Below are positions 1 through 56,815 of a stretch of 56,815 nt of DNA, in pieces. Under the pieces are notes generated by a model. It made no database searches. It saw only the letters and a list, made by a program, of their open reading frames with translations, and was not told the origin of the DNA. Every line of letters starts with the position of its first letter. Positions within the stretch are counted from its first letter, which is position 1. The DNA is taken from assembly GCA_009692865.1 (NCBI GenBank), contig SHYH01000003.1:1-56815 (forward strand). The letters run 5' to 3'. Position numbers and translations under genes: made by a program. This DNA is from Dehalococcoidia bacterium (GTDB taxonomy: Bacteria; Chloroflexota; Dehalococcoidia; Lucifugimonadales; GCA-2717565).

Positions 1-693
1 GAGGGCATCTACACCGCCGACCCGCGCATCGTCCCAGAAGCGCGAAAACTCCGCGAGATCAACTATGATGAGATGCTCGAGATGGCCAGCTACGGCGCCA
101 AGATGCAACCCCGCTCGATTGAGCTGGGGGCGGTCTACGGTGTGCCCATTCTGGTGGCCTCAACCTTCAGCGAGGCCCCAGGCACCCTCATTCATGCAGG
201 GGTAAACGCAATGGAGATCAGAAACAAGGTGCGAGGTGTTGTCTGCGACCTGAACGTCGCGCGTATCACGGTGCTCGGCGTGCCCGACCGTCCGGGCATC
301 GCCGCCGCCCTCTTCGAGCCCCTGGCCGAGGCCGGGGTCAGCGTGGACGTCATCGTTCAGAACGCCAGCACAGAGCGCCTGACCGACCTGAGTTTTACGA
401 TAGCCCAAACCGATCTGCCTCCGGCACTGAAGGTGGTGGAGGGCACGGCCAAGGCGGTGGGCGCCCGCGGCGTCGTCAGCGATCACCGGCTGGGCAAGGT
501 GAGCATCGTGGGCACCGGGATGTTGAACGCCCCGGGCTACGCCGCGCGCATGTTCCGCACCCTTTATGAGGCGGGCATCAACATCGAGATGATCACCACC
601 TCGGAGATACGCATCACCTGCATCGTCTCCGAGGACAGGGCCAGCGACGCGGTGCGGGCCCTCCACCGGACCTTCCAGCTCGACCAGGAGTAG
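1..693 (+). CDS. lysC: Aspartate kinase, 5'-truncated by window edge
   Basis: Frame open from base 1: EGIYTADPR...EMLEMASYGAK kinase motifs followed by two ACT domains (GVPDRPGIAA, KVSIVGTGM, TSEIRI). Confidence 0.95.
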   Translation, partial: EGIYTADPRIVPEARKLREINYDEMLEMASYGAKMQPRSIELGAVYGVPILVASTFSEAPGTLIHAGVNAMEIRNKVRGVVCDLNVARITVLGVPDRPGIAAALFEPLAEAGVSVDVIVQNASTERLTDLSFTIAQTDLPPALKVVEGTAKAVGARGVVSDHRLGKVSIVGTGMLNAPGYAARMFRTLYEAGINIEMITTSEIRITCIVSEDRASDAVRALHRTFQLDQE

Positions 694-698
694 CTCCG

Positions 699-1259
699 CT
701 GGCCCAAGCACTGTTTTGCCCCCGCTGCGGCCACGACAATCTCCCAAAGGCCCGCTTCTGCGGCGCCTGCGGCGCTGTTCTGGCAGCCGCAGTACAACCC
801 TCTCCTCAGCCCCCTGTGGCAGCAGCGCCGCTTCCTGCCTACGTAGGTTTCTGGATGCGGGCAGGGGCGGCGCTCATAGACCTGGTCATCTTGCAAATCG
901 CCAACGCCGTTGTCTCAGCGCTGCTCATTCTCTTCAGCCTACCAGGCGGTATGGGGGTCACCCTTTTCGCCTATGAGGGAAGTCTCCTCATCACCATCCT
1001 GCTTCCCGGGGTGTACTTCCTCCTCCTCACCGGCCTCCAGGGCCAGACCCTGGGCAAGATGCTCTTGCGCATTAAGGTGGTGGATGAGGCGGGGCGGGCA
1101 CCCGGACTCAAGAAGGCGCTCCTGCGCGAGACCCTTGGCAAGTTTGTCTCCACCATTGCCATGGGTGTGGGCTTCCTCTGGGTGGTCTGGGATAAGGAGA
1201 AGCAGGGCTGGCATGACAAAATTGCCCGCACCCATGTTATCCTGGCGAGGAAGCTGTAG
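699..1259 (+). CDS. RDD-family membrane protein with N-terminal zinc ribbon; probable CTG start
   Basis: RDD motifs (GFWMRAGAALID, GQTLGK, QGWHDKIART). Same frame upstream of 816 encodes FCPRCG...FCGACG. AGGAG at 686-690 lies 8 nt before CTG 699. Confidence 0.8.
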   Translation: MAQALFCPRCGHDNLPKARFCGACGAVLAAAVQPSPQPPVAAAPLPAYVGFWMRAGAALIDLVILQIANAVVSALLILFSLPGGMGVTLFAYEGSLLITILLPGVYFLLLTGLQGQTLGKMLLRIKVVDEAGRAPGLKKALLRETLGKFVSTIAMGVGFLWVVWDKEKQGWHDKIARTHVILARKL

Positions 1260-1297
1260 TCGCCGTATGTGTCTACCCCTAGCGGAGAGGGTTCGCC

Positions 1298-3217
1298 ATG
1301 CGCTGCCCCATATGCGGGCGTGAAAACCCGGAAGGGAACGCCTACTGTATCTTCTGTGGCGCGCCGCTAACGGCTGGGGCCCCGGTCCAAGGACCGACGG
1401 GAACTCCTGCCGGGATGTCCTCCTTGGCCGAGCTGGCCGGGCAGGTGCAGGCCCTGCGGGAGATCCTCCTTTACTACGCCGCCCGCATGGCTTCCGTGGA
1501 GGGTGTCCTTGGGATCACCCCGCCTGCTGCCGCGCCTCCCACCTCCCAATCCCAGGGGGCCACACCTGCTGCAGCAGATGTCTCTTCTGGCGCGCCTCCC
1601 GCCGAGGCCGCGCCAATGGCTCCGCCTCCAGGACCTGGCCCTGCATGGCAACAGGCGGGCCAGTGGGAGCAGATCCTGGGAGGCAACTGGCTGGCCATCG
1701 TGGGAGGGCTGGCGGTTCTCGTCGGCGTCGGTTTCTTTCTGAAGCTGGCCTTCGACAACGACTGGATCGACCCGACAGGGCGGGTGGTCCTGGGGGTGGT
1801 GGCGGGGATGGGCTTCCTGGCAGCGGGAGAGTGGTACGAGCGGCGGTACGGGGTCTGGGCCCAGGCCATGACGGCCGCTGGCGTCGGCATCCTGTACCTG
1901 GCCATCTTCGCCGCCCTCGTGCTCTACAACCTCATCGGCGTCTACCCGGCCTTCGCCTTCCTGGCCCTCGTCACCCTGGTCTCCGGCGTGGCCGCCCTGC
2001 GGTACGAGGCGCCTGTCCTGGCGGCCCTCGGCGTGGTGGGCGGTATGGCTACACCCTTCATGCTCGTGGGGGAGCTGCCCGACCGTCGCATCCTGATCGC
2101 CTACATCGGGCTGCTGGACGTGGGGATAGTGGGCCTGGCCAGCTTCCGCAACTGGCGTCCCCTCACCCTCCTGGGATTCCTGGGCTCCCTGTACTGGTTC
2201 TCCAGGGCGGCCTTTGTTGGGACGCCCCTGGTAGGGGAAGGCTTCCTGACCGTCCACTTCGTCCTCTTCGTGGCGGCCACCACCCTGTTCCACCTCATCT
2301 GGCAGAAGCGGCCCAACCCCCTGGACTTTGGCTTGATGACCCTAAACGCCGGGACCTTCTTCCTCCTCAGCATCGGTCGTCTGTGGGACCCGTATGGAGA
2401 GTGGCTGGGCATCTTTGCCGTGGGCCTAGCGGGCTTCTATGCGGCGCTGGCCTCCTGGGCCCATGCCTTGAGCGGGCGCAACGCCTACCTTGTCCTCTTC
2501 CTCTGCGGCATAGCTACTGTGTTCCTTACGATAGCCATCCCCATTCAGTTCGAGGGGCCCTTTGTGCCCATCGCCTGGGCCGCTGAAGGGGTGGTGTTGA
2601 TGGCCCTGGGCACTCGTCTTGCCAGCTTCCCCTTGCGGGTGTCCAGCCTGCTGATGCTGACGGTGACGGTTAGCTGGCTCCTGCTTGTAGAGATGGACGT
2701 CAACTTGAGGCAGTTCCGCCCCCTCCTCAACGGACGCTTCGCCGCCTTTGCCGGGGGCATCACGGCCCTGTACCTGGCGGGCCTTCTCCTCTGGCGGGGA
2801 AGAGGCCAGCTTCGCTACGAGGAGGAGCGGACCTGGGTGCTTCCCGGGCTGTTGTTGGCGGCCAATCTGCTGACCCTCTGGATCCTGAGCTGGGAGCTGG
2901 TCAACTACGTGGACAGCCAGCTACACGCCTTTGCAAGGTTTGCTCCTGAGGTGAAGGGCTTTGGCCTCTCCGCCCTCTGGGCCGCCTACGCCGTTGTTGC
3001 GGTGGTGGCGGGCATGGCCGGCAGGGTTCGCATGGTGCGTCTGGGGGGCCTGGCCCTCTTTTGGGTGACTATCTTCAAGGTGTTTGTGGTTGACAGCTTT
3101 GAGCTAACCCAGGGCTACCGCGTGGCCTCGTTCATAATTCTGGGGGTCCTCCTGCTGGCAACGGGGTTCCTCTATCAGCGGTACCGAAGGGTCATACGGG
3201 GGTTTCTGCTTGAATAA
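1298..3217 (+). CDS. DUF2339-like polytopic membrane protein with N-terminal zinc ribbon
   Basis: CPICG...YCIFCG, then WEQILGGNWL..GGL..LVGVGFFLKLAFDNDWI and many TM helices; C-terminal KVFVVD...YRVASF. Confidence 0.85.
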   Translation: MRCPICGRENPEGNAYCIFCGAPLTAGAPVQGPTGTPAGMSSLAELAGQVQALREILLYYAARMASVEGVLGITPPAAAPPTSQSQGATPAAADVSSGAPPAEAAPMAPPPGPGPAWQQAGQWEQILGGNWLAIVGGLAVLVGVGFFLKLAFDNDWIDPTGRVVLGVVAGMGFLAAGEWYERRYGVWAQAMTAAGVGILYLAIFAALVLYNLIGVYPAFAFLALVTLVSGVAALRYEAPVLAALGVVGGMATPFMLVGELPDRRILIAYIGLLDVGIVGLASFRNWRPLTLLGFLGSLYWFSRAAFVGTPLVGEGFLTVHFVLFVAATTLFHLIWQKRPNPLDFGLMTLNAGTFFLLSIGRLWDPYGEWLGIFAVGLAGFYAALASWAHALSGRNAYLVLFLCGIATVFLTIAIPIQFEGPFVPIAWAAEGVVLMALGTRLASFPLRVSSLLMLTVTVSWLLLVEMDVNLRQFRPLLNGRFAAFAGGITALYLAGLLLWRGRGQLRYEEERTWVLPGLLLAANLLTLWILSWELVNYVDSQLHAFARFAPEVKGFGLSALWAAYAVVAVVAGMAGRVRMVRLGGLALFWVTIFKVFVVDSFELTQGYRVASFIILGVLLLATGFLYQRYRRVIRGFLLE

Positions 3218-4532
3218 GACGCGTCGTTTTCAGGCTGTTAGGTTATGGTGGGCGATGGCCCTCGCCGTAGCCATGTTGTTAGGCACCGTAGCGGTGGCCT
3301 TGGCCGACTTTACCCCTAAAGATTGGAGGTACTGGAAGGCCATCGCCCTGCCCCAACTCTCCGGAGGCGAGGAGATGGTCGAGCTGCCGCTTGACCGGGA
3401 TGTGTTCGGCGGCGCGGCCTCTTTCCTGGTGGACCTGCGGGTCATCGCCGATGAGAGCCAGGAGGCGCCGTCCCAGCTGAGGGTGGAGACATACCAGAGG
3501 GAGCAAACCTCCCTCCCTGTCCAGATGCGGGACCTGGCCCACCTGCTAGGACAGTACACCACCTTCGTGGCGGACCTTGGGGAGGAGGGGCTACTCCACA
3601 ACGAGATCGATATCATGGCTGCCAACAGGGCCGGGGACTTTCGCCGTGGGGTGGTGGTGGAGGCGAGCCGGGATGGGCAGGCCTGGCTGCTCCTGCGGGC
3701 CGACGGCGAGATCTTTGAGCTCCCCGTCCTTGTCAGAGGGGTTCCTGTTCGGGACACCACCGTCAGCTATCCCCAAACGACCGTCCGGTATCTGCGTGTG
3801 CGTATCAGCAACAAGGAGGGGGAGCCTCTGAGCATCGGCGCACCGCTGGTTTTCTACGTCAAAGAGACGCCCGCCACCCTCGTGGAGTATCCGGCCACAG
3901 CCCTCGAGAACCGGGTGGACCGGGAGCGTAAGGCAACAGTGGTGGTACTGGACATGAGCACCCAGGGGCTGCCCGCCAGCCATCTGGAGGTGGAGGTGTC
4001 CGAGAAGAACTTCTACCGCGAGGCAGACCTGGAAGGCAGCAACGATCGGAAGACCTGGACGCCGCTTGGCAAGACGGATGCGCTGTATGCGTACGATACG
4101 CCCCAGTACGTGAGCGCCGACCTCACCGTTGACTATCCTTTGGCCACCTATCGGTATCTTCGCCTGAGCGTCTTCAACCAGGACAACCCGCCACTGGCGG
4201 TGAGCGGCGTGAAGGTCATGGGGCCGCGACACCTGCTCCTCTTCCCGGCGCGTCCCGAGGTGGCCTACCGGCTCTACTACGGGAACGAGGAGACCCCACC
4301 CCCTTCCTACGACCTGGCCCAGTACCTCCAATATCTGGAGACCAGGGGCCTTCCCCAGGCCCGCCTGGAAACTCAGCAGCTCAACCCTCTCTTCGTAGAG
4401 AGGCTTCCGCCTGTAAGCGAGCGGTTTCCCTGGCTCCTTCCGGCCATCGTCATAGGCGCGATGGGGACCATCGCCCTGTTCCTGGCCCGGTTGCTCCTAC
4501 AGACGGGAAGCCGTATGGCCCCGCCCTCCTAG
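3210..4532 (+). CDS. DUF3999-like exported protein with C-terminal membrane anchor
   Basis: Signal peptide, WRYWK, DLRV, LYYGN...PSYDL motifs, C-terminal TM; overlaps DUF2339 stop. Confidence 0.75.
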   Translation: MNKTRRFQAVRLWWAMALAVAMLLGTVAVALADFTPKDWRYWKAIALPQLSGGEEMVELPLDRDVFGGAASFLVDLRVIADESQEAPSQLRVETYQREQTSLPVQMRDLAHLLGQYTTFVADLGEEGLLHNEIDIMAANRAGDFRRGVVVEASRDGQAWLLLRADGEIFELPVLVRGVPVRDTTVSYPQTTVRYLRVRISNKEGEPLSIGAPLVFYVKETPATLVEYPATALENRVDRERKATVVVLDMSTQGLPASHLEVEVSEKNFYREADLEGSNDRKTWTPLGKTDALYAYDTPQYVSADLTVDYPLATYRYLRLSVFNQDNPPLAVSGVKVMGPRHLLLFPARPEVAYRLYYGNEETPPPSYDLAQYLQYLETRGLPQARLETQQLNPLFVERLPPVSERFPWLLPAIVIGAMGTIALFLARLLLQTGSRMAPPS

Positions 4533-4548
4533 ACCTCTTCTGGGCTAC

Positions 4549-4694
4549 TAACAGGCTGCGGAAAAACCTTCTCGCCCATCCCCTTTCCCCCTTCCTGGCC
4601 AGGAAGGGGGTGGGAATTATATCTGGCGGACACCCCCAGACCCCTGCCAAAGGGGCTTCGCCCCTCTGGACTCCCCTATTTCCGCAGCCTACTG
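4549..4694 (+). mobile_element. MITE-like repeat family A, copy 1
   Basis: Terminal inverted repeats AGGCTGCGGAAA/TTTCCGCAGCCT; core CCCCTTCCTGGCCAGGAAGGGG shared with copies at 34194, 43912, 48899. Confidence 0.85.
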
Positions 4695-4831
4695 ACGTCC
4701 CTTCTCCCCCAAGGGAAAAGGGTAGGATGAGGAAGAGTTGTCGCCTTGTCTTTGCGGGATGGCCGCAGACATCCTTTGGGAGTATTGACCTTCTCCCCGT
4801 TTTGGGATATATGGGATGGTGTAAGCTAGAC

Positions 4832-5647
4832 ATGGGAGCTCCCGTGACCAATCGTCTGCTCTCGGTCATCATCCCCGCGTACAACGAGCAGGGGCGCATC
4901 AGCGTCACCCTTGAGCAGGTGGTGGGCTACCTGAACACCCGCTCCTACTCCTGGGAGGTGGTAGTGGTGGACGACGGGAGTACCGATGGGACAAAGGCAT
5001 TGGTGGCCCAGGTCGCAGGGCGCGACGATCGGGTTCGCCTGGTTGAAGGGCCTCACAGAGGGAAGGGCTCGGCGCTTCGACTGGGGATGAGCCAGGCCCA
5101 AGGCGAGCACCTGTTTTTCTGCGACGCCGACCTCTCCATGCCGATCAACCACCTGAGCCGATTCCTTCCTCCCGTCCTTAGCGACTGTGACGTGGCTATC
5201 GGATCGCGAGACATCCCCGGGGCCAGAAGGTTCGGGGAGCCCCCAAGCCGTCGCCTCCAGGGGAGGGTGTTTAACCGGTTGGGCCGCTGGCTCCTGGTGC
5301 CCGGCTTTGCCGATACCCAGTGCGGGTTCAAGTGCCTGAACGCAGCTGCAGCCCACCGGCTCCTGCCTCTCCTGCGGATCAATGGATTCAGCTTCGATGT
5401 GGAGATGCTCTTTGTCGCCAACAGGCTGAAGATGCGTATCGCAGAGGTGCCCATCGACTGGTATTATCAAGGGCGCAGCCGTGTGCGCTTTCCCTGGGAC
5501 GGCCTGCGCATGTTAGGCGAACTGCTGGCCATCCGCCGGAATCACCTCCTGGGCAGGTATCGGCCGTCGCCCGTATCCGACGGAGATGTGGATGGCGTGA
5601 ACTCGGCGCAGGTGGCCTCCCAGGCGAGCTCGGAAAGAAACCGCTAG
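4832..5647 (+). CDS. GT2 glycosyltransferase, dolichyl-phosphate beta-glucosyltransferase-like
   Basis: SVIIPAYNE, VDDGSTD, GKG, DAD, DTQCGFK, FDVE motifs. Confidence 0.9.
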   Translation: MGAPVTNRLLSVIIPAYNEQGRISVTLEQVVGYLNTRSYSWEVVVVDDGSTDGTKALVAQVAGRDDRVRLVEGPHRGKGSALRLGMSQAQGEHLFFCDADLSMPINHLSRFLPPVLSDCDVAIGSRDIPGARRFGEPPSRRLQGRVFNRLGRWLLVPGFADTQCGFKCLNAAAAHRLLPLLRINGFSFDVEMLFVANRLKMRIAEVPIDWYYQGRSRVRFPWDGLRMLGELLAIRRNHLLGRYRPSPVSDGDVDGVNSAQVASQASSERNR

Positions 5648-5716
5648 AGGGAGGAGGCCTCCGGTGGTAGGCTGAGAGGGCCATCGGCGGAGCTTCGCTA
5701 CAAAGGGAGGGAATGC

Positions 5717-6125
5717 ATGCGCACCATTGAGCAGATCCTAAAGGAGAGCAAGACGGTGGCCGTGGTGGGGCTGTCCCCCAGGCCCGAGCGGGACAGCCAC
5801 GACATGGCCCGCTACCTGAAGGAAAACGGCCCGCATCATCCCGGTGAACCCCACCGCCACGGAGATCCTGGGGGAGACGTGCTACCCCTCCCTTTCGGCT
5901 GTTCCTGGTCCGGTGGACATCGTGGACATCTTCCGCCGTCCTGAAGACGTTCCCCCTATTGTGGAAGAGGCCATCCAGAAGGGCGCCCGCGTTGTCTGGA
6001 TGCAGCTGGGCATTGTGCACGAGGATGCGGAAAAAAGCGCCAAGGCCCACGGGCTGGACATGGTCATGGACCGGTGCACCAAGGTCGAGCATGAGGCTTT
6101 GAAGCACCAGGGGAAACTGCCCTAG
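5717..6125 (+). pseudogene. CoA-binding protein (YccU-like), frameshifted near 5831
   Basis: VAVVGLSPRPERDS...YLKENG continues in another frame as RIIPVNP...VDIVDIFR...VWMQLG...MDRC; GGC C CGC lacks two bases of the expected Tyr codon. Confidence 0.85.
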
Positions 6126-6262
6126 CCCCTTTCGCGGAACGATTCTCCGGTTGCTCAAGGGAAAGCGGGGCAAAAAGGAAGCGCTAAAGGGCTTGTGCAG
6201 AGCCCTTCTCCAGTTGTACATTTCCAATTCTGGAAGCCATTGATGCTCTGTAGGACCTCGCC

Positions 6263-7093
6263 ATGACGCTGTATCAACAAGAAAGCACAGACCTCTACCT
6301 CCGAACCAAGCGCAAAGAGGCCGTTGATTTGGCCATGCGCGGCCGTTGGGAGGAGGCGGTGGAGGTCAACCGGAGCATTCTGCGCTTCGCCGACGACGAT
6401 ACTGAGGCTCATAACCGCCTGGGAAAGGCCCTCATAGAGTTGGGCCAGTACCAAGGGGCAAAGGAGGCCTTCCAAAAGGCCCTGTCCCTGAAGCCTGCCA
6501 ACCCCATCGCGCGCAAGAACCTGGAGAGGTTGAAGCGGCTGAAACCGACGGCGCCCCTGGTGAAGAAAGCGGAGAAGGCGAAGGCTAACCTCTTTGTGGA
6601 GGAGAGAGGAAAGACCTGCGTCACGCGTCTCCAGGGCGTGGCGGAGCGTCAGGTCCTGGCCGCGGTGGCCCCCGGAGACACCGTCTACCTGCGGTGCAAG
6701 GACAACGTTGTCTGGGTGGAGTCTCCCCAAGCCGACGGCTTGGGGCACCTGGAGCCCCGGTTGGGGCTGCGCCTCAGCCGTTTGGTCCGGGGCGGGAACC
6801 AGTACGCCGCCGCTGTTACCAGCGTGAATGATTTGGAGCTATCCCTCATCATCCGCGAGACCTACCACCACCCGGACCTGGCCCGCGTTATCTCCTTCCC
6901 TGGGAAGACGGAACGGGTTCCGACCATTCCAGAGAATCTCCCTCTCTTCGATGAAGCCCTCGAAGCGGAGATGGTTCCGAGCAGGAATGAGGCGGACGAA
7001 GAGGATCCAGACCTCCTCGACCCCGATGGCTATCCTCGCACCCGTCAGGCCCAGGAAGAGGAGGAGGACGACGAGGAGGAGCAGGAGTACTGA
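6263..7093 (+). CDS. Tetratricopeptide-repeat protein with acidic tail
   Basis: AHNRLGKALIELG...ALSLKPANPIARKNL TPR; E/D-rich C-terminus. Confidence 0.8.
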   Translation: MTLYQQESTDLYLRTKRKEAVDLAMRGRWEEAVEVNRSILRFADDDTEAHNRLGKALIELGQYQGAKEAFQKALSLKPANPIARKNLERLKRLKPTAPLVKKAEKAKANLFVEERGKTCVTRLQGVAERQVLAAVAPGDTVYLRCKDNVVWVESPQADGLGHLEPRLGLRLSRLVRGGNQYAAAVTSVNDLELSLIIRETYHHPDLARVISFPGKTERVPTIPENLPLFDEALEAEMVPSRNEADEEDPDLLDPDGYPRTRQAQEEEEDDEEEQEY

Positions 7094-7279
7094 CCTCTCC
7101 GGTTTGTCCCCCAGCCCTTGGCGCCCAAGCGTTCAGAGACACTCCTGGCATATCGACGGTCTGCAGTAACCCCCGGTGTCAGTTCGAACATTCTCCTTCT
7201 CCTCGACTTGTCTTGGCGCACTCTTCTCGGGTGCTATGGCCGTGAAAGCCTAACCCGATATTCTTCGTATCTGTTTCCC

Positions 7280-7309
7280 TTGCCCCGCAATAGGGAGAAA
7301 AGCTACAAT
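7280..7309 (+). promoter_or_regulatory. Sigma70-like promoter
   Basis: TTGCCC-18 nt-TACAAT upstream of peptidase C26 gene. Confidence 0.45.
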
Positions 7310-7388
7310 TTTGGGGTGTTCCAAAAGTACCCTCTCCCCTCAAGAGCGAGGGCTGCAAAACAAGTCCAGGGTTCCGGCGAGGGAGTTC

Positions 7389-8084
7389 ATGCCTGTCATC
7401 GGCATCACGGCCTCTACCTTGCGAGAGGCCCAGCCTTATGCAGCGTCCCTGGAGAGGCGGGGGGCGACGGTCCGGCTGCTCCTCCCAGGCCAGGGGGCTT
7501 CCCCTGGGCAGGTCATTAGAGAGATTGATGCCCTGATGCTTAGCGGTGGCGCGGACATTCACCCCGGCCGCTATCAGAGGGCGGCGGACGCTGGGGCAGC
7601 GTTGGAGATCGAGGTCGACCGAGATGAGATGGAGCTGCCTCTGCTGGAGGCAGCCCTGCGCCAGGACATGCCCGTTCTGGGCATCTGTCGGGGCATGCAG
7701 GTCCTGAATGTGGCCCTGGGGGGCAAGCTCATCCAGGACCTGCCTGACCACAGGGAGGTACGTGAAAATGAGCAGTGGGTCTCCGCCTATCACCGCATCT
7801 TCGTCACGCCTGGCAGCAAGCTGGCGGCTATTCTGGGCGTGGGCGGCTTTGTAAGGGTCAACAGCCGCCACCATCAGGGGGTGAAGGAGGCCCAGAAGGC
7901 GGCGTCCTTGCTTGCCTCAGCCTACTCTCTGGACGATGGCCTCATTGAGGCCCTGGAGAGCCCGGCCCACTCGTGGGTGCTGGCAGTCCAGTGCCACCCG
8001 GAGCGGGAAGGAGAGCTCCCCCCCCACTGGGGCCACCTGTTCGATGGCCTTGTTGAGCGGGCCAGCCGCTCCCAGGAAGGGTGA
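7389..8084 (+). CDS. Gamma-glutamyl-gamma-aminobutyrate hydrolase family (peptidase C26, class I glutamine amidotransferase)
   Basis: LSGGADI, GICRGMQ nucleophile, VNSRHHQ, VQCHPE. Confidence 0.9.
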   Translation: MPVIGITASTLREAQPYAASLERRGATVRLLLPGQGASPGQVIREIDALMLSGGADIHPGRYQRAADAGAALEIEVDRDEMELPLLEAALRQDMPVLGICRGMQVLNVALGGKLIQDLPDHREVRENEQWVSAYHRIFVTPGSKLAAILGVGGFVRVNSRHHQGVKEAQKAASLLASAYSLDDGLIEALESPAHSWVLAVQCHPEREGELPPHWGHLFDGLVERASRSQEG

Positions 8085-8112
8085 ACGGCGTTGCGATCTC
8101 TTCTCTTAGCGC

Positions 8113-8219
8113 CTCACCCCCACATCAATCCTCCTCCGTCAAGAGGGGGGAGGATGCTCCCTCCCCTTGTGGGAGGGAATGAGAGGGAGAGGGAGAGGGA
8201 GGGGGAGGGGGGGGGGAGA
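8113..8219. repeat. CCCTCTCCC/GGGAGAGGG-type hairpin repeat (family C) with expanded polypurine tract
   Basis: Hairpins TCCTCCTCC..GGGGGGAGGA and CCCTCCC..GGGAGGG followed by (GAGAGG)n/G-runs. Confidence 0.6.
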
Positions 8220-8317
8220 CGCTTGTCTACGCGAGAGGTCTTTTCAGTGTTTTTATGAGTCACCGGATTAGGTCAAGTTAGCTTGTCCAACCCATCTCCT
8301 CAGGAGTAGTGAGGTTC

Positions 8318-10894
<2,577 letters not shown>

Positions 10895-10900
10895 CCTACG

Positions 10901-11929
10901 TCACAGCAGCCTGGTCGGGGGGTTCTCCTTCCCCTTGATGTAGGGTATCCCCAGGTGCTCGTAGGCCCGGCGAGTGGCGACCCGCCCGCGAGGGGTGCGG
11001 TCCAGGAAGCCTAGTTGCAACAAATAGGGCTCGTACACGTCCATCACCGTGTCCGCCTCCTCGCTGATGGAGGCGGCAATGGTCTCCAGGCCCACAGGCC
11101 CGCCGTCGAACTTCTCGATGATAGACCTCAGCACCTTGTAGTCCACCCCGTCCAGACCCAGGGCGTCCACCTCCAGGCGGGCCAGGGCCTCCAGGGCCAC
11201 CTCCCGCGTGATAGCGCCATCGGCCACCACCTGAGCATAGTCACGCACCCGCTTCAGCAGCCTGTTGGCCACCCGGGGCGTGCCTCGGGACCGGATGGCG
11301 ATCTCCCTGATCCCGTCAGTGTCCGCCTCAATGCCCAGAATGCGGGCAGAGCGCAGCAGGATGGCCTCCAGGGCCGCGTGGTCGTAGAAGTCCAAGCGCT
11401 CCACAGCCCCGAACCGGTCCCGCAGGGGCGGGCTCACCATGGCGAAGCGGGTGGTGGCGCCGATGAGGGTGAAGGGTGGAATGCGTAGGTTGATGCTGCG
11501 GGCTGCCATGCCCTTCCCGACCACCCAGGAGAGGGAGAAGTCCTCCATAGCCGAGTAGAGGACCTCCTCCACCACGCGGCTCAGGCGATGCACCTCGTCA
11601 ATGAAGAGGATGTCCTCCCGCTGAAGGTTGCTAAGAATTGCCGCCATGTCGCCTGCGCGCTCGATGGCGGGGCCCGAGGTAACGCGCAGGCTGACCCCCA
11701 TCTCGGCGGCAATGATCATGGCCAGGGTGGTCTTGCCCAGGCCAGGCGGGCCGTAGAGAAGCAGATGGTCCAAGGGCTCGCCCCGCATCTTAGCGGCCTG
11801 GATGGCGATGCCCAGATTAGCCTTGATGCGCGCCTGGCCCTGGTACTCGACCAGGCGCCGGGGGCGCAGGCTGGTGTCCAGGGAGAGGTCATCTTCGGTG
11901 GGATTGCTGGAGACCAGGCGGTTTGCCAC
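10901..11929 (-). CDS. ruvB: Holliday junction branch migration helicase RuvB
   Basis: [35 protein letters not shown]. Confidence 0.98.
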
Positions 11930-12001
11930 GGCGGACGTCCTACAAGTCAGGCTGGCCCCATTCTAGCGGGGAGTCGCACAAGTGTTCAAGCCCCTCGTGC
12001 A

Positions 12002-12026
12002 GGCCTCTGTGGGCAGTACTCGAACC
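12002..12026 (-). repeat. Degenerate tRNA 3'-end fragment (att-like)
   Basis: GGCCTCTGTGG(GCAGT)ACTCGAACC matches 13100-13121 with a 5-nt insertion. Confidence 0.6.
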
Positions 12027-12053
12027 TTCTGTGGCCTGATCTCGTGCCCAGGC

Positions 12054-13064
12054 TCAGGAAACTATTGGTCTGCCCGTAGGTGGCCGTGGGTCGAAGCCCA
12101 GATAACGGACGGCGAACTCCAAATTGGCTGGGCCTATTCTCCCGAGGCAGTCGGTGGCGCAATCTCTAGGTACTACCAACCCCTCGCCATACAGGTACCT
12201 TGTGGCGTCGCAGATCACCACATGCCTAGCGAATGAGATCTTTGCCGATGAGAAGTCGCTGCGGCGTCTTCCGCCGTCCTCTCGATCTAGCCTGCGCTCT
12301 ACCCTCAACAGAACGCTAGGAGACAAGGGCACGAAGTAGGTAAGAGAGGCGAAAGCGGCCCCTTCCCACCACGGGCGAACTGGATTCAAGTAACCTGCCA
12401 CTGGATTGTCTGAGGTGTACAGCGGTATCGAATCTGGTGCGAGGCCTATGCGCCAGGGCGCAACCCGTAGTAGATTGGCGAACCCCTGCACCTCACTCAG
12501 CATGAACGTGGCGGTCTCAGCTGGCTGTTGTGGCTCTGATTCGTTGAACCACCAGTGATCGGGCTTGCTCTTCATCTCGTCCCAGATGGCCTCAGCCTCC
12601 TCCTTACTGTGCTGATGATAGACCTGATCTCTAACCATGTCCTTGATTTGTGGAAACATGGATATGACAATGCTCTCATGCCGGTCTCGGAACGCAGGGA
12701 TGCAGAAGCTAACGGCGACAATGAACCTGGCGATGTAGAACTCTTCATCGACGAACAGAGACGTGATGCTGTCAGGGTCGTGGATCAGCTTTCCCATGAC
12801 AGGTGCAGCCTGTCCTTCAAGCTTAGCGAGCCAGTCTTCTGTGGACAAGCGAACACCTTCAAGAACGACATCGTTGAAGCGGGTCTCTAACCCAACATTC
12901 ACGGTTGACGTTCTGTACTCGTTACCGCCATTTTCGAGATCAACCACCCGAATCTTCCCGTCTACACCTGTGAACGCACGCAGTAGCACCTGAGGCACAT
13001 AGTGCTGGCGCTTCACCTCTGTCGGGCTTAGGTTCGGTTCGTTCCAAAACTTGCGGGTGGTCAC
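12054..13064 (-). CDS. DUF4238-like protein
   Basis: N-terminal RQHYVPQ..L..F, E..LAKLE, TSDNPV and F.PLSP motifs; visibly lower GC than flanks. Confidence 0.8.
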   Translation of the reverse strand: MTTRKFWNEPNLSPTEVKRQHYVPQVLLRAFTGVDGKIRVVDLENGGNEYRTSTVNVGLETRFNDVVLEGVRLSTEDWLAKLEGQAAPVMGKLIHDPDSITSLFVDEEFYIARFIVAVSFCIPAFRDRHESIVISMFPQIKDMVRDQVYHQHSKEEAEAIWDEMKSKPDHWWFNESEPQQPAETATFMLSEVQGFANLLRVAPWRIGLAPDSIPLYTSDNPVAGYLNPVRPWWEGAAFASLTYFVPLSPSVLLRVERRLDREDGGRRRSDFSSAKISFARHVVICDATRYLYGEGLVVPRDCATDCLGRIGPANLEFAVRYLGFDPRPPTGRPIVS

Positions 13065-13096
13065 TTATCGACTCTGCGCTAAGACTATTGTGTACC

Positions 13097-13122
13097 TGGT
13101 GGGCCTCTGTGGACTCGAACCA
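13097..13122 (-). repeat. tRNA 3'-end fragment (T-arm, acceptor strand, CCA); att-like
   Basis: Minus strand TGGTTCGAGTCCACAGAGGCCCACCA with no 5' tRNA half upstream. Confidence 0.8.
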
Positions 13123-13152
13123 GGGGGGCCAACGGGTTAGATGCTGGCCGGT

Positions 13153-13371
13153 CTACAGCTCCTCCCACGTCTTCCTGTCGATGCCTGCCTGTCGCAGAAT
13201 CCGGACAAGCAGGTCAAGGCTAATGTCACCCTGATGAGAACCAGGAAGGCGAAGCCTGATCACACCCTTGATCATGAACTGGTGCCTGCCACCGATGTAC
13301 GGCCCCGAGAACCCTGCCAGCCGCAGACAGCGGATGAGATCGCCACGCCCAATCGGGCGAAAGCGCGGCAT
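13153..13371 (-). CDS. hicA: HicA-family toxin
   Basis: 72 aa, L..AGF...GGRH.FM.K....P..H..DI...L..ILRQAGI. Confidence 0.9.
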   Translation of the reverse strand: MPRFRPIGRGDLIRCLRLAGFSGPYIGGRHQFMIKGVIRLRLPGSHQGDISLDLLVRILRQAGIDRKTWEEL

Positions 13372-13613
13372 CAGGAGACGAGCTTGACGCTAAGGTCCAT
13401 GCCATCAACCACCGGAAGCGGGAGATCCCTGGAGATGCTCAATAACACCCATCCTTCTAAAACCTCCCGAAGCTCCTCACGGCAGGCCTCGAGTGTCACG
13501 CCTGTGGCATACACGCCAGGGACGTCGGGGATCTCGCCATAATAGGTGCGATCTTCAGGCAGAATCTCGTAGGCGGCACGGCCCATCAATGCCTGGATGT
13601 ATTCAGTAAGCAC
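13371..13613 (-). CDS. hicB: HicB-family antitoxin (short, no DNA-binding domain)
   Basis: YYGEIPDVPGVYATG.TLE.CREEL.EVLEGW; 1-nt overlap with hicA. Confidence 0.9.
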   Translation of the reverse strand: MLTEYIQALMGRAAYEILPEDRTYYGEIPDVPGVYATGVTLEACREELREVLEGWVLLSISRDLPLPVVDGMDLSVKLVS

Positions 13614-13687
13614 GGTTCACCTTCCTATGGGCCAGGGGTACCACTAACGCCTCTGCTCAAGGGACTCCCTCTCACCACTCTACACTT

Positions 13688-13763
13688 TGGTGGGCCGTCA
13701 GGGACTCGAACCCTGGACACCCGGATTAAAAGCCCAATGCTCTACCAACTGAGCTAACAACTC
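13688..13763 (-). tRNA. tRNA-Lys(UUU) with weak acceptor and anticodon stems
   Basis: 76 nt GAGTTGTTAGCTCAGTTGGTAGAGCATTGGGCTTTTAATCCGGGTGTCCAGGGTTCGAGTCCCTGACGGCCCACCA; canonical D- and T-arms, CCA encoded. Confidence 0.85.
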
Positions 13764-13774
13764 GCCGTGCCTGC

Positions 13775-13803
13775 ATGGTAGCAGAGGGTATGGACAGATA
13801 CAA
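13775..13803 (-). promoter_or_regulatory. Sigma70-like promoter of the tRNA
   Basis: TTGTAT-17 nt-TACCAT about 12 nt upstream of tRNA 5' end. Confidence 0.6.
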
Positions 13804-13804
13804 G

Positions 13805-13950
13805 GACGCCGCTTTCTAGGGCCAGGCCATCTGAGAGGTATCCCACACGGGTTCAGGGGGTTCGAGCGGACTTGCAGGTTGAAACCTTCGGGGGACACCG
13901 CCGCCTAAAGGGGGTGGCATGATGCCCCCGCCTTCAGGCGGGGGTGGGAG
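13805..13950. mobile_element. IS200/IS605-type end remnant (non-autonomous)
   Basis: Hairpin CCCCCGCCTTCAGGCGGGGG and related ACCGCCGCCTAAAGGGGGTGG resemble IS200/IS605 subterminal hairpins; no transposase. Confidence 0.5.
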
Positions 13951-14063
13951 ACCTGAATGAAGCTAGAGCGACTCTCATTCCAGGACACGTTGTGGCATGC
14001 TCCCGTTGCGGGTACAATGGGTGCGCACAAAGAGACCCGCCGACCAAGGGAAGGAGGTCCACG

Positions 14064-15716
14064 ATGAGCGACAGCAAACGTGAGTGGCAAGAGAAGGTGT
14101 TGGCGCCCCAACTGAAGCGAGGGGCGGAGCGCCAGCCTGTGTTCCAGACAGATTCGGGGATAGGGCTAGACCCCCTCTACACCCCTGAGAACATGACGGG
14201 GTTTGACTACGGCGCCAAGGCGGGCTACCCGGGGGAGTACCCGTTCACCCGCGGCGTTCAGCCCAACATGTACCGGGGCCGCTTCTGGACCATGCGCCAG
14301 TACTCGGGATACGCCACAGCCAGGGAGTCCAACCGTCGCTATCGCTACCTGCTGGCGCAAGGGCAGACGGGGCTCTCCGTGGCCTTCGACCTGCCTACCC
14401 AGACCGGCCTTGACTCGGACAACCCTGTGGCCAAGGGGGAGGTGGGCCGAGTGGGTGTGGCCATCGACACCCTGAGGGACATGGAGGTCCTCTTCGAGAG
14501 CATCCCCCTGGACAAGGTCAGCACCTCCATGACCATCAACGCCACGGGCTCCATCCTCCTGGCCCTCTACCTGGGCGTGGCCAAGAAGCAGGGGGTGTCC
14601 TTTGACAAGGTGAACGGCACCACCCAGAACGACATCCTCAAGGAGTACATCGCCCGCGGCACCTACATCTTCCCGCCCAAGCCGTCCCTGCGCCTCATCA
14701 CCGACGTCTTCTCTTACTGCACCGACAACGTCCCCCAGTGGAACACCATCAGCATCAGTGGCTACCACATGCGCGAGGCCGGGGCCACGGCGGTCCAGGA
14801 GCTGGCCTTCACCTTCTCCGACGCCATCGCCTACGTGGAGGCGGCCCTGGCGGCGGGCATGGACATCGACTCCTTCGGCCCTCGCCTCTCCTTCTTCTTC
14901 GTGGCCCAGAACAACCTGCTGGAGGAGGTCGCCAAGTTCCGGGCCGCCCGACGCATATGGGCAAAGATCATGCGAGAGCGGTTTGGCGCCAAGAACCCCC
15001 GCTCCTGGATGCTGCGCTTCCACACCCAGACGGCGGGCGCGGCTCTGACGGCCCAGCAGCCCGACAACAACACCATTCGCACCACCATCCAGGCCCTGGC
15101 GGCGATCCTGGGAGGCACCCAGTCCCTCCACGTCAACTCCAGGGACGAGGCTCTCGCTCTTCCCACCGAGGAGTCGGCCCTGCTTTCGCTGCGGACGCAA
15201 CAGGTCATCGCCTACGAGAGCGGTGTGGCCGACACGGTGGACCCCCTAGCAGGCTCCTACATGGTGGAGGCCCTGACGGACAGGCTGGAGGAGGAGGCTC
15301 TCAAGCTCATCGAGAAGACAGACAAGATGGGTGGCGCCCTGGCAGCCCTGGCCGAGGGGTACCAGTCCCGCGAGATTAACGAGAGCGCCTGGCGCTATCA
15401 ACAGGAGATCGAGAGCAAGCAGCGCATCGTGGTGGGGGTGAACGACTTCATCTCCGAAACGCCCCCCGTCAAGAACCTGTTGAAGGTGGACCGCGAGCAG
15501 GAGCGCCAGCAAATCGAGGGCCTGCACGCCGTCCGCCGCGAGCGGGACAACCAGCGGGTGAAGGCTGCCCTCAAGCGTCTGGAGGAGGTGGCGCGCGGCA
15601 CCGAGAACACCATGCCCGCCATCCTGGAGTGCGTGGAGGCCTATGCTTCCATCGGCGAGATGTGCGACGTGCTGCGGGGCGTCTGGGGCGAGCAGCGGGA
15701 GTACGCGTTCTTCTAA
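14064..15716 (+). CDS. Methylmalonyl-CoA mutase, substrate-binding (N-terminal) subunit
   Basis: [15 protein letters not shown] (Tyr), [18 protein letters not shown] (Arg), ISISGYH; the Tyr/Arg pair is typical of methylmalonyl specificity. Confidence 0.95.
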
Positions 15717-15738
15717 AACTATGTTATCGAGGTGAACC

Positions 15739-16161
15739 GTGACGCAACAGCAGGTGTGTACGGCCAAGCACATGGACCACACGGCCATCGTGGTGAAGGA
15801 CCTGGAGGCCACGCTGAGGTTCTACGAGCAGACCTTCGGGGTCAAGGGCGGAGAGGTGACGGAGATCGCTGAGCAGGGGGTGAAGGCGGTCCTCATCCCC
15901 ATCGGGCACACGGAGTTGGAGCTCATCCAGCCCATTAACACCACCTCCGGCGTGGCCCGCTTCCTGGAGCAGCGGGGTGGCGATGCCCTCCACCACATCT
16001 GCTTCGAGGTGGACGACATCAAGGGCAAGCTGCGCCTCCTGGAGGCCCGGGGCGTGCAGCTCGTTGATAAGGAGCCCCGTCGCGGGCTGGCGGGCATGAT
16101 TGGGTTCCTCCACCCCCGCTCGACGGGTGGCATATTGATCGAGCTGGCAGAGAAGGTGTAG
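15739..16161 (+). CDS. mce: Methylmalonyl-CoA epimerase
   Basis: VOC fold DH.AI.V, LELIQP, LHHICFEV, FLHP.STGGILIEL; lies between mutase subunits. Confidence 0.93.
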   Translation: MTQQQVCTAKHMDHTAIVVKDLEATLRFYEQTFGVKGGEVTEIAEQGVKAVLIPIGHTELELIQPINTTSGVARFLEQRGGDALHHICFEVDDIKGKLRLLEARGVQLVDKEPRRGLAGMIGFLHPRSTGGILIELAEKV

Positions 16162-16180
16162 GGGGAGTGGCTTCCCCTAC
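16158..16180. repeat. GTAG-type REP-like hairpin overlapping mce stop
   Basis: GTAGGGG-GAGTGGCTT-CCCCTAC. Confidence 0.5.
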
Positions 16181-16216
16181 GGTTTTTCAAGAATAAAGTG
16201 AGGAGTAGGTGATGCC

Positions 16217-16642
16217 ATGACGACTGCACAGGATGTGATTCGGGTGCTGGTAGCCAAGCCCGGCCTTGACGGCCACGACCGGGGCGCCAAGGTCATTGCG
16301 CGGGCCCTGCGGGACGCCGGCATGGAGGTGATTTACACCGGCATCCGGCAGACGCCTCAGATGATCGTTGCGGCCGCGGTCCAGGAGGACGTGAACGTGA
16401 TAGGGCTCAGCATCCTCTCGGGGGCCCACATGGAGCTGTTTCCCACCATTCTCCAGGGCCTGCAGGAGAACGGCATGGGCGACGTCATCGTCCTCGCCGG
16501 GGGGATCATCCCCGAGGACGACCTTCCCGCCCTGAAGGCGATGGGGATTGGGGCTGTCTTTGGCCCTGGCTCCTCCACACGGGACATCATCGCCTTCATC
16601 CGCCAGGCCATGGGCGAAAAGGGAAAGAAGGCCTCCGCCTAG
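16217..16642 (+). CDS. Methylmalonyl-CoA mutase cobalamin-binding subunit
   Basis: [12 protein letters not shown] (DxHxxG), [18 protein letters not shown]. Confidence 0.95.
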
Positions 16643-16831
16643 GTATCTGCGCCCCGCCCTATCGCTGCCTTTGAAAAAGGAGGGCCAGCATTGCAGCGCT
16701 GGCCCTCCTGCTGTTTAGGTGGGTCGTGGTCAGCTATCGTCTCCAGGCTACTCTTCGTCCCCTTCTCTTGTAAGGCCCATTGTTTGTGGGTATAATCAAT
16801 GTGATGAAACCAAGCCCACTGAGGCAAAAGG

Positions 16832-17095
16832 ATGCGGACTCACCTAATCATATCGGAGGAGCTGCTCAGGCAGATAGATGCCACGGTAGGCAAGCGAAGG
16901 CGAAGCCGGTTTGTTGAGGAGGCGGTGCGGGAAAAGTTGAGAAGGGAGATGTTGGTCGCCGCGCTCTCCTCAACGGCGGGGCTTCTCTCCGCTGAAGCCC
17001 ACCCCGAGTGGGGCACCCCAGACGAGGTGGCAACTTGGGTGAGGGAGTCCCGGCGCCGGGACGAGCAGCGCTTGGGGAGTCCTACCCGTGGCTAA
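16832..17095 (+). CDS. vapB: VapB-like antitoxin (RHH/CopG type)
   Basis: MRTH..I.EEL...ID..VG.R.RSRFVEEAV; overlaps PIN gene. Confidence 0.8.
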   Translation: MRTHLIISEELLRQIDATVGKRRRSRFVEEAVREKLRREMLVAALSSTAGLLSAEAHPEWGTPDEVATWVRESRRRDEQRLGSPTRG

Positions 17096-17474
17096 GTACG
17101 TCCTTGACACTACGGTGCTGATAGACCACTTGCAAGGCCGGAATGCGGTGGTGGAGCTCTTGGCTTCCCTGGCTGGTGAGGGTCACGAACTGGGGGTGTG
17201 TGATATCAACATTGCTGAGCTCTATGCAGGGTTGAGGCAGGACGAGCAGGCCCAAGCAGATCGTCTCATCGATAGCCTGAGCTACTTCGTGGTCACCTAC
17301 GAGCGTGCCAAGCAAGCAGGAGCCTATCGTTACAGCTACAATCGCCAGGGAACCCTTCTCACCATCGCTGATACGCTGGTTGCGGCCACGGCGGTGGGCG
17401 AGGGAGCCACGCTCATCACAGCCAACCGCAAAGACTTCCCTATGCCAGAGATCATACTCCTCCAGTCCCCATAG
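17088..17474 (+). CDS. vapC: VapC PIN-domain toxin
   Basis: YVLDTTVLID, AELYAG, D.LVAATA, T.N.KDF. Confidence 0.92.
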   Translation: MAKYVLDTTVLIDHLQGRNAVVELLASLAGEGHELGVCDINIAELYAGLRQDEQAQADRLIDSLSYFVVTYERAKQAGAYRYSYNRQGTLLTIADTLVAATAVGEGATLITANRKDFPMPEIILLQSP

Positions 17475-17645
17475 CCTGCAGGGAGGCACTGAGGTCAGAT
17501 GCCTTCCCGCTTTCTCACCTGGCCCCAAGTCAAAGGTTATGGCCCCCGAAACGTCGGCTCGCGCTTCTCGACAGACTCGGTAGCTAGGACTGGTCACTCG
17601 GTGTACAATAGGGACGTCCTAGCTACATCTCAGGGGAGGCGCCCG

Positions 17646-18371
17646 ATGCCCATTATTTCAGCCAAGGACCAGGAGTTCCTGCGCCAGCATCTGAGCCGCG
17701 AGCTCAAGAAGAAGACCAAGCTGACCCTCTTCACCCAAAAGGCCGGCGGCCTCACGATCCCGGGGAGGGAGTGCCGCTTCTGCGGAGAGACCCAGCAGCT
17801 CCTGGAAGAGTTGACGTCCCTATCGGACAAGCTGGAACTGGACGTTCGTGACTTCTACGCCGAGGCCGATGCCGCCAGAGAGTTGGGCGTGGACCGGGTT
17901 CCCACCATCCTCATGGGGAAGGATGGGCAACAGAACCTGCGGTTCATGGGCATCCCCAGGGGCAACGAGTTTCCCACCATACTCGAGGACCTGGTGTCGC
18001 TGTCCCAGGACACCAACCCCCTTCCTCCTCCGATTCGACGGCGTGTGGCCAGGATCCAGAAGGACATCCGCATTCAGGTGTTCGTGACGCCCACTTGACC
18101 CCACTGCCCTCGGATCGCCCGTGCGGCGCACGCAATGGCTATGGAGAACCCGAGAATCACCGCCGAGATCATCGAGGCCCAGGAGTTCCCCGACTTGGCC
18201 CGCCTCTATAACGTGATGGCGGTGCCCAAGACGGTGATCAACGGCACCGTCCAGTTCGTCGGCGCGGTGCCCGAGAAGACGCTGCTGAGGCGGGTGCTGG
18301 AGGCCATCGGGGAGGAGCTAGCAGGCGAGGATGAAAAGGAGGAGGGGGTAGGAGGCACCACGACCCTCTAG
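17646..18371 (+). CDS. Protein-disulfide oxidoreductase (two thioredoxin folds), selenoprotein with UGA at 18096-18098
   Basis: First site CRFC; second site FVTPT-TGA-PHC = UxxC. Frame continues through AMENPRI...EFPDLA..YNVMAVPK to stop 18371. Confidence 0.88.
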
Positions 18372-18403
18372 GTCTGTAGACAAACGAGCAGGTGTGTCAA
18401 CTT

Positions 18404-18431
18404 GTAGGGGCGATTCATGAATCGCCCCTAC
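18404..18431. repeat. GTAG-family REP palindrome
   Basis: Perfect 28-bp palindrome GTAGGGGCGATTCATGAATCGCCCCTAC. Confidence 0.8.
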
Positions 18432-18448
18432 TCCTTTCGACGGTGAAC

Positions 18449-19801
18449 ATGACGAAGATCTGGTTGCTTCGGTGGATTGCTCTGCTGGCACTGGCCTTGC
18501 TAGGGCCGCTCCTCGGAGGTGTCGAGTCTTCGCATGCCCAGGGCCAGGGTATCACCGTCACCACTCTTGAGGCGGTCAGCGAGTTCCCCAAGGGCATTCG
18601 ATTCCGCCTGGAGGTGGAGAGCCTCAGCCCTATCACCGAGGCGGCGTTGCGGTTCACGGTGAGTGACCAGCCCGTGCAACGCTCCTATCCCCTGGACATT
18701 GCGTCTCCAATTGCCAGGCTTCAGACCGAGGTCCTGGTGCGAACGGACACCTACGAGCGGTACATCCCTCCCGGGACCGACATTCACTACTTCTTGGAGG
18801 TCAAGGCCCAAGGTGGACAGGCCCTGACCACGGAGCCTCGTCAGTTCACCTACCTGGACGCTCGCTTCGAGTGGAAGGAGGAGCGGGAGGGCAAGGTGTC
18901 AGTCCTCTCCTACGGCCCTGGGAGCTCCCAGGCCGGCACTGTCCTGCGTACCGTGACGGCCACCCTCCAGGATATAGGGGCCTTGCTGGGGGTCACCCTG
19001 AATCGTCCTCTTCGCCTCGTGATGTACAACAGCGTATCCGACATGCTGGGCGCCCTTCCCCTGGCCAGCGAGGCCCTGACGCAGCAGTTGATCACGGAGG
19101 GCCAGGCCCATACCGCCGCGGGGGTCATCCTCCTGCTGGCCTCGGTCGGCAACGTGGTGGGCGTTGCCTCCCATGAGGTCACCCACGTCCTCATGTACGA
19201 CGCCGCCAACAACTCGTTCCACGCAATTCCCACCTGGCTGGACGAGGGGATGGCGGAGTACGGGAACAGGGAACCCGCATCGTCCGGCGATTACGACCGT
19301 GCGCTGGCGTCGGCGATCGCTCAGAACCGCCTGATCCCCTTCCGCCAACTGGCGGGTCGGCCAGGTCGGGCAGAGGACATCATCCTCCTCTATGGCCAAG
19401 GGAAGAGCTTTGTGGACTTCCTTGTCGAGACCTATAGGGCCGAGGCGTTGCGCAAGATGCTCGCCCTGTTCAAGGCAGGCGCGTCCCTGGACTCGGCCCT
19501 GCAGCAGGCCTACGGCGCGAGCCTGGACGAACTGGAGAACCGGTGGCGGCGCTCCCTGGGAGCCTCTCTCATTGCCGTGTCCCAGCCTGTCGTGCGGCCT
19601 TCGCCTGCTCCCATCCCGACCTTGCCTCCCCTCACGCTGGGCCTCTCCGCCCCTACACCCAAGGCAACGCCTCCAGGAAGCGCCGTCCAGGGAGGTGGCT
19701 TCACGTGTAGAAGGGCGCCAGGGGCCCGAGGAGTCCTGGACCTGTCCCTGGTGTTGCTGGGGATTGGGCTTGCCGGGCGGGCCGTGAGAGGCCGTCGGTA
19801 G
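18449..19801 (+). CDS. Secreted peptidase MA-family metalloprotease with C-terminal anchor
   Basis: Signal peptide, HEVTH + WLDEGMAEY zincin motif, Pro/Thr linker, GGG..C, TM helix, RGRR. Confidence 0.85.
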   Translation: MTKIWLLRWIALLALALLGPLLGGVESSHAQGQGITVTTLEAVSEFPKGIRFRLEVESLSPITEAALRFTVSDQPVQRSYPLDIASPIARLQTEVLVRTDTYERYIPPGTDIHYFLEVKAQGGQALTTEPRQFTYLDARFEWKEEREGKVSVLSYGPGSSQAGTVLRTVTATLQDIGALLGVTLNRPLRLVMYNSVSDMLGALPLASEALTQQLITEGQAHTAAGVILLLASVGNVVGVASHEVTHVLMYDAANNSFHAIPTWLDEGMAEYGNREPASSGDYDRALASAIAQNRLIPFRQLAGRPGRAEDIILLYGQGKSFVDFLVETYRAEALRKMLALFKAGASLDSALQQAYGASLDELENRWRRSLGASLIAVSQPVVRPSPAPIPTLPPLTLGLSAPTPKATPPGSAVQGGGFTCRRAPGARGVLDLSLVLLGIGLAGRAVRGRR

Positions 19802-19806
19802 CAGCT

Positions 19807-20769
19807 TCAGCGGGTCCTGGGGTTGAAGACGTCGTTGAGGGCGTCTCCCAGCAGGTTGAAGGCGAAGATAAGCAGGGCTACCACGAGGACCGGCGCCAGG
19901 AGCAGGTGCGGGTTGCTGCGGAGCACGTCCAGGCTGCCGTTCTCGAAGATCATGTTTCCCAGGCTTGGGTTCGGGGGCTGAACGCCGATGCCCAGCCAGC
20001 TCAGGACCACCTCGGCCCCCACAACGGAGCCCATGCTCATGGACACGGCCACAACGATGGGCGGGAGGGCGTTGGGCAGCAGGTGCACCAAGAGGATGCG
20101 GGGCGTGCTGGCGCCTATGGCAACGGCCGCCGTGGTGAACTCCTGCTCCCGAAGGAAGAGGACCTGACCCCGGACCAGGCGCGCCATGCCCACCCAGGAG
20201 AAGAGGGCCAGGGCCCCGAACACCACCAGATAGTCCACCACTCCCAAGCGCACCAGCCCCTCGATCCCCGTAGCGCTCTCGAGCGAGCGGACCCACCCCT
20301 CGACCCGGGGCTTCACGGTGGCGGCGATGAGGATGACGAGAAGGATGCTGGGGAAGGCCAGGAACACCTCGCCGATGCGCATGAGCAAGGTGTCCACTTT
20401 GCCACCCCAGTACCCCGCCGCCAGTCCCGCCGCCACACCCAGCACAAGGCTCCCTGTGGCAAGGGAGGCTACGGTAACAATAACGGTGGTCCGAAGGCCA
20501 TAGATGATGCGGCTCAGGATGTCCCTGCCAAGGCGATCGGTCCCCAGGGGATGGCTGAGAGAGGCGGGCGCCAGGGTGTGGGAAAGGTCCTGCGCTCGGT
20601 AGTTGTAGGGCGCCACCAGGGGGGCAAGGGCGCCGCTGCCGTAGAGCAGGACGATGGTCAGAAGACAGGCCACCGCCACCCTCTTCCTGAGCAAACGGGC
20701 CAGCAGGGAACGCGAGAAGCCCCTACGTCGCCCAACGTACTGCGTAGTCTCGCGAGCCCTCACGGTCAT
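19807..20769 (-). CDS. oppC: Peptide ABC transporter permease (OppC/DppC)
   Basis: HPLGTDRLGRDILSRI.YG, ARLVRGQ, EF..AA.A.GA. Confidence 0.93.
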   Translation of the reverse strand: MTVRARETTQYVGRRRGFSRSLLARLLRKRVAVACLLTIVLLYGSGALAPLVAPYNYRAQDLSHTLAPASLSHPLGTDRLGRDILSRIIYGLRTTVIVTVASLATGSLVLGVAAGLAAGYWGGKVDTLLMRIGEVFLAFPSILLVILIAATVKPRVEGWVRSLESATGIEGLVRLGVVDYLVVFGALALFSWVGMARLVRGQVLFLREQEFTTAAVAIGASTPRILLVHLLPNALPPIVVAVSMSMGSVVGAEVVLSWLGIGVQPPNPSLGNMIFENGSLDVLRSNPHLLLAPVLVVALLIFAFNLLGDALNDVFNPRTR

Positions 20770-21710
20770 TGGCCCGCTCCAGCGCGACGTCGTATGCGCG
20801 GGTCGAGGAACCCGTAGGCGATGTCCACCAAGATGTTGGCTGCCACAAAGGAGGCGGCGATGATGAGGGTGATGGCCATGATGATGGGGTAGTCCCGAGC
20901 GAAGATGGAGTCCAGGGCCAGCCGGCCCACACCCGGGATGCCAAAGAGGGTCTCGGTGATGAAGGCGCCCTCAGCCAGGGTTCCCAGGGACAGGCCCACC
21001 ACGGTGACCACGGGGGTCAGGGCGTTGCGCAGCACGTGGCGGCGCTGGATCAGCATCTCAGGCAACCCCTTGGCGCGAGCCGTGCGGATGTAGTCCTGCC
21101 CCAAGACATCCAGGGTGCTGGCCCTTAGGAGCCGTGCGATAACGGCGGTGCCGGGGAGGCCCATCACCAGGGCGGGCAGCACAATGGAGGAGCTGAAGAG
21201 GCCGTTCCATCCCGAGGTGGGCAGGATGTCCAGATTGAGGGCGAAGACGAGGATCAAAAAGGGCGCCGTGATGAAAACAGGCAGGGACATGAAGAGGAGG
21301 GTGAAGCTGACGATGGCGGTGTCCAGCCAGGTGCCCTGGCGCAAGGCCGCCATCAGTCCCAGGGGCAGTCCCACCGCCAGGGCTATCGCTAAGGCGGCGA
21401 TCCCCAGCTGGGCGGAGATCCACATCTTCTGAAGGATCAGGGGCCTGACGGGCTGTCCCGGATACTTGAAACTCTCGCCCAGATCTCCCCGAAGAACTTT
21501 GCCCAGGTAGTCCCCGTATTGCACCCAGAATGGGCGGTCCAGCCCCCGCTCATGGCGGATGCGTTCGGCCACCTCCTGGTTCATGCGCTGGCCCAGGAGG
21601 ACCTCCACCGGGTCGCCCGGCCCATAGCTGCCAAGGGTGAACACCAAGAGGCTCACGATGAGCAGAAGGAAGGGGGTCCAGATCAATCGCCTGGCGATGT
21701 AGCTTAACAC
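20766..21710 (-). CDS. oppB: Peptide ABC transporter permease (OppB/DppB)
   Basis: PGDP, GDLGES, DYIRTARAKG, RDYP, LDPRI. Confidence 0.95.
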   Translation of the reverse strand: MLSYIARRLIWTPFLLLIVSLLVFTLGSYGPGDPVEVLLGQRMNQEVAERIRHERGLDRPFWVQYGDYLGKVLRGDLGESFKYPGQPVRPLILQKMWISAQLGIAALAIALAVGLPLGLMAALRQGTWLDTAIVSFTLLFMSLPVFITAPFLILVFALNLDILPTSGWNGLFSSSIVLPALVMGLPGTAVIARLLRASTLDVLGQDYIRTARAKGLPEMLIQRRHVLRNALTPVVTVVGLSLGTLAEGAFITETLFGIPGVGRLALDSIFARDYPIIMAITLIIAASFVAANILVDIAYGFLDPRIRRRAGAGQ

Positions 21711-21716
21711 GCCCGC

Positions 21717-22088
21717 TCATCCTTCGACTCTCAAGCCGCAGTGGATGCAGACTATGGCCCCCTTGATCATCCCCTCTTTGCACTCAGGGCAAGGCTCCCT
21801 TGGCTTGTCAATAAGAGCTAGTGCCATTAGTGCCCAAAGGGTGAGAAAGAATGCCGCGATCCCCCACTTCGTGCGGCTCCGCAATTTTTTGGGGGCGAGC
21901 CATAACACTAATGGCATAGCGATCACTAGCTGAATCAGCCAAATGGCTAGTAACCAGCGTCCAAAGACCAAAGCCAAAGCCCCATCAAATATACTCCCCC
22001 CCGCAAAGCTTATCGCCAGCAATGCCACCGGCCAATTTGCAATCCAGGCCAGCACAAACCCAAGGATCCACGCAATCGCCGGGTTCAT
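21717..22088 (-). CDS. Small membrane protein with C-terminal zinc ribbon
   Basis: Three hydrophobic segments then CPEC...CIHCG; lower GC than flanks. Confidence 0.7.
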   Translation of the reverse strand: MNPAIAWILGFVLAWIANWPVALLAISFAGGSIFDGALALVFGRWLLAIWLIQLVIAMPLVLWLAPKKLRSRTKWGIAAFFLTLWALMALALIDKPREPCPECKEGMIKGAIVCIHCGLRVEG

Positions 22089-22150
22089 TGCGCACCTCTG
22101 CTACTTCGATGCGTATAGTCGTGGGCCCGATATCGTAGCATCATGCCAGT

Positions 22151-23821
22151 TCAGCCCTTGTCAATCCACACGTCCTTGAGTTTGGGCAGGGTCATGGGGG
22201 TGAACCGGTACCCCTTGACGTAGGGCTTGACGAGGGCCTTCTGCTCGCCCGTGTACCAGAGAGGGATGATGAAGGCCTCTTCGGTGATGAGGCGCTCCGC
22301 ATCCTGGTAGAGCTGAAGACGCCGCTGGACGTTTTGCTCCACCCGTGCCTGCTCCAGAAGGAGGTCCACCTGGGCGTTAGCATAGGCCCCGTGGTTGACC
22401 TCGCTCTGGGAGTGGAACAGGATGTCCAGGAAGTTCTCGGGGTCTGGGTAGTCGGCCTGCCATCCCAGTCCGGCGTAGAGCTGCATGCTCCGGCGATTGA
22501 GCTCCTGGAGGTAGGTGGCCCACTCCACCTGGCGGATCTCCACTTCGATGCCCAGGGTCTGCCTCCACAACTCGATGACCACCTCCAGGTCCAGGCCTGC
22601 GGAGCCGCCCGTGCCGGGAACCGTCAGAACGACGCTCTTGGGAAAGTTCCCCTTGGAGGGATCGTACTTGGACGCCCGAAGAAGGGCCTTGGCCCTCTCG
22701 GCGTCAAAGCGAATTCCCTGGAGCTGGGCATTGTAGCCTGGGAAGCCCGGCGGCAGGATGCTGTAGGCGGGGACATCCAATCCTCCCAGCACCTCGGAGG
22801 CGATGAGCTCCTTGTTGATGGCGTAGGTCATGGCCTGGCGCACCTTGATGTCGTCAAAGGGTGGCGTGGTGATGCTGAAGCCGATGTAGGAGAGGGAGAA
22901 CTGGGGCGCCGCCGTCACCAACTCCTTGTTCAGGGGGCTTGCGGGGTCCTCCACCCGCGAAAGGGCGTCCAGGCCCACCCCCGCCAGGTCGATCTCGCCG
23001 TTTTCGTACATGGCCATGGAGCTGCCGCCGCGCAGGATGAACTCGACGCGATCCAGATAGGGCGCCCCGCCGTAGTACCCGTCGTTCCGCTCCAGGTTCA
23101 CGATGTCGCCGATGCGGTATTCCTTGACCTTGAAGGGGCCGGTGCCGTTGGGCGCCTGGGCCCAGCGGTTCCCCAGCTTCTCGATGTTCTCCTTGTCCAC
23201 CACAAAGGCGGTGGGGAAGGTCAGCTTGGCCAGAATGTACACCTTGGGGGCATCCACCTTAATGCGCAGGGTGTAATCGTCCAGGACCTGGACGCCGCTG
23301 ACCGCGTTGGCCTGGCCTCGCAGATGCTCTTTAGCACCAACGATGTCCCCCAGATAGGTCTGGGCCACGGGCGATTGGGTGCGAGGGTCCGTGGCCCGTT
23401 CCAGGGAGTACTTGAAATCGCGAGCCGTCAGCCTCTTGCCGTTGTGGAACCTCACGTCGTCTCTCAGGTGAAAGGTGTAGGTGGTCCCGCTGTCGGCTAT
23501 CTCCCATCCCTTGGCGATGTCGGGGATGATCTGAAGGTCAGAGCTGATGGCCACCAGGCCGCTGAACACCTCCACCACGATGGCGGCGGAGCTAGTGTCC
23601 TGGGCCAGGTGGGGGTCCAAGGTTGGGGGCTCCGCCCAGAGGCGGCGGAAGACCCCTCCCCTGCGGGGCTGCCCCCCTGATGGGGAACCTGACGTGGCAG
23701 TCGGGGTAGGAGTGAGAGAACCGCTTGTCTTGGTTGGGGTTGAGGCAGGGGCCGCAGACTCTCCATGGCAGGCCAGGGCGGCCAGGATCAGGAAAACCAG
23801 CAGGACCGACAGTCTTTTCAT
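22151..23821 (-). CDS. oppA: Peptide ABC transporter substrate-binding lipoprotein (family 5)
   Basis: Lipobox LAALAC, EPPTLDP, FHNG..LTA.DFKYS, GTGPF, W.ADYPDPENFL. Confidence 0.93.
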   Translation of the reverse strand: MKRLSVLLVFLILAALACHGESAAPASTPTKTSGSLTPTPTATSGSPSGGQPRRGGVFRRLWAEPPTLDPHLAQDTSSAAIVVEVFSGLVAISSDLQIIPDIAKGWEIADSGTTYTFHLRDDVRFHNGKRLTARDFKYSLERATDPRTQSPVAQTYLGDIVGAKEHLRGQANAVSGVQVLDDYTLRIKVDAPKVYILAKLTFPTAFVVDKENIEKLGNRWAQAPNGTGPFKVKEYRIGDIVNLERNDGYYGGAPYLDRVEFILRGGSSMAMYENGEIDLAGVGLDALSRVEDPASPLNKELVTAAPQFSLSYIGFSITTPPFDDIKVRQAMTYAINKELIASEVLGGLDVPAYSILPPGFPGYNAQLQGIRFDAERAKALLRASKYDPSKGNFPKSVVLTVPGTGGSAGLDLEVVIELWRQTLGIEVEIRQVEWATYLQELNRRSMQLYAGLGWQADYPDPENFLDILFHSQSEVNHGAYANAQVDLLLEQARVEQNVQRRLQLYQDAERLITEEAFIIPLWYTGEQKALVKPYVKGYRFTPMTLPKLKDVWIDKG

Positions 23822-23879
23822 TACCCCACCGTTCTACCGTTGTGCTAGGACTTCCTTGCGAAACGCGCGGTATGGGAAA

Positions 23880-23942
23880 CCGCTCATGGTGAGCTTGTCG
23901 AACCACGAGCGGCTCGCCCTTCGACAGGCTCAGGGTGAGCGG
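23880..23942. repeat. GAGCTTGTCGAA/TTCGACAGGCTC inverted-repeat unit (family D)
   Basis: CCGCTCATGGTGAGCTTGTCGAACCACGAGCGG...CCCTTCGACAGGCTCAGGGTGAGCGG. Confidence 0.7.
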
Positions 23943-23985
23943 GGTTGAGACGGACCTCCTGCACGCGAACCTACACAACCAAGCA

Positions 23986-25135
23986 TTAGGTGGGATTCCT
24001 TGTCCCTTTTGCAGGAGCGGAAGGCCCTGACTCCTGGGAGCGGAGGGCGTACAGCAGATAGGCCTGGATCAGCTCGTCCAGGTCCCCTTCCAGCACCCGC
24101 TGGGTGTCGGGCGTCTCGTAGCCTGTGCGGTGGTCCTTGACCATCTGATAGGGATGGAGCACGTAACTGCGGGCCTGGTTGCCGAACTCAGGCGCGATGT
24201 GCTGCCCCTTCAATTGGGCCTGCTCCTCGGCTCGGCGCTGAAGCTCCAGGTCCATGACTCGAGCCCGCAGTATCTTGAGGGCGAACTCCTTGTTCTGGCG
24301 CTGAGAGCGCTCGTTCTGGCAGGTGACCACAATGCCCGTGGGGAGGTGGGTGATCCGGACGGCGGTGGAGGTCTTCTGAACGTTCTGGCCGCCGTGGCCG
24401 CCGGCCCGAAAGGCGTCAATACGCAGATCCTCGGGCCGCAGGGTCACGTCGGTCTGCTCCTCCACCTCGGGCAGGCCCTCCACCAGGGCGAAGGAGGTTT
24501 GGCGCTGGTCGTAGTCGGAGTAGGGAGAGATGCGCACCAGCCGGTGCACCCCTCGCTCGGCCTTCAGGTACCCGTAGGCGTACTTGCCCTTCACGCCCAA
24601 GACCACTCGCTTGATCCCGGTGAGCTCCTCTCCTGGGGACATGTCCATAATCTCGGTCTCATACCCATGCCGCTCGGCCCAGCCAATGTACATGCGCATC
24701 AGGATATTCACCCAGTCCTGGGAGTCCGTGCCGCCGGCGCCGGAGTGGATGGCCAGAATGGCGTTGCGTGCGTCGTACTCCCCAGACAGGGTTGCCTGAA
24801 ACTCCAGAGAGGCTATCCTTGAGGTGATGGACCGGCTCTCGGCTTCCAGGGAGTCCCGCAGAGAGAAGTCCGCCTCCTGCACGGCCAACTCGATGAGCTC
24901 CTGGAGCGACTTGGCCTCCTGCTCCAGCACCCGCCAAGTGGTTACCTCCTCCTTCAGGTGGGCCAACTGGCGGAAGAGGCGTTGGGCATCTTGAGGGTTA
25001 TCCCACAGATCGGGCCGCTCGACCTGCTCCTCTAGCTGTACAACGGTCTGCTCTTTCGTGGCCAGGTCAAAGATACACCGCCATCCGCTGAATACGTTGT
25101 TGCATCTCCTCAACCTGGGTCTTCACATCGTTCAT
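23986..25135 (-). CDS. prfB: Peptide chain release factor 2 with programmed +1 frameshift
   Basis: ATG 25135 reads 22 codons to TAT CTT TGA C (25066-25072); +1 frame gives DLATKE..., SPY and GGQ motifs. Confidence 0.96.
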
Positions 25136-25386
25136 GGTCGCTTGTTGACTCCCCTACAATGAAATAAAGAGTAAGCAGAGCGTGCCCTGCACCCACGCGC
25201 CGGAAGGCCTGGCAGTACCGACTGCTCCTATTATAGCAGGGCGCGATGGACTCCTTTTGAGCTTTTCTCCTTCCCGAATAGGGAACGTAGACATCTTACC
25301 CAGGCGGCCGAGGCCATGCGTGTCCGGGGCGTGTACCCGTAAGCCATGCTATAATCCCCGTGTATTCACTAGGGGAAAGCCACTTC

Positions 25387-25938
25387 GTGCCCAAGATTTA
25401 CACTCGCTACGGTGACCAGGGCCAGACAGGGCTCCTGTATGGTGGCCGCGTCTCCAAGGCTGACCCGCGCTGTGAGGCCTACGGGACCACCGACGAGGCC
25501 GTCTCTGCCCTGGGCCTGGCCCGGGCCCTGAGCAACGACCCGCGGGTGAAGGAGATCATTCTCCAGGTGCAGCGGGAGCTGTTCACTGTGGGGGCGGAGC
25601 TGGCCACGGACCCGACGGGGTATCAGACCTTCCTCAAACACTTCCAGCCCACCACGGCGGAGATGGTGACGCGCCTCGAGCAGCTCATCGACCAGCTCAA
25701 CGAGGAGCTGACCCTGCCCCGGTCCTTCATCATCCCGGGCGCCTCGCCCGCCTCTGCGGCCCTGGACATGGCCCGCTCCACCCTGCGGAGGGCCGAACGT
25801 CGGGTGGTGGATCTGAAGGAGAAGGGGCTGCTGGTTAACGACGAGGTGCTGCGATACCTGAACCGTCTGGCGGACATGCTGTTCATTCTGGCCCGCTACC
25901 AGGACCGGGACCTGCCCCTAGAGGTCCTCACAGGGTGA
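25387..25938 (+). CDS. PduO-type cob(I)alamin adenosyltransferase
   Basis: KIYTRYGD.G.T, YGT.DE, RRAER, YLNRLAD.LF. Confidence 0.93.
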   Translation: MPKIYTRYGDQGQTGLLYGGRVSKADPRCEAYGTTDEAVSALGLARALSNDPRVKEIILQVQRELFTVGAELATDPTGYQTFLKHFQPTTAEMVTRLEQLIDQLNEELTLPRSFIIPGASPASAALDMARSTLRRAERRVVDLKEKGLLVNDEVLRYLNRLADMLFILARYQDRDLPLEVLTG

Positions 25939-26555
25939 TGGGGAAGGAACTGGTCATTGTCGACTATCAGGCGGGAAACCTGCGCAGCGTTGTCCGCGCC
26001 CTGGAGGCGGTAGGGGCTCACCCTTCTATCACCAGTGATCCCGACGAAGTGCGCCAGGCGCGGGCGGTGGTGCTGCCAGGCCAGGGGGCCTGTGACTCGG
26101 CCATGGTGGCCCTGGAGGCCAGCCAGCTCACCTCCGCAGTCAAGCAGGTCATCCAGTCGGGGCGCCCCTTCCTGGGCGTATGCCTCGGCCTTCAGCTGCT
26201 CCTGGACTTCACCGAGGAGGGGAACGTGCCCTGCCTCGGCATCTTCCCCGGGCGGGTGCGCCGGTTACCACCGGGGCTGAAAGTGCCCCACATGGGCTGG
26301 AACCAGGTCCACGTTGTGAAGGACCACCCCGTTTTGAGAGACATCCCCCAAGACTCGTACTTTTACTTTGTCCACAGCTACTATGCGGACCCGGAGGACT
26401 CTTCTCTGGTGGCCGGGACTACGTCCTACGGCGTCTCCTTCTGCGCAGCCGTGGCTCACGACCGCCTGGTAGCCACCCAGTTCCACCCAGAGAAGAGCGG
26501 CCCTGCGGGTCTCCAAATCTACCGCAACTTCGTAGCCTACGCCAAGGAAGACTGA
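25938..26555 (+). CDS. hisH: Imidazole glycerol phosphate synthase glutaminase subunit
   Basis: GNLRSV, GVCLGLQ, VPHMGWN, YFVHSY, QFHPEKS. Confidence 0.97.
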   Translation: MGKELVIVDYQAGNLRSVVRALEAVGAHPSITSDPDEVRQARAVVLPGQGACDSAMVALEASQLTSAVKQVIQSGRPFLGVCLGLQLLLDFTEEGNVPCLGIFPGRVRRLPPGLKVPHMGWNQVHVVKDHPVLRDIPQDSYFYFVHSYYADPEDSSLVAGTTSYGVSFCAAVAHDRLVATQFHPEKSGPAGLQIYRNFVAYAKED

Positions 26556-26619
26556 GAAGGTAAAGTCCTGTTCGAGCCACCAATTCAGCTTTGGAGCAGG
26601 TTGAGGAAAGCGTTGAGTG

Positions 26620-26718
26620 TTACAAGTTCTTTCGGAGAGGTCTGGGGAACCCTTTCTTGCAAAAAAGGGTTCCCCAGGAGCCCTTCCCAAAGAACTCTCG
26701 CCCTTTACTCGTCCGGGG
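26620..26718 (+). repeat. Repeat family B, copy 1
   Basis: GTTCTTTCGGAGAGG..TGGGGAACCC(T)TTCTTGCAA.AAAGGGTTCCCCA; second copy at 38558. Confidence 0.85.
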
Positions 26719-26734
26719 CGGAGTACGCCAGCTC

Positions 26735-27463
26735 ATGGAAGTGATTCCCGCCATTGACCTCAAGGACGGGAAGTGCGTCCGGCTTTATCAAGGCGACTTC
26801 CAGCAGGTCCAGGTGTTCTCAGAGGACCCCCTGGCGGTGGCCAGGGCCTTTCAACAGGCAGGCGCCCCTCGCCTGCACATCGTGGACCTGGACGGAGCGG
26901 CGGCTGGAGCGCCGGTGAGCCTGGAGTTGTACCGGGCCATCGTGAAAGGGGTGTCCATCCCTGTCCAGGTGGGTGGGGGTATCAGGGACGCCGAAACTGC
27001 TGCCCAGGTCCTGGAGGCCGGGGTCACGCGTCTGGTGCTGGGGACCTCCGCTGTGAAGGAGCCCCGCCTGGTGGAGCACCTCTGCCGAGAGTACGCCGGC
27101 GAAGCCATTCTCGTTTCCCTTGACGCCAGAAACGGGCGGGTGGCCGTCCGGGGTTGGAAGGAAACGACGACTGTGCCTGCCCTGGAGCTTTTGCACCAGA
27201 TGGCGGCCCTCGGCGTGAAGCGGTTCGTCTACACCGACATCGCTCGGGACGGCACCCTGACCGAGCCCAACTGGGAGGCCCTCAGGGCTGTCGTCCAAGA
27301 GGCCCGATCCCTGGGGGTGGCGATGGTCAGCGCGGGGGGCGTTTCCACCGTTGATCACGTCAAGCGCCTGGCTGCCCTGGGGGTGGAGGCAGCTATCATC
27401 GGCAGGGCCCTCTACACCGGGGCCCTCTCTCTTCAGAACGCCCTGGCTGCAGCGGCAGCCTGA
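26735..27463 (+). CDS. hisA: ProFAR isomerase
   Basis: IPAIDL..G.CVRL.QG, HIVDLDGA, VGGGIR, TDI.RDG. Confidence 0.97.
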   Translation: MEVIPAIDLKDGKCVRLYQGDFQQVQVFSEDPLAVARAFQQAGAPRLHIVDLDGAAAGAPVSLELYRAIVKGVSIPVQVGGGIRDAETAAQVLEAGVTRLVLGTSAVKEPRLVEHLCREYAGEAILVSLDARNGRVAVRGWKETTTVPALELLHQMAALGVKRFVYTDIARDGTLTEPNWEALRAVVQEARSLGVAMVSAGGVSTVDHVKRLAALGVEAAIIGRALYTGALSLQNALAAAAA

Positions 27464-27552
27464 CCCAGAGTGGAGCCTCCTGGCCTCCTTTCCTTTAGGG
27501 TATACTGAACGCGGTATCTGTCCCTCGCCAATTCCACCTGTAAGGCGGTTTG

Positions 27553-28134
27553 ATGCTTCAACAAAGGGATCCGCGACAATTGGAGACGCTTATGGGGTCA
27601 TCGCAGGGTGACCTGCTGGACCCCACTCATCTGCTGGCCCTCTTGCCCTTGCGTCCCTATCAGGTCGTTGCCGACATCGGTTGCGGCGCCGGGTTCTTCA
27701 CCATCGCATTGGCTAAATACCTTTTCGATGGCAGGGTCTACGCCGTGGACGCCGATCAGGAGATGCTGGACGCCCTGGGGGGAAAGCTTCGTGATGTTCG
27801 CCTCAACAACGTCAAGCTGGTGCGCTCCGCGAAGGAAAGCCTTGGCTTGCAAGAGGACAGCTTGGATGGAGTCCTGCTCGCCTTTGTCCTCCACGGTGTG
27901 CCGGACAAGAAGGCCGTGGTGAGCCAGGTGCTCTCCTCCCTGCGGCGGGGCGGCTGGATGGCGGTCCTGGAGTGGCACAAGCAGCAGCCTGAGGAAAGCC
28001 CAGTGGGAGGCCCGCCTGTGGAGCAGCGCCTGCCTCTGCAAGAGGTGGAAGAGTTGGCTCGATCAGGGGGATTCCGCTCCCTGGAGCATCGGGACCTGAC
28101 CACCAGGCAATACATGGTGCTGGCGAGGAAGTAA
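27553..28134 (+). CDS. Class I SAM-dependent methyltransferase
   Basis: [22 protein letters not shown]. Confidence 0.85.
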
Positions 28135-28138
28135 CAGC

Positions 28139-28963
28139 GTGCTTACCAGGCGCATCATTCCCTGTCTGGACGTGGACAGGGGGCGAGTGGTCAAGGGGGT
28201 CAGCTTTTTGAACCTGCGGGACGCCGGAGACCCCGCCGTGCTGGCTGCCTTTTACGACCGAGAGGGAGCCGACGAGCTGGTGCTCCTGGACATCACCGCC
28301 AGCGCAGAGGCTCGCGATATCATGGTGGAGGTGGTCCGCCGGGTGGCAGACCAGGTGTTCATCCCCTTCACCGTCGGTGGAGGCCTCCGCGCCCCCGAGG
28401 ACGTGCGTCGAATGCTGGAGGCGGGGGCCGACAAGATCTCTCTCAACACGTCTGCGATTGAGGACCCCCAACTGGTGGAGCGGTCGGCGCGGCGCTTCGG
28501 CAACCAGTGCATCGTGGTGGCTATTGACGCCAAGGCTGTCACTTCTGGTGTGCGTCCCGCTTCTGCGGAAGGCACCGTGGCCCTAGACCAGGCGTCCCGA
28601 TGGGAGGTTTACTCCCACGGAGGACGACGCCCCACGGGGATGGACGCCGTCAAGTGGGCGCGCCGGGCAACGGAGCTGGGAGCTGGAGAGGTCCTTCTCA
28701 CCAGCATGAACGCGGATGGCCACCAGGAGGGGTACGACCTGGCGTTGACTCGCGCCGTTGCTCAGGCGGTATCGGTCCCCGTCATCGCGAGCGGAGGCGC
28801 AGGCACTCTGGAGCACCTGCGGCAGGCGCTGGTGGAAGGCGAAGCCGATGCGGCCCTGGCCGCGAGCATCTTCCACTATGGCACGTACTCCATTGCTCAG
28901 GCGAAGACCTATTTGGCCCGGCACGGCGTGCCGGTGCGCCCCACTGCAGGGGTGAGCGTGTAG
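28139..28963 (+). CDS. hisF: Imidazole glycerol phosphate synthase cyclase subunit
   Basis: [40 protein letters not shown]. Confidence 0.97.
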
Positions 28964-29088
28964 CCGCCAGCAGGGCGTGCCCTGCACCCACAATGTCTGG
29001 GGCGTCGTTCACCGGTGGGCGAGACCTGCATGGCTGGGCTGCGTTTGGCCAGGCTAATGGAGGGGACGATGCGTCCCCCTCTGACATG

Positions 29089-29255
29089 CTCAGGGCTTGT
29101 GAGGAAATCTCCCTCTCCCTCACGGAGGGAGAGGGAGAGGGCGAGGGTGGAGGCCCCGATTCCATCGGGGCTCTGGAGACATTCCAACCCCCCCCCCTCA
29201 CTCTAACTCTCTCCCCCAATGGGGGCGAGAGGACAAAAATCACAAACTCTCTGAG
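29089..29255. mobile_element. MITE-like element carrying family C hairpins
   Basis: Imperfect terminal inverted repeats CTCAGGGCTTGTGA/TCACAAACTCTCTGAG enclosing CTCCCTCTCCCTC..GAGGGAGAGGGAG hairpins. Confidence 0.6.
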
Positions 29256-29336
29256 TGACGACCGTCGACAAGCGGACAAACATTTGATGAGGTAGTAAGG
29301 AGCAATCACAGAAATCCTGCGCTGAAGGAGGCACCT

Positions 29337-29492
29337 GTGTGGCGGTTATTGGAGTTGGCGTTGCTTGGGATCAGTCTCATCGCCGTCGGTATCATAATTT
29401 ACGGGTACTACCGGTCGGCGAGGAAGGCGGCGGAGCATAAGGATATGGAAAGCGATCTGTCGGACTTCTTGAAGGACAAGCGGAAGGAGTAA
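29337..29492 (+). CDS. 51-aa single-TM protein (absent from ORF track)
   Basis: AAGGAGG SD then GTG; MWRLLELALLGISLIAVGIIIYGYYRSARK...; ends 3 nt before SPFH start. Confidence 0.7.
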   Translation: MWRLLELALLGISLIAVGIIIYGYYRSARKAAEHKDMESDLSDFLKDKRKE

Positions 29493-29495
29493 CGG

Positions 29496-30443
29496 ATGTC
29501 ACCACTATTGCAGCTCGGAATTCTCGTCTTTGTCGTCATCATCGGTCTCCTCCTGACAGTGGACTTGAACAGCGTGCTCCAGGGGAAGACGATCAAGGTG
29601 CGTTGGTGGGGGCTGACGATCTCGGTGGTGCTGCTGTTTTCCACCTTCGCCGTCGAGGGCTCGGCGGGACAGGTCGGAGCCAGCGAACGGGGCATCGTCC
29701 TCCGCCTTGGGGCGACAACGGACCGCATCCTGCCGCCTGGGCTCTACTTTGTGACCCCGTTCATTGAGACCGTCGAGAGGATGGATATCCGGACCCATGC
29801 GTACGAGGCGCCGGCATCGGCGGCCTCCAAGGACTTGCAGGAGGTCAGCACGACGGTCACCATTAACTACAGGATCGATCCTACGCAGGTCACGAAGGTG
29901 TATGTCGATTTGCGCCGCGACTATGTCAACGTTGTCCTGAAGCCCTTCGTTCAGGAGGCCGTAAAGAGCGTGACCGCCGAGTACAATGCAGGCGACCTCA
30001 TCACGCTGCGGCCAAAGGTGCGGTCGCAGATTGAGGATAGCTTGAAGACCCGGGTAGGCCAGTATGGGGTCATCGTGGACAACGTGAGCATCACGGATTT
30101 CTCGTTTTCGAAGGTCTTCACCGACGCGATCGAGGCGAAGGTGGGTGCCGCGCAGGATGCCGAGCGCGCGAAGAATAAGCTCCTCCAAATAGAGGTTGAA
30201 GCGCAGCAGGCCAAGGCACAGGCGGAAGGCCAAAGGGACGCGACCATCGCGAGGGCCGAGGGGGAAGCTCAAGCCATCCTGAGAGTGGCGACAGCACAGG
30301 CCGAAGCGAACAAGCTCGTGGCGGAGACGCTCACGAAGGAGATCATCCTGTATGCCTACGTTCAAAAACTCGCCGATGGGACAAAGGTCATAATTCTGCC
30401 CAACGGGCAACAATTCATCTTACCTTCCGAGCTTGTCCACTAA
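29496..30443 (+). CDS. SPFH/prohibitin-family membrane protein
   Basis: GL.FV.PFIE, ASKDLQ, P..QE.VK.VTA.Y, AIEAK, AEGEA. Confidence 0.92.
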   Translation: MSPLLQLGILVFVVIIGLLLTVDLNSVLQGKTIKVRWWGLTISVVLLFSTFAVEGSAGQVGASERGIVLRLGATTDRILPPGLYFVTPFIETVERMDIRTHAYEAPASAASKDLQEVSTTVTINYRIDPTQVTKVYVDLRRDYVNVVLKPFVQEAVKSVTAEYNAGDLITLRPKVRSQIEDSLKTRVGQYGVIVDNVSITDFSFSKVFTDAIEAKVGAAQDAERAKNKLLQIEVEAQQAKAQAEGQRDATIARAEGEAQAILRVATAQAEANKLVAETLTKEIILYAYVQKLADGTKVIILPNGQQFILPSELVH

Positions 30444-30532
30444 GTGGCTGGAGCCAAGTTGACTCGTGCGGGTTGGGCTGCGCCCAAAAACCTGGGCGCA
30501 GCCTGAAGGTAGCCAGCGTAGGGAATAGGTAA

Positions 30533-31282
30533 ATGCAGTCTGTTCAGCCTCTCGGCTCCATCGCCAAGGCCGTCATCTTTGACGTCTACAACACTCTCTT
30601 CGACAACGGCCATGAGGCCTGGCTCGCTACCTTTCAGGCCCTCTGCCGGCAGCAGGCCCTCCCCATAGACCATCAGGAGCTGTACAGGCGGTGGAGGGCT
30701 ATGGAGGCAGAGACACGCAAGGTCCGGGTGAACCTGGAGGCCCCCGAGCTGAGCCCACCCTTTAAGCCCTACCGGGTCGTATGGGAGGAGTGCTTCGAGA
30801 GGCTGTTCGAGGAGCTTGGGTTGGACGGGGATGCTGCGGCAGCCAAGGCACGGGTGGTGGCGGACCTGGGACGCCGGGGCCTCTACCCGGAGAGCCTCGC
30901 GGTGGTGACCCGGCTCCATGCATCGTTCAAGACGGCCATCCTCTCCAACGCCGACGACTCGTTCCTGAAACCGCTCCTGGAGGCCACGCCCCTTCCCCTG
31001 GACGCCGTCATCTCCTCGGAGGCCGTCAGCGCGTACAAACCCCACCCTGTGGGGTTTCAGAGGATTCTGGAGGTGCTTCAGGTGGCACCCCAGGAGGCTG
31101 TTTTCGTAGGGGACACGGTGTACGATGATATTCTCGGCGCCCAGCGGGTGGGAATGCGTACGGTCCTGGTCAACTGGAGCGGCGCACCGGTGGACACCTC
31201 CCAGGCGAGGCCGGACTACCAGGTGACCAACCTGACCCAGCTCCTGGACCTTCTGCGCCCAGGAAAAGGAGGAGTTCTGTGA
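30533..31282 (+). CDS. HAD-superfamily hydrolase
   Basis: FDVYNTL, LSN, KP.P, VGD...DI.GA. Confidence 0.9.
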   Translation: MQSVQPLGSIAKAVIFDVYNTLFDNGHEAWLATFQALCRQQALPIDHQELYRRWRAMEAETRKVRVNLEAPELSPPFKPYRVVWEECFERLFEELGLDGDAAAAKARVVADLGRRGLYPESLAVVTRLHASFKTAILSNADDSFLKPLLEATPLPLDAVISSEAVSAYKPHPVGFQRILEVLQVAPQEAVFVGDTVYDDILGAQRVGMRTVLVNWSGAPVDTSQARPDYQVTNLTQLLDLLRPGKGGVL

Positions 31283-31902
31283 TTACCCTCGATGCCCAGG
31301 GGCTGGTGCCCGCCATTGCCCAAGACGCCAACACGGGACAAGTGCTCATGCTCGGGTACGTGAGCCCAGGCTCTTTGAGCCGCACCGTGGAGGGAGGCGA
31401 GGTCTGGTTCTACAGTCGCAGCCGCTCCGAGCTGTGGCACAAGGGTGAGACGTCCGGCAGCTACCTGAAGGTGCGCTCCGTTTGGAAGGACTGCGACGGC
31501 GATGCCCTTCTGATCCAGGTGGAGCCTACCGGACCCGCTTGTCACACGGGCAACACGTCCTGTTTCTTCGAGACCCTGGAGGACGCTCCCCGCTTCCAAC
31601 GTCTAGACAGAGGCTCTGGGGTCCTGGAAGAGGTCTACGCGCTGATTCAGGACCGCAAGGAGACTCTCCCTGAGGGGAGCTATACTGCTCGCCTGTTCCA
31701 GGAGGGGGTGGAGCGCATCGCACAGAAGGTCATTGAGGAGGCCGGGGAGACGGCCCTGGCGGCGGCCACTGGGAACGCTGAGCGGGTCCCCCTGGAGGCG
31801 GCAGACCTGGTGTACCACCTGCTGGTGCTGCTCGCGGCCCAGGGGGTGGCACCGGAGCGGGTTTGGGAAGAGCTAAGGAAGCGTCGCCAGGGGCAGGGGT
31901 AG
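31279..31902 (+). CDS. hisIE: Bifunctional PR-AMP cyclohydrolase/PR-ATP pyrophosphatase
   Basis: LW.KGETSG, DCDGD, ACHTG..SCF, SYT..LF, EEAGE, ADL.YH. Confidence 0.97.
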   Translation: MITLDAQGLVPAIAQDANTGQVLMLGYVSPGSLSRTVEGGEVWFYSRSRSELWHKGETSGSYLKVRSVWKDCDGDALLIQVEPTGPACHTGNTSCFFETLEDAPRFQRLDRGSGVLEEVYALIQDRKETLPEGSYTARLFQEGVERIAQKVIEEAGETALAAATGNAERVPLEAADLVYHLLVLLAAQGVAPERVWEELRKRRQGQG

Positions 31903-31904
31903 TC

Positions 31905-32582
31905 ATGGTCTACGACTTTCACACCCACACGTTCCTCAGCGATGGCGTGCTCTCGCCCCTGGAGCTGATCCGGCGGGCCGTGGTGCGAGGGTACAAGGCC
32001 ATCGCCGTTACCGACCACTGCGGCCTGGAGGACCAGGAGCGGGTCGTTCCCATCCTGGTGCGGGAGTGCGCGGTGGCTTCCTCTCAGTGGAACATCCTGG
32101 CAATCCCGGGCGTGGAGCTGACCCACGTGCCCCCGAGCATGATCAACGAGGCGGCACAACGGGCAAAGGCGCTGGGAGCGCGCATAGTGGTGGTTCACGG
32201 GGAGACGGTGGTAGAGCCGGTGGAGCCGGGCACCAACCGCGCTGCTCTGGCCTCGCCGTACGTGGACATCCTGGCCCACCCTGGGCTGCTCACGGAGAAG
32301 GAGGCACAAAACGCCGCCGCCCGAGGGGTCTTTCTGGAGCTTTCCGCCCGCCGGGGCCACTCGCTGACCAACGGGCGAGTGGCCAAGCTAGGGTTGGCCT
32401 TTGGGGCCTCCCTGGTGGTAGATTCGGACGCTCACGCCCCTGAAGACCTGCTCACCGAGGAGCTGGCCCGTGCCATAGCCCTGGGCGCAGGCCTGGAGGA
32501 GGGAAGGGTGCCCGATCTGTTGGAAGGGAACCCACTCCAACTCCTCAAACGGCTAGCCCTGGTGGTTCCACCCCGAGGCTAG
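31905..32582 (+). CDS. PHP-domain protein, histidinol-phosphatase-like
   Basis: DFHTHT..SDG, TDH, GVELTH, HGET, LAHPG, DSDAH. Confidence 0.85.
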   Translation: MVYDFHTHTFLSDGVLSPLELIRRAVVRGYKAIAVTDHCGLEDQERVVPILVRECAVASSQWNILAIPGVELTHVPPSMINEAAQRAKALGARIVVVHGETVVEPVEPGTNRAALASPYVDILAHPGLLTEKEAQNAAARGVFLELSARRGHSLTNGRVAKLGLAFGASLVVDSDAHAPEDLLTEELARAIALGAGLEEGRVPDLLEGNPLQLLKRLALVVPPRG

Positions 32583-32689
32583 CATGTCCTTCCTGGAGTT
32601 CAGGCGATACGCAAAGGAGACGCAGAAAAAGACATTCGCGCCAAGCCGTCTCCTAAGGGGCGGCAGCAAGGCCCAGGAGAGAAGAGCGG

Positions 32690-32833
32690 TTACCCCTTGC
32701 CGATGCGGAACACCTTGGTGCCGCAAACGGGGCAGACCCCCTGGGTAGCAGGGCGACCGTTCTTCAACCGGGTGGCGGTAGCGTTGCGGATTGTCCGCTT
32801 GGTCCTGCACTTGAAACAATAGGCCTCAGGCAT
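32690..32833 (-). CDS. DUF5679-like small basic zinc-binding protein
   Basis: AYCFKCR...KNGRPA..G.CP.CGTKVFRIG; SD AAGGAGGTGA. Confidence 0.85.
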   Translation of the reverse strand: MPEAYCFKCRTKRTIRNATATRLKNGRPATQGVCPVCGTKVFRIGKG

Positions 32834-32866
32834 TGTAGCTTCACCTCCTTTGGATTCGGCTTTGAC

Positions 32867-32894
32867 AATATACAATGCCCTAGCTGGTTGTCAA
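32867..32894 (-). promoter_or_regulatory. Sigma70-like promoter
   Basis: TTGACA-16 nt-TATATT. Confidence 0.55.
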
Positions 32895-32987
32895 GACTTT
32901 TCTAGCTGGAAACCCGACCGTTCTCTCTTGCACGATAAGCCAGCGCCCATAGGAGAGGCGTCGTTGGTGTGGGTTGTCGGCAAGGCC

Positions 32988-33986
32988 CTAGCGAGAGGGG
33001 GTGACCTCGAAGCCCCCATTCAAGGGGTGGGTGTCCAGCACCTTTTCGGGCCTCCACAGCCCCTTGACGAAGTCGTAGCGGCCGACGGCGAGGAACCGCC
33101 CATCGGCGGAGTAGATGCGGCAAGGGTTGACAGGGGCAGGGTACATGCGCCCCGAACCGAAGGGCACCAGGCGCCCCTGCCGGATAGCCTGCTCCATCCC
33201 GCGACTCACCACGGCGGCGTCCATGTTTTGCAGGGCCACGTCTGGTGCGTGGAGAAGCCCCTTCCATGTCCCCTCCTCTGCCCCTTGCTCCACCTCCTCC
33301 AAGCTGACGCCCTCTTCCACCCTTAGCGGGCCGCTCCGCAGGCGGGTCAGTGCAGTCAGGTGGGCGCCGCATCCGAGGACCATTCCGAGGTCGTGGGCCA
33401 GGGAGCGAATGTAGAAGCCCCGACCACACTCGACCTCTATCGTTACGCTGGGGAAGTCCCACTGGAGCAGGCTGATCCTGTAGACCTGGACCTTTCGAGC
33501 AGCCCGCTCCACCTCCACCCCGGCCCGCGCCAGGTCGTACAGCCTTTTCCCCTGGTGCTTCAGGGCGCTGTACATGGGCGGCACCTGGAACACCACCCCC
33601 AGGAAGTCGGCCATGGCTGCCTCCACCTGCTCCCTGGTGAGGGCTGAGGGGTCCCGGACCTCGACCACGGCGCCCTGGGCATCGTAGGTGTCGGTGATCA
33701 CCCCTAAGAGCATGGTGGCGCGGTAGACCTTGGGAGCATCCACCAGGAACTCCATGAGGCGGGTGGCCTGGCCGAAGCAGATGGGAAGCACCCCATCGGC
33801 TAGCGGGTCCAGGGTCCCCGCATGGCCCACCCGCTGCTGGCGGGTGAGGCGTTTGATACGGCGGACCACCTCCATGGATGTGACGCCAGAGGGTTTCCTC
33901 AGGTTGAGGATTCCGTCCACCTGCTCCGGTGGAGGTGTTGTGGGGGAGGGTCGGCGTGCTCTCCCCGGGGGTCCCGCGGTGGCCAT
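32988..33986 (-). CDS. truB: tRNA pseudouridine(55) synthase
   Basis: KP.G.TS, GHAGTLDP, TDTYD, PPMYSALK, YIRSLA.DLG. Confidence 0.96.
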   Translation of the reverse strand: MATAGPPGRARRPSPTTPPPEQVDGILNLRKPSGVTSMEVVRRIKRLTRQQRVGHAGTLDPLADGVLPICFGQATRLMEFLVDAPKVYRATMLLGVITDTYDAQGAVVEVRDPSALTREQVEAAMADFLGVVFQVPPMYSALKHQGKRLYDLARAGVEVERAARKVQVYRISLLQWDFPSVTIEVECGRGFYIRSLAHDLGMVLGCGAHLTALTRLRSGPLRVEEGVSLEEVEQGAEEGTWKGLLHAPDVALQNMDAAVVSRGMEQAIRQGRLVPFGSGRMYPAPVNPCRIYSADGRFLAVGRYDFVKGLWRPEKVLDTHPLNGGFEVTPSR

Positions 33987-34091
33987 TGTTACTCGTGCTC
34001 CTGGGGTTTGGCTGCCTCTACGCGACGATACTGGCCCGAACCATGAAGATGGTTGCGGGCTATGGCTCTGATCTTGGGCAGTGGAGAGAGC

Positions 34092-34169
34092 CACCTCCTA
34101 GAGGAGGATGAGCTCCCCCAGCTCGATGCAGATGAGGTTGTTGATTCGTTCTAGTCGTCGGTTCTTCAC
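34092..34169 (-). pseudogene. rbfA: RbfA N-terminal remnant
   Basis: GTG 34169 reads MKNRRLERINNLICIELGELILL*EV at the canonical infB-truB position. Confidence 0.7.
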
Positions 34170-34193
34170 AGCGGCCTAGGGGCAGTGACTCTT

Positions 34194-34344
34194 TAGCAGG
34201 ATGCTGAAAAACCCTTTCGACCATCCCCCTGTCCCCCTTCCTGGCCAGGAAGGAGGCGGGAATTATATCTGTCCCGACAAGTCGGGAAGACCCCTGCCAA
34301 TCCCGACGAGTCGAGACTGGACACCCCCTTGCCGCAGCCTGTTG
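34194..34344 (+). mobile_element. MITE-like repeat family A, copy 2 (hairpin-swapped)
   Basis: TAGCAGGATGCTGAAAAA...CCGCAGCCTGTTG with the shared core. Confidence 0.85.
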
Positions 34345-34425
34345 GGGTTTGGTGAAGATAAGGGTGCCGGACGATAGTGCCGCAGGGTATGGGGAGGAGA
34401 AAATATCAGGGGGCTGCACAAGGCA

Positions 34426-36276
34426 CTAGACAGAGACCTTTTCCTTCTGGAACGCCTCCAGAAGGTCTCCCTCCTTGAAGTCGGTGAACCCGTCGACGAC
34501 GACTCCGCACTCAAAGCCGGCGGCCATCTCCCGCACGTCGTTCTTAAGGTGTTTCAAGCTGCTGACGTGCCCCTCGTGGAGGCTTTTCCCACCCCGCATC
34601 ACCCGTATCCAAGAGCTGCGGGCGAGCTTGCCATCGCGCACCAGGACTCCTGCCACTTTGCCCGTTTTTCCGACGGAGAAGATGACCCGCACCTCGGCAT
34701 GGCCCTCGATGACCTCCTTCTCCTCGGGCACCAGGAGCCCCGCCAGGGCCTTCTGAACGTCCTCTACCAGGCGGTAGATGATGTCGTAGTAGCGGATGTC
34801 CACGCCGGAGGTCTCGGCCAGGCGTCGGGCGCCGGGCTCGGGCTTGCTGTAGAAACCCAGGATGATGGCCTTGGAGGCGATGGCCAGCAGAACATCGCTC
34901 TCGGTGATGCTGCCGCTGGCGACGTGGATGATGTGGACCCGCGTGCGGGGCGAGGCCAGGTGCTCCAGGGCCTCTCGGACAGCATCGATGCTGCCCTGGA
35001 AGTCGGTCTTAACAACCAGGTTGAGCTCCTTCATCTCCCCTGCCTGGATCCTGGTGTAGACCTCCTCCAGGGAGACGGCCCTGGTTCGAGCCTGGGCTTG
35101 CTGCTGCTCCCTTTGAGACGCTAGCTCCTTGGCTGCTCTATCGTCTGCCACCACCTCCAGGGTATCCCCCGCCTCCGGGAGCAGGTCCAAGCCCAGGAGC
35201 TCCACAGGAATGGAAGGGCCCGCCTGCTTCACCCGCTGGCCCATGTCGTTGAAGAGGGCCCTGACCCTGCCCGAGGCCCGGCCCACCACCACCGTGTCTC
35301 CTATCTTTATGGTCCCGTTCTGGATCAGCGCTGTGGCCACGGGGCCCCGGTTCTTGTCCAGCCGTGCCTCGATGACCACACCACGGGCAGACCGATTGGG
35401 GTTGGCCTTGAGCTCGGCTACCTCGGCCACCACCAGGATGTTCTCCAAAAGCTCGTCAATGCCCAATCGTTGCTTCGCGGACACCTCCACGGCGATGACG
35501 TCTCCTCCCCACTCCTCTACGATGAGGTCATGCTCCGAGAGCTGCCGCTTCACCCGCTCGGGGTCGGCGCCGGGGAGATCCACCTTATTGATGGCTACGA
35601 TGATGGGCACCTTGGCAGCCTTGGCGTGGTTGAGGGCCTCTACCGTCTGGGGCATGACCCCGTCGTCTGCCGCCGTCACCAGCACCGCGATGTCCGTTAC
35701 CTGGGCGCCGCGGGCTCGCATGGCCGTGAAGGCCTCATGGCCAGGGGTGTCCAGGAAGGTGATCTTCTGTCCTTTGTACTCCACCTGGTAGGCGCCGATC
35801 CTCTGAGTGATGCCGCCCACCTCACTAGCCGCCACATTGGTCTGGCGAATGGCATCGAGGAGGGTGGTCTTGCCGTGGTCTACGTGCCCGAGGATGGTGA
35901 CCACAGGGGGCCTCAGCTCCAGGAGAGAGGTGTCCTCTTGGGGTTGCCCTGGGGCAGCCGGCCCGGTGGTTGGCCTGCGCTCCGCACGTCGGACGGGGTG
36001 GAGGCCGAAGTCCGCCACCACCGTGGCCGCGATGTCGTAGGCGACCAACTGGTTGATGTTGGCCATGACCCCGTTGCGCATGAGCTGCTTGATTATCTCA
36101 ACGGGGGTCATTCCCAGCAGCGAGGCTAACCGATGGACCGGCAGGGCCTCGGGCAGCTCTACCCTTCTCGGCCCTCTTGGCTTGGGAGGAGCCCGCAAAG
36201 GCCTACCCGTATCTGGGGTCCCGGCAAGGGCGGCAGCTTGTCCTGGAGAGTCGCTTTGCATCATATCGTTGATCAC
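34426..36276 (-). CDS. infB: Translation initiation factor IF-2 (short N-terminus)
   Basis: [24 protein letters not shown]. Confidence 0.98.
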
Positions 36277-36294
36277 TGTTACGAGATGGTGGCC

Positions 36295-36576
36295 TTACGG
36301 GCTCATCACGGCTTGGATGGCCTGGACCAGCCGCTCTCGCTCCTCAGCCGAGATTGTCCATCGAAGGGCCTGCTCCAATCTTCCTGGACGCCGCAGCGCC
36401 TGCTCCCAACAGGTCTGGCTCCGGCAGAGGTACGCTCCCCTCCCAGAGAGCCGCCCGGTAGGGTCCACCTGGAGGCCGCCAGCGGGAGTACGCACCAGGC
36501 GAAGGAGGCCCCTCTTGGGGGAGCGCTCGCCACATGCCACGCATTTCCTCTGGGGTTGGTGGCCAGGCTGCGCCAT
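36295..36576 (-). CDS. ylxR: YlxR/DUF448 RNA-binding protein
   Basis: PQRKCVAC, LLRLV, GRGAYLC. Confidence 0.93.
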   Translation of the reverse strand: MAQPGHQPQRKCVACGERSPKRGLLRLVRTPAGGLQVDPTGRLSGRGAYLCRSQTCWEQALRRPGRLEQALRWTISAEERERLVQAIQAVMSP

Positions 36577-36678
36577 GCTGCTCCCTGGCCTTTCTCTCCT
36601 GGGCTTCTGCGGCCGTGGGCGGGTCTGCTGGGAAGCCTGAGAGTGCAGTCCGTCGGCTGGAGAGGGCGGGGAGCGGGA

Positions 36679-38265
36679 CTACTCCTGCTGCTCCGTGCCT
36701 GCAACTCGCCCCGGCGTGCCTTCAGCCCTTCCTGCTCCTGTCTTGCGCCCCTTCCGGGCCCTGTCGTCCCGTCGATCATTGCGACCACCCCTGCCTCGCG
36801 GCTCACGCGGGCCAAGGATGTCTTCGGCGAATCGAATGCCCGAAGGGGCCTTAGTGATGCGAGGGATGTCCCAGATCTCCTCCCCCTCCACAACCTCGGC
36901 CTCCTCCTCTTCCTCCTCCACTTGCTCTTTGTTGGCCAGCTCCTCCTCCACGGTCAAGAGGGCTAGCGCCTCCTCTGGGGAGAGCGGGGGCTTGAAAGGT
37001 TGAATTGCGGGAGACGCCTTGGGGATGGCGACGGCCTCCTCTCGAACCACCGGCGGTGCAACCTTAGCGACAGGGGCTGCAGCAGGCACTGTTGGTGCTG
37101 CAACGGGGGCCTCGAGCGAGGCCAAGACAGCCACGGGGGCCACCACCTGGGCAATGGGTTTCGGGGCAACCTGAGCCTCTTCCACAAGCTCAGGCTCCTC
37201 AGCGAGGCGCCGCAGCCGCTCGGCCTCCATCTCCGCGGTGCTCTTGATGTCGATCTTCCAGCCGGTAAGCTTGGCGGCCAAGCGAGCGTTCTGCCCCTCC
37301 CGGCCGATGGCCAGGGAGAGATGACGGTCAGGGACCACCACCAGGGCCTCCTGGTTGGTTTCGTTCAGCTCCACGCGGAGGACCTGAGCCGGGCTCAGGG
37401 CGTTGGCTATGAAGATGGGGGGGTCCTTGTGCCACTGGATGACGTCAATGCGCTCGTCCTGGAGCTCCTTGACGATGTTCTGAATACGGTTTCCCCGCAT
37501 CCCCACGCAGGACCCTACGGCGTCCACCCCCTCCTGGCGGGCAACCACCGCTACCTTGCTGCGAGAACCCGCTTCCCGGGCGATGGCCTTGATCTCCACC
37601 ACGCCATTGTAAATCTCCGGGATCTCCAGCTCCATGAGCCGCTTCAACAGGTTCTTGTGGGAGCGGGAGACGGTGATGAGGGGGCCCTTGGGGGCGCGCT
37701 GCACCTCCATGACGTACACCCGGAGGCGCTGGTGGAGCCGGAGGTGGTCGCTAGACGCCTGCTCGGAGGCGGGAAGCACCGCCTCCACCTTGCCAACGTC
37801 CAAAATCACCTGGTGGTTGGACTCAAACCGCTGGACCTGGCCGGTGAGAATGTCCCCTTCCTTGTCGGCGAACTCGGCGTAGACCTGCTCCCGCTCCGCC
37901 TCCCGAAGGCGTTGGAGTACCACCTGTTTGGCGGTCTGGGCGGCGATGCGGCCCGCCGATGAGGGCAGCTGGGCTTCTATCTCAATAGTGTCAGCAAGTT
38001 GAGCAGCTGGCTTGAGCCGCCGGGCCTCCTCCAGGGTGAGTTCCCGCTTGGGGTCGGCGACCTCCGCCACCACCTGCTTTAATACGTAGACGTTGATCTC
38101 GGCTGTGGCCGGGTCCAATCGTACGGTGATGTCCTGGCCTGCGATGAGGCTGTCCTTCTTATAGGCAGAGACCAGGGCCGCTTCCACCGCCTGCAGCACC
38201 ATCTCACGGGGCAGGTGGCGTTCATTGGCCAGTTGTGTCACTGCCAGGAGGAAATCGCTCTTCAT
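36679..38265 (-). CDS. nusA: Transcription factor NusA with long low-complexity tail
   Basis: MKSDF start; [33 protein letters not shown]. Confidence 0.96.
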
Positions 38266-38304
38266 ATTCGGCAGCTCTCCTTGGTACTCGTCCCGGGGAC
38301 GCCC

Positions 38305-38337
38305 AAACAAAAAAGTGGGCGCAACCCACTTTTCAAA
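38305..38337 (-). promoter_or_regulatory. rimP/nusA-leader attenuator hairpin
   Basis: AAAAGTGGG-TTGCG-CCCACTTTTTTGTTT in the 5' UTR. Confidence 0.7.
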
Positions 38338-38355
38338 GGCGCCACACCCGCGCGA

Positions 38356-38384
38356 AGTATACCAGGTCCCCCTGCTGCCTGCAA
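38356..38384 (-). promoter_or_regulatory. Sigma70-like promoter of nusA operon
   Basis: TTGCAG-17 nt-TATACT with extended -10 TG. Confidence 0.65.
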
Positions 38385-38557
38385 CTCTGGGCAAGTAGCG
38401 GAGCCTATCTGGCAGCCTACCGAAAGGGGTTGTCCAGTCCCGACTGAAGTCGCGATGCCGGCCTAACTGGGGAAGACCTTGCTGAACGTGGGTGCAGGCC
38501 GCAAGTGTTGCACCCCGACTGGTCGGCGGCCCCATATTCCCGCATCGGTGTCGAAGA

Positions 38558-38658
38558 TTGCAGGTTCTTTCGGAGAGGAGTGGGGAACCCCTTCTTGCAA
38601 GAAAGGGTTCCCCACGAGCCCTTCCCAGAGAGCTCTCACCCTTTGCTCGTCCCAGGGG
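38558..38658 (+). repeat. Repeat family B, copy 2
   Basis: Aligns end to end with 26620-26718. Confidence 0.85.
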
Positions 38659-38688
38659 AGATGTAGGATAAGAGAAGGGTGGCATGGC

Positions 38689-39210
38689 ATGAAGCGGCAC
38701 GACTCCTTTTACGATGTTTTTCCCACATCCCTGGGCTGGGTGGGGGTGCTGGCTTCTTCCCAAGGGCTGCGGCGGGTGACTGTACCCCACGACACGGCCC
38801 AGGAGGCCCTGGACGACCTGGGCCCAGATGCTGAGGAGGCTAAGCGGCGTGAGGGCGCCTTTGAACACCTGCGCCAGCGACTGGAGCGGCACTTCCTGGG
38901 GCAGGAGGTCTGCTTCCCTGACGCGCTTGACCTGGAGGGCGCCCCGCCCTTCTTTCGCGCCGTGTGGGAGGCGTGTCGGGCCATCCCGCGAGGGGAGACC
39001 CGAAGCTATCTTTGGCTGGCCGTCACGGTGGGCAGGCCTGGGGCTGCTCGAGCCGCCGGGCAGGCCATGGCCAGGAACCCCATCGCCATTCTCATTCCCT
39101 GCCATCGTGTGGTTAGGGGGGATGGGGGACTAGGAGGCTATGGCGGCGGCGTGGCGGTGAAGGCCGCCCTCTTGAGGGCCGAGGGTGCTGCGATCACAGC
39201 CACCGCCTAA
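38689..39210 (+). CDS. ogt: Methylated-DNA-protein-cysteine methyltransferase
   Basis: IPRGETRSY, ARAAG.AM..NP, IPCHRV. Confidence 0.95.
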   Translation: MKRHDSFYDVFPTSLGWVGVLASSQGLRRVTVPHDTAQEALDDLGPDAEEAKRREGAFEHLRQRLERHFLGQEVCFPDALDLEGAPPFFRAVWEACRAIPRGETRSYLWLAVTVGRPGAARAAGQAMARNPIAILIPCHRVVRGDGGLGGYGGGVAVKAALLRAEGAAITATA

Positions 39211-39947
39211 CGTCGCCGGGGGGCGACCAGCCTGGAGAGCCAGATGCTGATCTCATACAGCACCACTAGGGGCACGGCGACGAGGGTCTGGTTCACCGGG
39301 TCCACGGTGGGGGTGATGATGGCGCTCAGGACGAAGGCCAGGACGATGGCGTAGGGGCGGAAGCGCGACAGTAACCGCGTGTTGACCACACCGATCTTGG
39401 CGAGTATGAAGATCACCAGGGGAAGCTCAAAGGCCAGGCCCATCCAGAGGAGAAGTCGAAGCATAAGCTCCACCAGGGACCCGATGCGGATCATGGGGGT
39501 GGCCACGTCGCTGCCATAGGTGAGGAGGACCTTGAAGGCGGGGGGAAGGAGCACCCAGTAGCCAAAGGCGGCACCCACGACAAAGGCCAGGAGGCTGGAA
39601 GGGACGAGGATGTAGAGGTAGCGGCGCTCTCGAGGGGTGAGCCCTGGAGCAACGAACATGACGGCCTGGTAAAGAACGACCGGCAGGGCCAGCACCAGGC
39701 CTCCCAGGAGGGACACCTTCATGGCGGTGCCGATGTATTCGGCGGGCTCGGTGAAGATGAGCTGTCCTGCTGGAGAGGTCAGGTACTGCTGGGCGGGTTG
39801 GACCAGGAAGCGGAGGATGGGCTTATGGAATGCAAAGACTACAATGGTTCCCACCACCAAGGCTATGGAGCTCCGCACCAGCCGCCGGCGGAGCTCCATA
39901 AGGTGCGCGTGGAGGGGCATGGGAGGGCCTTCTCTGGGTGGTTTCAT
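39207..39947 (-). CDS. tatC: Twin-arginine translocase subunit TatC
   Basis: HL.ELR.RL, F..PGL...ER, FELP, A.ITP. Confidence 0.95.
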   Translation of the reverse strand: MKPPREGPPMPLHAHLMELRRRLVRSSIALVVGTIVVFAFHKPILRFLVQPAQQYLTSPAGQLIFTEPAEYIGTAMKVSLLGGLVLALPVVLYQAVMFVAPGLTPRERRYLYILVPSSLLAFVVGAAFGYWVLLPPAFKVLLTYGSDVATPMIRIGSLVELMLRLLLWMGLAFELPLVIFILAKIGVVNTRLLSRFRPYAIVLAFVLSAIITPTVDPVNQTLVAVPLVVLYEISIWLSRLVAPRRR

Positions 39948-40026
39948 GGTGTCCTAAAGGTCCAAGAGGGGGATGGCGCCCTGTTTCCGCGTATCCCTTC
40001 GACCTTCGCCGAAAAGGCACCGATTG

Positions 40027-41160
40027 TCAAGTGTAGCTCTGCTTGTGCCGTCTCTGATGGAGGGAAAAAAAGGGGACCTCCGCCAGGCTCTGCACCCGTG
40101 AGAAGAGGAAGAGGCCCACCCCCTGAGCCACCAGGAGACATGCCAGAAGGAGGCGGACGTTGCCGTAGTCGGCCAGGAAACCGAACCCTATCCTCCCGAT
40201 CAGGCTGGTGGCGGCGAAGAAGGAGAGGAAACCCACGGCAGCTACGTACTCTACCTGCGTCTCCTCCACCAGAAAGTTGGCGAGGTGAACGGTGATGGAC
40301 GCCACGACACCAGACCAGCACGCGGAGGTGAGGGCAGTGAGCCAGAAGGCGGGGGCCCGAAGGGCCTGCCAGGGGGTCAGGTCTATCTCGGGACGGGGGT
40401 CTCCCATCCAAAAAGGGCGAGGCTGGATATCGGCAAGGCCTCGCCAGCCCCCTCTTCCATGCCGGCCCCGTTGGTTGCGGAGCCATGGAGGGGTGCGGTT
40501 GCCAGCCGCGCCATCGGGAAGGAGCCCCATGTCTTCGGGCCGGTGCCTGATGACAAACGCAAGAGGCAGCCCTATGACCCAGAAGAGAAGGCCCGCGACG
40601 ACAGCCCCTGTTCTCCAGCCGAAATGGTCAATGAGGAGGGCGAAGAGGAAGACCAGACTGCCCCCTATCCCCAACCCCGTCGTCATGAGTCCAATGACGC
40701 GGCCTCTCCGACGGATGAACCAGTTGGCCAGAGCCACCTGCACCGGCTGCGTGGTCCCCAGGCTGGACCCGGCCCCCAAGAGCCCTACATAGACAATGGC
40801 GAGCATCGTCAGGGAGTTAACACGACTAAGGGCGAGGAAGCCCAGGCCTGTCATAGTCAGACCCAGGAGCATCATGCGGCGGGGTCCAAACTTGTCAAAG
40901 GCCCACCCGGCCACAGGTCCAATCAGCCCGCCCTCCAAGCGGACGCCGCTGATGATGCCGCTCAGGGTGGCTCGTGACCAGCCAAAGGACTCACGCCAGG
41001 GAATGAAGAAGGCGCTGAACCCGTAGTGGTAGAGGGCTGAGGACAAGGACGCCACAACCATGCCCGCCGCCACGATCCACCAGCCGTAGAAGATGCGCGG
41101 ACGTCTGGGAGGCTCAGCCTGGGTTGTGAGGGAAGGGATGCCTTGATTGCTCTGGCTCAA
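40027..41160 (-). pseudogene. MFS transporter, apparently C-terminally truncated
   Basis: IFYGWWIV, DKFGPRR, WF.RRRG, GR...GFLAD; ends in a polar tail before the final MFS helices. Confidence 0.65.
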
Positions 41161-41501
41161 GGGGGCTTCTTCTTGAACGATGCCCGTACCCTATACCCCC
41201 ATTGGATGGCTGTTAAGATCACATCTGGACAGAATGCATTACGACATTCCTCACCTACTAGCCTTCCCAATGATATGCCGGGCCGTCAGCCCCAGGGGGG
41301 ACAGGGCTGCGGAGGCTCATCGTGCAGTGCCAGGGGGTGAGGTGGTTTGGCGGGGCTGCACGGCTGCCTGGAGCAGGTGCGCCAAGGGAGTGGCCTCCAT
41401 CCCCAGGGCTTGCGATGTGACCCTACACCCTCCAGCATTGCGCGGGCCTCTGCCGTCCCCGCCAAGCGCACGGACTTATGATGCCGTATACTATGCTCGC
41501 C

Positions 41502-42758
41502 ATGCGTATTCTCCTGACCAACGACGACGGCATCTACGCGCCCGGCCTCTGGTACGCCGCCCACGCCCTAAGGGACCTGGGAGAGGTGATCATATCGGTT
41601 CCGGACCGGGAACAGAGCGGCGTGGGCACCGCCATCACCCTCCATCACCCCATCCGGGTCAACGAGGTGCCCTCCTTCCTTCCCGGGGTCACCACCTATG
41701 CGGTGGAGGGCACCCCCTCGGACGCCGTGATCCTGGCCCTGGAGACCCTGATGGAGGGCGACGTGGACCTGGTGGTGTCGGGCATCAACCAGGGGGCCAA
41801 CCTGGGCTGGGACATGCTCATATCTGGCACCGTTGCGGCCGCCCTCCAGGCCTACTTCCGGGGCCTCAGCGCCATCGCCATCTCCATAGCAGCCTTGACG
41901 GACGTCCCCTACAAGCCGGCGGCGCTTCTCTTGAAGAGCCTGGTGCCCCAGCTGATGGAGGGCGCGGTGGCCAGGCCCTTCCTGCTGAACATCAACCTTC
42001 CCAAGAAGTCCGTGGAGGAGATCGAGGGGATTGAGGTGACGCGGACGGCCAAGGTGGTGTACATGGACCAGGTGCAGGAGGGCGACGACATCCGGCGCCC
42101 CTACTACTGGATCGCTCGCACCCGTCCCAACTCCGAGACACCCCTTGAGGGCACCGACGTGGCGGCCATTCGCAACAACCGTATCTCCATAACCCCCCTG
42201 CAAATAGACCTCTCCTTTGAGGGGCACGCCGCCGAGTTCCAGGCGGTCACACCGGAGCTGCTGGAGAAGCTGAAGGGGGTGGCGACGCTTCCCGATCCCT
42301 GGGTAGCAGAGGGTGGAGAGGCCCCCCCCTGGATGGCGCGGAGGACACGAACCCTCCGGCCTCTTCGTGGGGCGACACCTCGCCTCATCTGCGACGGCCT
42401 GGAGGCCACCCTCGCCTTCTACGAGCGCCTGGGTTTCAAGGTGGACCACGAGTACAAGGACAAGGAGGGCCAGCGGTGGGAGGTCCTCTTGCGGAGGGAT
42501 AGCGTAACGCTTCGCTATGCGCGAAGGGAAAAGTACACGGCGGCCGCGGCCACGGGTTTCAAGAGGAAAGCGCGCGGTGTAGGCGTGGACATTTACGTGA
42601 CGACCCTGAACGTGGAGCGCATCTTCGATGAGTTCAAGGCGACGGGCGTCCCCATGGACCCAGAGCTGACGACCACCTATTCGGGGGCCAAGGAGTTTGC
42701 CGTCATGGACCCGAACGGCTACCGGCTGGTATTTGGCCAGCCAGGCACGCCGCGCTAA
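41502..42758 (+). CDS. surE: SurE nucleotidase fused to a C-terminal VOC/glyoxalase domain
   Basis: ILLTNDDG, GTP.D, SGINQG.N, SGTV; then A.LAFY..LGF...YSGAKEF.V.DPNGYRL.F. Confidence 0.9.
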   Translation: MRILLTNDDGIYAPGLWYAAHALRDLGEVIISVPDREQSGVGTAITLHHPIRVNEVPSFLPGVTTYAVEGTPSDAVILALETLMEGDVDLVVSGINQGANLGWDMLISGTVAAALQAYFRGLSAIAISIAALTDVPYKPAALLLKSLVPQLMEGAVARPFLLNINLPKKSVEEIEGIEVTRTAKVVYMDQVQEGDDIRRPYYWIARTRPNSETPLEGTDVAAIRNNRISITPLQIDLSFEGHAAEFQAVTPELLEKLKGVATLPDPWVAEGGEAPPWMARRTRTLRPLRGATPRLICDGLEATLAFYERLGFKVDHEYKDKEGQRWEVLLRRDSVTLRYARREKYTAAAATGFKRKARGVGVDIYVTTLNVERIFDEFKATGVPMDPELTTTYSGAKEFAVMDPNGYRLVFGQPGTPR

Positions 42759-42783
42759 GGCCACTGACCCTAGAGGTGCCTTT

Positions 42784-43899
42784 GTGGAAGATCAACCTTC
42801 CTTTCCGTCCCAGGGCCTCACCTACGTTCAGGCCGGGGTAGACGCCGCCTCGAAAGAGGAGGGTCTGCAAAAGCTTTTGAGCTGGGTTGGCCGGACCAGC
42901 GCGTTCAGAAAGGGAATCGGAGCGCCGGTCCTGGACATCGGCCACTTCGCCAACGTCCTGGACATCGGCCACGGGCTGGGCCTGGCCATCTCCACAGACA
43001 ACGTGGGCACCAAGGTGCTCATCGCCCAGATGGTGGGGAAGTACGACACCCTGGGCGTGGACTGTGTGGCCGTCAACGTCAACGATGTCTTGTGCGTAGG
43101 CGCGGAGCCCATCGCCCTGGTGGATTACATTGCCGTAGCGCAGATCCACGCCACTGTTCTGGAGGAGATGGGCAAAGGCATGTACCTGGGCGCTCAGGAG
43201 GCGGGGATCGCCATTGTGGGGGGGGAGGTGGCCCAGGTGCCCGACCTCGTGAAGGGCCCTAAGCCTGGCTACGCCTTTGACCTTTCTGCTACTTGCGTGG
43301 GTATAGTTCCCCTAGGACAGGTCGTTGTGGGCCGCGATATTCGAGAGGGGGATAGAGTGATAGGGCTGGCCAGCAGCGGCATCCACTGCAACGGGCTCAG
43401 CCTGGCCCGCAAGGCGCTGCTGGAGGGGAGCACCTTCAAGGTGGACACCTACGTTCCCGAGCTGGGCAAAACCGTAGGCGAGGAGCTGCTGGCACCCACC
43501 CGCATCTACGTGGCCGTGGTCATGGAGATGCTGCGGGCAGGCTTGCGAATCAAGGCTTTGGCGCACATCAGCGGCGGTGGCCTCACCAACCTCTCGCGGG
43601 TGGAGGCCCCTGTAGGGTTTGTCCTCCAGAAGCTTCCTGAGCCGCCTGCCATCTTCTCTCTTATCCAGCGGACGGGCCAGGTCAGCGACGCCGAGATGTA
43701 CACGGTGTTCAACATGGGCATCGGCTTCTGCGTGGTGGTGGACCCCACTGACGCGGCCAGCGTGCTGGAGATAGCGACTCGCCACGGCATCAGGGCCTAT
43801 CAACTGGGATATGCTGTCGCTGACCCGGCGAAAAAGGTGTTGCTTAAGCCCAAGGGGCTGGTGGGGGTTGAGGGGCGGTTCCAGGCGGCCAAGGGCTAG
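42784..43899 (+). CDS. purM: AIR synthetase
   Basis: Y..AGVD, TDNVGTK, VNVND, GGE.A, SSGIH.NG, PT.IY, FNMG.G. Confidence 0.95.
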   Translation: MEDQPSFPSQGLTYVQAGVDAASKEEGLQKLLSWVGRTSAFRKGIGAPVLDIGHFANVLDIGHGLGLAISTDNVGTKVLIAQMVGKYDTLGVDCVAVNVNDVLCVGAEPIALVDYIAVAQIHATVLEEMGKGMYLGAQEAGIAIVGGEVAQVPDLVKGPKPGYAFDLSATCVGIVPLGQVVVGRDIREGDRVIGLASSGIHCNGLSLARKALLEGSTFKVDTYVPELGKTVGEELLAPTRIYVAVVMEMLRAGLRIKALAHISGGGLTNLSRVEAPVGFVLQKLPEPPAIFSLIQRTGQVSDAEMYTVFNMGIGFCVVVDPTDAASVLEIATRHGIRAYQLGYAVADPAKKVLLKPKGLVGVEGRFQAAKG

Positions 43900-43911
43900 G
43901 CAGGGTGTGCC

Positions 43912-44061
43912 CTAGCAGGGTAATGAAAAACTCTTTCGACCATCCCCCTGTCCCCCTTCCTAGCCAGGAAGGGGGTGGAAATTATATCTGGGGGACACCC
44001 CCAGGCCCCCGTGCAAAGGGGCTTTGCCCCTCTGCACCCCCCTTCTCCAGCGTCCTGCTAG
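43912..44061 (+). mobile_element. MITE-like repeat family A, copy 3
   Basis: CTAGCAGG...CCTGCTAG ends; between convergent purM and folC. Confidence 0.88.
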
Positions 44062-45425
44062 CCCACCCTAGAGCTCCGAGGAAGCTCCGGGTAAAGCTCC
44101 GGAGGTATCCCCTTCACCTGCTCTCTCGCCTCGGCAACGGCAAAGAGGGAGCCCGTCACGAGCACCATGTCCTCCTCGTTGGCCTGGGAGATGGCGTATC
44201 GAGTGGCCTCGCCCACCTCCGCTACCTCGTGGACTGAAACCCCACGCTGCTGGAAGGGCCGTGCGATGGCGCTGGTGGGCAAGGCCCTGGGGTGGCGAGA
44301 GCGCGTGGCCACCACCAGGGCAGGGTTGAGTCGTGCCAGCTCCTCCACCATGCTTTCGAAGTCCTTGTCGGCGGAGACGCCCAGGACGAGGAGGAGACGG
44401 CGGTGGGGAAGGTCCTCCCCCACGGCCTGCCGCAGCCGGCCCATGGAAGCCGGGTTGTGGGCGCCGTCGACCACCACCAGGGGGTCGCGTTGGAGCACCT
44501 CCAAGCGCCCGGGCCAGCGGACGCTTTCCAGTCCTTGCACCATGTTCCGCTGAGCAATAGAGACCCCCTGGCGCCGTAGGACGTCGAGAGCGGTCACAGC
44601 GGTGGCGGCGTTCTCCATTTGATGCCTCCCCAGCAGGGGAATCCAGAGGGACCACTCCCCCTGGCGACCGCGCAGGGTGAAGGACTGGCCTTCCAAGTCC
44701 TGGGCCGTCCGCTCCCAGGCGTACTCCTGGGCAACCTGCACCAGGGTGGCCCCCCTGGTCTCACACACCTCCTGGATCACGGCCAGCGCCTCTGGTAGCT
44801 GGGGCGCTGTGACCACCGTTACCCCTGGCTTGATGATGCCCGCCTTCTCTCTCGCGATCTCCGCAACGGTGTTGCCCAGAATGGCGGTGTGGTCCAGGCT
44901 AAGGGCAGTGATGACGCAGACCAGAGGTCGCGGCACCATGTTGGTGGCATCCAGGCGCCCGCCCAGGCCCACCTCCAGCACCTGAATGTCGGCCCTCCGG
45001 CGGGCGAAGTGGGCAAAGGCCATGGCGGTGAGCATCTCAAAGGTGGTCACTCCCCCGTGGGGGTCCGTCTTTCCCACTTCTTGAGCTGCATCCGAAAGGC
45101 CTTCCACCAGGGAGGCGAACTCCTGGGCTGTGATGGGGATGAGGCCCATGCGGATGCGCTCGCGGAAGGCATGGAGGTGGGGTGAGGTGTAGAGGCCCGT
45201 CACGTAGCCCTGTTCCGTCAGGGCCGATGCGATCATGGCGGCAGTGCTGCCCTTGCCCTTGGTGCCGGCAAGGTGCACCGTAGGCACCTGCAGGTGGGGG
45301 TTTCCCAGGCGACGCAGGAACTCCTCCATGCGTGTGAGGTCGTAGCGGGGTAGTCCGCCCGTGCGGTAGGCCCGCTCGTAGTCCACCAGGCTAAGAAGGT
45401 GCTGGATGGATTCGCGATAGTCCAA
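44058..45425 (-). CDS. folC: Folylpolyglutamate/dihydrofolate synthase
   Basis: AGTKGKGS, YTSPHL..FRERI, EVGLGGRLDATN, WPGR, DGAHN, TGSL. Confidence 0.96.
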   Translation of the reverse strand: MDYRESIQHLLSLVDYERAYRTGGLPRYDLTRMEEFLRRLGNPHLQVPTVHLAGTKGKGSTAAMIASALTEQGYVTGLYTSPHLHAFRERIRMGLIPITAQEFASLVEGLSDAAQEVGKTDPHGGVTTFEMLTAMAFAHFARRRADIQVLEVGLGGRLDATNMVPRPLVCVITALSLDHTAILGNTVAEIAREKAGIIKPGVTVVTAPQLPEALAVIQEVCETRGATLVQVAQEYAWERTAQDLEGQSFTLRGRQGEWSLWIPLLGRHQMENAATAVTALDVLRRQGVSIAQRNMVQGLESVRWPGRLEVLQRDPLVVVDGAHNPASMGRLRQAVGEDLPHRRLLLVLGVSADKDFESMVEELARLNPALVVATRSRHPRALPTSAIARPFQQRGVSVHEVAEVGEATRYAISQANEEDMVLVTGSLFAVAEAREQVKGIPPELYPELPRSSRVG

Positions 45426-45444
45426 GGGTCCTCCTGGAAGGCCT

Positions 45445-46386
45445 CTAGTGGTCGCGAATGTGCTTGGGCAGAGCTCCCAGGGTGGCCTTCACGGCGTCGA
45501 GGTAGGTCAGCCTTCGCACGTAGTCCAGGCTCCCCCGAAGGGGTCGCGGCTGGAACCCAAAGTGGCGCTCCACGCTATCCAAGCCAGTCACGTCGTCTAT
45601 TGCCAGCATCGCTAGCTGCTGTCGGGTCACCGGGGAGCGAGGGAGAACGCCCATGATAGTAGCCAGAAGCCCCATGAATGGCAGCGGCACATGGACCTTC
45701 AGGCGTCGCGCCCCCAGTGTGGCGACAACCAGGTCCATCAACTCGTTATAGGTGAACTGGTGTGGCCCGCCAATCTCGATAGTCTGGTTCACCAACCTAT
45801 CCGAGGACAAGGCCTGCTCCACGCAGCGTGCCACGTCCTCCACCCAGATGGGCTGGAACTGGGCCTTGCCGGGGCCTGCAATAGGGACCAAGGGAAGGGC
45901 CTTGGCCATGCCCGCCAGCAGGTTGAAGAACCCGTCCCCCTCGCCAAAGAGAAAGGAGGGGCGCAAGACCGTGTAGGGAACGCCGCCTTGCACCACAGCC
46001 TGCTCGCCCTGCCATTTGGAATGGAGGTAGGGGTAACGCGGGCTGTCCTGGGCGCCGATGACGCTCAGGTGAACGAGCCGGCGGACGCCTGCCTCTCTGG
46101 CGGCGGCGACGACGTTGGCAGTGCCCTGGTGGTTGACGCTCTGGAAGGTGGCTCCGCTCTTTTCTCGAATGGTGGACACCAGGTGGACGACCGCATCCGT
46201 ACCTGCCACGGCCTGTCGGACGGCGGCGATGTCTCGCACGTCACCGTAGCAAGGCTCGGCGCCGTAGGGGGTAACCACCTCCGCGCGGCCTGAGTGGAGG
46301 AGGGCCCGCACGGGGTGGCCGGCCTGCCGGAGGACTTTCACCACGTGGCGGCCAAGAAATCCCGCAGCGCCGGTCACCAGAATCAT
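45445..46386 (-). CDS. NDUFA9-like NAD(P)-binding SDR protein
   Basis: ILVTGAAGFLG, Y..SK, LRPS..FG, FQPIWV.D. Confidence 0.9.
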   Translation of the reverse strand: MILVTGAAGFLGRHVVKVLRQAGHPVRALLHSGRAEVVTPYGAEPCYGDVRDIAAVRQAVAGTDAVVHLVSTIREKSGATFQSVNHQGTANVVAAAREAGVRRLVHLSVIGAQDSPRYPYLHSKWQGEQAVVQGGVPYTVLRPSFLFGEGDGFFNLLAGMAKALPLVPIAGPGKAQFQPIWVEDVARCVEQALSSDRLVNQTIEIGGPHQFTYNELMDLVVATLGARRLKVHVPLPFMGLLATIMGVLPRSPVTRQQLAMLAIDDVTGLDSVERHFGFQPRPLRGSLDYVRRLTYLDAVKATLGALPKHIRDH

Positions 46387-46487
46387 GGCCCGTTTCCCCC
46401 TTTGCCCATCGCTGGAAGCGTAGCAAAGGGACAAGGGGGTGTCAACGGAAGGGGGGAGCGGCCGGTGTTCGGTTTGGGTATCGGCCA

Positions 46488-46516
46488 TTGAACATACGCC
46501 TAGTGCCTTCTATAAT
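46488..46516 (+). promoter_or_regulatory. Sigma70-like promoter of lysA
   Basis: TTGAAC-17 nt-TATAAT. Confidence 0.7.
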
Positions 46517-46546
46517 GCCATTGCCATTCTGCTGCCAGGAGCCGCC

Positions 46547-47860
46547 GTGGATCCTTCCCTGAAACCCGTTCTTCCTGACACCGCTCACGTCAACGCCAAG
46601 GGCCACCTGGTGCTGGGCGGATGTGACGTGGCCGATCTCGCTAAGGAGTTCGGCACGCCCCTGTACGTGTTTGACGAGGCCACCCTGCGTAAGCGGTGCC
46701 GCGCCTTCCTCCAGGAGTTCCGCAGCCGGTACCCGGCCACCCAGGTGGTGTACGCCAGCAAGGCCTTCAGCAATGTGGCCCTGGCTCGCCTGCTCCAGGA
46801 GGAGGGCTTGGGCCTCGATGTGGTCTCGGGGGGCGAGCTGGCCCTGGCTCGCCGTGTGGAGTTTCCAGCGGAGCGTATCTACTTCCACGGCAACAACAAG
46901 AGCGTGGAGGAGCTGCGGATGGCGCTCGAGTATCGCATAGGCGCGGTGGTGGTGGATGGCCTGGGGGAGCTTGAGCTGCTGGAGCGCCTGGCCGCCGGGT
47001 GGGGGATGACCCAGGACGTCATGCTCCGCGTCTCCCCAGGTGTGGACCCCCACACCCATGCGCACACCACGACGGGCATTCTGGACAGCAAGTTCGGCAT
47101 CCCCATCCAGACCGGGCAGGCCGAGGAGGCGATGAAGGCGGCCTTGCGGTCGCCCCACCTGAATCTGGTGGGCCTACACTTCCACCTGGGATCGCCCATC
47201 TTTGAGCTGGAGCCCTATCGGGTGGCCATTAAGGTGGTCCTGGAGTTCGCCGCCTCCTTCACCCGCCAGGGCTTTCAAATGCGGGCCTTCAGCCCGGGAG
47301 GAGGCTTCGCCATCGCCTACCTGCGGGATACGCTGCCCCCCGAGATCGGCGAGTACGCCCACGTTATCACGGGCGCTCTCCGGGAGGGGTGCGAGCGCCA
47401 CGGCTTGCCTCTTCCCCAGCTTGTCGTGGAACCTGGGCGCGCCATTGTGGGGCCTGCTGGCGTGGCCCTTTACACCGTGGGAGCCATCAAGGAGGTTCCC
47501 GGCGTCAGGACCTACGTGGCCGTGGACGGCGGCATGGGGGACAACATCAGGCCTGCTCTCTACGGCGCCCAGTACGAGGCCCTCCTGGCGAACCACATGG
47601 ACGAGGCGGACGAGCAGCGGGTCACCATTGCGGGAAAGTACTGTGAGTCGGGCGACGTCCTGGTGCGCGATGCCCTTCTCCCTCCGGTGCGGTCGGGCGA
47701 CCTCATCGCCATGCCCGCTGCTGGGGCCTATGCCCCTGCCATGTCCAACAACTACAACATGGCCCCGCGCCCTGCCATCGTCATGGTCAAGGACGGGAAG
47801 GCCCGCCTCATCCGCCGCCGTGAGACCTACGAGGACCTCATGGCGAGCGACGTTCTCTAA
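46547..47860 (+). CDS. lysA: Diaminopimelate decarboxylase
   Basis: GTPLYV, YASKA, SKFG, HFHLGS, EPGR, CESGD, GAY. Confidence 0.97.
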   Translation: MDPSLKPVLPDTAHVNAKGHLVLGGCDVADLAKEFGTPLYVFDEATLRKRCRAFLQEFRSRYPATQVVYASKAFSNVALARLLQEEGLGLDVVSGGELALARRVEFPAERIYFHGNNKSVEELRMALEYRIGAVVVDGLGELELLERLAAGWGMTQDVMLRVSPGVDPHTHAHTTTGILDSKFGIPIQTGQAEEAMKAALRSPHLNLVGLHFHLGSPIFELEPYRVAIKVVLEFAASFTRQGFQMRAFSPGGGFAIAYLRDTLPPEIGEYAHVITGALREGCERHGLPLPQLVVEPGRAIVGPAGVALYTVGAIKEVPGVRTYVAVDGGMGDNIRPALYGAQYEALLANHMDEADEQRVTIAGKYCESGDVLVRDALLPPVRSGDLIAMPAAGAYAPAMSNNYNMAPRPAIVMVKDGKARLIRRRETYEDLMASDVL

Positions 47861-47884
47861 TCCTCCGCGTGGGTTGCGTGTCTT

Positions 47885-48898
47885 ATGGGACCCGTCATAG
47901 GGCATGAGGGCGTGTTGCGCCTCCTGAAACAAAGCCTTCAGAAGGGGCGGCTGGCCCACAGCTACCTCCTGGTGGGGCCGCCTCACGTTGGGAAGATGAC
48001 GGTGGCCCTGTACCTGGCCCAGGCCGTCAACTGCACAGGCTCTTCGCAGCCGTGCCGGGCGTGCTCCCAGTGCGTAAGGATAGCTTCAGGCAGGCACGCC
48101 GACGTCCAGGTCCTGGGCCTGAGAGAGGGCGGGGCCACCAAGGAGATCAGCATTGACCAGGTGCGGGAGATCCAGCGGGCGGCCTCCCTCAAGCCCTTCG
48201 AGGGGAGCTGCCGCGTCTTCATCGTGGAGGGGGCCGAGCGCCTGAGCGCCCATGCCACCAACGCCCTGCTGAAGACCCTGGAGGAGCCGCCGCCTCAGGT
48301 GTTGCTGCTCCTCCTCGCCACCGACGAGGAGGCCCTGTTGCCCACCCTGCGCTCTCGCTGCCAACGGTTGGAGCTGTACTCGCTGGGGGTCCAGGAGGTG
48401 GCTCGCGCCCTTGAAGAGAGGGGTGTGGCCCCCAAGATGGCCCAGCATCTGGCCCTTCACTCTCAGGGGTGTCCCGGCATCGCCTTGCGAGCCCTGGAGG
48501 AGCCGGAATGGCTGGAGGCCCAGGAGGTGGAGGCGGAGCAGGTGGCCCAACTGCTGACGGCCTCTCTCCACCAGAGGTTTGCCCTGGCGGCGGAGCTTGC
48601 CCAGCGGTTTCAGGCCAACCGAGAGGATGTGCAGGCTGTTTTGGGGCTGTGGCTGGAGTGGTGGCGGGACCTGCTTCTGGTCAAGGAGGGGGCGACGGCT
48701 TACCTGGTGCATCCTGAGCTTCGCCCGACGTTGGAGGGCCTGGCCCCTGAGGTGGACGCCCTGGCGGTCGCCCGGAGCCTTCGCCTGATCCAGGAGACCC
48801 TGGATGTGTTGGACCAGAACGCCAACGCCAGGATGGCCCTGGAGCACCTGCTCCTTGGATTCCCGTTCCTGGAGCGTCAGGAGACTGCTGCAACCTGA
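47885..48898 (+). CDS. holB: DNA polymerase III delta' subunit
   Basis: HSYL..GP..VGK, Cys cluster, H.DV, NALLKTLEEPP, SRC. Confidence 0.93.
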   Translation: MGPVIGHEGVLRLLKQSLQKGRLAHSYLLVGPPHVGKMTVALYLAQAVNCTGSSQPCRACSQCVRIASGRHADVQVLGLREGGATKEISIDQVREIQRAASLKPFEGSCRVFIVEGAERLSAHATNALLKTLEEPPPQVLLLLLATDEEALLPTLRSRCQRLELYSLGVQEVARALEERGVAPKMAQHLALHSQGCPGIALRALEEPEWLEAQEVEAEQVAQLLTASLHQRFALAAELAQRFQANREDVQAVLGLWLEWWRDLLLVKEGATAYLVHPELRPTLEGLAPEVDALAVARSLRLIQETLDVLDQNANARMALEHLLLGFPFLERQETAAT

Positions 48899-49047
48899 TA
48901 GCAGGCTGCGGGAAAAGGGGAGTACAGAGGGGCGGAGCCCCTTTGGCGGGGGTCTGGGGGGAACCCCCAGATATCATTCCCACCCCCTTCCTGGCCAGGA
49001 AGGAGGACAAGGGGGATGGTCGCAAGGGTTTTTCAGCATCCTGATAG
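48899..49047 (-). mobile_element. MITE-like repeat family A, copy 4 (inverted)
   Basis: TAGCAGGCTGCGG...TTTTTCAGCATCCTGATAG; reverse complement of the other copies. Confidence 0.88.
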
Positions 49048-49074
49048 AGATGGCATGAGAAGTGAGAGGAAGAG

Positions 49075-49323
49075 ATGCCTCGACAGCTAGCGGGGGTGCG
49101 GTTCCAGCGTGGGGAAAGGGTCTACTACTGCGACCCTGGGGACCTGGACCTGAAGGTGAACGACCGTTTGGTGGTGGAGGCGGACTGGGGCCCTACCGTG
49201 GGCTGGGTGGTTATCACGCCTCAACAGATGATCCACGCCGAGGGGGTGGAGGATCTCCTGCGCATTTTGCGAAGGGCCACGTCTGAGGACATGGCGGCCC
49301 AAAGGGCCAGGCCGGGCGGGTAG
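49075..49323 (+). CDS. Short RicT/YaaT N-terminal-like protein
   Basis: GVRF....VYY.DP...L...D.LVVE...G...G.V...ILR.AT.ED; follows holB; lacks the Cys-rich C-terminal domain. Confidence 0.75.
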   Translation: MPRQLAGVRFQRGERVYYCDPGDLDLKVNDRLVVEADWGPTVGWVVITPQQMIHAEGVEDLLRILRRATSEDMAAQRARPGG

Positions 49324-49369
49324 GCTCTAGCGTTTGAGGGATGCTCAGCCTGTGCACCGTCCCCCGGCT

Positions 49370-49879
49370 TCACCGCCCCAGACGGCGAAGGCCGTGGAGG
49401 ATCTTTTCGGTGGGCGAGAGGCTGGACAGGTCAGGGGAGGGGCGCAGGGGCGCGCCAGGGGGAATGCGCTCGGCGGCTACCTTGGCCTCCAGTTGCTGGC
49501 GGATCCATGTCACCACCCGCTGGGCCGACGCCAGGGAGCCCTCCAGGGCCTCCACGTTGTCCCCCTGGACCAGGTCGGGGGGCACGTCGGGAGCGGCGGT
49601 GAGCAGGGCGGTTCGATACTGGCCCAGGGTGCGGCGCAGCTCCTCTTCCAGCCGCTCAGCACGCTGGGCCTGCTCCTGGCCTTGACGCTCCGCTGCGCCT
49701 AGAGCGACTGCCAACTGGGCGACCCGGACCTCCCGCTCTGACCAGACCTCCTACAGGTAGGTGATCTGGAGCTCCGGGGACGTAGAGGGCTCTTGGGAAG
49801 GGATGTCCTCTCCTTTCGGAGAAGCTAGCCCATTCTCACGGGCCTCGCTAGCGCCAGCCTGGGCTACGCTGTCAGCCAT
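49370..49879 (-). pseudogene. Phage capsid-scaffold-like coiled-coil protein with in-frame TAG
   Basis: GGAGGAG SD, ATG 49879, TAG at 49751-49753; C-terminal VP.DLVQG...IP.GAP.R...DLS.LSP.EKI..G. Confidence 0.6.
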
Positions 49880-49998
49880 AACTCCTCCTCCAATGGACTG
49901 TGGCAACGGGACTGTGGCCTTAGGCTAGCCGTTCCCCTTCGGTTCGAGCAAGGGACAGCTAGCACCCGCGGCAGTCGCCAGGAACCTGGTGTGCTACA

Positions 49999-50979
49999 AT
50001 GCCAGGGCTGGATACTCAGACCGCTTCCGCCACTACCCTGCTGCCGAGGGTTTCCCCTTGCTCGCTAAGGTCAAGACCGCCGCCCTTCACCGGGTCAGTG
50101 CGGGTGAACCTCAAACACTACCCGTCAGGCGCCAACGTGGGCACGCAGACCACGTCCACAGGCTTCTTTACCTTCGTCAACCGCACTGTGGGGAGGTACA
50201 TAGTGGAGATTGTCCCGCCGCTGGGTGCAACTCCGCTGGGCCCGCTGTTCTTCGACAACGTGTTCGTCACCTGCGACATGGAGACGCCGATGCGGTTCCA
50301 GCTCAACCGGCCACCGACGGCGGATGCCGGGCCGGACCAGGCGGCCGATGAATTTGCGACGGTCAACTTGAGCGGCACAGGGTCTTCTGACCCGGATCAC
50401 GACCCACTCGCCTTCGCATAGGTCCAGACCGGCGGTCCGGGCGTACTCCTCATCGGCGCCAACACGGCGACACCTTCGTTTACCGCACCCCAAGTGCCCG
50501 CCGAGCTCGTGTCCCTCACCGTTGCCTTCCAACTCACCGTTGACGATGGCTTCGACGGCACATCCACTAACTCCGTCATGATCACCCTGCGCGACGTGCT
50601 GCCGGCCCAGTTCCAGGGTGCGCGAACCATTGGCTACTGGAAGAACCACGAGAGCCAGATCGCGGCGATACTCACGCAGGGCTCGATCAACTTGGGCGAC
50701 ACCACCGTAACGACGGTTGCCCAAGCGGTGAGCGTCCTCTCCAACGCCAGCGCCAAGGACGCCCGCAACTCCCTGCGGGCCCAAATGCTCGGCACGATCC
50801 TCGACTTGCGCAACGGAGCCAACCCATTTGCCACCGGGCCGGACATCCGACCGGCGGTCTTCGCAGGCATAGCCTTTCTCGCCAGCCACCCGCCTCCGGT
50901 TATCGGGCAATCCCCAGACCGGGTAGCCGCCCTGGCGCTGAAGGACCTGTTCGACGCGTTCAACAACAGCGGGGAGTGA
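49999..50979 (+). pseudogene. PKD/Ig-like-domain surface protein with in-frame TAG at 50419-50421
   Basis: NRPP.ADAGPDQ...L.G..SSDPD...AFA*VQTGGP...FQLTVDDG, then TIGYWKNH domain. Confidence 0.75.
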
Positions 50980-51037
50980 GAGATGGGTAGGTGATCACCT
51001 AGAACCAGGCGCCAGCGGCCTCCACGATAATTGATCA

Positions 51038-51069
51038 GGAAGGGCCTCCTCACGGGGAGGCCCTTCCTG
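51038..51069. terminator. Strong hairpin, probable terminator
   Basis: AGGAAGGGCCTCC-TCACGG-GGAGGCCCTTCCT. Confidence 0.6.
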
Positions 51070-51187
51070 ATGCTCTATGCCGATAATTCCGTGCTGTCCA
51101 TCCCTGACAATTCTAGGGGGAGTGAGTTCCCAGAGCCTGCACTGAGCCCGTCGAGCCTTCCGCTAGCCGCGATTTTCGGATATACTG

Positions 51188-51310
51188 CCCAAGGCAGTCA
51201 GTTCGCAACGGGGCCTGAATGACAACACGAGGCGTTTCACAAAGCGCCCACGCGAACCTGAGCTAGGCACTGATAGAAATCTTGGGGCGTCGTCATGAAC
51301 GGCGATGTCC
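51188..51310 (+). ncRNA. Candidate structured leader RNA upstream of rplY
   Basis: Nested pairings CCCAAG/CTTGGG, CAGT/ACTG, GTTCGC/GCGAAC, GGCGTTT/AAGCGCC, plus a hairpin adjacent to the SD. Confidence 0.35.
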
Positions 51311-51323
51311 TTGTGGAGGAGTC

Positions 51324-51983
51324 ATGGCTGAACAGATTACCCTTAGGCTGGAGCCCAGGACCGTCCTGGGCAAGCAGGTCAAAGCCTTGCGACGGGCAGG
51401 CATCACCCCTGTCCACCTGTATGGGCGGGGAATCGCCTCGCGCTCCCTTCAGGCGCCTAGTAGCGAGCTGCTGAAGGTCCTGGCGCGGGCAGGACGCAAC
51501 ACCCCCATCACCGTCACCATAGCGGGGAGCCACACCTCGAACCTGGCCATGGTGCGAAACGTCCAGCGGGAGCCCGTCAACAGGACGCCGCTGCACGTAG
51601 ACCTCTTACGGGTGGACCTTGAGCAGCTCATCACGGTGGAAGTGCGCCTTGTGCTAAAGGGCGATTCGGCCGGCGCCCGGCTGGCGGGGGGCACGGTCGC
51701 GCAGCGTATGTACTATCTGGAGGTGGTGGCCCGGCCCCTGGACCTGCCTCACCAACTAGAGGTGAACCTGGCAGGCCTGGCAGAGGCAAACTCCGTCTTG
51801 CGGGCTGGAGACGTGCCCCTGCCTCCCAACGTCTCCCTGGTGACCAATCCAGAGGCCATCGTTGCCGCTATTGAGGTGGCTCGCGAGGAGGTGGTGGCTG
51901 AAGCGGCTGTGGCTGAGGCGGGTGCTGCTGAGCCCGAAGTGATACGACCTGCTCGGTCTGAGGAGGCAGAAGAGGAGAAGTAG
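51324..51983 (+). CDS. rplY: 50S ribosomal protein L25/Ctc
   Basis: GK.VK.LRR.G..P.HLYG, VQ.EPV....HVD; acidic tail. Confidence 0.95.
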   Translation: MAEQITLRLEPRTVLGKQVKALRRAGITPVHLYGRGIASRSLQAPSSELLKVLARAGRNTPITVTIAGSHTSNLAMVRNVQREPVNRTPLHVDLLRVDLEQLITVEVRLVLKGDSAGARLAGGTVAQRMYYLEVVARPLDLPHQLEVNLAGLAEANSVLRAGDVPLPPNVSLVTNPEAIVAAIEVAREEVVAEAAVAEAGAAEPEVIRPARSEEAEEEK

Positions 51984-52023
51984 CAGCTTGCCTCGCGGCC
52001 AAGGCGCCGCCGGCGCTTTTACC

Positions 52024-52052
52024 TTGACATCAGGTTTGTAGGGCCGTACCAT
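52024..52052 (+). promoter_or_regulatory. Sigma70-like promoter of thiolase operon
   Basis: TTGACA-17 nt-TACCAT. Confidence 0.65.
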
Positions 52053-52111
52053 AAGCACAAGGGGCGGCGCAGGCAGAGGGTTTGAGGCCCGTAATCGAGA
52101 AGGGGGGATCC

Positions 52112-53389
52112 ATGGTGCAGCGACGACGGAAGCTAGGGAGAGGCGTCGCAGTCATCGGCGGCGGCATGTCCAGGTTCGGGACCTTTCCCGAAAAACTGGG
52201 CCGCGACCTGATGGTAGAAGCCTACACGGAGGCCCTCCAAACGGTAGGCAAGGGGATGGACCCCAAGGATATCGAGGCCCTCTACATCGGCAACTTCACC
52301 TCAGACTCCTTTGAAGACCAGGGCCACCTGGGACACATCATCGCCGACACCTTGGGCCTGGCCCCCCGCCCTGCGACCCGTGTCGAGGGGGCGTGCGCCA
52401 GCAGCGGCGTGGCCTTCCGCGAGGGGATCATGGCCATCGCCTCGGGCATGTACGACATCGTCCTCGTGGGTGGACTGGAGAAGATGAGCCTGCTCGGGAC
52501 CGAGCACGTGCAGGACGCCCTGGGCCTGGCCGCCGACGTGCCCATGGAGCGGGACGACGCCGGTTATACCTTTCCGGGGCTCTACGCCACCATGGCCTCG
52601 GCCTACATGGCCCGCTACGGCTCCACCCGTGAGCACCTGATGCACGTGACCGTCAAGAACCACCAGAACGGCAGCCTCAACCCCAAGGCCCAGTTCAATG
52701 TCACGCTGCGGGAGACCATGGAGCAGCGCAAGAAGCGAAACGCCCAGAGGGGCGAGCCCGTGCCGAACTGGAGGGATGAGTTTGATTTCTTGATGGACCC
52801 AGGCCCCAACCCCCTGGTGGCCTGGCCCCTTTACCTCTTCGACTGCTCACCTGTAAGCGACGGCGCCTCCTGTATCATCCTCGCGTCTGAGGAGATCGCC
52901 CGTAACTTCACCGACGACGTTGTGACGGTGGCCGCCACCGCCCAGGCCAGCGCGGGCCCCTTTAGCACATGGGGCGGCGACATCACCTCCATCCCATCGG
53001 CCAGGGTCGCCGCTCGCCAGGCCTACGAGATGGCTGGGGTCACTCCCAAGGACATCAACCTGGCGGAGGTGCACGACTGCTTCACCGCAGCCGAGATCAT
53101 TGCCATTGAGGATCTGGGCTTCTTCGAGCCCGGCAAGGGGGCCTTCGCCGCTGCCGAGGGGCAGACCACACGAGATAGCGACCGGCCTGTCAACATCTCC
53201 GGCGGACTCAAGGCCAAGGGCCATCCCGTGGGGGCCACGGGGACTGCTCAGGTGCTGGAGGTGTGGAACCAGCTGCGCGGCAAAGCGGGCCCACGTCAGC
53301 TCACCGGCAGGGACCTGCGGCTGGGCCTGACCCACAACGTGGGAGGTACGGGTGGGACTACCGTCATCCACATCCTGGAGCGGAAGTAG
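52112..53389 (+). CDS. SCP2/archaeal-type thiolase
   Basis: EGACASS, DCSP.SDG, EVHDCF, GHPVGATG, HNVGG. Confidence 0.93.
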   Translation: MVQRRRKLGRGVAVIGGGMSRFGTFPEKLGRDLMVEAYTEALQTVGKGMDPKDIEALYIGNFTSDSFEDQGHLGHIIADTLGLAPRPATRVEGACASSGVAFREGIMAIASGMYDIVLVGGLEKMSLLGTEHVQDALGLAADVPMERDDAGYTFPGLYATMASAYMARYGSTREHLMHVTVKNHQNGSLNPKAQFNVTLRETMEQRKKRNAQRGEPVPNWRDEFDFLMDPGPNPLVAWPLYLFDCSPVSDGASCIILASEEIARNFTDDVVTVAATAQASAGPFSTWGGDITSIPSARVAARQAYEMAGVTPKDINLAEVHDCFTAAEIIAIEDLGFFEPGKGAFAAAEGQTTRDSDRPVNISGGLKAKGHPVGATGTAQVLEVWNQLRGKAGPRQLTGRDLRLGLTHNVGGTGGTTVIHILERK

Positions 53390-53391
53390 CC

Positions 53392-53841
53392 ATGCCGGGA
53401 GCCGATGAATTCAACATCGCCGCCTACCACAAGGCCCTGAAGGAGCGGAAGATCGCGGCCTCAAGCTGCACTCGGTGCAACGCCGTCTTCCTGCCGCCTC
53501 GGGTCATCTGCTCTCATTGCCACGCCCAAGCCATGACCTGGATGCAGCTTGAGGGCGAGGGCAAGGTTCTCGGATTCACCTCCATCGCCATCACTCCTAC
53601 GTCCATGACCTACCGGGGCTACGGGCGGACCAATCCCTCCGTGACGGCGCTGGTGGAGTTGAAGGAAGGGCCCTGCATCAGTGCCCGTCTGGAGGGGGTT
53701 GACTCCAGGGATCTTGAGAAGAGCGTGAAGGTGGGGATGTCGGTCCAGGCGGACTTTCTCTCAGAGGACACGGCGCGGATGGGGCTGCGCGGACGGGCCT
53801 CCGGGAGGCAGGTGACGCTGGTCTTTCGCCCCAAGAAGTAA
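53392..53841 (+). CDS. DUF35 zinc-ribbon/OB-fold thiolase partner
   Basis: C..C...LPPR..C..C, V.L.EGP, V.VGM.V, F.P. Confidence 0.92.
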   Translation: MPGADEFNIAAYHKALKERKIAASSCTRCNAVFLPPRVICSHCHAQAMTWMQLEGEGKVLGFTSIAITPTSMTYRGYGRTNPSVTALVELKEGPCISARLEGVDSRDLEKSVKVGMSVQADFLSEDTARMGLRGRASGRQVTLVFRPKK

Positions 53842-53887
53842 GGGGGCCCACGGTGCCCACATCGTTGTATCCACCGGTACAGATGCC

Positions 53888-53917
53888 AAAGGGGGAGCCA
53901 AGTCCGGCTCCCCCTTT
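53888..53917. terminator. Bidirectional-type terminator hairpin
   Basis: AAAGGGGGAGCC-AAGTCC-GGCTCCCCCTTT. Confidence 0.65.
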
Positions 53918-54002
53918 ACAGTGGTGAGAGTGAAGGCGACCATGAGCAAAGGGGGGGCATCGTCCCTCATGGAGTGGGTGAAGAACAGGGGTAGGAGAAG
54001 GC

Positions 54003-55886
54003 ATGGGTAGGTCGTTTCTGGGGCGGCTACAGGAAGGGCCCATCCTCTTCGATGGCGCCATGGGCACCGAGCTGTACCATCGCGGGAACATCCCCTTTGA
54101 CCGCAACTTCGACGAGCTAAACCTCTCGAACCCTGAGATAGTGAAAGGGGTGCACCTGGACTACATCCGGGCCGGCGCCCAGGTCATTGAGACCAACACC
54201 TTTGGGGCCAACCGGCTGCGCCTGGTCACCCACGGCCTGGCGGACAAGGTCCGGCAGGTCAACCTGCAGGGCGTGGCCATCGCCAGGGAGGCCTCACGCC
54301 TGGCGGGGGCCGAGACGTTGGTGGCAGCGGCCATGGGGCCGTTGGGAAAGCCCCTATCACCCCTGGGGCCTGTGAGCCTGCAGCAGGCCAGGGAGGCCTT
54401 TCTGGAGCAGGCGGGCTTCCTTGCCGAGGCCGGGCCGGACCTTCTCATCATGGAGACCTTCGGGGACCTGCGGGAGCTCCGAGAGGCCATCCTGGCGGCG
54501 CGGCAGGTCTCCGACCTGCCTATCGTCGCCCAGTTGACCCTCACGACCGACGGCAAGACGCCCTCCGGAGACACCTTGGTGGAGGGCGTGGAAGCACTTC
54601 AGGCGCTCAATGTCCAGGCCATAGGGCTCAACTGCAGCATCGGCCCCCAGCCCATGCTCCAGGCGGCCCACGAGATGCTGAAGGTAGCCCATCTTCCCCT
54701 CGCCATGCAGCCAAACGCGGGCTTCCCCTCCTTAATCGACGGGCGCTATCTGTACCTGTCATCCCCCGACTACTTCGCCGACTACTGCCGCCAGATGGTG
54801 GAGGCGGGAGTCGCCATCATCGGGGGATGTTGCGGCACCACGCCCCGACACGTCGATGCCCTGCGCAAGGCCCTGGCGAGCGTCCGGCTCCGCCGTCATG
54901 TCTTCCCCTCAGCGGCTGTCCAGGAGCAAGAGGAGGAGGCGCCCCAGGATCCCCGGCCAATCGCCCCAACCCGTCTGGCTCAGCGGGTGGGGCAGAAGTT
55001 CCTGGTGACGGTGGAGGTAGACCCACCCCAGGGGTTCGACGCGTCGGGCACCCTGCGCAAGCTTGAGTCGTTGGTGGCTTCCGGGCTGGTAGACACCATC
55101 AACGTGGCGGACAACTCCCGGGCCCAGACCCGCATGAGCGCCCTGGCCACCTGCCTCCTCATTCAGACCCGCCTGGGCATTGAAACCATCATGCACCTGA
55201 CCACGCGCCACCGAAACCTGGTGGCCCTCCACTCCGAGCTGCTGGGGGCCCACGCCCTGGGGGTGCGCAACGTCCTCTGCATCATGGGAGACCCTCCCCA
55301 GATCGGGGACTACCCAAAGGCCACGGCCATTGCGGACATCACCCCCTCGGGACTGGTGGGGCTCATCAAGAGCCTGAACCAGGGAGTGACGCTGACGGGG
55401 AAGCCCGTGGACCAGCCCACCTCCTTCTTTGTGGGGTGCGCCCTGAACCTGAACGCCCAGGGCAAGGACCAGGACCGGGAGCTGAAGGTGCTGGAGCGCA
55501 AGATCGAGGCCGGCGCCGACTTCATCATGGCCCAGCCGGTCTACGACCCGGAGGTGGTGCGACAGTGGCACCAACGCCTGGGGGGGTTCCCCCGGCCCTT
55601 GCTCCTTGGAGTGCTGCCCCTGCGGAACCACCGCCATGCCGAGTTCCTTCACAACGAGGTGCCGGGCATCTCCATACCGTCTCACGTGGTGGAACGGCTG
55701 CGCCAGGCCCCCAAGCCCGGGGAGGAGGGGCTGCAGGTGGCCGTGGAGCTTCTGGAGCAGGTGCACCCGCTGGTGGCCGGAGTGTACCTGATGGCCCCCT
55801 TTGGGCGCTACAGCGTGCTGCTGCAGCTCCTCCGCCGCATGGAGAGGTTCATCCCCAACCTGGCCGCACCCGCGCATCTGACGTAG
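54003..55886 (+). CDS. yitJ: Bifunctional homocysteine S-methyltransferase/methylenetetrahydrofolate reductase
   Basis: DGAMGT, TNTFGAN, GLNC, GGCCGT; then VEVDPP, NVAD, GDPP, HNEVPGI, PFGR. Confidence 0.95.
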   Translation: MGRSFLGRLQEGPILFDGAMGTELYHRGNIPFDRNFDELNLSNPEIVKGVHLDYIRAGAQVIETNTFGANRLRLVTHGLADKVRQVNLQGVAIAREASRLAGAETLVAAAMGPLGKPLSPLGPVSLQQAREAFLEQAGFLAEAGPDLLIMETFGDLRELREAILAARQVSDLPIVAQLTLTTDGKTPSGDTLVEGVEALQALNVQAIGLNCSIGPQPMLQAAHEMLKVAHLPLAMQPNAGFPSLIDGRYLYLSSPDYFADYCRQMVEAGVAIIGGCCGTTPRHVDALRKALASVRLRRHVFPSAAVQEQEEEAPQDPRPIAPTRLAQRVGQKFLVTVEVDPPQGFDASGTLRKLESLVASGLVDTINVADNSRAQTRMSALATCLLIQTRLGIETIMHLTTRHRNLVALHSELLGAHALGVRNVLCIMGDPPQIGDYPKATAIADITPSGLVGLIKSLNQGVTLTGKPVDQPTSFFVGCALNLNAQGKDQDRELKVLERKIEAGADFIMAQPVYDPEVVRQWHQRLGGFPRPLLLGVLPLRNHRHAEFLHNEVPGISIPSHVVERLRQAPKPGEEGLQVAVELLEQVHPLVAGVYLMAPFGRYSVLLQLLRRMERFIPNLAAPAHLT

Positions 55887-55908
55887 GGGCAAAAACAAGG
55901 AGCCGGTA

Positions 55909-56367
55909 ATGGTGCGACACGCTTACCTGCTCGTGTTTGTGCTGCTGGCGGTCACCCTAGGGTGCGGCGGGCCTGAGCCTGCGTCCACCTTGTGGACCCG
56001 GCAGTTCGGCTCCTCCATTACAGACTCTGCCAATGGTGTAGGGGTGGATGGGGCAGGGAACGTGTACGTGGTGGGCAATAGCTTCACAGACGGTCCTCTT
56101 CTCCCAGACGCCTTTGTACGCAAGTACGGGCCTAAGGGCACAGAACTGTGGACCAGCCAGTTCGACTCCCCACATGCCAACAGCGCCCAAGGTGGAGCAT
56201 TGGACGAGGCAGGGAACGTGTACGTAGTGGGCTATACAAACGGTGCTCTTCCCGGCCAGACCCCTCTGGGAAGCACTGATGCCTTCGTGCGCAAGTACAC
56301 GCCCGATGGCGAGGAGGTGTGGACCAACTAGTTTGGCTCCGAGGCTATCGACGTTGCCGATGGTGTA
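55909..56367 (+). pseudogene. SBBP beta-propeller repeat lipoprotein, interrupted and truncated
   Basis: Lipobox TLGC; repeats WTRQFGS...VD..GNVYVVG...DAFVRKY; third repeat WTN*FGSEAIDVADGV. Confidence 0.75.
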
Positions 56368-56536
56368 TCGGGACGGCGTCCCCATCGCCGACCTCCAGGG
56401 GGGTGAAGCGCACTTCCGGCAGGAGGTGGACGAGGCCACTCGCCAGAAGGCCCAAGACCTTCTCCAGCCAACCCTCGAGACCCCGACCAACGGGCACAAG
56501 CCCGCACGCCCCTGGGCCCGCTCCTTCGGGCGGTAG
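56360..56536 (+). pseudogene. Fragment resembling the C-terminus of Lhr-family helicases
   Basis: VYRDGVPIA.L.GGE..F motif, recognised from memory of Lhr tails; coding-like codon usage. Confidence 0.45.
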
Positions 56537-56654
56537 TGCCGGCCTCTGCGATGTTGGCGTTGACGCGAAGGGGTATAATGCCCGTGCCGGTGGCAGCAGG
56601 AGCATGGGATGATGTTCTCATTGACCTTGTGGGGCTAAGGGCAAGATAACGCTC

Positions 56655-56815
56655 ATGGGAGTGGGGATTCTGAAACGGGCCCTCAACTATCTGGAAAGGC
56701 CTCTGGCCTCCCTGAGGGAAAGGGACTTTCGGTATCTGGCCCTGAGCAACCTTGCCCAGGGGTACGGCCAGTGGTTCCAGATGCTGGGACTGCCACTGGT
56801 GGTCTACGATATGAC
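56655..56815 (+). CDS. MFS transporter N-terminus, 3'-truncated by window edge
   Basis: ASLRERDFRYL...G.WFQ......VYDMT. Confidence 0.75.
   Translation, partial: MGVGILKRALNYLERPLASLRERDFRYLALSNLAQGYGQWFQMLGLPLVVYDM

Follow-up and report, generated by a model that had tools for sequence, protein, structure and literature searches.

The window analysed here, a 56,815-nt stretch of contig SHYH01000003.1 from a Dehalococcoidia bacterium (assembly GCA_009692865.1), contains a compact interval between ruvB and a methylmalonyl-CoA mutase gene, which starts at ~14064 on the plus strand and is divergent from ruvB. Read along the minus strand, the order is tRNA-Lys(UUU), a HicB-like/HicA pair, a 25-nt fragment resembling a tRNA 3' end, a DUF4238 gene, a second copy of the fragment, and ruvB. 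An earlier note had outlined this arrangement by eye, and ARAGORN, Rfam, and Pfam placed every part of it in the same position. The features are listed below, with att-like sites named after the attachment-site types of large serine recombinases (LSRs) to which they are compared.

13775..13805, minus strand: promoter-like sequence preceding the tRNA-Lys paralogue (TTGTAT ... TACCAT), possibly a promoter
13688..13763, minus strand: tRNA-Lys(UUU) paralogue (ARAGORN; Rfam tRNA 54.7 bits, gathering score 29)
13371..13613, minus strand: HicB-like (UPF0150) antitoxin-type gene, 80 aa (Pfam PF21748, 98.1 bits)
13153..13371, minus strand: HicA-like toxin-type gene, 72 aa (Pfam PF07927, 26.7 bits, just below the cut-off of 27)
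13075..13122: site f1, attR-like; short (attB-type) half-site at 13098-13121 mimicking a tRNA from T-loop to CCA end, with a flank weakly resembling an LSR gene end
12054..13064, minus strand: DUF4238 gene, 336 aa, putative mini-element cargo (Pfam, 95 bits)
11984..12079: site f2, attL-like, with a conserved module; member of a dispersed repeat
11984-12001: short left half of f2, with the motif GTTCAA
12002-12025: long (attP-type) right half of f2, with 14-nt spacing
Distal module of f2: ~50 conserved nt, reading as a mini-ORF on the plus strand that ends at TAG 12077-12079
11960..11989, minus strand: ruvB promoter-like site (TTGAAC-18-TAGAAT)
10901..11929, minus strand: ruvB, flanking host gene (Pfam)

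Within the HicAB-like pair, the antitoxin-like gene comes first, and the start of the HicA-like gene overlaps the HicB-like stop by 1 nt. The -35 hexamer of the ruvB promoter-like site coincides with the outer motif in the short left half of f2. Inspection of the ORFs in the interval revealed no integrase gene.

The two fragments are real and mutually related: the pattern GGTTCGAGT-N(0-5)-CCACAGAGGCC matched the window twice, each time on the minus strand (13102-13121 and 12002-12026), and did not occur in any of 100 shuffles. The f2 copy carries 5 additional bases between the two motifs. Consistent with the initial description, both fragments are unlike the 3' end of the resident tRNA-Lys, from which they differ at 5 consecutive bases. 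The label "tRNA-Ile-like" given to them was also a fair one, as the only real tRNA among the 15 places where the 20-mer was found in 301 genomes of the order is a tRNA-Ile(GAU); the genome that encodes it has no long copies of the repeat to which f2 belongs. No tRNA with the f1 3' end was found among the 47 tRNAs of the incomplete window genome, nor in the repeat-rich genomes. A genome-wide scan for T-loop-like motifs outside of tRNAs returned 79 matches at up to 1 mismatch, mostly attributable to chance, the informative ones being only those on contigs C19, C30, and C50, the window sites, and three tRNA ends cut by contig edges.

The tRNA-Lys is itself a diverged relative of the canonical tRNA-Lys of this genome (contig C9:4888-4963). 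In an alignment of the two, the last 31 nt are identical, while the 5' acceptor strand and anticodon stem of the window copy have diverged, leaving one A:C mismatch and several G:U pairs, and its Rfam tRNA score is 54.7 bits vs 72.8 bits for the C9 copy. The promoter proposed for this tRNA was left without a call by a generic consensus promoter scan, yet ~30 nt ahead of it (13775-13805) are also conserved ahead of the C9 gene. HicB-like homologues were detected in 57 of the 301 genomes, and HicA-like ORFs adjoin them at 13 of 19 loci in relatives. One of these 19 loci (in genome G107) lies directly behind the 3' end of a tRNA-Met(CAT) and is co-oriented with it, another is divergent, and no copy of the dispersed repeat was found near HicB homologues beside tRNAs at the 19 loci.

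Comparison to relatives shows that the tRNA belongs to inserted DNA. Of 29 order-level relatives, 11 have ruvB and the mutase gene side by side in divergent orientation, and in seven of the 11 the gap is at most ~260 bp; these seven include the only same-family genome, where gyrA also lies beside ruvB. The corresponding gap in the window is ~2.1 kb, and 28 of the 29 relatives lack a tRNA within 1.5 kb of ruvB. Judged by this synteny, seen against relatives of family or order level only, the entire 1.8-kb block is inserted DNA that separates ruvB from the methylmalonyl-CoA mutase gene. The tRNA-Lys is therefore not an old target at this position. The view of this tRNA as a resident anchor does not hold, since the insertion includes it and the repeated sequence differs from its 3' end. 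It had also been proposed to look for variable cassettes between the tRNA and ruvB. In four relatives with gaps of 0.75-1.3 kb, the ruvB-mutase gap encodes an SRPBCC-type protein, an esterase, a methyltransferase, or an unassigned ORF, and no att-like sites were found in these four gaps; among relatives, this gap is not a cassette hot spot.

The f2 site belongs to a dispersed repeat of ~75 nt. Its 24-mer pattern, which copies across families share with at most 2 mismatches, occurred in 13 of the 301 genomes and gave no control matches, and a profile of the repeat detected it in 28 of the 301, with copy numbers reaching 14 per genome (the window genome has 4). The 5-nt insertion of f2 is common to all long copies in the 13 genomes. 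Beyond the half-site, ~50 conserved nucleotides show a coding-like substitution pattern that an att function does not account for: the position of the mini-ORF stop is conserved among repeat copies, and one frame shows an excess of synonymous changes (40/100 vs 0.30 expected, p ~0.017), which provides modest support. Three copies keep the distal module alone, behind another core. A permissive Rfam scan of 20 repeat loci assigned no family to the repeat.

Several observations connect this repeat to LSRs. In one relative (G142), an intact 540-aa LSR with Resolvase, Recombinase, and Zn-ribbon domains reads straight into the repeat, which forms the end of the LSR gene. About 25 nt resembling this gene end are kept in 6 of 29 repeat copies, and 17 of the 29 have a T-loop-like GTTCGA at -18 to -20 instead. 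An intact LSR neighbour was seen for only 1 of roughly 100 repeat copies. Homologous LSRs were found in 136 of the 301 genomes; at 4 of 30 such loci, a complete tRNA (Ala, Asp, Glu, Ile) overlaps with the end of the LSR gene, and a reverse T-loop motif lies near the LSR stop at 5 further loci. For an independent LSR/tRNA-Asp pair, no long-type partner site was found within 40 kb. In the window genome, the end of an LSR C-terminal relic on contig C55 directly adjoins a complete tRNA-Met(CAT), again in the 24-nt/GG/18-nt layout, and a solo site on contig C19 combines an LSR-end remnant with a short tRNA-like half. No intact serine recombinase was detected in this 82.7%-complete assembly (no matches to PF07508 or PF00239). 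The tyrosine-recombinase domain PF00589 was found in none of 237 ORFs flanking repeat copies, and all four matches to it in the window genome lie on other contigs.

The geometry of the sites points to the same enzymes. Between GGTGGGCC and TCGAAC, f1 has 9 nt, as do the two tRNA-Lys genes and the sites on C19 and C55, compared to 14 nt in f2 and the other long copies; the spacing of the other (left) arm is 9 vs 15 nt. Rutherford et al. 2013 (PMC3783163) place the zinc-ribbon motif 5 bp nearer the centre in attB than in attP, and the difference between our long and short copies is exactly the 5-bp motif shift that separates attP-type from attB-type LSR half-sites. Examined as a potential hybrid site, f2 fits, with a short GTTCAA arm and a long arm. 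For f1, the short arm is present, and the element-side arm matches the LSR-end consensus weakly by inspection. The fragments are att-like, as had been suspected, but of the LSR attachment type, with long and short forms 5 bp apart, and not simple tRNA duplications of the kind that tyrosine integrases leave behind.

Because the window genome shows this 5-bp half-site geometry again where an LSR relic adjoins a genuine tRNA, the DUF4238 gene between the attL-like f2 and the attR-like f1 is probably the cargo of an LSR mini-element without its recombinase. The explanation that we favour for the locus as a whole, and which we consider probable, is that the interval consists of acquired DNA situated between two divergent promoters, those of ruvB and the methylmalonyl-CoA mutase gene, and that its downstream unit is a relic mini-element of an LSR family that integrates at tRNA gene 3' ends in Dehalococcoidia. 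The layout would be the product expected from a circular element and an attP x attB-like exchange at a tRNA-mimicking site overlapping the ruvB -35 box, with the crossover presumably at the GG in GGTGGGCC. The attL-like f2 would then join a short host-type half to a long element-type half, and the attR-like f1 a degenerate flank from the recombinase gene end to a short tRNA-mimicking half, the recombinase gene usually found next to the attR side having been lost. The upstream unit (tRNA-Lys paralogue, promoter, and hicB-hicA) would most likely be what is left of a previous insertion associated with a tRNA end, through which the attB-like site also arrived, an order of events that is itself conjectural, as is co-transcription from the tRNA promoter. 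Since the recombinase gene is gone and the assembled genome has relics only, we infer that today the cassette is either fixed or movable only by an LSR acting in trans, in agreement with the initial proposal of a recombinase acting in trans or lost. Several points run counter to this relic mini-element reading: no intact serine recombinase was detected in the 82.7%-complete assembly, and only 1 of roughly 100 repeat copies has an intact LSR beside it; the element-type half of f1 is only weakly recognizable; the site types in the arrays of relatives cannot be derived from a single round of attP x attB exchange, and hybrid sites are not recombined with attP by classical LSRs; no long-type partner site was found within 40 kb of the independent LSR/tRNA-Asp pair; no empty site or circle was found among the public contigs examined; and the ~50-nt distal module has no att explanation.

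The putative cargo is a candidate defence-type gene, although its defence assignment is weak (PADLOC DUF4238-Pers, 19 bits). In Rousset et al. 2022 (PMC9122126), a lone DUF4238 protein protected E. coli against T7; among homologues, protection is known only for this one, from an E. coli P2 hotspot. Homologues of the window protein with 65% identity were found in one Deltaproteobacteria MAG and one Chloroflexi MAG, and no dispersed repeat was detected in the flanks of DUF4238 homologues (3 loci). At one of these loci, in a Chloroflexi MAG, the homologue follows a tRNA-Met, and a T-loop-like piece of unrelated sequence lies downstream. Similar units exist around the repeat in relatives, and the earlier proposal of minimal toxin-antitoxin (TA) and defence cassettes was borne out in that the same sites bracket small TA, nuclease, or defence cassettes there, in short co-oriented arrays. 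Co-oriented repeat pairs 0.6-1.1 kb apart enclose ParE/Phd, HTH plus DUF4160, GIY-YIG, hydrolase, and unknown ORFs; bracketed TA or nuclease cassettes measure 0.5-1.1 kb; and single repeat copies adjoin Shedu, SIR2, reverse transcriptase, HNH, HEPN, MazF, and FRG genes.

A broader but less likely possibility is that uncultured Dehalococcoidia have an LSR counterpart of the integron, in which an LSR acting in trans would insert, stack, and exchange micro-cassettes of 1-2 TA or defence genes with a portable module of ~75-120 nt. This module would comprise a T-arm-mimicking att site and the mini-ORF, tRNA ends and palindromic mimics dispersed over the chromosome would serve as landing pads, and the window cassette would have been caught at a promoter. 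A present-day version of this, with att-module cassettes stacked and shuffled at tRNA-mimicking pads by an LSR from another locus and transcribed by read-through from an upstream promoter, appears unlikely. It would explain the co-oriented arrays of 2-4 sites, found at several loci in at least 7 genomes, the "empty" short-short palindromic sites at three loci, and the orientation of the cargo, mostly along the tRNA-like direction, as well as the lack of a terminator-like site in the window interval upon a promoter and terminator scan. More than one pairing of sites is also known to be used by CcrAB-type LSRs (McMurdie et al. 2011, PMC3146451). Public runs, none of them listed as RNA and all examined as Logan contigs, provide two further hints: the assembled contigs of the best-matching run (X1) break at 12935 and 13151, on either side of f1, and a run from another study (X5) includes one back-joint of the expected topology, 13114>12014, with 2 extra letters, which may come from a repeat copy of another organism. 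Against active shuffling, however, the arrays are short, the window genome has no intact LSR in its 82.7%-complete assembly, some inter-site segments contain ordinary housekeeping-type genes (locus L093), and no presence/absence polymorphism or circle was found among the contigs examined. When the cassette of G039 was compared at genus level to G086, G116, and G142, the flanks were only ~75% identical and not syntenic. Of the integron-like system suggested by the earlier note, nothing was found: none of the 237 flanking ORFs scanned matched the tyrosine-recombinase domain, and sequence conservation sets the sites apart from attC.

A more conventional reading is that of one or two tyrosine-integrase tRNA islands whose integrases and most cargo were deleted, leaving tRNA 3'-end repeats behind. 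The co-oriented order of tRNA, cargo, fragment, cargo, and fragment is the textbook picture of such islands, a broken tyrosine-integrase gene lies beside other tRNAs on contig C3, and a DUF4238 homologue in another Chloroflexi MAG sits behind a tRNA-Met. We nonetheless regard this as improbable: the fragments are no copy of the tRNA-Lys end, the 5-nt insertion of f2 recurs in long copies across 13 genomes, the repeat runs on into an LSR gene end, PF00589 was detected in none of the 237 ORFs flanking repeat copies, and the tRNA lies within the insertion. "Heavily eroded islands" was nevertheless close to the mark, in that this genome keeps only recombinase relics. Finally, a conserved module that is primarily a small gene (25-35-aa peptide) or a regulatory hairpin hitch-hiking with TA and defence genes, its likeness to tRNA and LSR sites being secondary, would suit the conserved stop, the synonymous excess, and the three copies with the distal module only, but is very improbable given the modest statistics, the lack of an Rfam family, and its failure to explain the LSR gene-end flank, the 9/14-nt geometry, and the tRNA-adjacent LSR relic, and both functions may coexist.

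The putative relic LSR mini-element has its nearest known counterparts in the DsiB ssrA islands and in SCCmec/pseudo-SCC. The ssrA islands of Dehalococcoides (McMurdie et al. 2011, PMC3146451) involve the serine integrase DsiB, tandem units, and short (20-bp) direct repeats of ssrA, and include proposed "cis-mobilizable" units without a recombinase. The two systems occur in the same bacterial class and have an LSR of ~540 residues next to one att boundary and a structured-RNA 3' end as target. Unlike DsiB islands, the family described here uses tRNA T-arm/acceptor ends and their mimics at many loci rather than the single ssrA gene, with units of one or two genes and 0.5-1.1 kb instead of ~10-30 kb, and the six-gene integration module was not seen; when compared to tmRNA (gene on contig C42), the repeats did not copy its 3' end. 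In staphylococci, SCCmec and pseudo-SCC cassettes insert at rlmH through CcrAB or CcrC, and units without ccr are thought to be movable in trans. They are similarly LSR-driven, with tandem stacks of recombinase-less units between repeats of the integration-site sequence, but target one protein-coding gene, span tens of kb, lack tRNA mimicry, and belong to an unrelated phylum with unrelated sites.

More distant comparisons help to define the sites. For the phage LSRs A118/LI, Bxb1, and phiC31, attP is described (PMC3783163) as ~10 bp longer than attB, with dyad symmetry around a central dinucleotide. The sites described here appear to follow the same rule, with an outer zinc-ribbon motif shifted by 5 bp (9 vs 14 nt in one arm, 9 vs 15 nt in the other), yet they are multi-copy, have T-loop-mimicking arms, and bound minimal elements, whereas phage LSRs move whole prophages into one attB. 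Integrons share the short promoter-less cassettes, the co-oriented rows, and the TA-rich cargo; they differ in recombinase class, in sites that are not conserved in sequence, in having an attI/Pc platform, of which none was seen here, and in array length, limited here to 2-4 sites. By inspection, the outer motifs are GTTCGA...TCGAAC, the reverse of the RYYYAAC...GTTRRRY order of attC. Islands of tyrosine integrases share the association with tRNA 3' ends and the tRNA-end-like direct repeats, but here the repeats do not copy the neighbouring tRNA, fall into length classes 5 bp apart, and have no tyrosine integrase nearby.

For this window, the consequence is a modest one: when tRNA-like fragments differ in length by 5 bp, they mark serine-recombinase scars rather than decayed tRNA duplications, and the apparently resident tRNA is itself imported. 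If the family is active, LSRs, usually movers of prophages or large islands, would also run an economy of single-gene defence and TA cassettes through docking sites that mimic tRNA ends, which would represent a second enzymatic route beside integrons for the modular exchange of defence genes. Such a family would likewise provide, from a phylum that has received little study, natural attP/attB pairs whose half-site rules can be read.

Read from high to low coordinates, the roughly 1.8-kb block that lies between ruvB and the methylmalonyl-CoA mutase gene contains the following features.

Features of the block and its low-coordinate edge, in minus-strand order
Upstream of the tRNA gene, minus strand: promoter-like stretch
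13688-13763, minus strand: tRNA-Lys(UUU)
Minus strand: UPF0150/HicB-like gene, 80 aa (Pfam)
Minus strand, overlapping the HicB-like gene by one base: HicA-like gene, 72 aa (Pfam, 26.7 bits, just below the 27-bit cut-off)
13097-13122, minus-strand order: f1, a 25-nt fragment resembling exactly the T-loop-to-CCA end of a tRNA
Minus strand: DUF4238 gene, 336 aa (95 bits)
12002-12026, minus-strand order: f2, a second tRNA-like copy with five extra bases mid-sequence
Minus strand, low-coordinate end of the block: promoter-like site, then ruvB

The order claimed in the earlier note, from tRNA-Lys through hicB-hicA, a fragment, DUF4238 and a fragment copy to ruvB, is real: f1 and f2 have GGTTCGAGT and CCACAGAGGCC in common, and the gapped pattern GGTTCGAGT/CCACAGAGGCC occurs twice in the window versus never in 100 shuffles. 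That the fragments do not match the 3' end of the resident tRNA was also borne out, with five consecutive positions separating both from the tRNA-Lys end.

We compared ruvB loci from 29 genomes of the same order, the closest material, only one of them from the same family. The mutase gene is the divergent neighbor of ruvB in 11 of the 29, and in 7 of these 11 the gap is about 50-260 bp, as against about 2.1 kb in the window. The seven include the same-family genome, in which gyrA also lies beside ruvB as it does here. In 28 of the 29 relatives, no tRNA occurs within 1.5 kb of ruvB. By these comparisons the 1.8-kb block is an insertion, tRNA-Lys included. A second tRNA-Lys(UUU) of this genome, with a perfect acceptor stem, lies on another contig (C9:4888-4963); the last 31 nt of the window gene are identical to it, and about 30 nt of upstream sequence are common to both (13688-13805 compared in the window). 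In the window copy the anticodon stem has diverged, as has the 5' acceptor strand, where one A:C mismatch and two G:U pairs occur; the copy scores 54.7 bits with Rfam versus 72.8 for the C9 gene. It is a paralogue, brought in together with its promoter, and no ancestral target of integration. Its anticodon-stem changes are wobble-compensated, as if structural constraint persists. The expectation of variable single-gene cassettes in this interval across relatives was not upheld: four relatives with ruvB-mutase gaps of 0.75-1.3 kb carry ordinary single genes and no att-like sites, so the interval is no general cassette hot spot.

The f2 sequence, extra bases included, recurs on two other contigs of this genome (C42, C50) and more weakly on a third (C30). 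Matches to a degenerate 24-mer (2 mismatches or fewer) were found in 13 of 301 genomes sampled from the order, with none for the reversed control. A profile based on 23 of 29 copies, with six truncated or indel-bearing ones set aside, detected the repeat in 28 of the 301, the largest number in any one genome being 14. About 75 nt are conserved as a unit, without a match to any Rfam family. At one contig end in a relative (L101:3766-3994, G056:C39), two long-type copies stand head to head, 83 nt apart. Elsewhere (L094:9331-9600 on G039:C22, L041, L160, L163), a larger conserved unit combines two att-like sites separated by about 90 nt; about 100 nt to the left of its second site recur on three contigs of another relative (G116) with 89-98% identity.

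A link to serine recombination came from a 7.5-kb contig of relative G142, where the repeat contains the end of an intact large serine recombinase (LSR) of 540 aa, whose domains are Resolvase, Recombinase and zinc-ribbon. Among the 29 long copies in the 24-mer set, the preceding 25 nt or so resemble the final codons of this LSR gene in six, a T-loop-like GTTCGA stands at -18 to -20 in 17, and six have neither flank. The recombinase-end version can be written as a dyad of about 48 bp, with inverted TGTCCA/TGGACA centered on the GG of GGTGGGCC. From GGTGGGCC to the outer TCGAAC, the spacing is 9 nt in f1, both tRNA-Lys genes and two further sites of this genome, versus 14 nt in long copies; the corresponding spacings on the other arm are 9 and 15 nt. 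In serine integrases, attB sites are about 10 bp shorter than attP, and the zinc-ribbon-domain motif lies 5 bp closer to the center in attB (Rutherford et al. 2013, PMC3783163). Given this 5-bp shift and the 9- versus 14-nt spacing, the half-site in its long form would be of element type (P), and in its short, tRNA-like form of host type (B). Adjoining the intact LSR, a 298-aa ORF (L103:6543-7439, G142:C60) has weak PADLOC matches to CapP/RmrA-type metallopeptidase regulators and may be an ImmA/IrrE-like switch belonging to the element.

About 50 nt past the long arm are conserved as strongly as the core, and in long repeat copies this stretch reads as a mini-ORF of 25-35 aa with a conserved stop (window copy, + strand, from 12002 to a TAG at 12079). 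Synonymous differences in this frame numbered 40 of 100 versus 0.30 expected (p ~0.017, five of the 29 copies omitted as indel-bearing), a modest excess. The mini-ORF starts on the putative crossover region, and its frame differs from that of the recombinase tail read through the same DNA.

No intact serine recombinase was found in this assembly, which is 82.7% complete. On contig C55 (12576-13406), the C-terminal half of a homologous LSR (34% identical over residues 293-535, with an in-frame stop) abuts or overlaps, in convergent orientation, a complete tRNA-Met(CAT) (13284-13357, complement); the junction consists of a 24-nt arm, GG and an 18-nt arm terminating in TCGAAC, and the catalytic half of this relic was not found. 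A solo attR-type site, combining a clear recombinase-end remnant with a short tRNA-like arm, lies directly past the stop codon of a panC-like gene (C19:50317-50350), with no partner found on that contig. Of the 301 sampled genomes of the order, 136 encode homologues of the G142 enzyme (about 50% identity). Copy number is often high, and a single genome yielded as many as 60 first-look candidates. Such numbers represent a large expansion for 2-5 Mb genomes. In four of 30 loci the LSR gene and a full tRNA (Ala, Asp, Glu, Ile) overlap at the gene's end, and five more show a reverse T-loop motif close to the stop; in some of the remaining loci, the longest-ORF choice may give the wrong strand. The G142-type LSRs are a family that targets tRNA ends.

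Within the window, f2 read on the + strand is attL-like, with a short arm (GTTCAA, a motif that doubles as the promoter-like -35 box of ruvB) followed by a long arm, and f1 reads as attR-like, with a flank weakly resembling the recombinase end followed by a short arm. DUF4238 lies between the two, as would be expected if a circular element had entered a short-short site; the recombinase gene would since have been lost, or the unit may have been non-autonomous from the start. The window instance is most likely a relic. This unit does not include the HicB-like/HicA pair or the tRNA-Lys paralogue. Among 19 loci of HicB homologues in relatives, one follows immediately on a tRNA-Met(CAT) end and shares its orientation, which hints that HicB-like/HicA pairs may also travel with tRNA-end elements.

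For DUF4238, the domain of the cargo gene, a protein that acts alone against phage is known from a P2 hotspot of E. coli (PMC9122126). A 65%-identical copy of the cargo gene in a Deltaproteobacteria MAG suggests that this gene may have spread horizontally. On a Chloroflexi MAG contig (L150, VGNX01000037.1, 537-1779), another homologue of 65% identity follows a co-oriented tRNA-Met(CAT) at a distance of about 170 nt.

Small cassettes in relatives lie between co-oriented repeats spaced 0.6-1.1 kb from each other.

Cassette cargo in relatives
ParE/Phd
HTH and DUF4160
GIY-YIG nuclease
Alpha/beta hydrolase
ORFs without Pfam match (three cases)

Toxin-antitoxin, nuclease or defense-type cargo accounts for four of the eight small cassettes, window included. 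Single repeat copies adjoin Shedu SduA, SIR2, reverse transcriptase, HNH, HEPN, MazF and FRG genes in relatives and VapBC in this genome, and at one locus larger inter-site segments hold ordinary genes. Tyrosine-recombinase domains were found in none of 237 ORFs flanking repeat copies, and serine-recombinase domains in three, at two loci; a second scan took in 128 of 186 called ORFs, omitting duplicates of scanned loci and the weakest-match loci (L083-L092). Short-short palindromic “empty” sites exist at three loci, and a single attP x attB round does not account for how site types are ordered in relatives' arrays. Public sequencing runs were examined as assembled contigs. Those of the best-matching run stop at 12935 and restart at 13151, flanking f1 on both sides; this break could reflect strain variation or be repeat-induced. 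In another study's groundwater run, a single contig leads from 13114 back to 12014 through two additional letters. A circular form or a tandem arrangement would have this topology, as equally would a foreign repeat copy, and the joint is a lead only.

Among described systems, the Dehalococcoides ssrA genomic islands come closest. McMurdie et al. 2011 (PMC3146451) report tandem islands with 20-bp repeats of the tmRNA gene end at their boundaries and, adjoining one boundary, a serine recombinase of 540 residues (DsiB); they propose cis-mobilizable units without a recombinase and draw an explicit analogy to SCCmec. Phage serine integrases, as described, follow the same att logic as the sites here. 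From the integron-like scheme of the earlier note, the att-bounded minimal cassettes and a recombinase encoded elsewhere survive; its mechanism does not, the enzyme being a serine recombinase, nor does its role for the tRNA, since tRNA-Lys was inserted with the block. Neither integrons nor tyrosine-integrase tRNA islands fit by their defining features. Among the literature matches listed, none described tRNA-mimicking serine-recombinase micro-cassettes in Dehalococcoidia, and such a description may still be in print. An active serine-recombinase cassette system is possible.

What the first reader, a model, noticed from the sequence alone, without database searches (positions are those of the whole stretch)
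34272..34316. Two different hairpins of a MITE replaced by the same 16-nt palindrome
Seen: in copies 1, 3 and 4 the internal hairpins are GGGGG-ACA-CCCCC-like and AGGGGC-TTC-GCCCCT-like. In copy 2 both positions hold TCCCGAC-AA-GTCGGGA and TCCCGAC-GA-GTCGAGA, while the flanks (ATTATATCT, AGACCCCTGCCAA, CTGGAC) are unchanged. Related palindromes occur at 38438-38455 (TCCCGAC-TGAA-GTCGCGA) and 29153-29171 (GCCCCGAT-TCC-ATCGGGGC, inside another repeat). Point mutation is unlikely to do this twice. Inference: a structure-targeted hairpin-replacement process, perhaps HUH- or template-driven, spreading a minimal selfish palindrome into other repeats. I know of no described mechanism.
Basis: partly seen in the sequence, partly recalled or inferred. 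Interest (0 to 1): 0.8.

Follow-up and report, generated by a model that had tools for sequence, protein, structure and literature searches.

The report
Swappable hairpins in a mobile repeat
One copy of a small mobile repeat carries the same short palindrome in two of its hairpin positions; that palindrome is a genome-wide repeat that sits at the tips of many unrelated hairpins, so the swap is real, but this copy probably inherited it.

Summary
Window 34187-34349 is one of at least 130 copies of a ~150-nt MITE with terminal inverted repeats, in a 1.41-Mb Dehalococcoidia MAG. Its hairpin slots 1 and 2 hold TCCCGACAAGTCGGGA and TCCCGACGAGTCGAGA. The other three window copies hold G-rich hairpins there, with the same flanks.

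The palindrome, P = (G)TCCCGAY-N2-5-RTCGGGA(C), is not rare. The genome has 113 loose and 71 strict sites, and a patchy set of Dehalococcoidia genomes has 8-560. P sits in all three slots of this MITE, in at least four other repeat families, in GTAG-type REPs and in terminator-like hairpins.

Copy 2 needs no private double event. Slot-2 P is an old allele whose junction pattern matches in 10 of 41 order-level genomes. Slot-1 P with identical junctions occurs in 8 copies here.

Hairpin-for-hairpin substitution does recur, however. Slot 1 has a second junction type in other genomes, all four slot combinations exist, and slot-1 P is far less diverged (1/128) than its scaffolds (21%).

No HUH transposase was found in this genome. 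The mechanism is unproven: template switching between hairpins plus transposition is my best guess. A nuclease-driven route is a live lead, because GIY-YIG genes in relatives are flanked by tRNA pseudo-copies whose anticodon arm is P.

The parts
34187..34349 (+). Copy 2 of the ~150-nt family-A MITE, the element that holds the finding. It lies between the infB stop (34426, minus strand) and the rbfA start (about 34172, minus strand).
   Evidence: nhmmer hit 34187-34349, E 1.8e-42. Alignment with the three other window copies. IF-2 domains in window:34426-36276:-. The rbfA start is read from the sequence and is an inference.
34194..34211 (+). Left terminal inverted repeat (TAGCAGGATGCTGAAAAA). 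The element proper starts at CAGG, after a TTAG target-like tetranucleotide.
   Evidence: Direct reading: the left end CAGGNTGCNGAAAA pairs with the right end in all four copies. Flanking 4-nt repeats are CTAG/CTAG (copy 3), CTAT/CTAT (copy 4), CTAA/CTGA (copy 1) and TTAG/TTGG (copy 2).
34233..34256 (+). Hairpin slot 0 (CCCCCTTCCTGGCCAGGAAGGAGG). It is the G-type in copy 2.
   Evidence: Of 130 classified copies, 86 have this GGCC-loop form.
34272..34287 (+). Hairpin slot 1 holding palindrome P (TCCCGACAAGTCGGGA). The outer pairs TCT (34268-34270) and AGA (34288-34290) are retained.
   Evidence: The same 28-nt junction block occurs in 8 copies of this genome and in 1 copy in G029.
34288..34300 (+). 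Conserved spacer between the two slots (AGACCCCTGCCAA).
34301..34316 (+). Hairpin slot 2 holding a P variant with one stem mismatch (TCCCGACGAGTCGAGA).
   Evidence: Slot-2 P occurs in 20 of 130 copies here. The junction pattern matches in 10 of 41 order-level genomes.
34317..34345 (+). Right anchor CTGGAC, then the right terminal inverted repeat (...CCGCAGCCTGTTGG).
4542..4698 (+). Family-A copy 1, with G-type hairpins in slots 1 and 2.
43907..44062 (+). Family-A copy 3, with G-type hairpins in slots 1 and 2.
48896..49050 (-). Family-A copy 4, with G-type hairpins in slots 1 and 2.
38438..38455 (+). P-like palindrome (TCCCGACTGAAGTCGCGA) inside a copy of another repeat ('family D'). On the minus strand it is followed by CTGGAC and a family-A-like right end.
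   Evidence: Compared by eye with the family-D members C19:54242 and C58:27555 listed.
29156..29170 (+). P-like palindrome (CCCGATTCCATCGGG) inside a further repeat that has a second copy at C42:13390.

Best explanation
Copy 2 is a member of a modular MITE family. A conserved scaffold (terminal inverted repeats, spacers, outer stem pairs) carries three hairpin slots, and each slot can hold alternative inner hairpins.

The 16-nt palindrome in its two slots is P, a REP-like dispersed palindrome of Dehalococcoidia: stem (G)TCCCGAY/RTCGGGA(C), loop 2-5 nt.

Copy 2 inherited both P hairpins from its progenitor, or acquired them by exchange with another MITE copy. Slot-2 P is an old, widely shared allele. 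Slot-1 P is a younger allele that is almost confined to this lineage.

How P gets into a slot is inferred, not shown. When a hairpin is extruded during replication or repair, the nascent strand switches template to another hairpin. For slot 1 the donor is most simply the P in slot 2 of the same element, 29 nt away, copied in inverted sense. The strand then switches back at the stem base, so only the inner hairpin is replaced. Variants that keep a hairpin remain able to transpose. They are multiplied by an IS5-type transposase acting in trans and are shuffled among copies by recombination.
For: Shown:
1. MITE anatomy and abundance. There are 166 non-overlapping nhmmer hits, 136 of them with E<1e-8. 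TIRs and 4-nt YTAR-like flanking repeats are read directly. The copy-2 insertion is absent at the orthologous site of a relative whose flanking infB is 92% identical in DNA (L037).
2. Slot states in 130 copies: 100 G/G, 13 G/P, 6 P/P, 2 P/(long module + G), 9 other. All four combinations exist.
3. P is abundant and discrete. There are 113 CCCGAY-N1-6-RTCGGG sites, 26 inside family A and 87 outside, in at least four further repeat families and many single loci. Among the 18 sites with 6 bp or more of extra stem there are 15 distinct outer stems.
4. The slot-1 junction ATCTG|P|AGACCCC occurs in 8 copies here, in 1 copy in G029 and in none of the other 39 genomes. The slot-2 junction pattern matches in 10 of 41 genomes. 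Of 16 loci fetched from relatives, which were chosen by P-containing patterns, 12 are family-A copies with P or a P-like hairpin in slot 2 and none in slot 1.
5. Slot-1 P (loop AA) is the reverse complement of the slot-2 allele with loop TT seen in G029, G037 and G002. A template switch to the complementary strand would give exactly this (mechanism as described in the PMC8794818 abstract).
6. Loop flips occur elsewhere in the family: slot 0 has TCC versus GGA loops.
7. No Y1/HUH gene was found in this genome. No autonomous IS with these TIRs was found either.
Against: - The inserted unit has the same ends (T...A, 16-17 nt) in at least eight unrelated contexts. Random template switching should often drag donor flank along.
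- No copy was found that has slot-1 AA together with slot-2 TT, so the proposed donor/recipient pair is not observed. An orientation match has a 50% chance.
- Slot-1 P is almost invariant: 1 change in 128 positions, against 9.2% for G-type slot 1 and 9.4% for slot-2 P (binomial P = 6e-5). The scaffolds of the same copies are 13-28% from consensus, and the copies do not form a tight group (within-group identity 0.69 versus 0.655 for random sets, p = 0.10). This fits recent lateral spread of the hairpin into old copies, or strong constraint, better than simple inheritance.
- A second slot-1 junction type (TTATA|P|CCCCC) occurs in 3 copies in G033 and 1 in G039. It points to recurrence at the same hairpin.
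Confidence: 0.45

Rival explanations
1. Nuclease-driven 'hairpin homing'. A structure-specific endonuclease cuts extruded hairpins, and repair copies a P hairpin into the break. The enzyme would be a small free-standing GIY-YIG enzyme or a RAYT-like HUH enzyme. P would then be a minimal selfish palindrome that spreads from hairpin to hairpin.
For: - In four P-rich relatives (G024, G033, G002, G028) an 80-aa GIY-YIG gene (PF01541, E 3.8e-17) lies beside tRNA genes. It is flanked by partial tRNA copies whose anticodon arm is replaced by P. In G024 the swap is 17 nt for 17 nt. In G060 both the anticodon arm and the T arm are P-like.
- Other lineages show the same layout with other palindromes: GTCGCC..GGCGAC, TCCGCC..GGCGGA, CCCGGC..GCCGGG.
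- Among 41 order-level genomes, 9 of 14 P-rich and 2 of 27 P-poor genomes have a homologue (Fisher p = 2e-4). Related genomes are not independent.
- The constant unit ends and the near-invariance of slot-1 P fit an enzyme.
- All 3 genomes with a Y1 hit are P-rich (p = 0.03).
Against: - In the class-level sample the link fades: 3 of 9 P-rich versus 20 of 142 P-poor genomes have a GIY-YIG homologue (p = 0.14). P-rich G049 (83), G065 (58) and G046 (22) have none at E <= 1e-8.
- This genome has 4 GIY-YIG hits, one of which looks like UvrC (628-aa frame). The three small ones checked are not flanked by P or tRNAs. It has no Y1 hit. It is only 82.7% complete.
- The RAYT-like gene of G028 has no P within 1.5 kb.
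- No cleavage data exist.
Confidence: 0.2
2. Nothing is hairpin-specific. P/P is simply an old MITE subfamily, and P is shared between repeat families by common descent and ordinary recombination between MITEs that use the same transposase. The hairpin-for-hairpin look is only a survivorship effect.
For: - Family D shares its right end (P + CTGGAC + TIR) with family A, so chimeras between families exist.
- All 8 slot-1-P copies belong to the major scaffold type. The GGCC-loop slot 0 is found in 86 of 130 copies, so the chance of 8 of 8 is about 0.04 (my arithmetic).
- Common sites show almost no linkage at any distance (mean r2 0.03-0.06). An old, star-like family gives that pattern.
Against: - P also caps unique hairpins that belong to no repeat family: AAAAGAGC-P-GCTCTTTT at C5:15235 and AAAAAGCCGC-P-GCGGCTTTTT at C63:487.
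- It caps GTAG REPs, where the same outer stem carries other inner stems at 16 loci and P at 6.
- It replaces tRNA arms in relatives.
- Slot 1 has two junction types.
- Slot-1 P is about ten times less diverged than other hairpins of equally old copies.
Confidence: 0.25
3. P is a host-function site, for example a protein-binding hairpin, terminator or RNA stabiliser. Selection repeatedly recruits it, so its recurrence reflects function rather than mobility.
For: - Some P hairpins look like bidirectional terminators, with an A-run and a T-run on either side.
- Copy 2 lies inside the infB-rbfA intergenic region, so it is probably transcribed (inference).
Against: - The distribution is patchy: 0-3 strict sites in 27 of 41 order-level genomes and in 142 of 151 class-level genomes, against 8-560 in the rest. 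That suits a selfish repeat, not a conserved host function.
- Independent origin of a 14-16-nt motif by point mutation is very unlikely.
- Slot-2 P decays like other hairpins (9.4% from consensus).
Confidence: 0.1

Closest known systems
REP elements and the GTAG/CGTC-tagged palindromic repeats (Di Nocera, De Gregorio & Rocco 2013, PMC3733652; passages read). The closest case is Thermomicrobium roseum GTAG-23 units, reported as inserted within small palindromes CCGSSCC(n3,4)GGSSCGG.
   Same: Both are short (16-35 nt), GC-rich palindromes in tens to hundreds of copies, with a patchy spread among species, loops more variable than stems, and units found inside larger palindromes. T. roseum is also a member of Chloroflexota. 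This genome also has a classic GTAG family, GTAGGGGC...GCCCCTAC.
   Different: P has no unpaired GTAG or CGTC tag of its own. I did not see it mainly as inverted doublets. No RAYT was found in this genome. Here P replaces the inner hairpin rather than sitting in an intact target palindrome.
IS5-type MITEs (non-autonomous DDE elements with a YTAR target). Earlier scan notes e1-2299585 and e1-2299586 reached this reading for the same family.
   Same: About 150 nt, roughly 17-nt TIRs, 4-nt CTAG/CTAT-like flanking repeats, more than 130 copies, no coding capacity, and insertion polymorphism against a close relative.
   Different: The partner transposase was not found in this genome and I did not test the IS5 link myself. 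Interchangeable hairpin slots are not a described feature of such MITEs, as far as my searches and recall go.
Replication template-switch mutations that create, repair or invert hairpins (Monttinen & Loytynoja 2022, PMC8794818; abstract and outline read).
   Same: It explains perfect stems, multi-base compensatory change and loop inversion in one event. It makes reverse-complement copies of nearby sequence, which matches slot-1 P being the inverse of a slot-2 allele.
   Different: As described it copies local sequence. It does not by itself explain the import of the same 16-nt unit into unlinked hairpins with constant ends.
BIMEs of E. coli and other mosaic intergenic repeats (recalled, not read here).
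   Same: Repeats are built from a small set of palindromic and non-palindromic modules in different combinations.
   Different: BIME modules are strung side by side. Here modules substitute for one another at fixed positions in a TIR-bounded element.
Free-standing GIY-YIG homing endonucleases in tRNA gene clusters, such as phage T4 SegB (PMC2330249; search listing and start of abstract only). Also the double-hairpin elements found near mobile endonuclease ORFs in Allomyces mitochondria (recalled).
   Same: Small GIY-YIG genes sit beside tRNA genes in 17 of 19 Dehalococcoidia loci examined. Short hairpin elements lie at the junctions.
   Different: These are chromosomal, in bacteria. The tRNA pseudo-copies have the anticodon arm swapped for a palindrome. 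No activity is known, and the arrangement was not seen in the window's own genome.

Membership tests
MITE (non-autonomous TIR transposon, IS5-like) | Terminal inverted repeats | tested here: met
   The left end CAGGNTGCNGAAAA matches the reverse complement of the right end in all 4 window copies. The fold of copy 1 pairs the two ends.
MITE (non-autonomous TIR transposon, IS5-like) | Target-site duplication (4-nt YTAR type) | tested here: met
   Read directly: CTAG/CTAG (copy 3) and CTAT/CTAT (copy 4) are exact. CTAA/CTGA (copy 1) and TTAG/TTGG (copy 2) each have one mismatch.
MITE (non-autonomous TIR transposon, IS5-like) | Many dispersed copies, small size, no ORF, presence/absence polymorphism | tested here: met
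   136 hits with E<1e-8 in 1.41 Mb. Copy 2 is absent from the orthologous site in L037.
MITE (non-autonomous TIR transposon, IS5-like) | Autonomous partner with the same TIRs | tested here: not met
   No TIR pair 400-3000 nt apart encloses a transposase in this genome. The genome is 82.7% complete. Relatives were not searched for a partner.
REP / REPIN-RAYT system (for palindrome P) | Short, high-copy, mostly extragenic palindrome | tested here: met
   113 loose and 71 strict sites against 0 in the control. By eye, about 10 sites lie in ORF-like sequence without an outer stem. No gene calls were made.
REP / REPIN-RAYT system (for palindrome P) | Conserved unpaired 5' GTAG (or CGTC) tag | tested here: not met
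   The flanks of P are mostly paired: GT...AC at 36 of 113 sites, with other combinations at the rest. GTAG appears only when P sits inside the separate GTAGGGGC REP.
REP / REPIN-RAYT system (for palindrome P) | RAYT (Y1 HUH) gene in the genome, flanked by the repeats | tested here: not met
   PF01797 gives 0 hits in G000 and hits in 3 of 41 relatives. The G028 RAYT-like gene (NF047646, 69.7 bits, below the cut-off of 80) has no P within 1.5 kb.
REP / REPIN-RAYT system (for palindrome P) | Inverted doublets (REPINs) as the main arrangement | not tested
   Pairs were seen in some families (family B ends; G024 loci), but no census of doublets was made.
Template-switch mutation product | The new sequence is a reverse-complement copy of nearby sequence, with four definable switch points | tested here: inconclusive
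   Slot-1 P equals the reverse complement of the TT-loop slot-2 allele found in relatives. No copy holds both, and only the 2-nt loop reports orientation.
Homing-endonuclease cassette (GIY-YIG) | Endonuclease gene adjacent to the altered target, and co-occurrence with the repeat | tested here: inconclusive
   The local association is present in G024, G033, G002, G028 and G060. It was not found in G000. Genome-level co-occurrence is significant in the order sample but not in the class sample.

The most novel reading that the evidence does not exclude
Dehalococcoidia harbour a 'hairpin-homing' system. Short palindromes such as P are minimal selfish elements that are copied from the apex of one DNA hairpin into another, whatever the surrounding sequence. 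Targets include MITE hairpins, REPs, terminators and tRNA arms. The copying is driven by a structure-specific nuclease, and the tRNA-linked small GIY-YIG proteins are the prime candidate. The window's MITE copy would be one product of this process.
Probability: 0.17. Interest if true: 0.85.

Novelty: new variant of a known kind. Interest (0 to 1): 0.55.

Why it matters
If hairpin apices can be overwritten by a small set of palindromes, two puzzles get a new explanation. One is how REP-like repeats spread without an obvious transposase, an open question stated for CGTC repeats in PMC3733652. The other is why bacterial repeats so often look modular. It would also mean that covariation in repeated hairpins can come from copying rather than from selection on structure, which matters for anyone who infers RNA structure from such elements.

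Even on the ordinary reading, the family is a clean natural experiment. More than 130 old copies share a fixed scaffold and have swappable hairpins. The link between GIY-YIG genes, tRNA genes and palindromes in relatives gives a concrete enzyme to test.

Tried and rejected
1. Test for in-place replacement with public reads. One search found 2 runs holding the stretch and 10 with small shares. I laid X1, X3, X4 and X5 on 33700-34900 at 80% likeness. All were Logan contigs that break at the MITE, and among the pieces listed none bridged unique flank plus hairpins. This gives no verdict.

2. Metagenome contigs found through the flanking IF-2 protein. Of the 80 loci kept, only one is a close relative (L037, 93% aa). 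It lacks the insertion, so the hairpins could not be compared at an orthologous site.

3. GTDB relatives. All are in other families except one, and that one has no match. Flanking genes are about 65-77% identical. No orthologous MITE copy was recognised.

4. HUH/RAYT partner. None was found in G000. A tblastn search with the G028 RAYT-like protein hit only 13-15 aa that are the translation of a REP.

5. GIY-YIG as a general partner of P. The order-level association was not reproduced at class level.

6. Rfam. Only one tRNA in the window reaches a gathering score, and no family matches the MITE.

7. Tree-based test of subfamily structure. It gave 6 changes for 6 slot-1-P rows and 17 for 18 slot-2-P rows. 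About 150 saturated columns carry too little signal, so I used pairwise identities instead.

8. tRNA origin of P. No tRNA of G000 has a P-like anticodon arm, 0 of 47. I rejected this idea for this genome.

9. Literature.
- 'miniature inverted-repeat' + 'Dehalococcoidia': 0 papers.
- 'repetitive extragenic palindromic' + 'Chloroflexi': 6 papers, 1 relevant.
- GIY-YIG + tRNA + hairpin or palindrome terms: the titles listed (15 of 26 and 12 of 95 papers) were phage or mitochondrial, with none on bacterial chromosomes.
Full report
WHAT IS THERE

The window is contig C26 of a 1.41-Mb, 75-contig, 64% G+C MAG that is 82.7% complete. Earlier notes of this scan call it Dehalococcoidia; I did not test the taxon name.

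The finding lies in copy 2 (34187-34349, + strand) of a roughly 150-nt repeat that has four copies in the window. Each copy has:
- terminal inverted repeats (CAGGNTGCNGAAAA...);
- 4-nt flanking repeats of the CTAG/CTAT kind;
- a large central hairpin, slot 0 (CCCCCTTCCTGGCCAGGAAGGGGG);
- two small hairpins, slots 1 and 2, separated by AGACCCCNNCCAA.

Copy 2 sits 77 nt after the stop of infB (IF-2 domains) and about 20 nt before what reads as the rbfA start (inference). It therefore lies inside an operon spacer.

CHECK OF THE OBSERVATION

In copy 2, slot 1 is TCCCGACAAGTCGGGA and slot 2 is TCCCGACGAGTCGAGA. The other three copies have GGGGACACCCCC-like and AGGGGCTTCGCCCCT-like hairpins, and the flanks are unchanged.

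The outer two or three stem pairs (TCT/AGA in slot 1, CCA/TGG in slot 2) are kept in both kinds of copy. What differs is therefore the inner hairpin. The pattern is far above chance: 3 sites in the window against 0.01 expected.

HOW COMMON IS THE REPEAT, AND IS COPY 2 SPECIAL?

An HMM built from the four window copies finds 166 non-overlapping hits in the genome, 136 of them with E<1e-8. I could classify both small slots in 130 copies:

| Slot 1 / slot 2 | Copies |
|---|---|
| G / G | 100 |
| G / P | 13 |
| P / P | 6 (copy 2 is one) |
| P / long extra module + G-type hairpin | 2 |
| Unclear | 9 |

One classified copy (C21:2441), and a deviant copy seen only in the context listing (C56:3528), has a P-cored hairpin in slot 0.

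Copy 2 is therefore one of eight copies with P in slot 1. Six of these share the 28-nt junction block ATCTG-P-AGACCCC exactly, and two differ at 1 and 2 positions. I saw no graded intermediates between G-type and P-type hairpins.

WHAT IS THE PALINDROME?

The unit CCCGAY-N1-6-RTCGGG occurs 113 times in the genome, and 83 of those sites have the T...A extension. Of the 113 sites, 26 lie in family-A hits and 87 lie elsewhere.

The 87 outside sites fall into the following groups (clusters; assignment to families by eye):
- a second MITE family, TGTCATTGCGAG...CTCGCAATGACA, most of a 17-site cluster;
- a third family that shares its right end with family A, most of a 16-site cluster, to which the window's variant site at 38438 also belongs by eye;
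- several smaller families;
- 39 single loci.

Many single loci are long perfect hairpins with P at the tip. Among the 18 sites with at least 6 extra stem pairs there are 15 different outer stems. Two of them look like bidirectional terminators.

The genome also has a classic GTAG-type REP, GTAGGGGC-N4-CATG-N4-GCCCCTAC. Its inner four pairs covary. The same outer stem carries such inner stems at 16 loci and P at 6 loci.

The second MITE family shows the same slot behaviour as family A:
- GTCATTCCGAG | TCCCGATCTATCGGGA | CGAGGAATCTAG
- GTCATTCCGAG | GCCCCTGGCAAGGGGGC | CGAGGAATCTAG

In all these contexts the unit is the same 16-17 nt, from T to A.

SPREAD AMONG GENOMES

Strict P (TCCCGAY-N2-3-RTCGGGA) has 71 sites in G000. 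It has 8-179 sites in 13 of 40 genomes of the same order and 0-3 in the other 27. The reversed control gives 0-1.

In a class-level sample of 151 genomes, 9 have 8 or more sites, up to 560 and 404. The rest have 0-3. This patchiness suits a selfish repeat.

HISTORY OF THE TWO SLOTS

Slot 2. The junction CAA|P|CTGNAC, allowing up to 2 mismatches, matches in 10 of 41 order-level genomes. I fetched 16 loci from relatives, chosen by P-containing patterns and therefore biased. Of these, 12 are family-A copies with P or a P-like hairpin in slot 2 and none in slot 1, 2 have P in slot 1 with a G-type slot 2, and 2 gave no family-A hit. Slot-2 P is therefore an old allele. Its loop is TT or TC in relatives and mostly GA here, which is the flipped form.

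Slot 1. The junction of copy 2 occurs 8 times here, once in G029, and nowhere in the other 39 genomes. A second junction, TTATA|P|CCCCC, replaces the whole 8-bp-stem hairpin. It occurs in 3 copies in G033 and 1 in G039. It is either an independent replacement or a two-sided trimming of the first type.

Age. The only close relative I found (L037; infB 92% identical in DNA) lacks copy 2 at the orthologous site and has other repeats there. Family A has therefore been moving since that split.

Taken together, copy 2 most simply received both palindromes with its sequence, not by two private events.

SIGNS THAT SOMETHING MORE THAN INHERITANCE IS GOING ON

All four slot combinations exist. Each change is a complex 16-nt replacement, so this means either recombination or recurrence.

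The scaffolds of the six P/P copies analysed (the two P/long-module copies were left out of this set) are as decayed as any others. They are 13-28% from consensus, against means of 22% for G/G and 26% for G/P copies. They do not group together either: within-group identity is 0.69 against 0.655 for random sets of six, p = 0.10.

Slot-1 P, in contrast, is nearly invariant:

| Region | Divergence from consensus |
|---|---|
| Slot-1 P | 1 change in 128 positions (0.8%) |
| Slot-1 G-type | 9.2% |
| Slot-2 G-type | 7.5% |
| Slot-2 P | 9.4% |
| Spacer between slots | 18% |

The binomial probability of seeing at most 1 change in 128, at a rate of 9.2%, is 6e-5. Either slot-1 P entered old copies recently, or it is under unusually strong constraint.

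Common polymorphisms show almost no linkage at any distance (mean r2 0.03-0.06). The family therefore carries little tree signal and this question stays open.

MECHANISM

Shown:
- the slots exist;
- the unit is discrete;
- the palindrome recurs in unrelated hairpins;
- the two slots have different histories.

Inferred: how P gets in.

My preferred account is replication template switching between extruded hairpins, followed by transposition and recombination among copies. The process is described for hairpins, makes reverse-complement copies and inverts loops (PMC8794818, abstract). Loop flips are seen here in slot 0, as TCC versus GGA. Slot-1 P is also exactly the reverse complement of a slot-2 allele.

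Three points count against it. The unit ends are constant. No copy carries both the proposed donor and the proposed product. Slot-1 P is very young relative to its scaffolds.

TESTS OF THE ENZYME-DRIVEN ALTERNATIVE

HUH/RAYT. There is no Y1 hit in G000, and 3 of 41 relatives have one. The G028 gene is RAYT-like (NF047646, 69.7 bits, below its cut-off) but has no P nearby. It does carry an in-frame copy of the GTAGGGGCGGGTTTGAAACCCGCCCCTAC REP that also occurs in G000.

GIY-YIG. In G024 an 80-aa GIY-YIG gene lies between a tRNA-Val gene and two partial tRNA-Val copies. In those copies the 17-nt anticodon arm is replaced by the 17-nt P unit.

Homologues sit beside tRNA genes in 5 of 7 order-level loci and 12 of 12 class-level loci. 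Partial tRNA copies whose anticodon arm is swapped for a palindrome recur:
- P in G024, G033, G002, G028 and G060;
- other palindromes in G041, G075, G149, G039, G168, G147 and G159.

This is the same hairpin-for-hairpin substitution, in a defined structure, next to a nuclease gene.

Genome-level co-occurrence of P with this gene is inconsistent. It is strong in the order sample (9 of 14 against 2 of 27) and not significant in the class sample (3 of 9 against 20 of 142). In G000 none of the three small GIY-YIG hits checked is near P or a tRNA. I keep this as the main rival and as the basis of the novel reading.

COMPARISON WITH WHAT IS KNOWN

- The scaffold is an ordinary IS5-like MITE. TIRs, a 4-nt YTAR-type duplication, copy number and insertion polymorphism are met. 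A partner transposase was not found here.
- P works like a REP but fails two REP/RAYT membership features tested here: it has no unpaired GTAG or CGTC tag, and no flanking RAYT was found.
- REPs lying inside small palindromes were noted for T. roseum, Anabaena variabilis and Halothiobacillus neapolitanus. The same paper states that CGTC repeats lack a dedicated transposase (PMC3733652, passages read).
- I found nothing in print on interchangeable hairpin slots in bacterial MITEs, or on palindromes replacing tRNA arms beside bacterial GIY-YIG genes. These were keyword searches of an open-access library, without supplements.

VERDICT

However, copy 2 itself is best read as an inherited haplotype, no HUH enzyme is present, and the mechanism is open.

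I rate it a new variant of a known kind (REP-like palindromes and mosaic MITEs), with interest 0.55.

Noticed in passing
window 18404-18431; also about 21 other loci in the genome (e.g. C55:26971-26999, C10:2684-2712): A GTAG-type REP family, GTAGGGGC-N4-CATG-N4-GCCCCTAC. The inner four base pairs differ from locus to locus but stay perfectly complementary. 16 loci have such inner stems and 6 have P instead. No RAYT was found in this genome.
   Followed up: partly
L133 (G024:C9), L134 (G033:C27), L135 (G002:C1), L136 (G028:C1), L137, L147-L158: Small stand-alone GIY-YIG genes of Dehalococcoidia lie next to tRNA genes in 17 of 19 loci examined. They are accompanied by partial tRNA copies whose anticodon arm is replaced by a short GC-rich palindrome: P or GTCGCC..GGCGAC, TCCGCC..GGCGGA, CCCGGC..GCCGGG. 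In G060 the T arm is replaced as well.
   Followed up: partly
L014:1297-1830 (G028): A RAYT-like gene (NF047646, 69.7 bits, below cut-off) contains, in frame between its HUH and Tyr motifs, the REP GTAGGGGCGGGTTTGAAACCCGCCCCTAC, read as VGAGLKPAPT. The same REP occurs at C55:26962 and C10:2681 of the window's genome.
   Followed up: partly
G000 contig C43:9684-9745: Just after the 3' end of what looks like 23S rRNA (by eye, not tested) and before tRNA-fMet, there is a partial tRNA-fMet copy in which 7 nt of the D-arm region are replaced by TCCCGATGCTATCGGGA. The join falls at a shared TCGGG.
   Followed up: partly
family-A slot 0, e.g. window 34233-34256, and genome-wide: The loop of the central hairpin occurs in both orientations in copies oriented the same way: CTTCCT-TCC-AGGAAG versus CTTCCT-GGA-AGGAAG, 14 and 15 sites. 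There is also a GGCC-loop form. These loop flips are typical of hairpin-mediated inversion or template switching.
   Followed up: partly
window 34095-34425: MITE copy 2 sits inside the infB-rbfA spacer, with truB next downstream, about 20 nt upstream of the apparent rbfA start. It is probably co-transcribed, antisense to the orientation used here.
   Followed up: partly
L037:2041-2607 (metagenome contig, close relative): The orthologous infB-rbfA spacer is 567 nt instead of 331 nt. It holds different G/C-rich hairpin repeats and lacks copy 2. L037:77-152 matches part of family A at a place where the nhmmer hit list shows no family-A copy in the window.
   Followed up: partly
G000 C20:774-943: A family-A copy with a single palindrome, TCCCGACCCATCGGGA, between the left anchor and the right anchor. 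It looks like a deletion that removed one slot and the spacer.
   Followed up: no
G000 C43:2834-3032, C64:1388-1584, C17:5345-5542: Three slot-1-P copies carry an extra ~24-nt hairpin module (CCCCGATAAATACGGGG..., or in C17 a further P, TCCCGATGCAGCATCGGGA) inserted in the left arm.
   Followed up: no
window 26620-26714 and 38558-38652: Another repeat family with a long hairpin (GGGGAACCCTTTCTTGCAAAAAAGGGTTCCCC). The two window copies are 88% alike, and the hairpin TTTCTT-GC-AAGAAA occurs 20 times in the genome.
   Followed up: no
window 55991-56236: Two 90-nt direct repeats 156 nt apart, 74% alike. They may be a repeat within a coding region.
   Followed up: no
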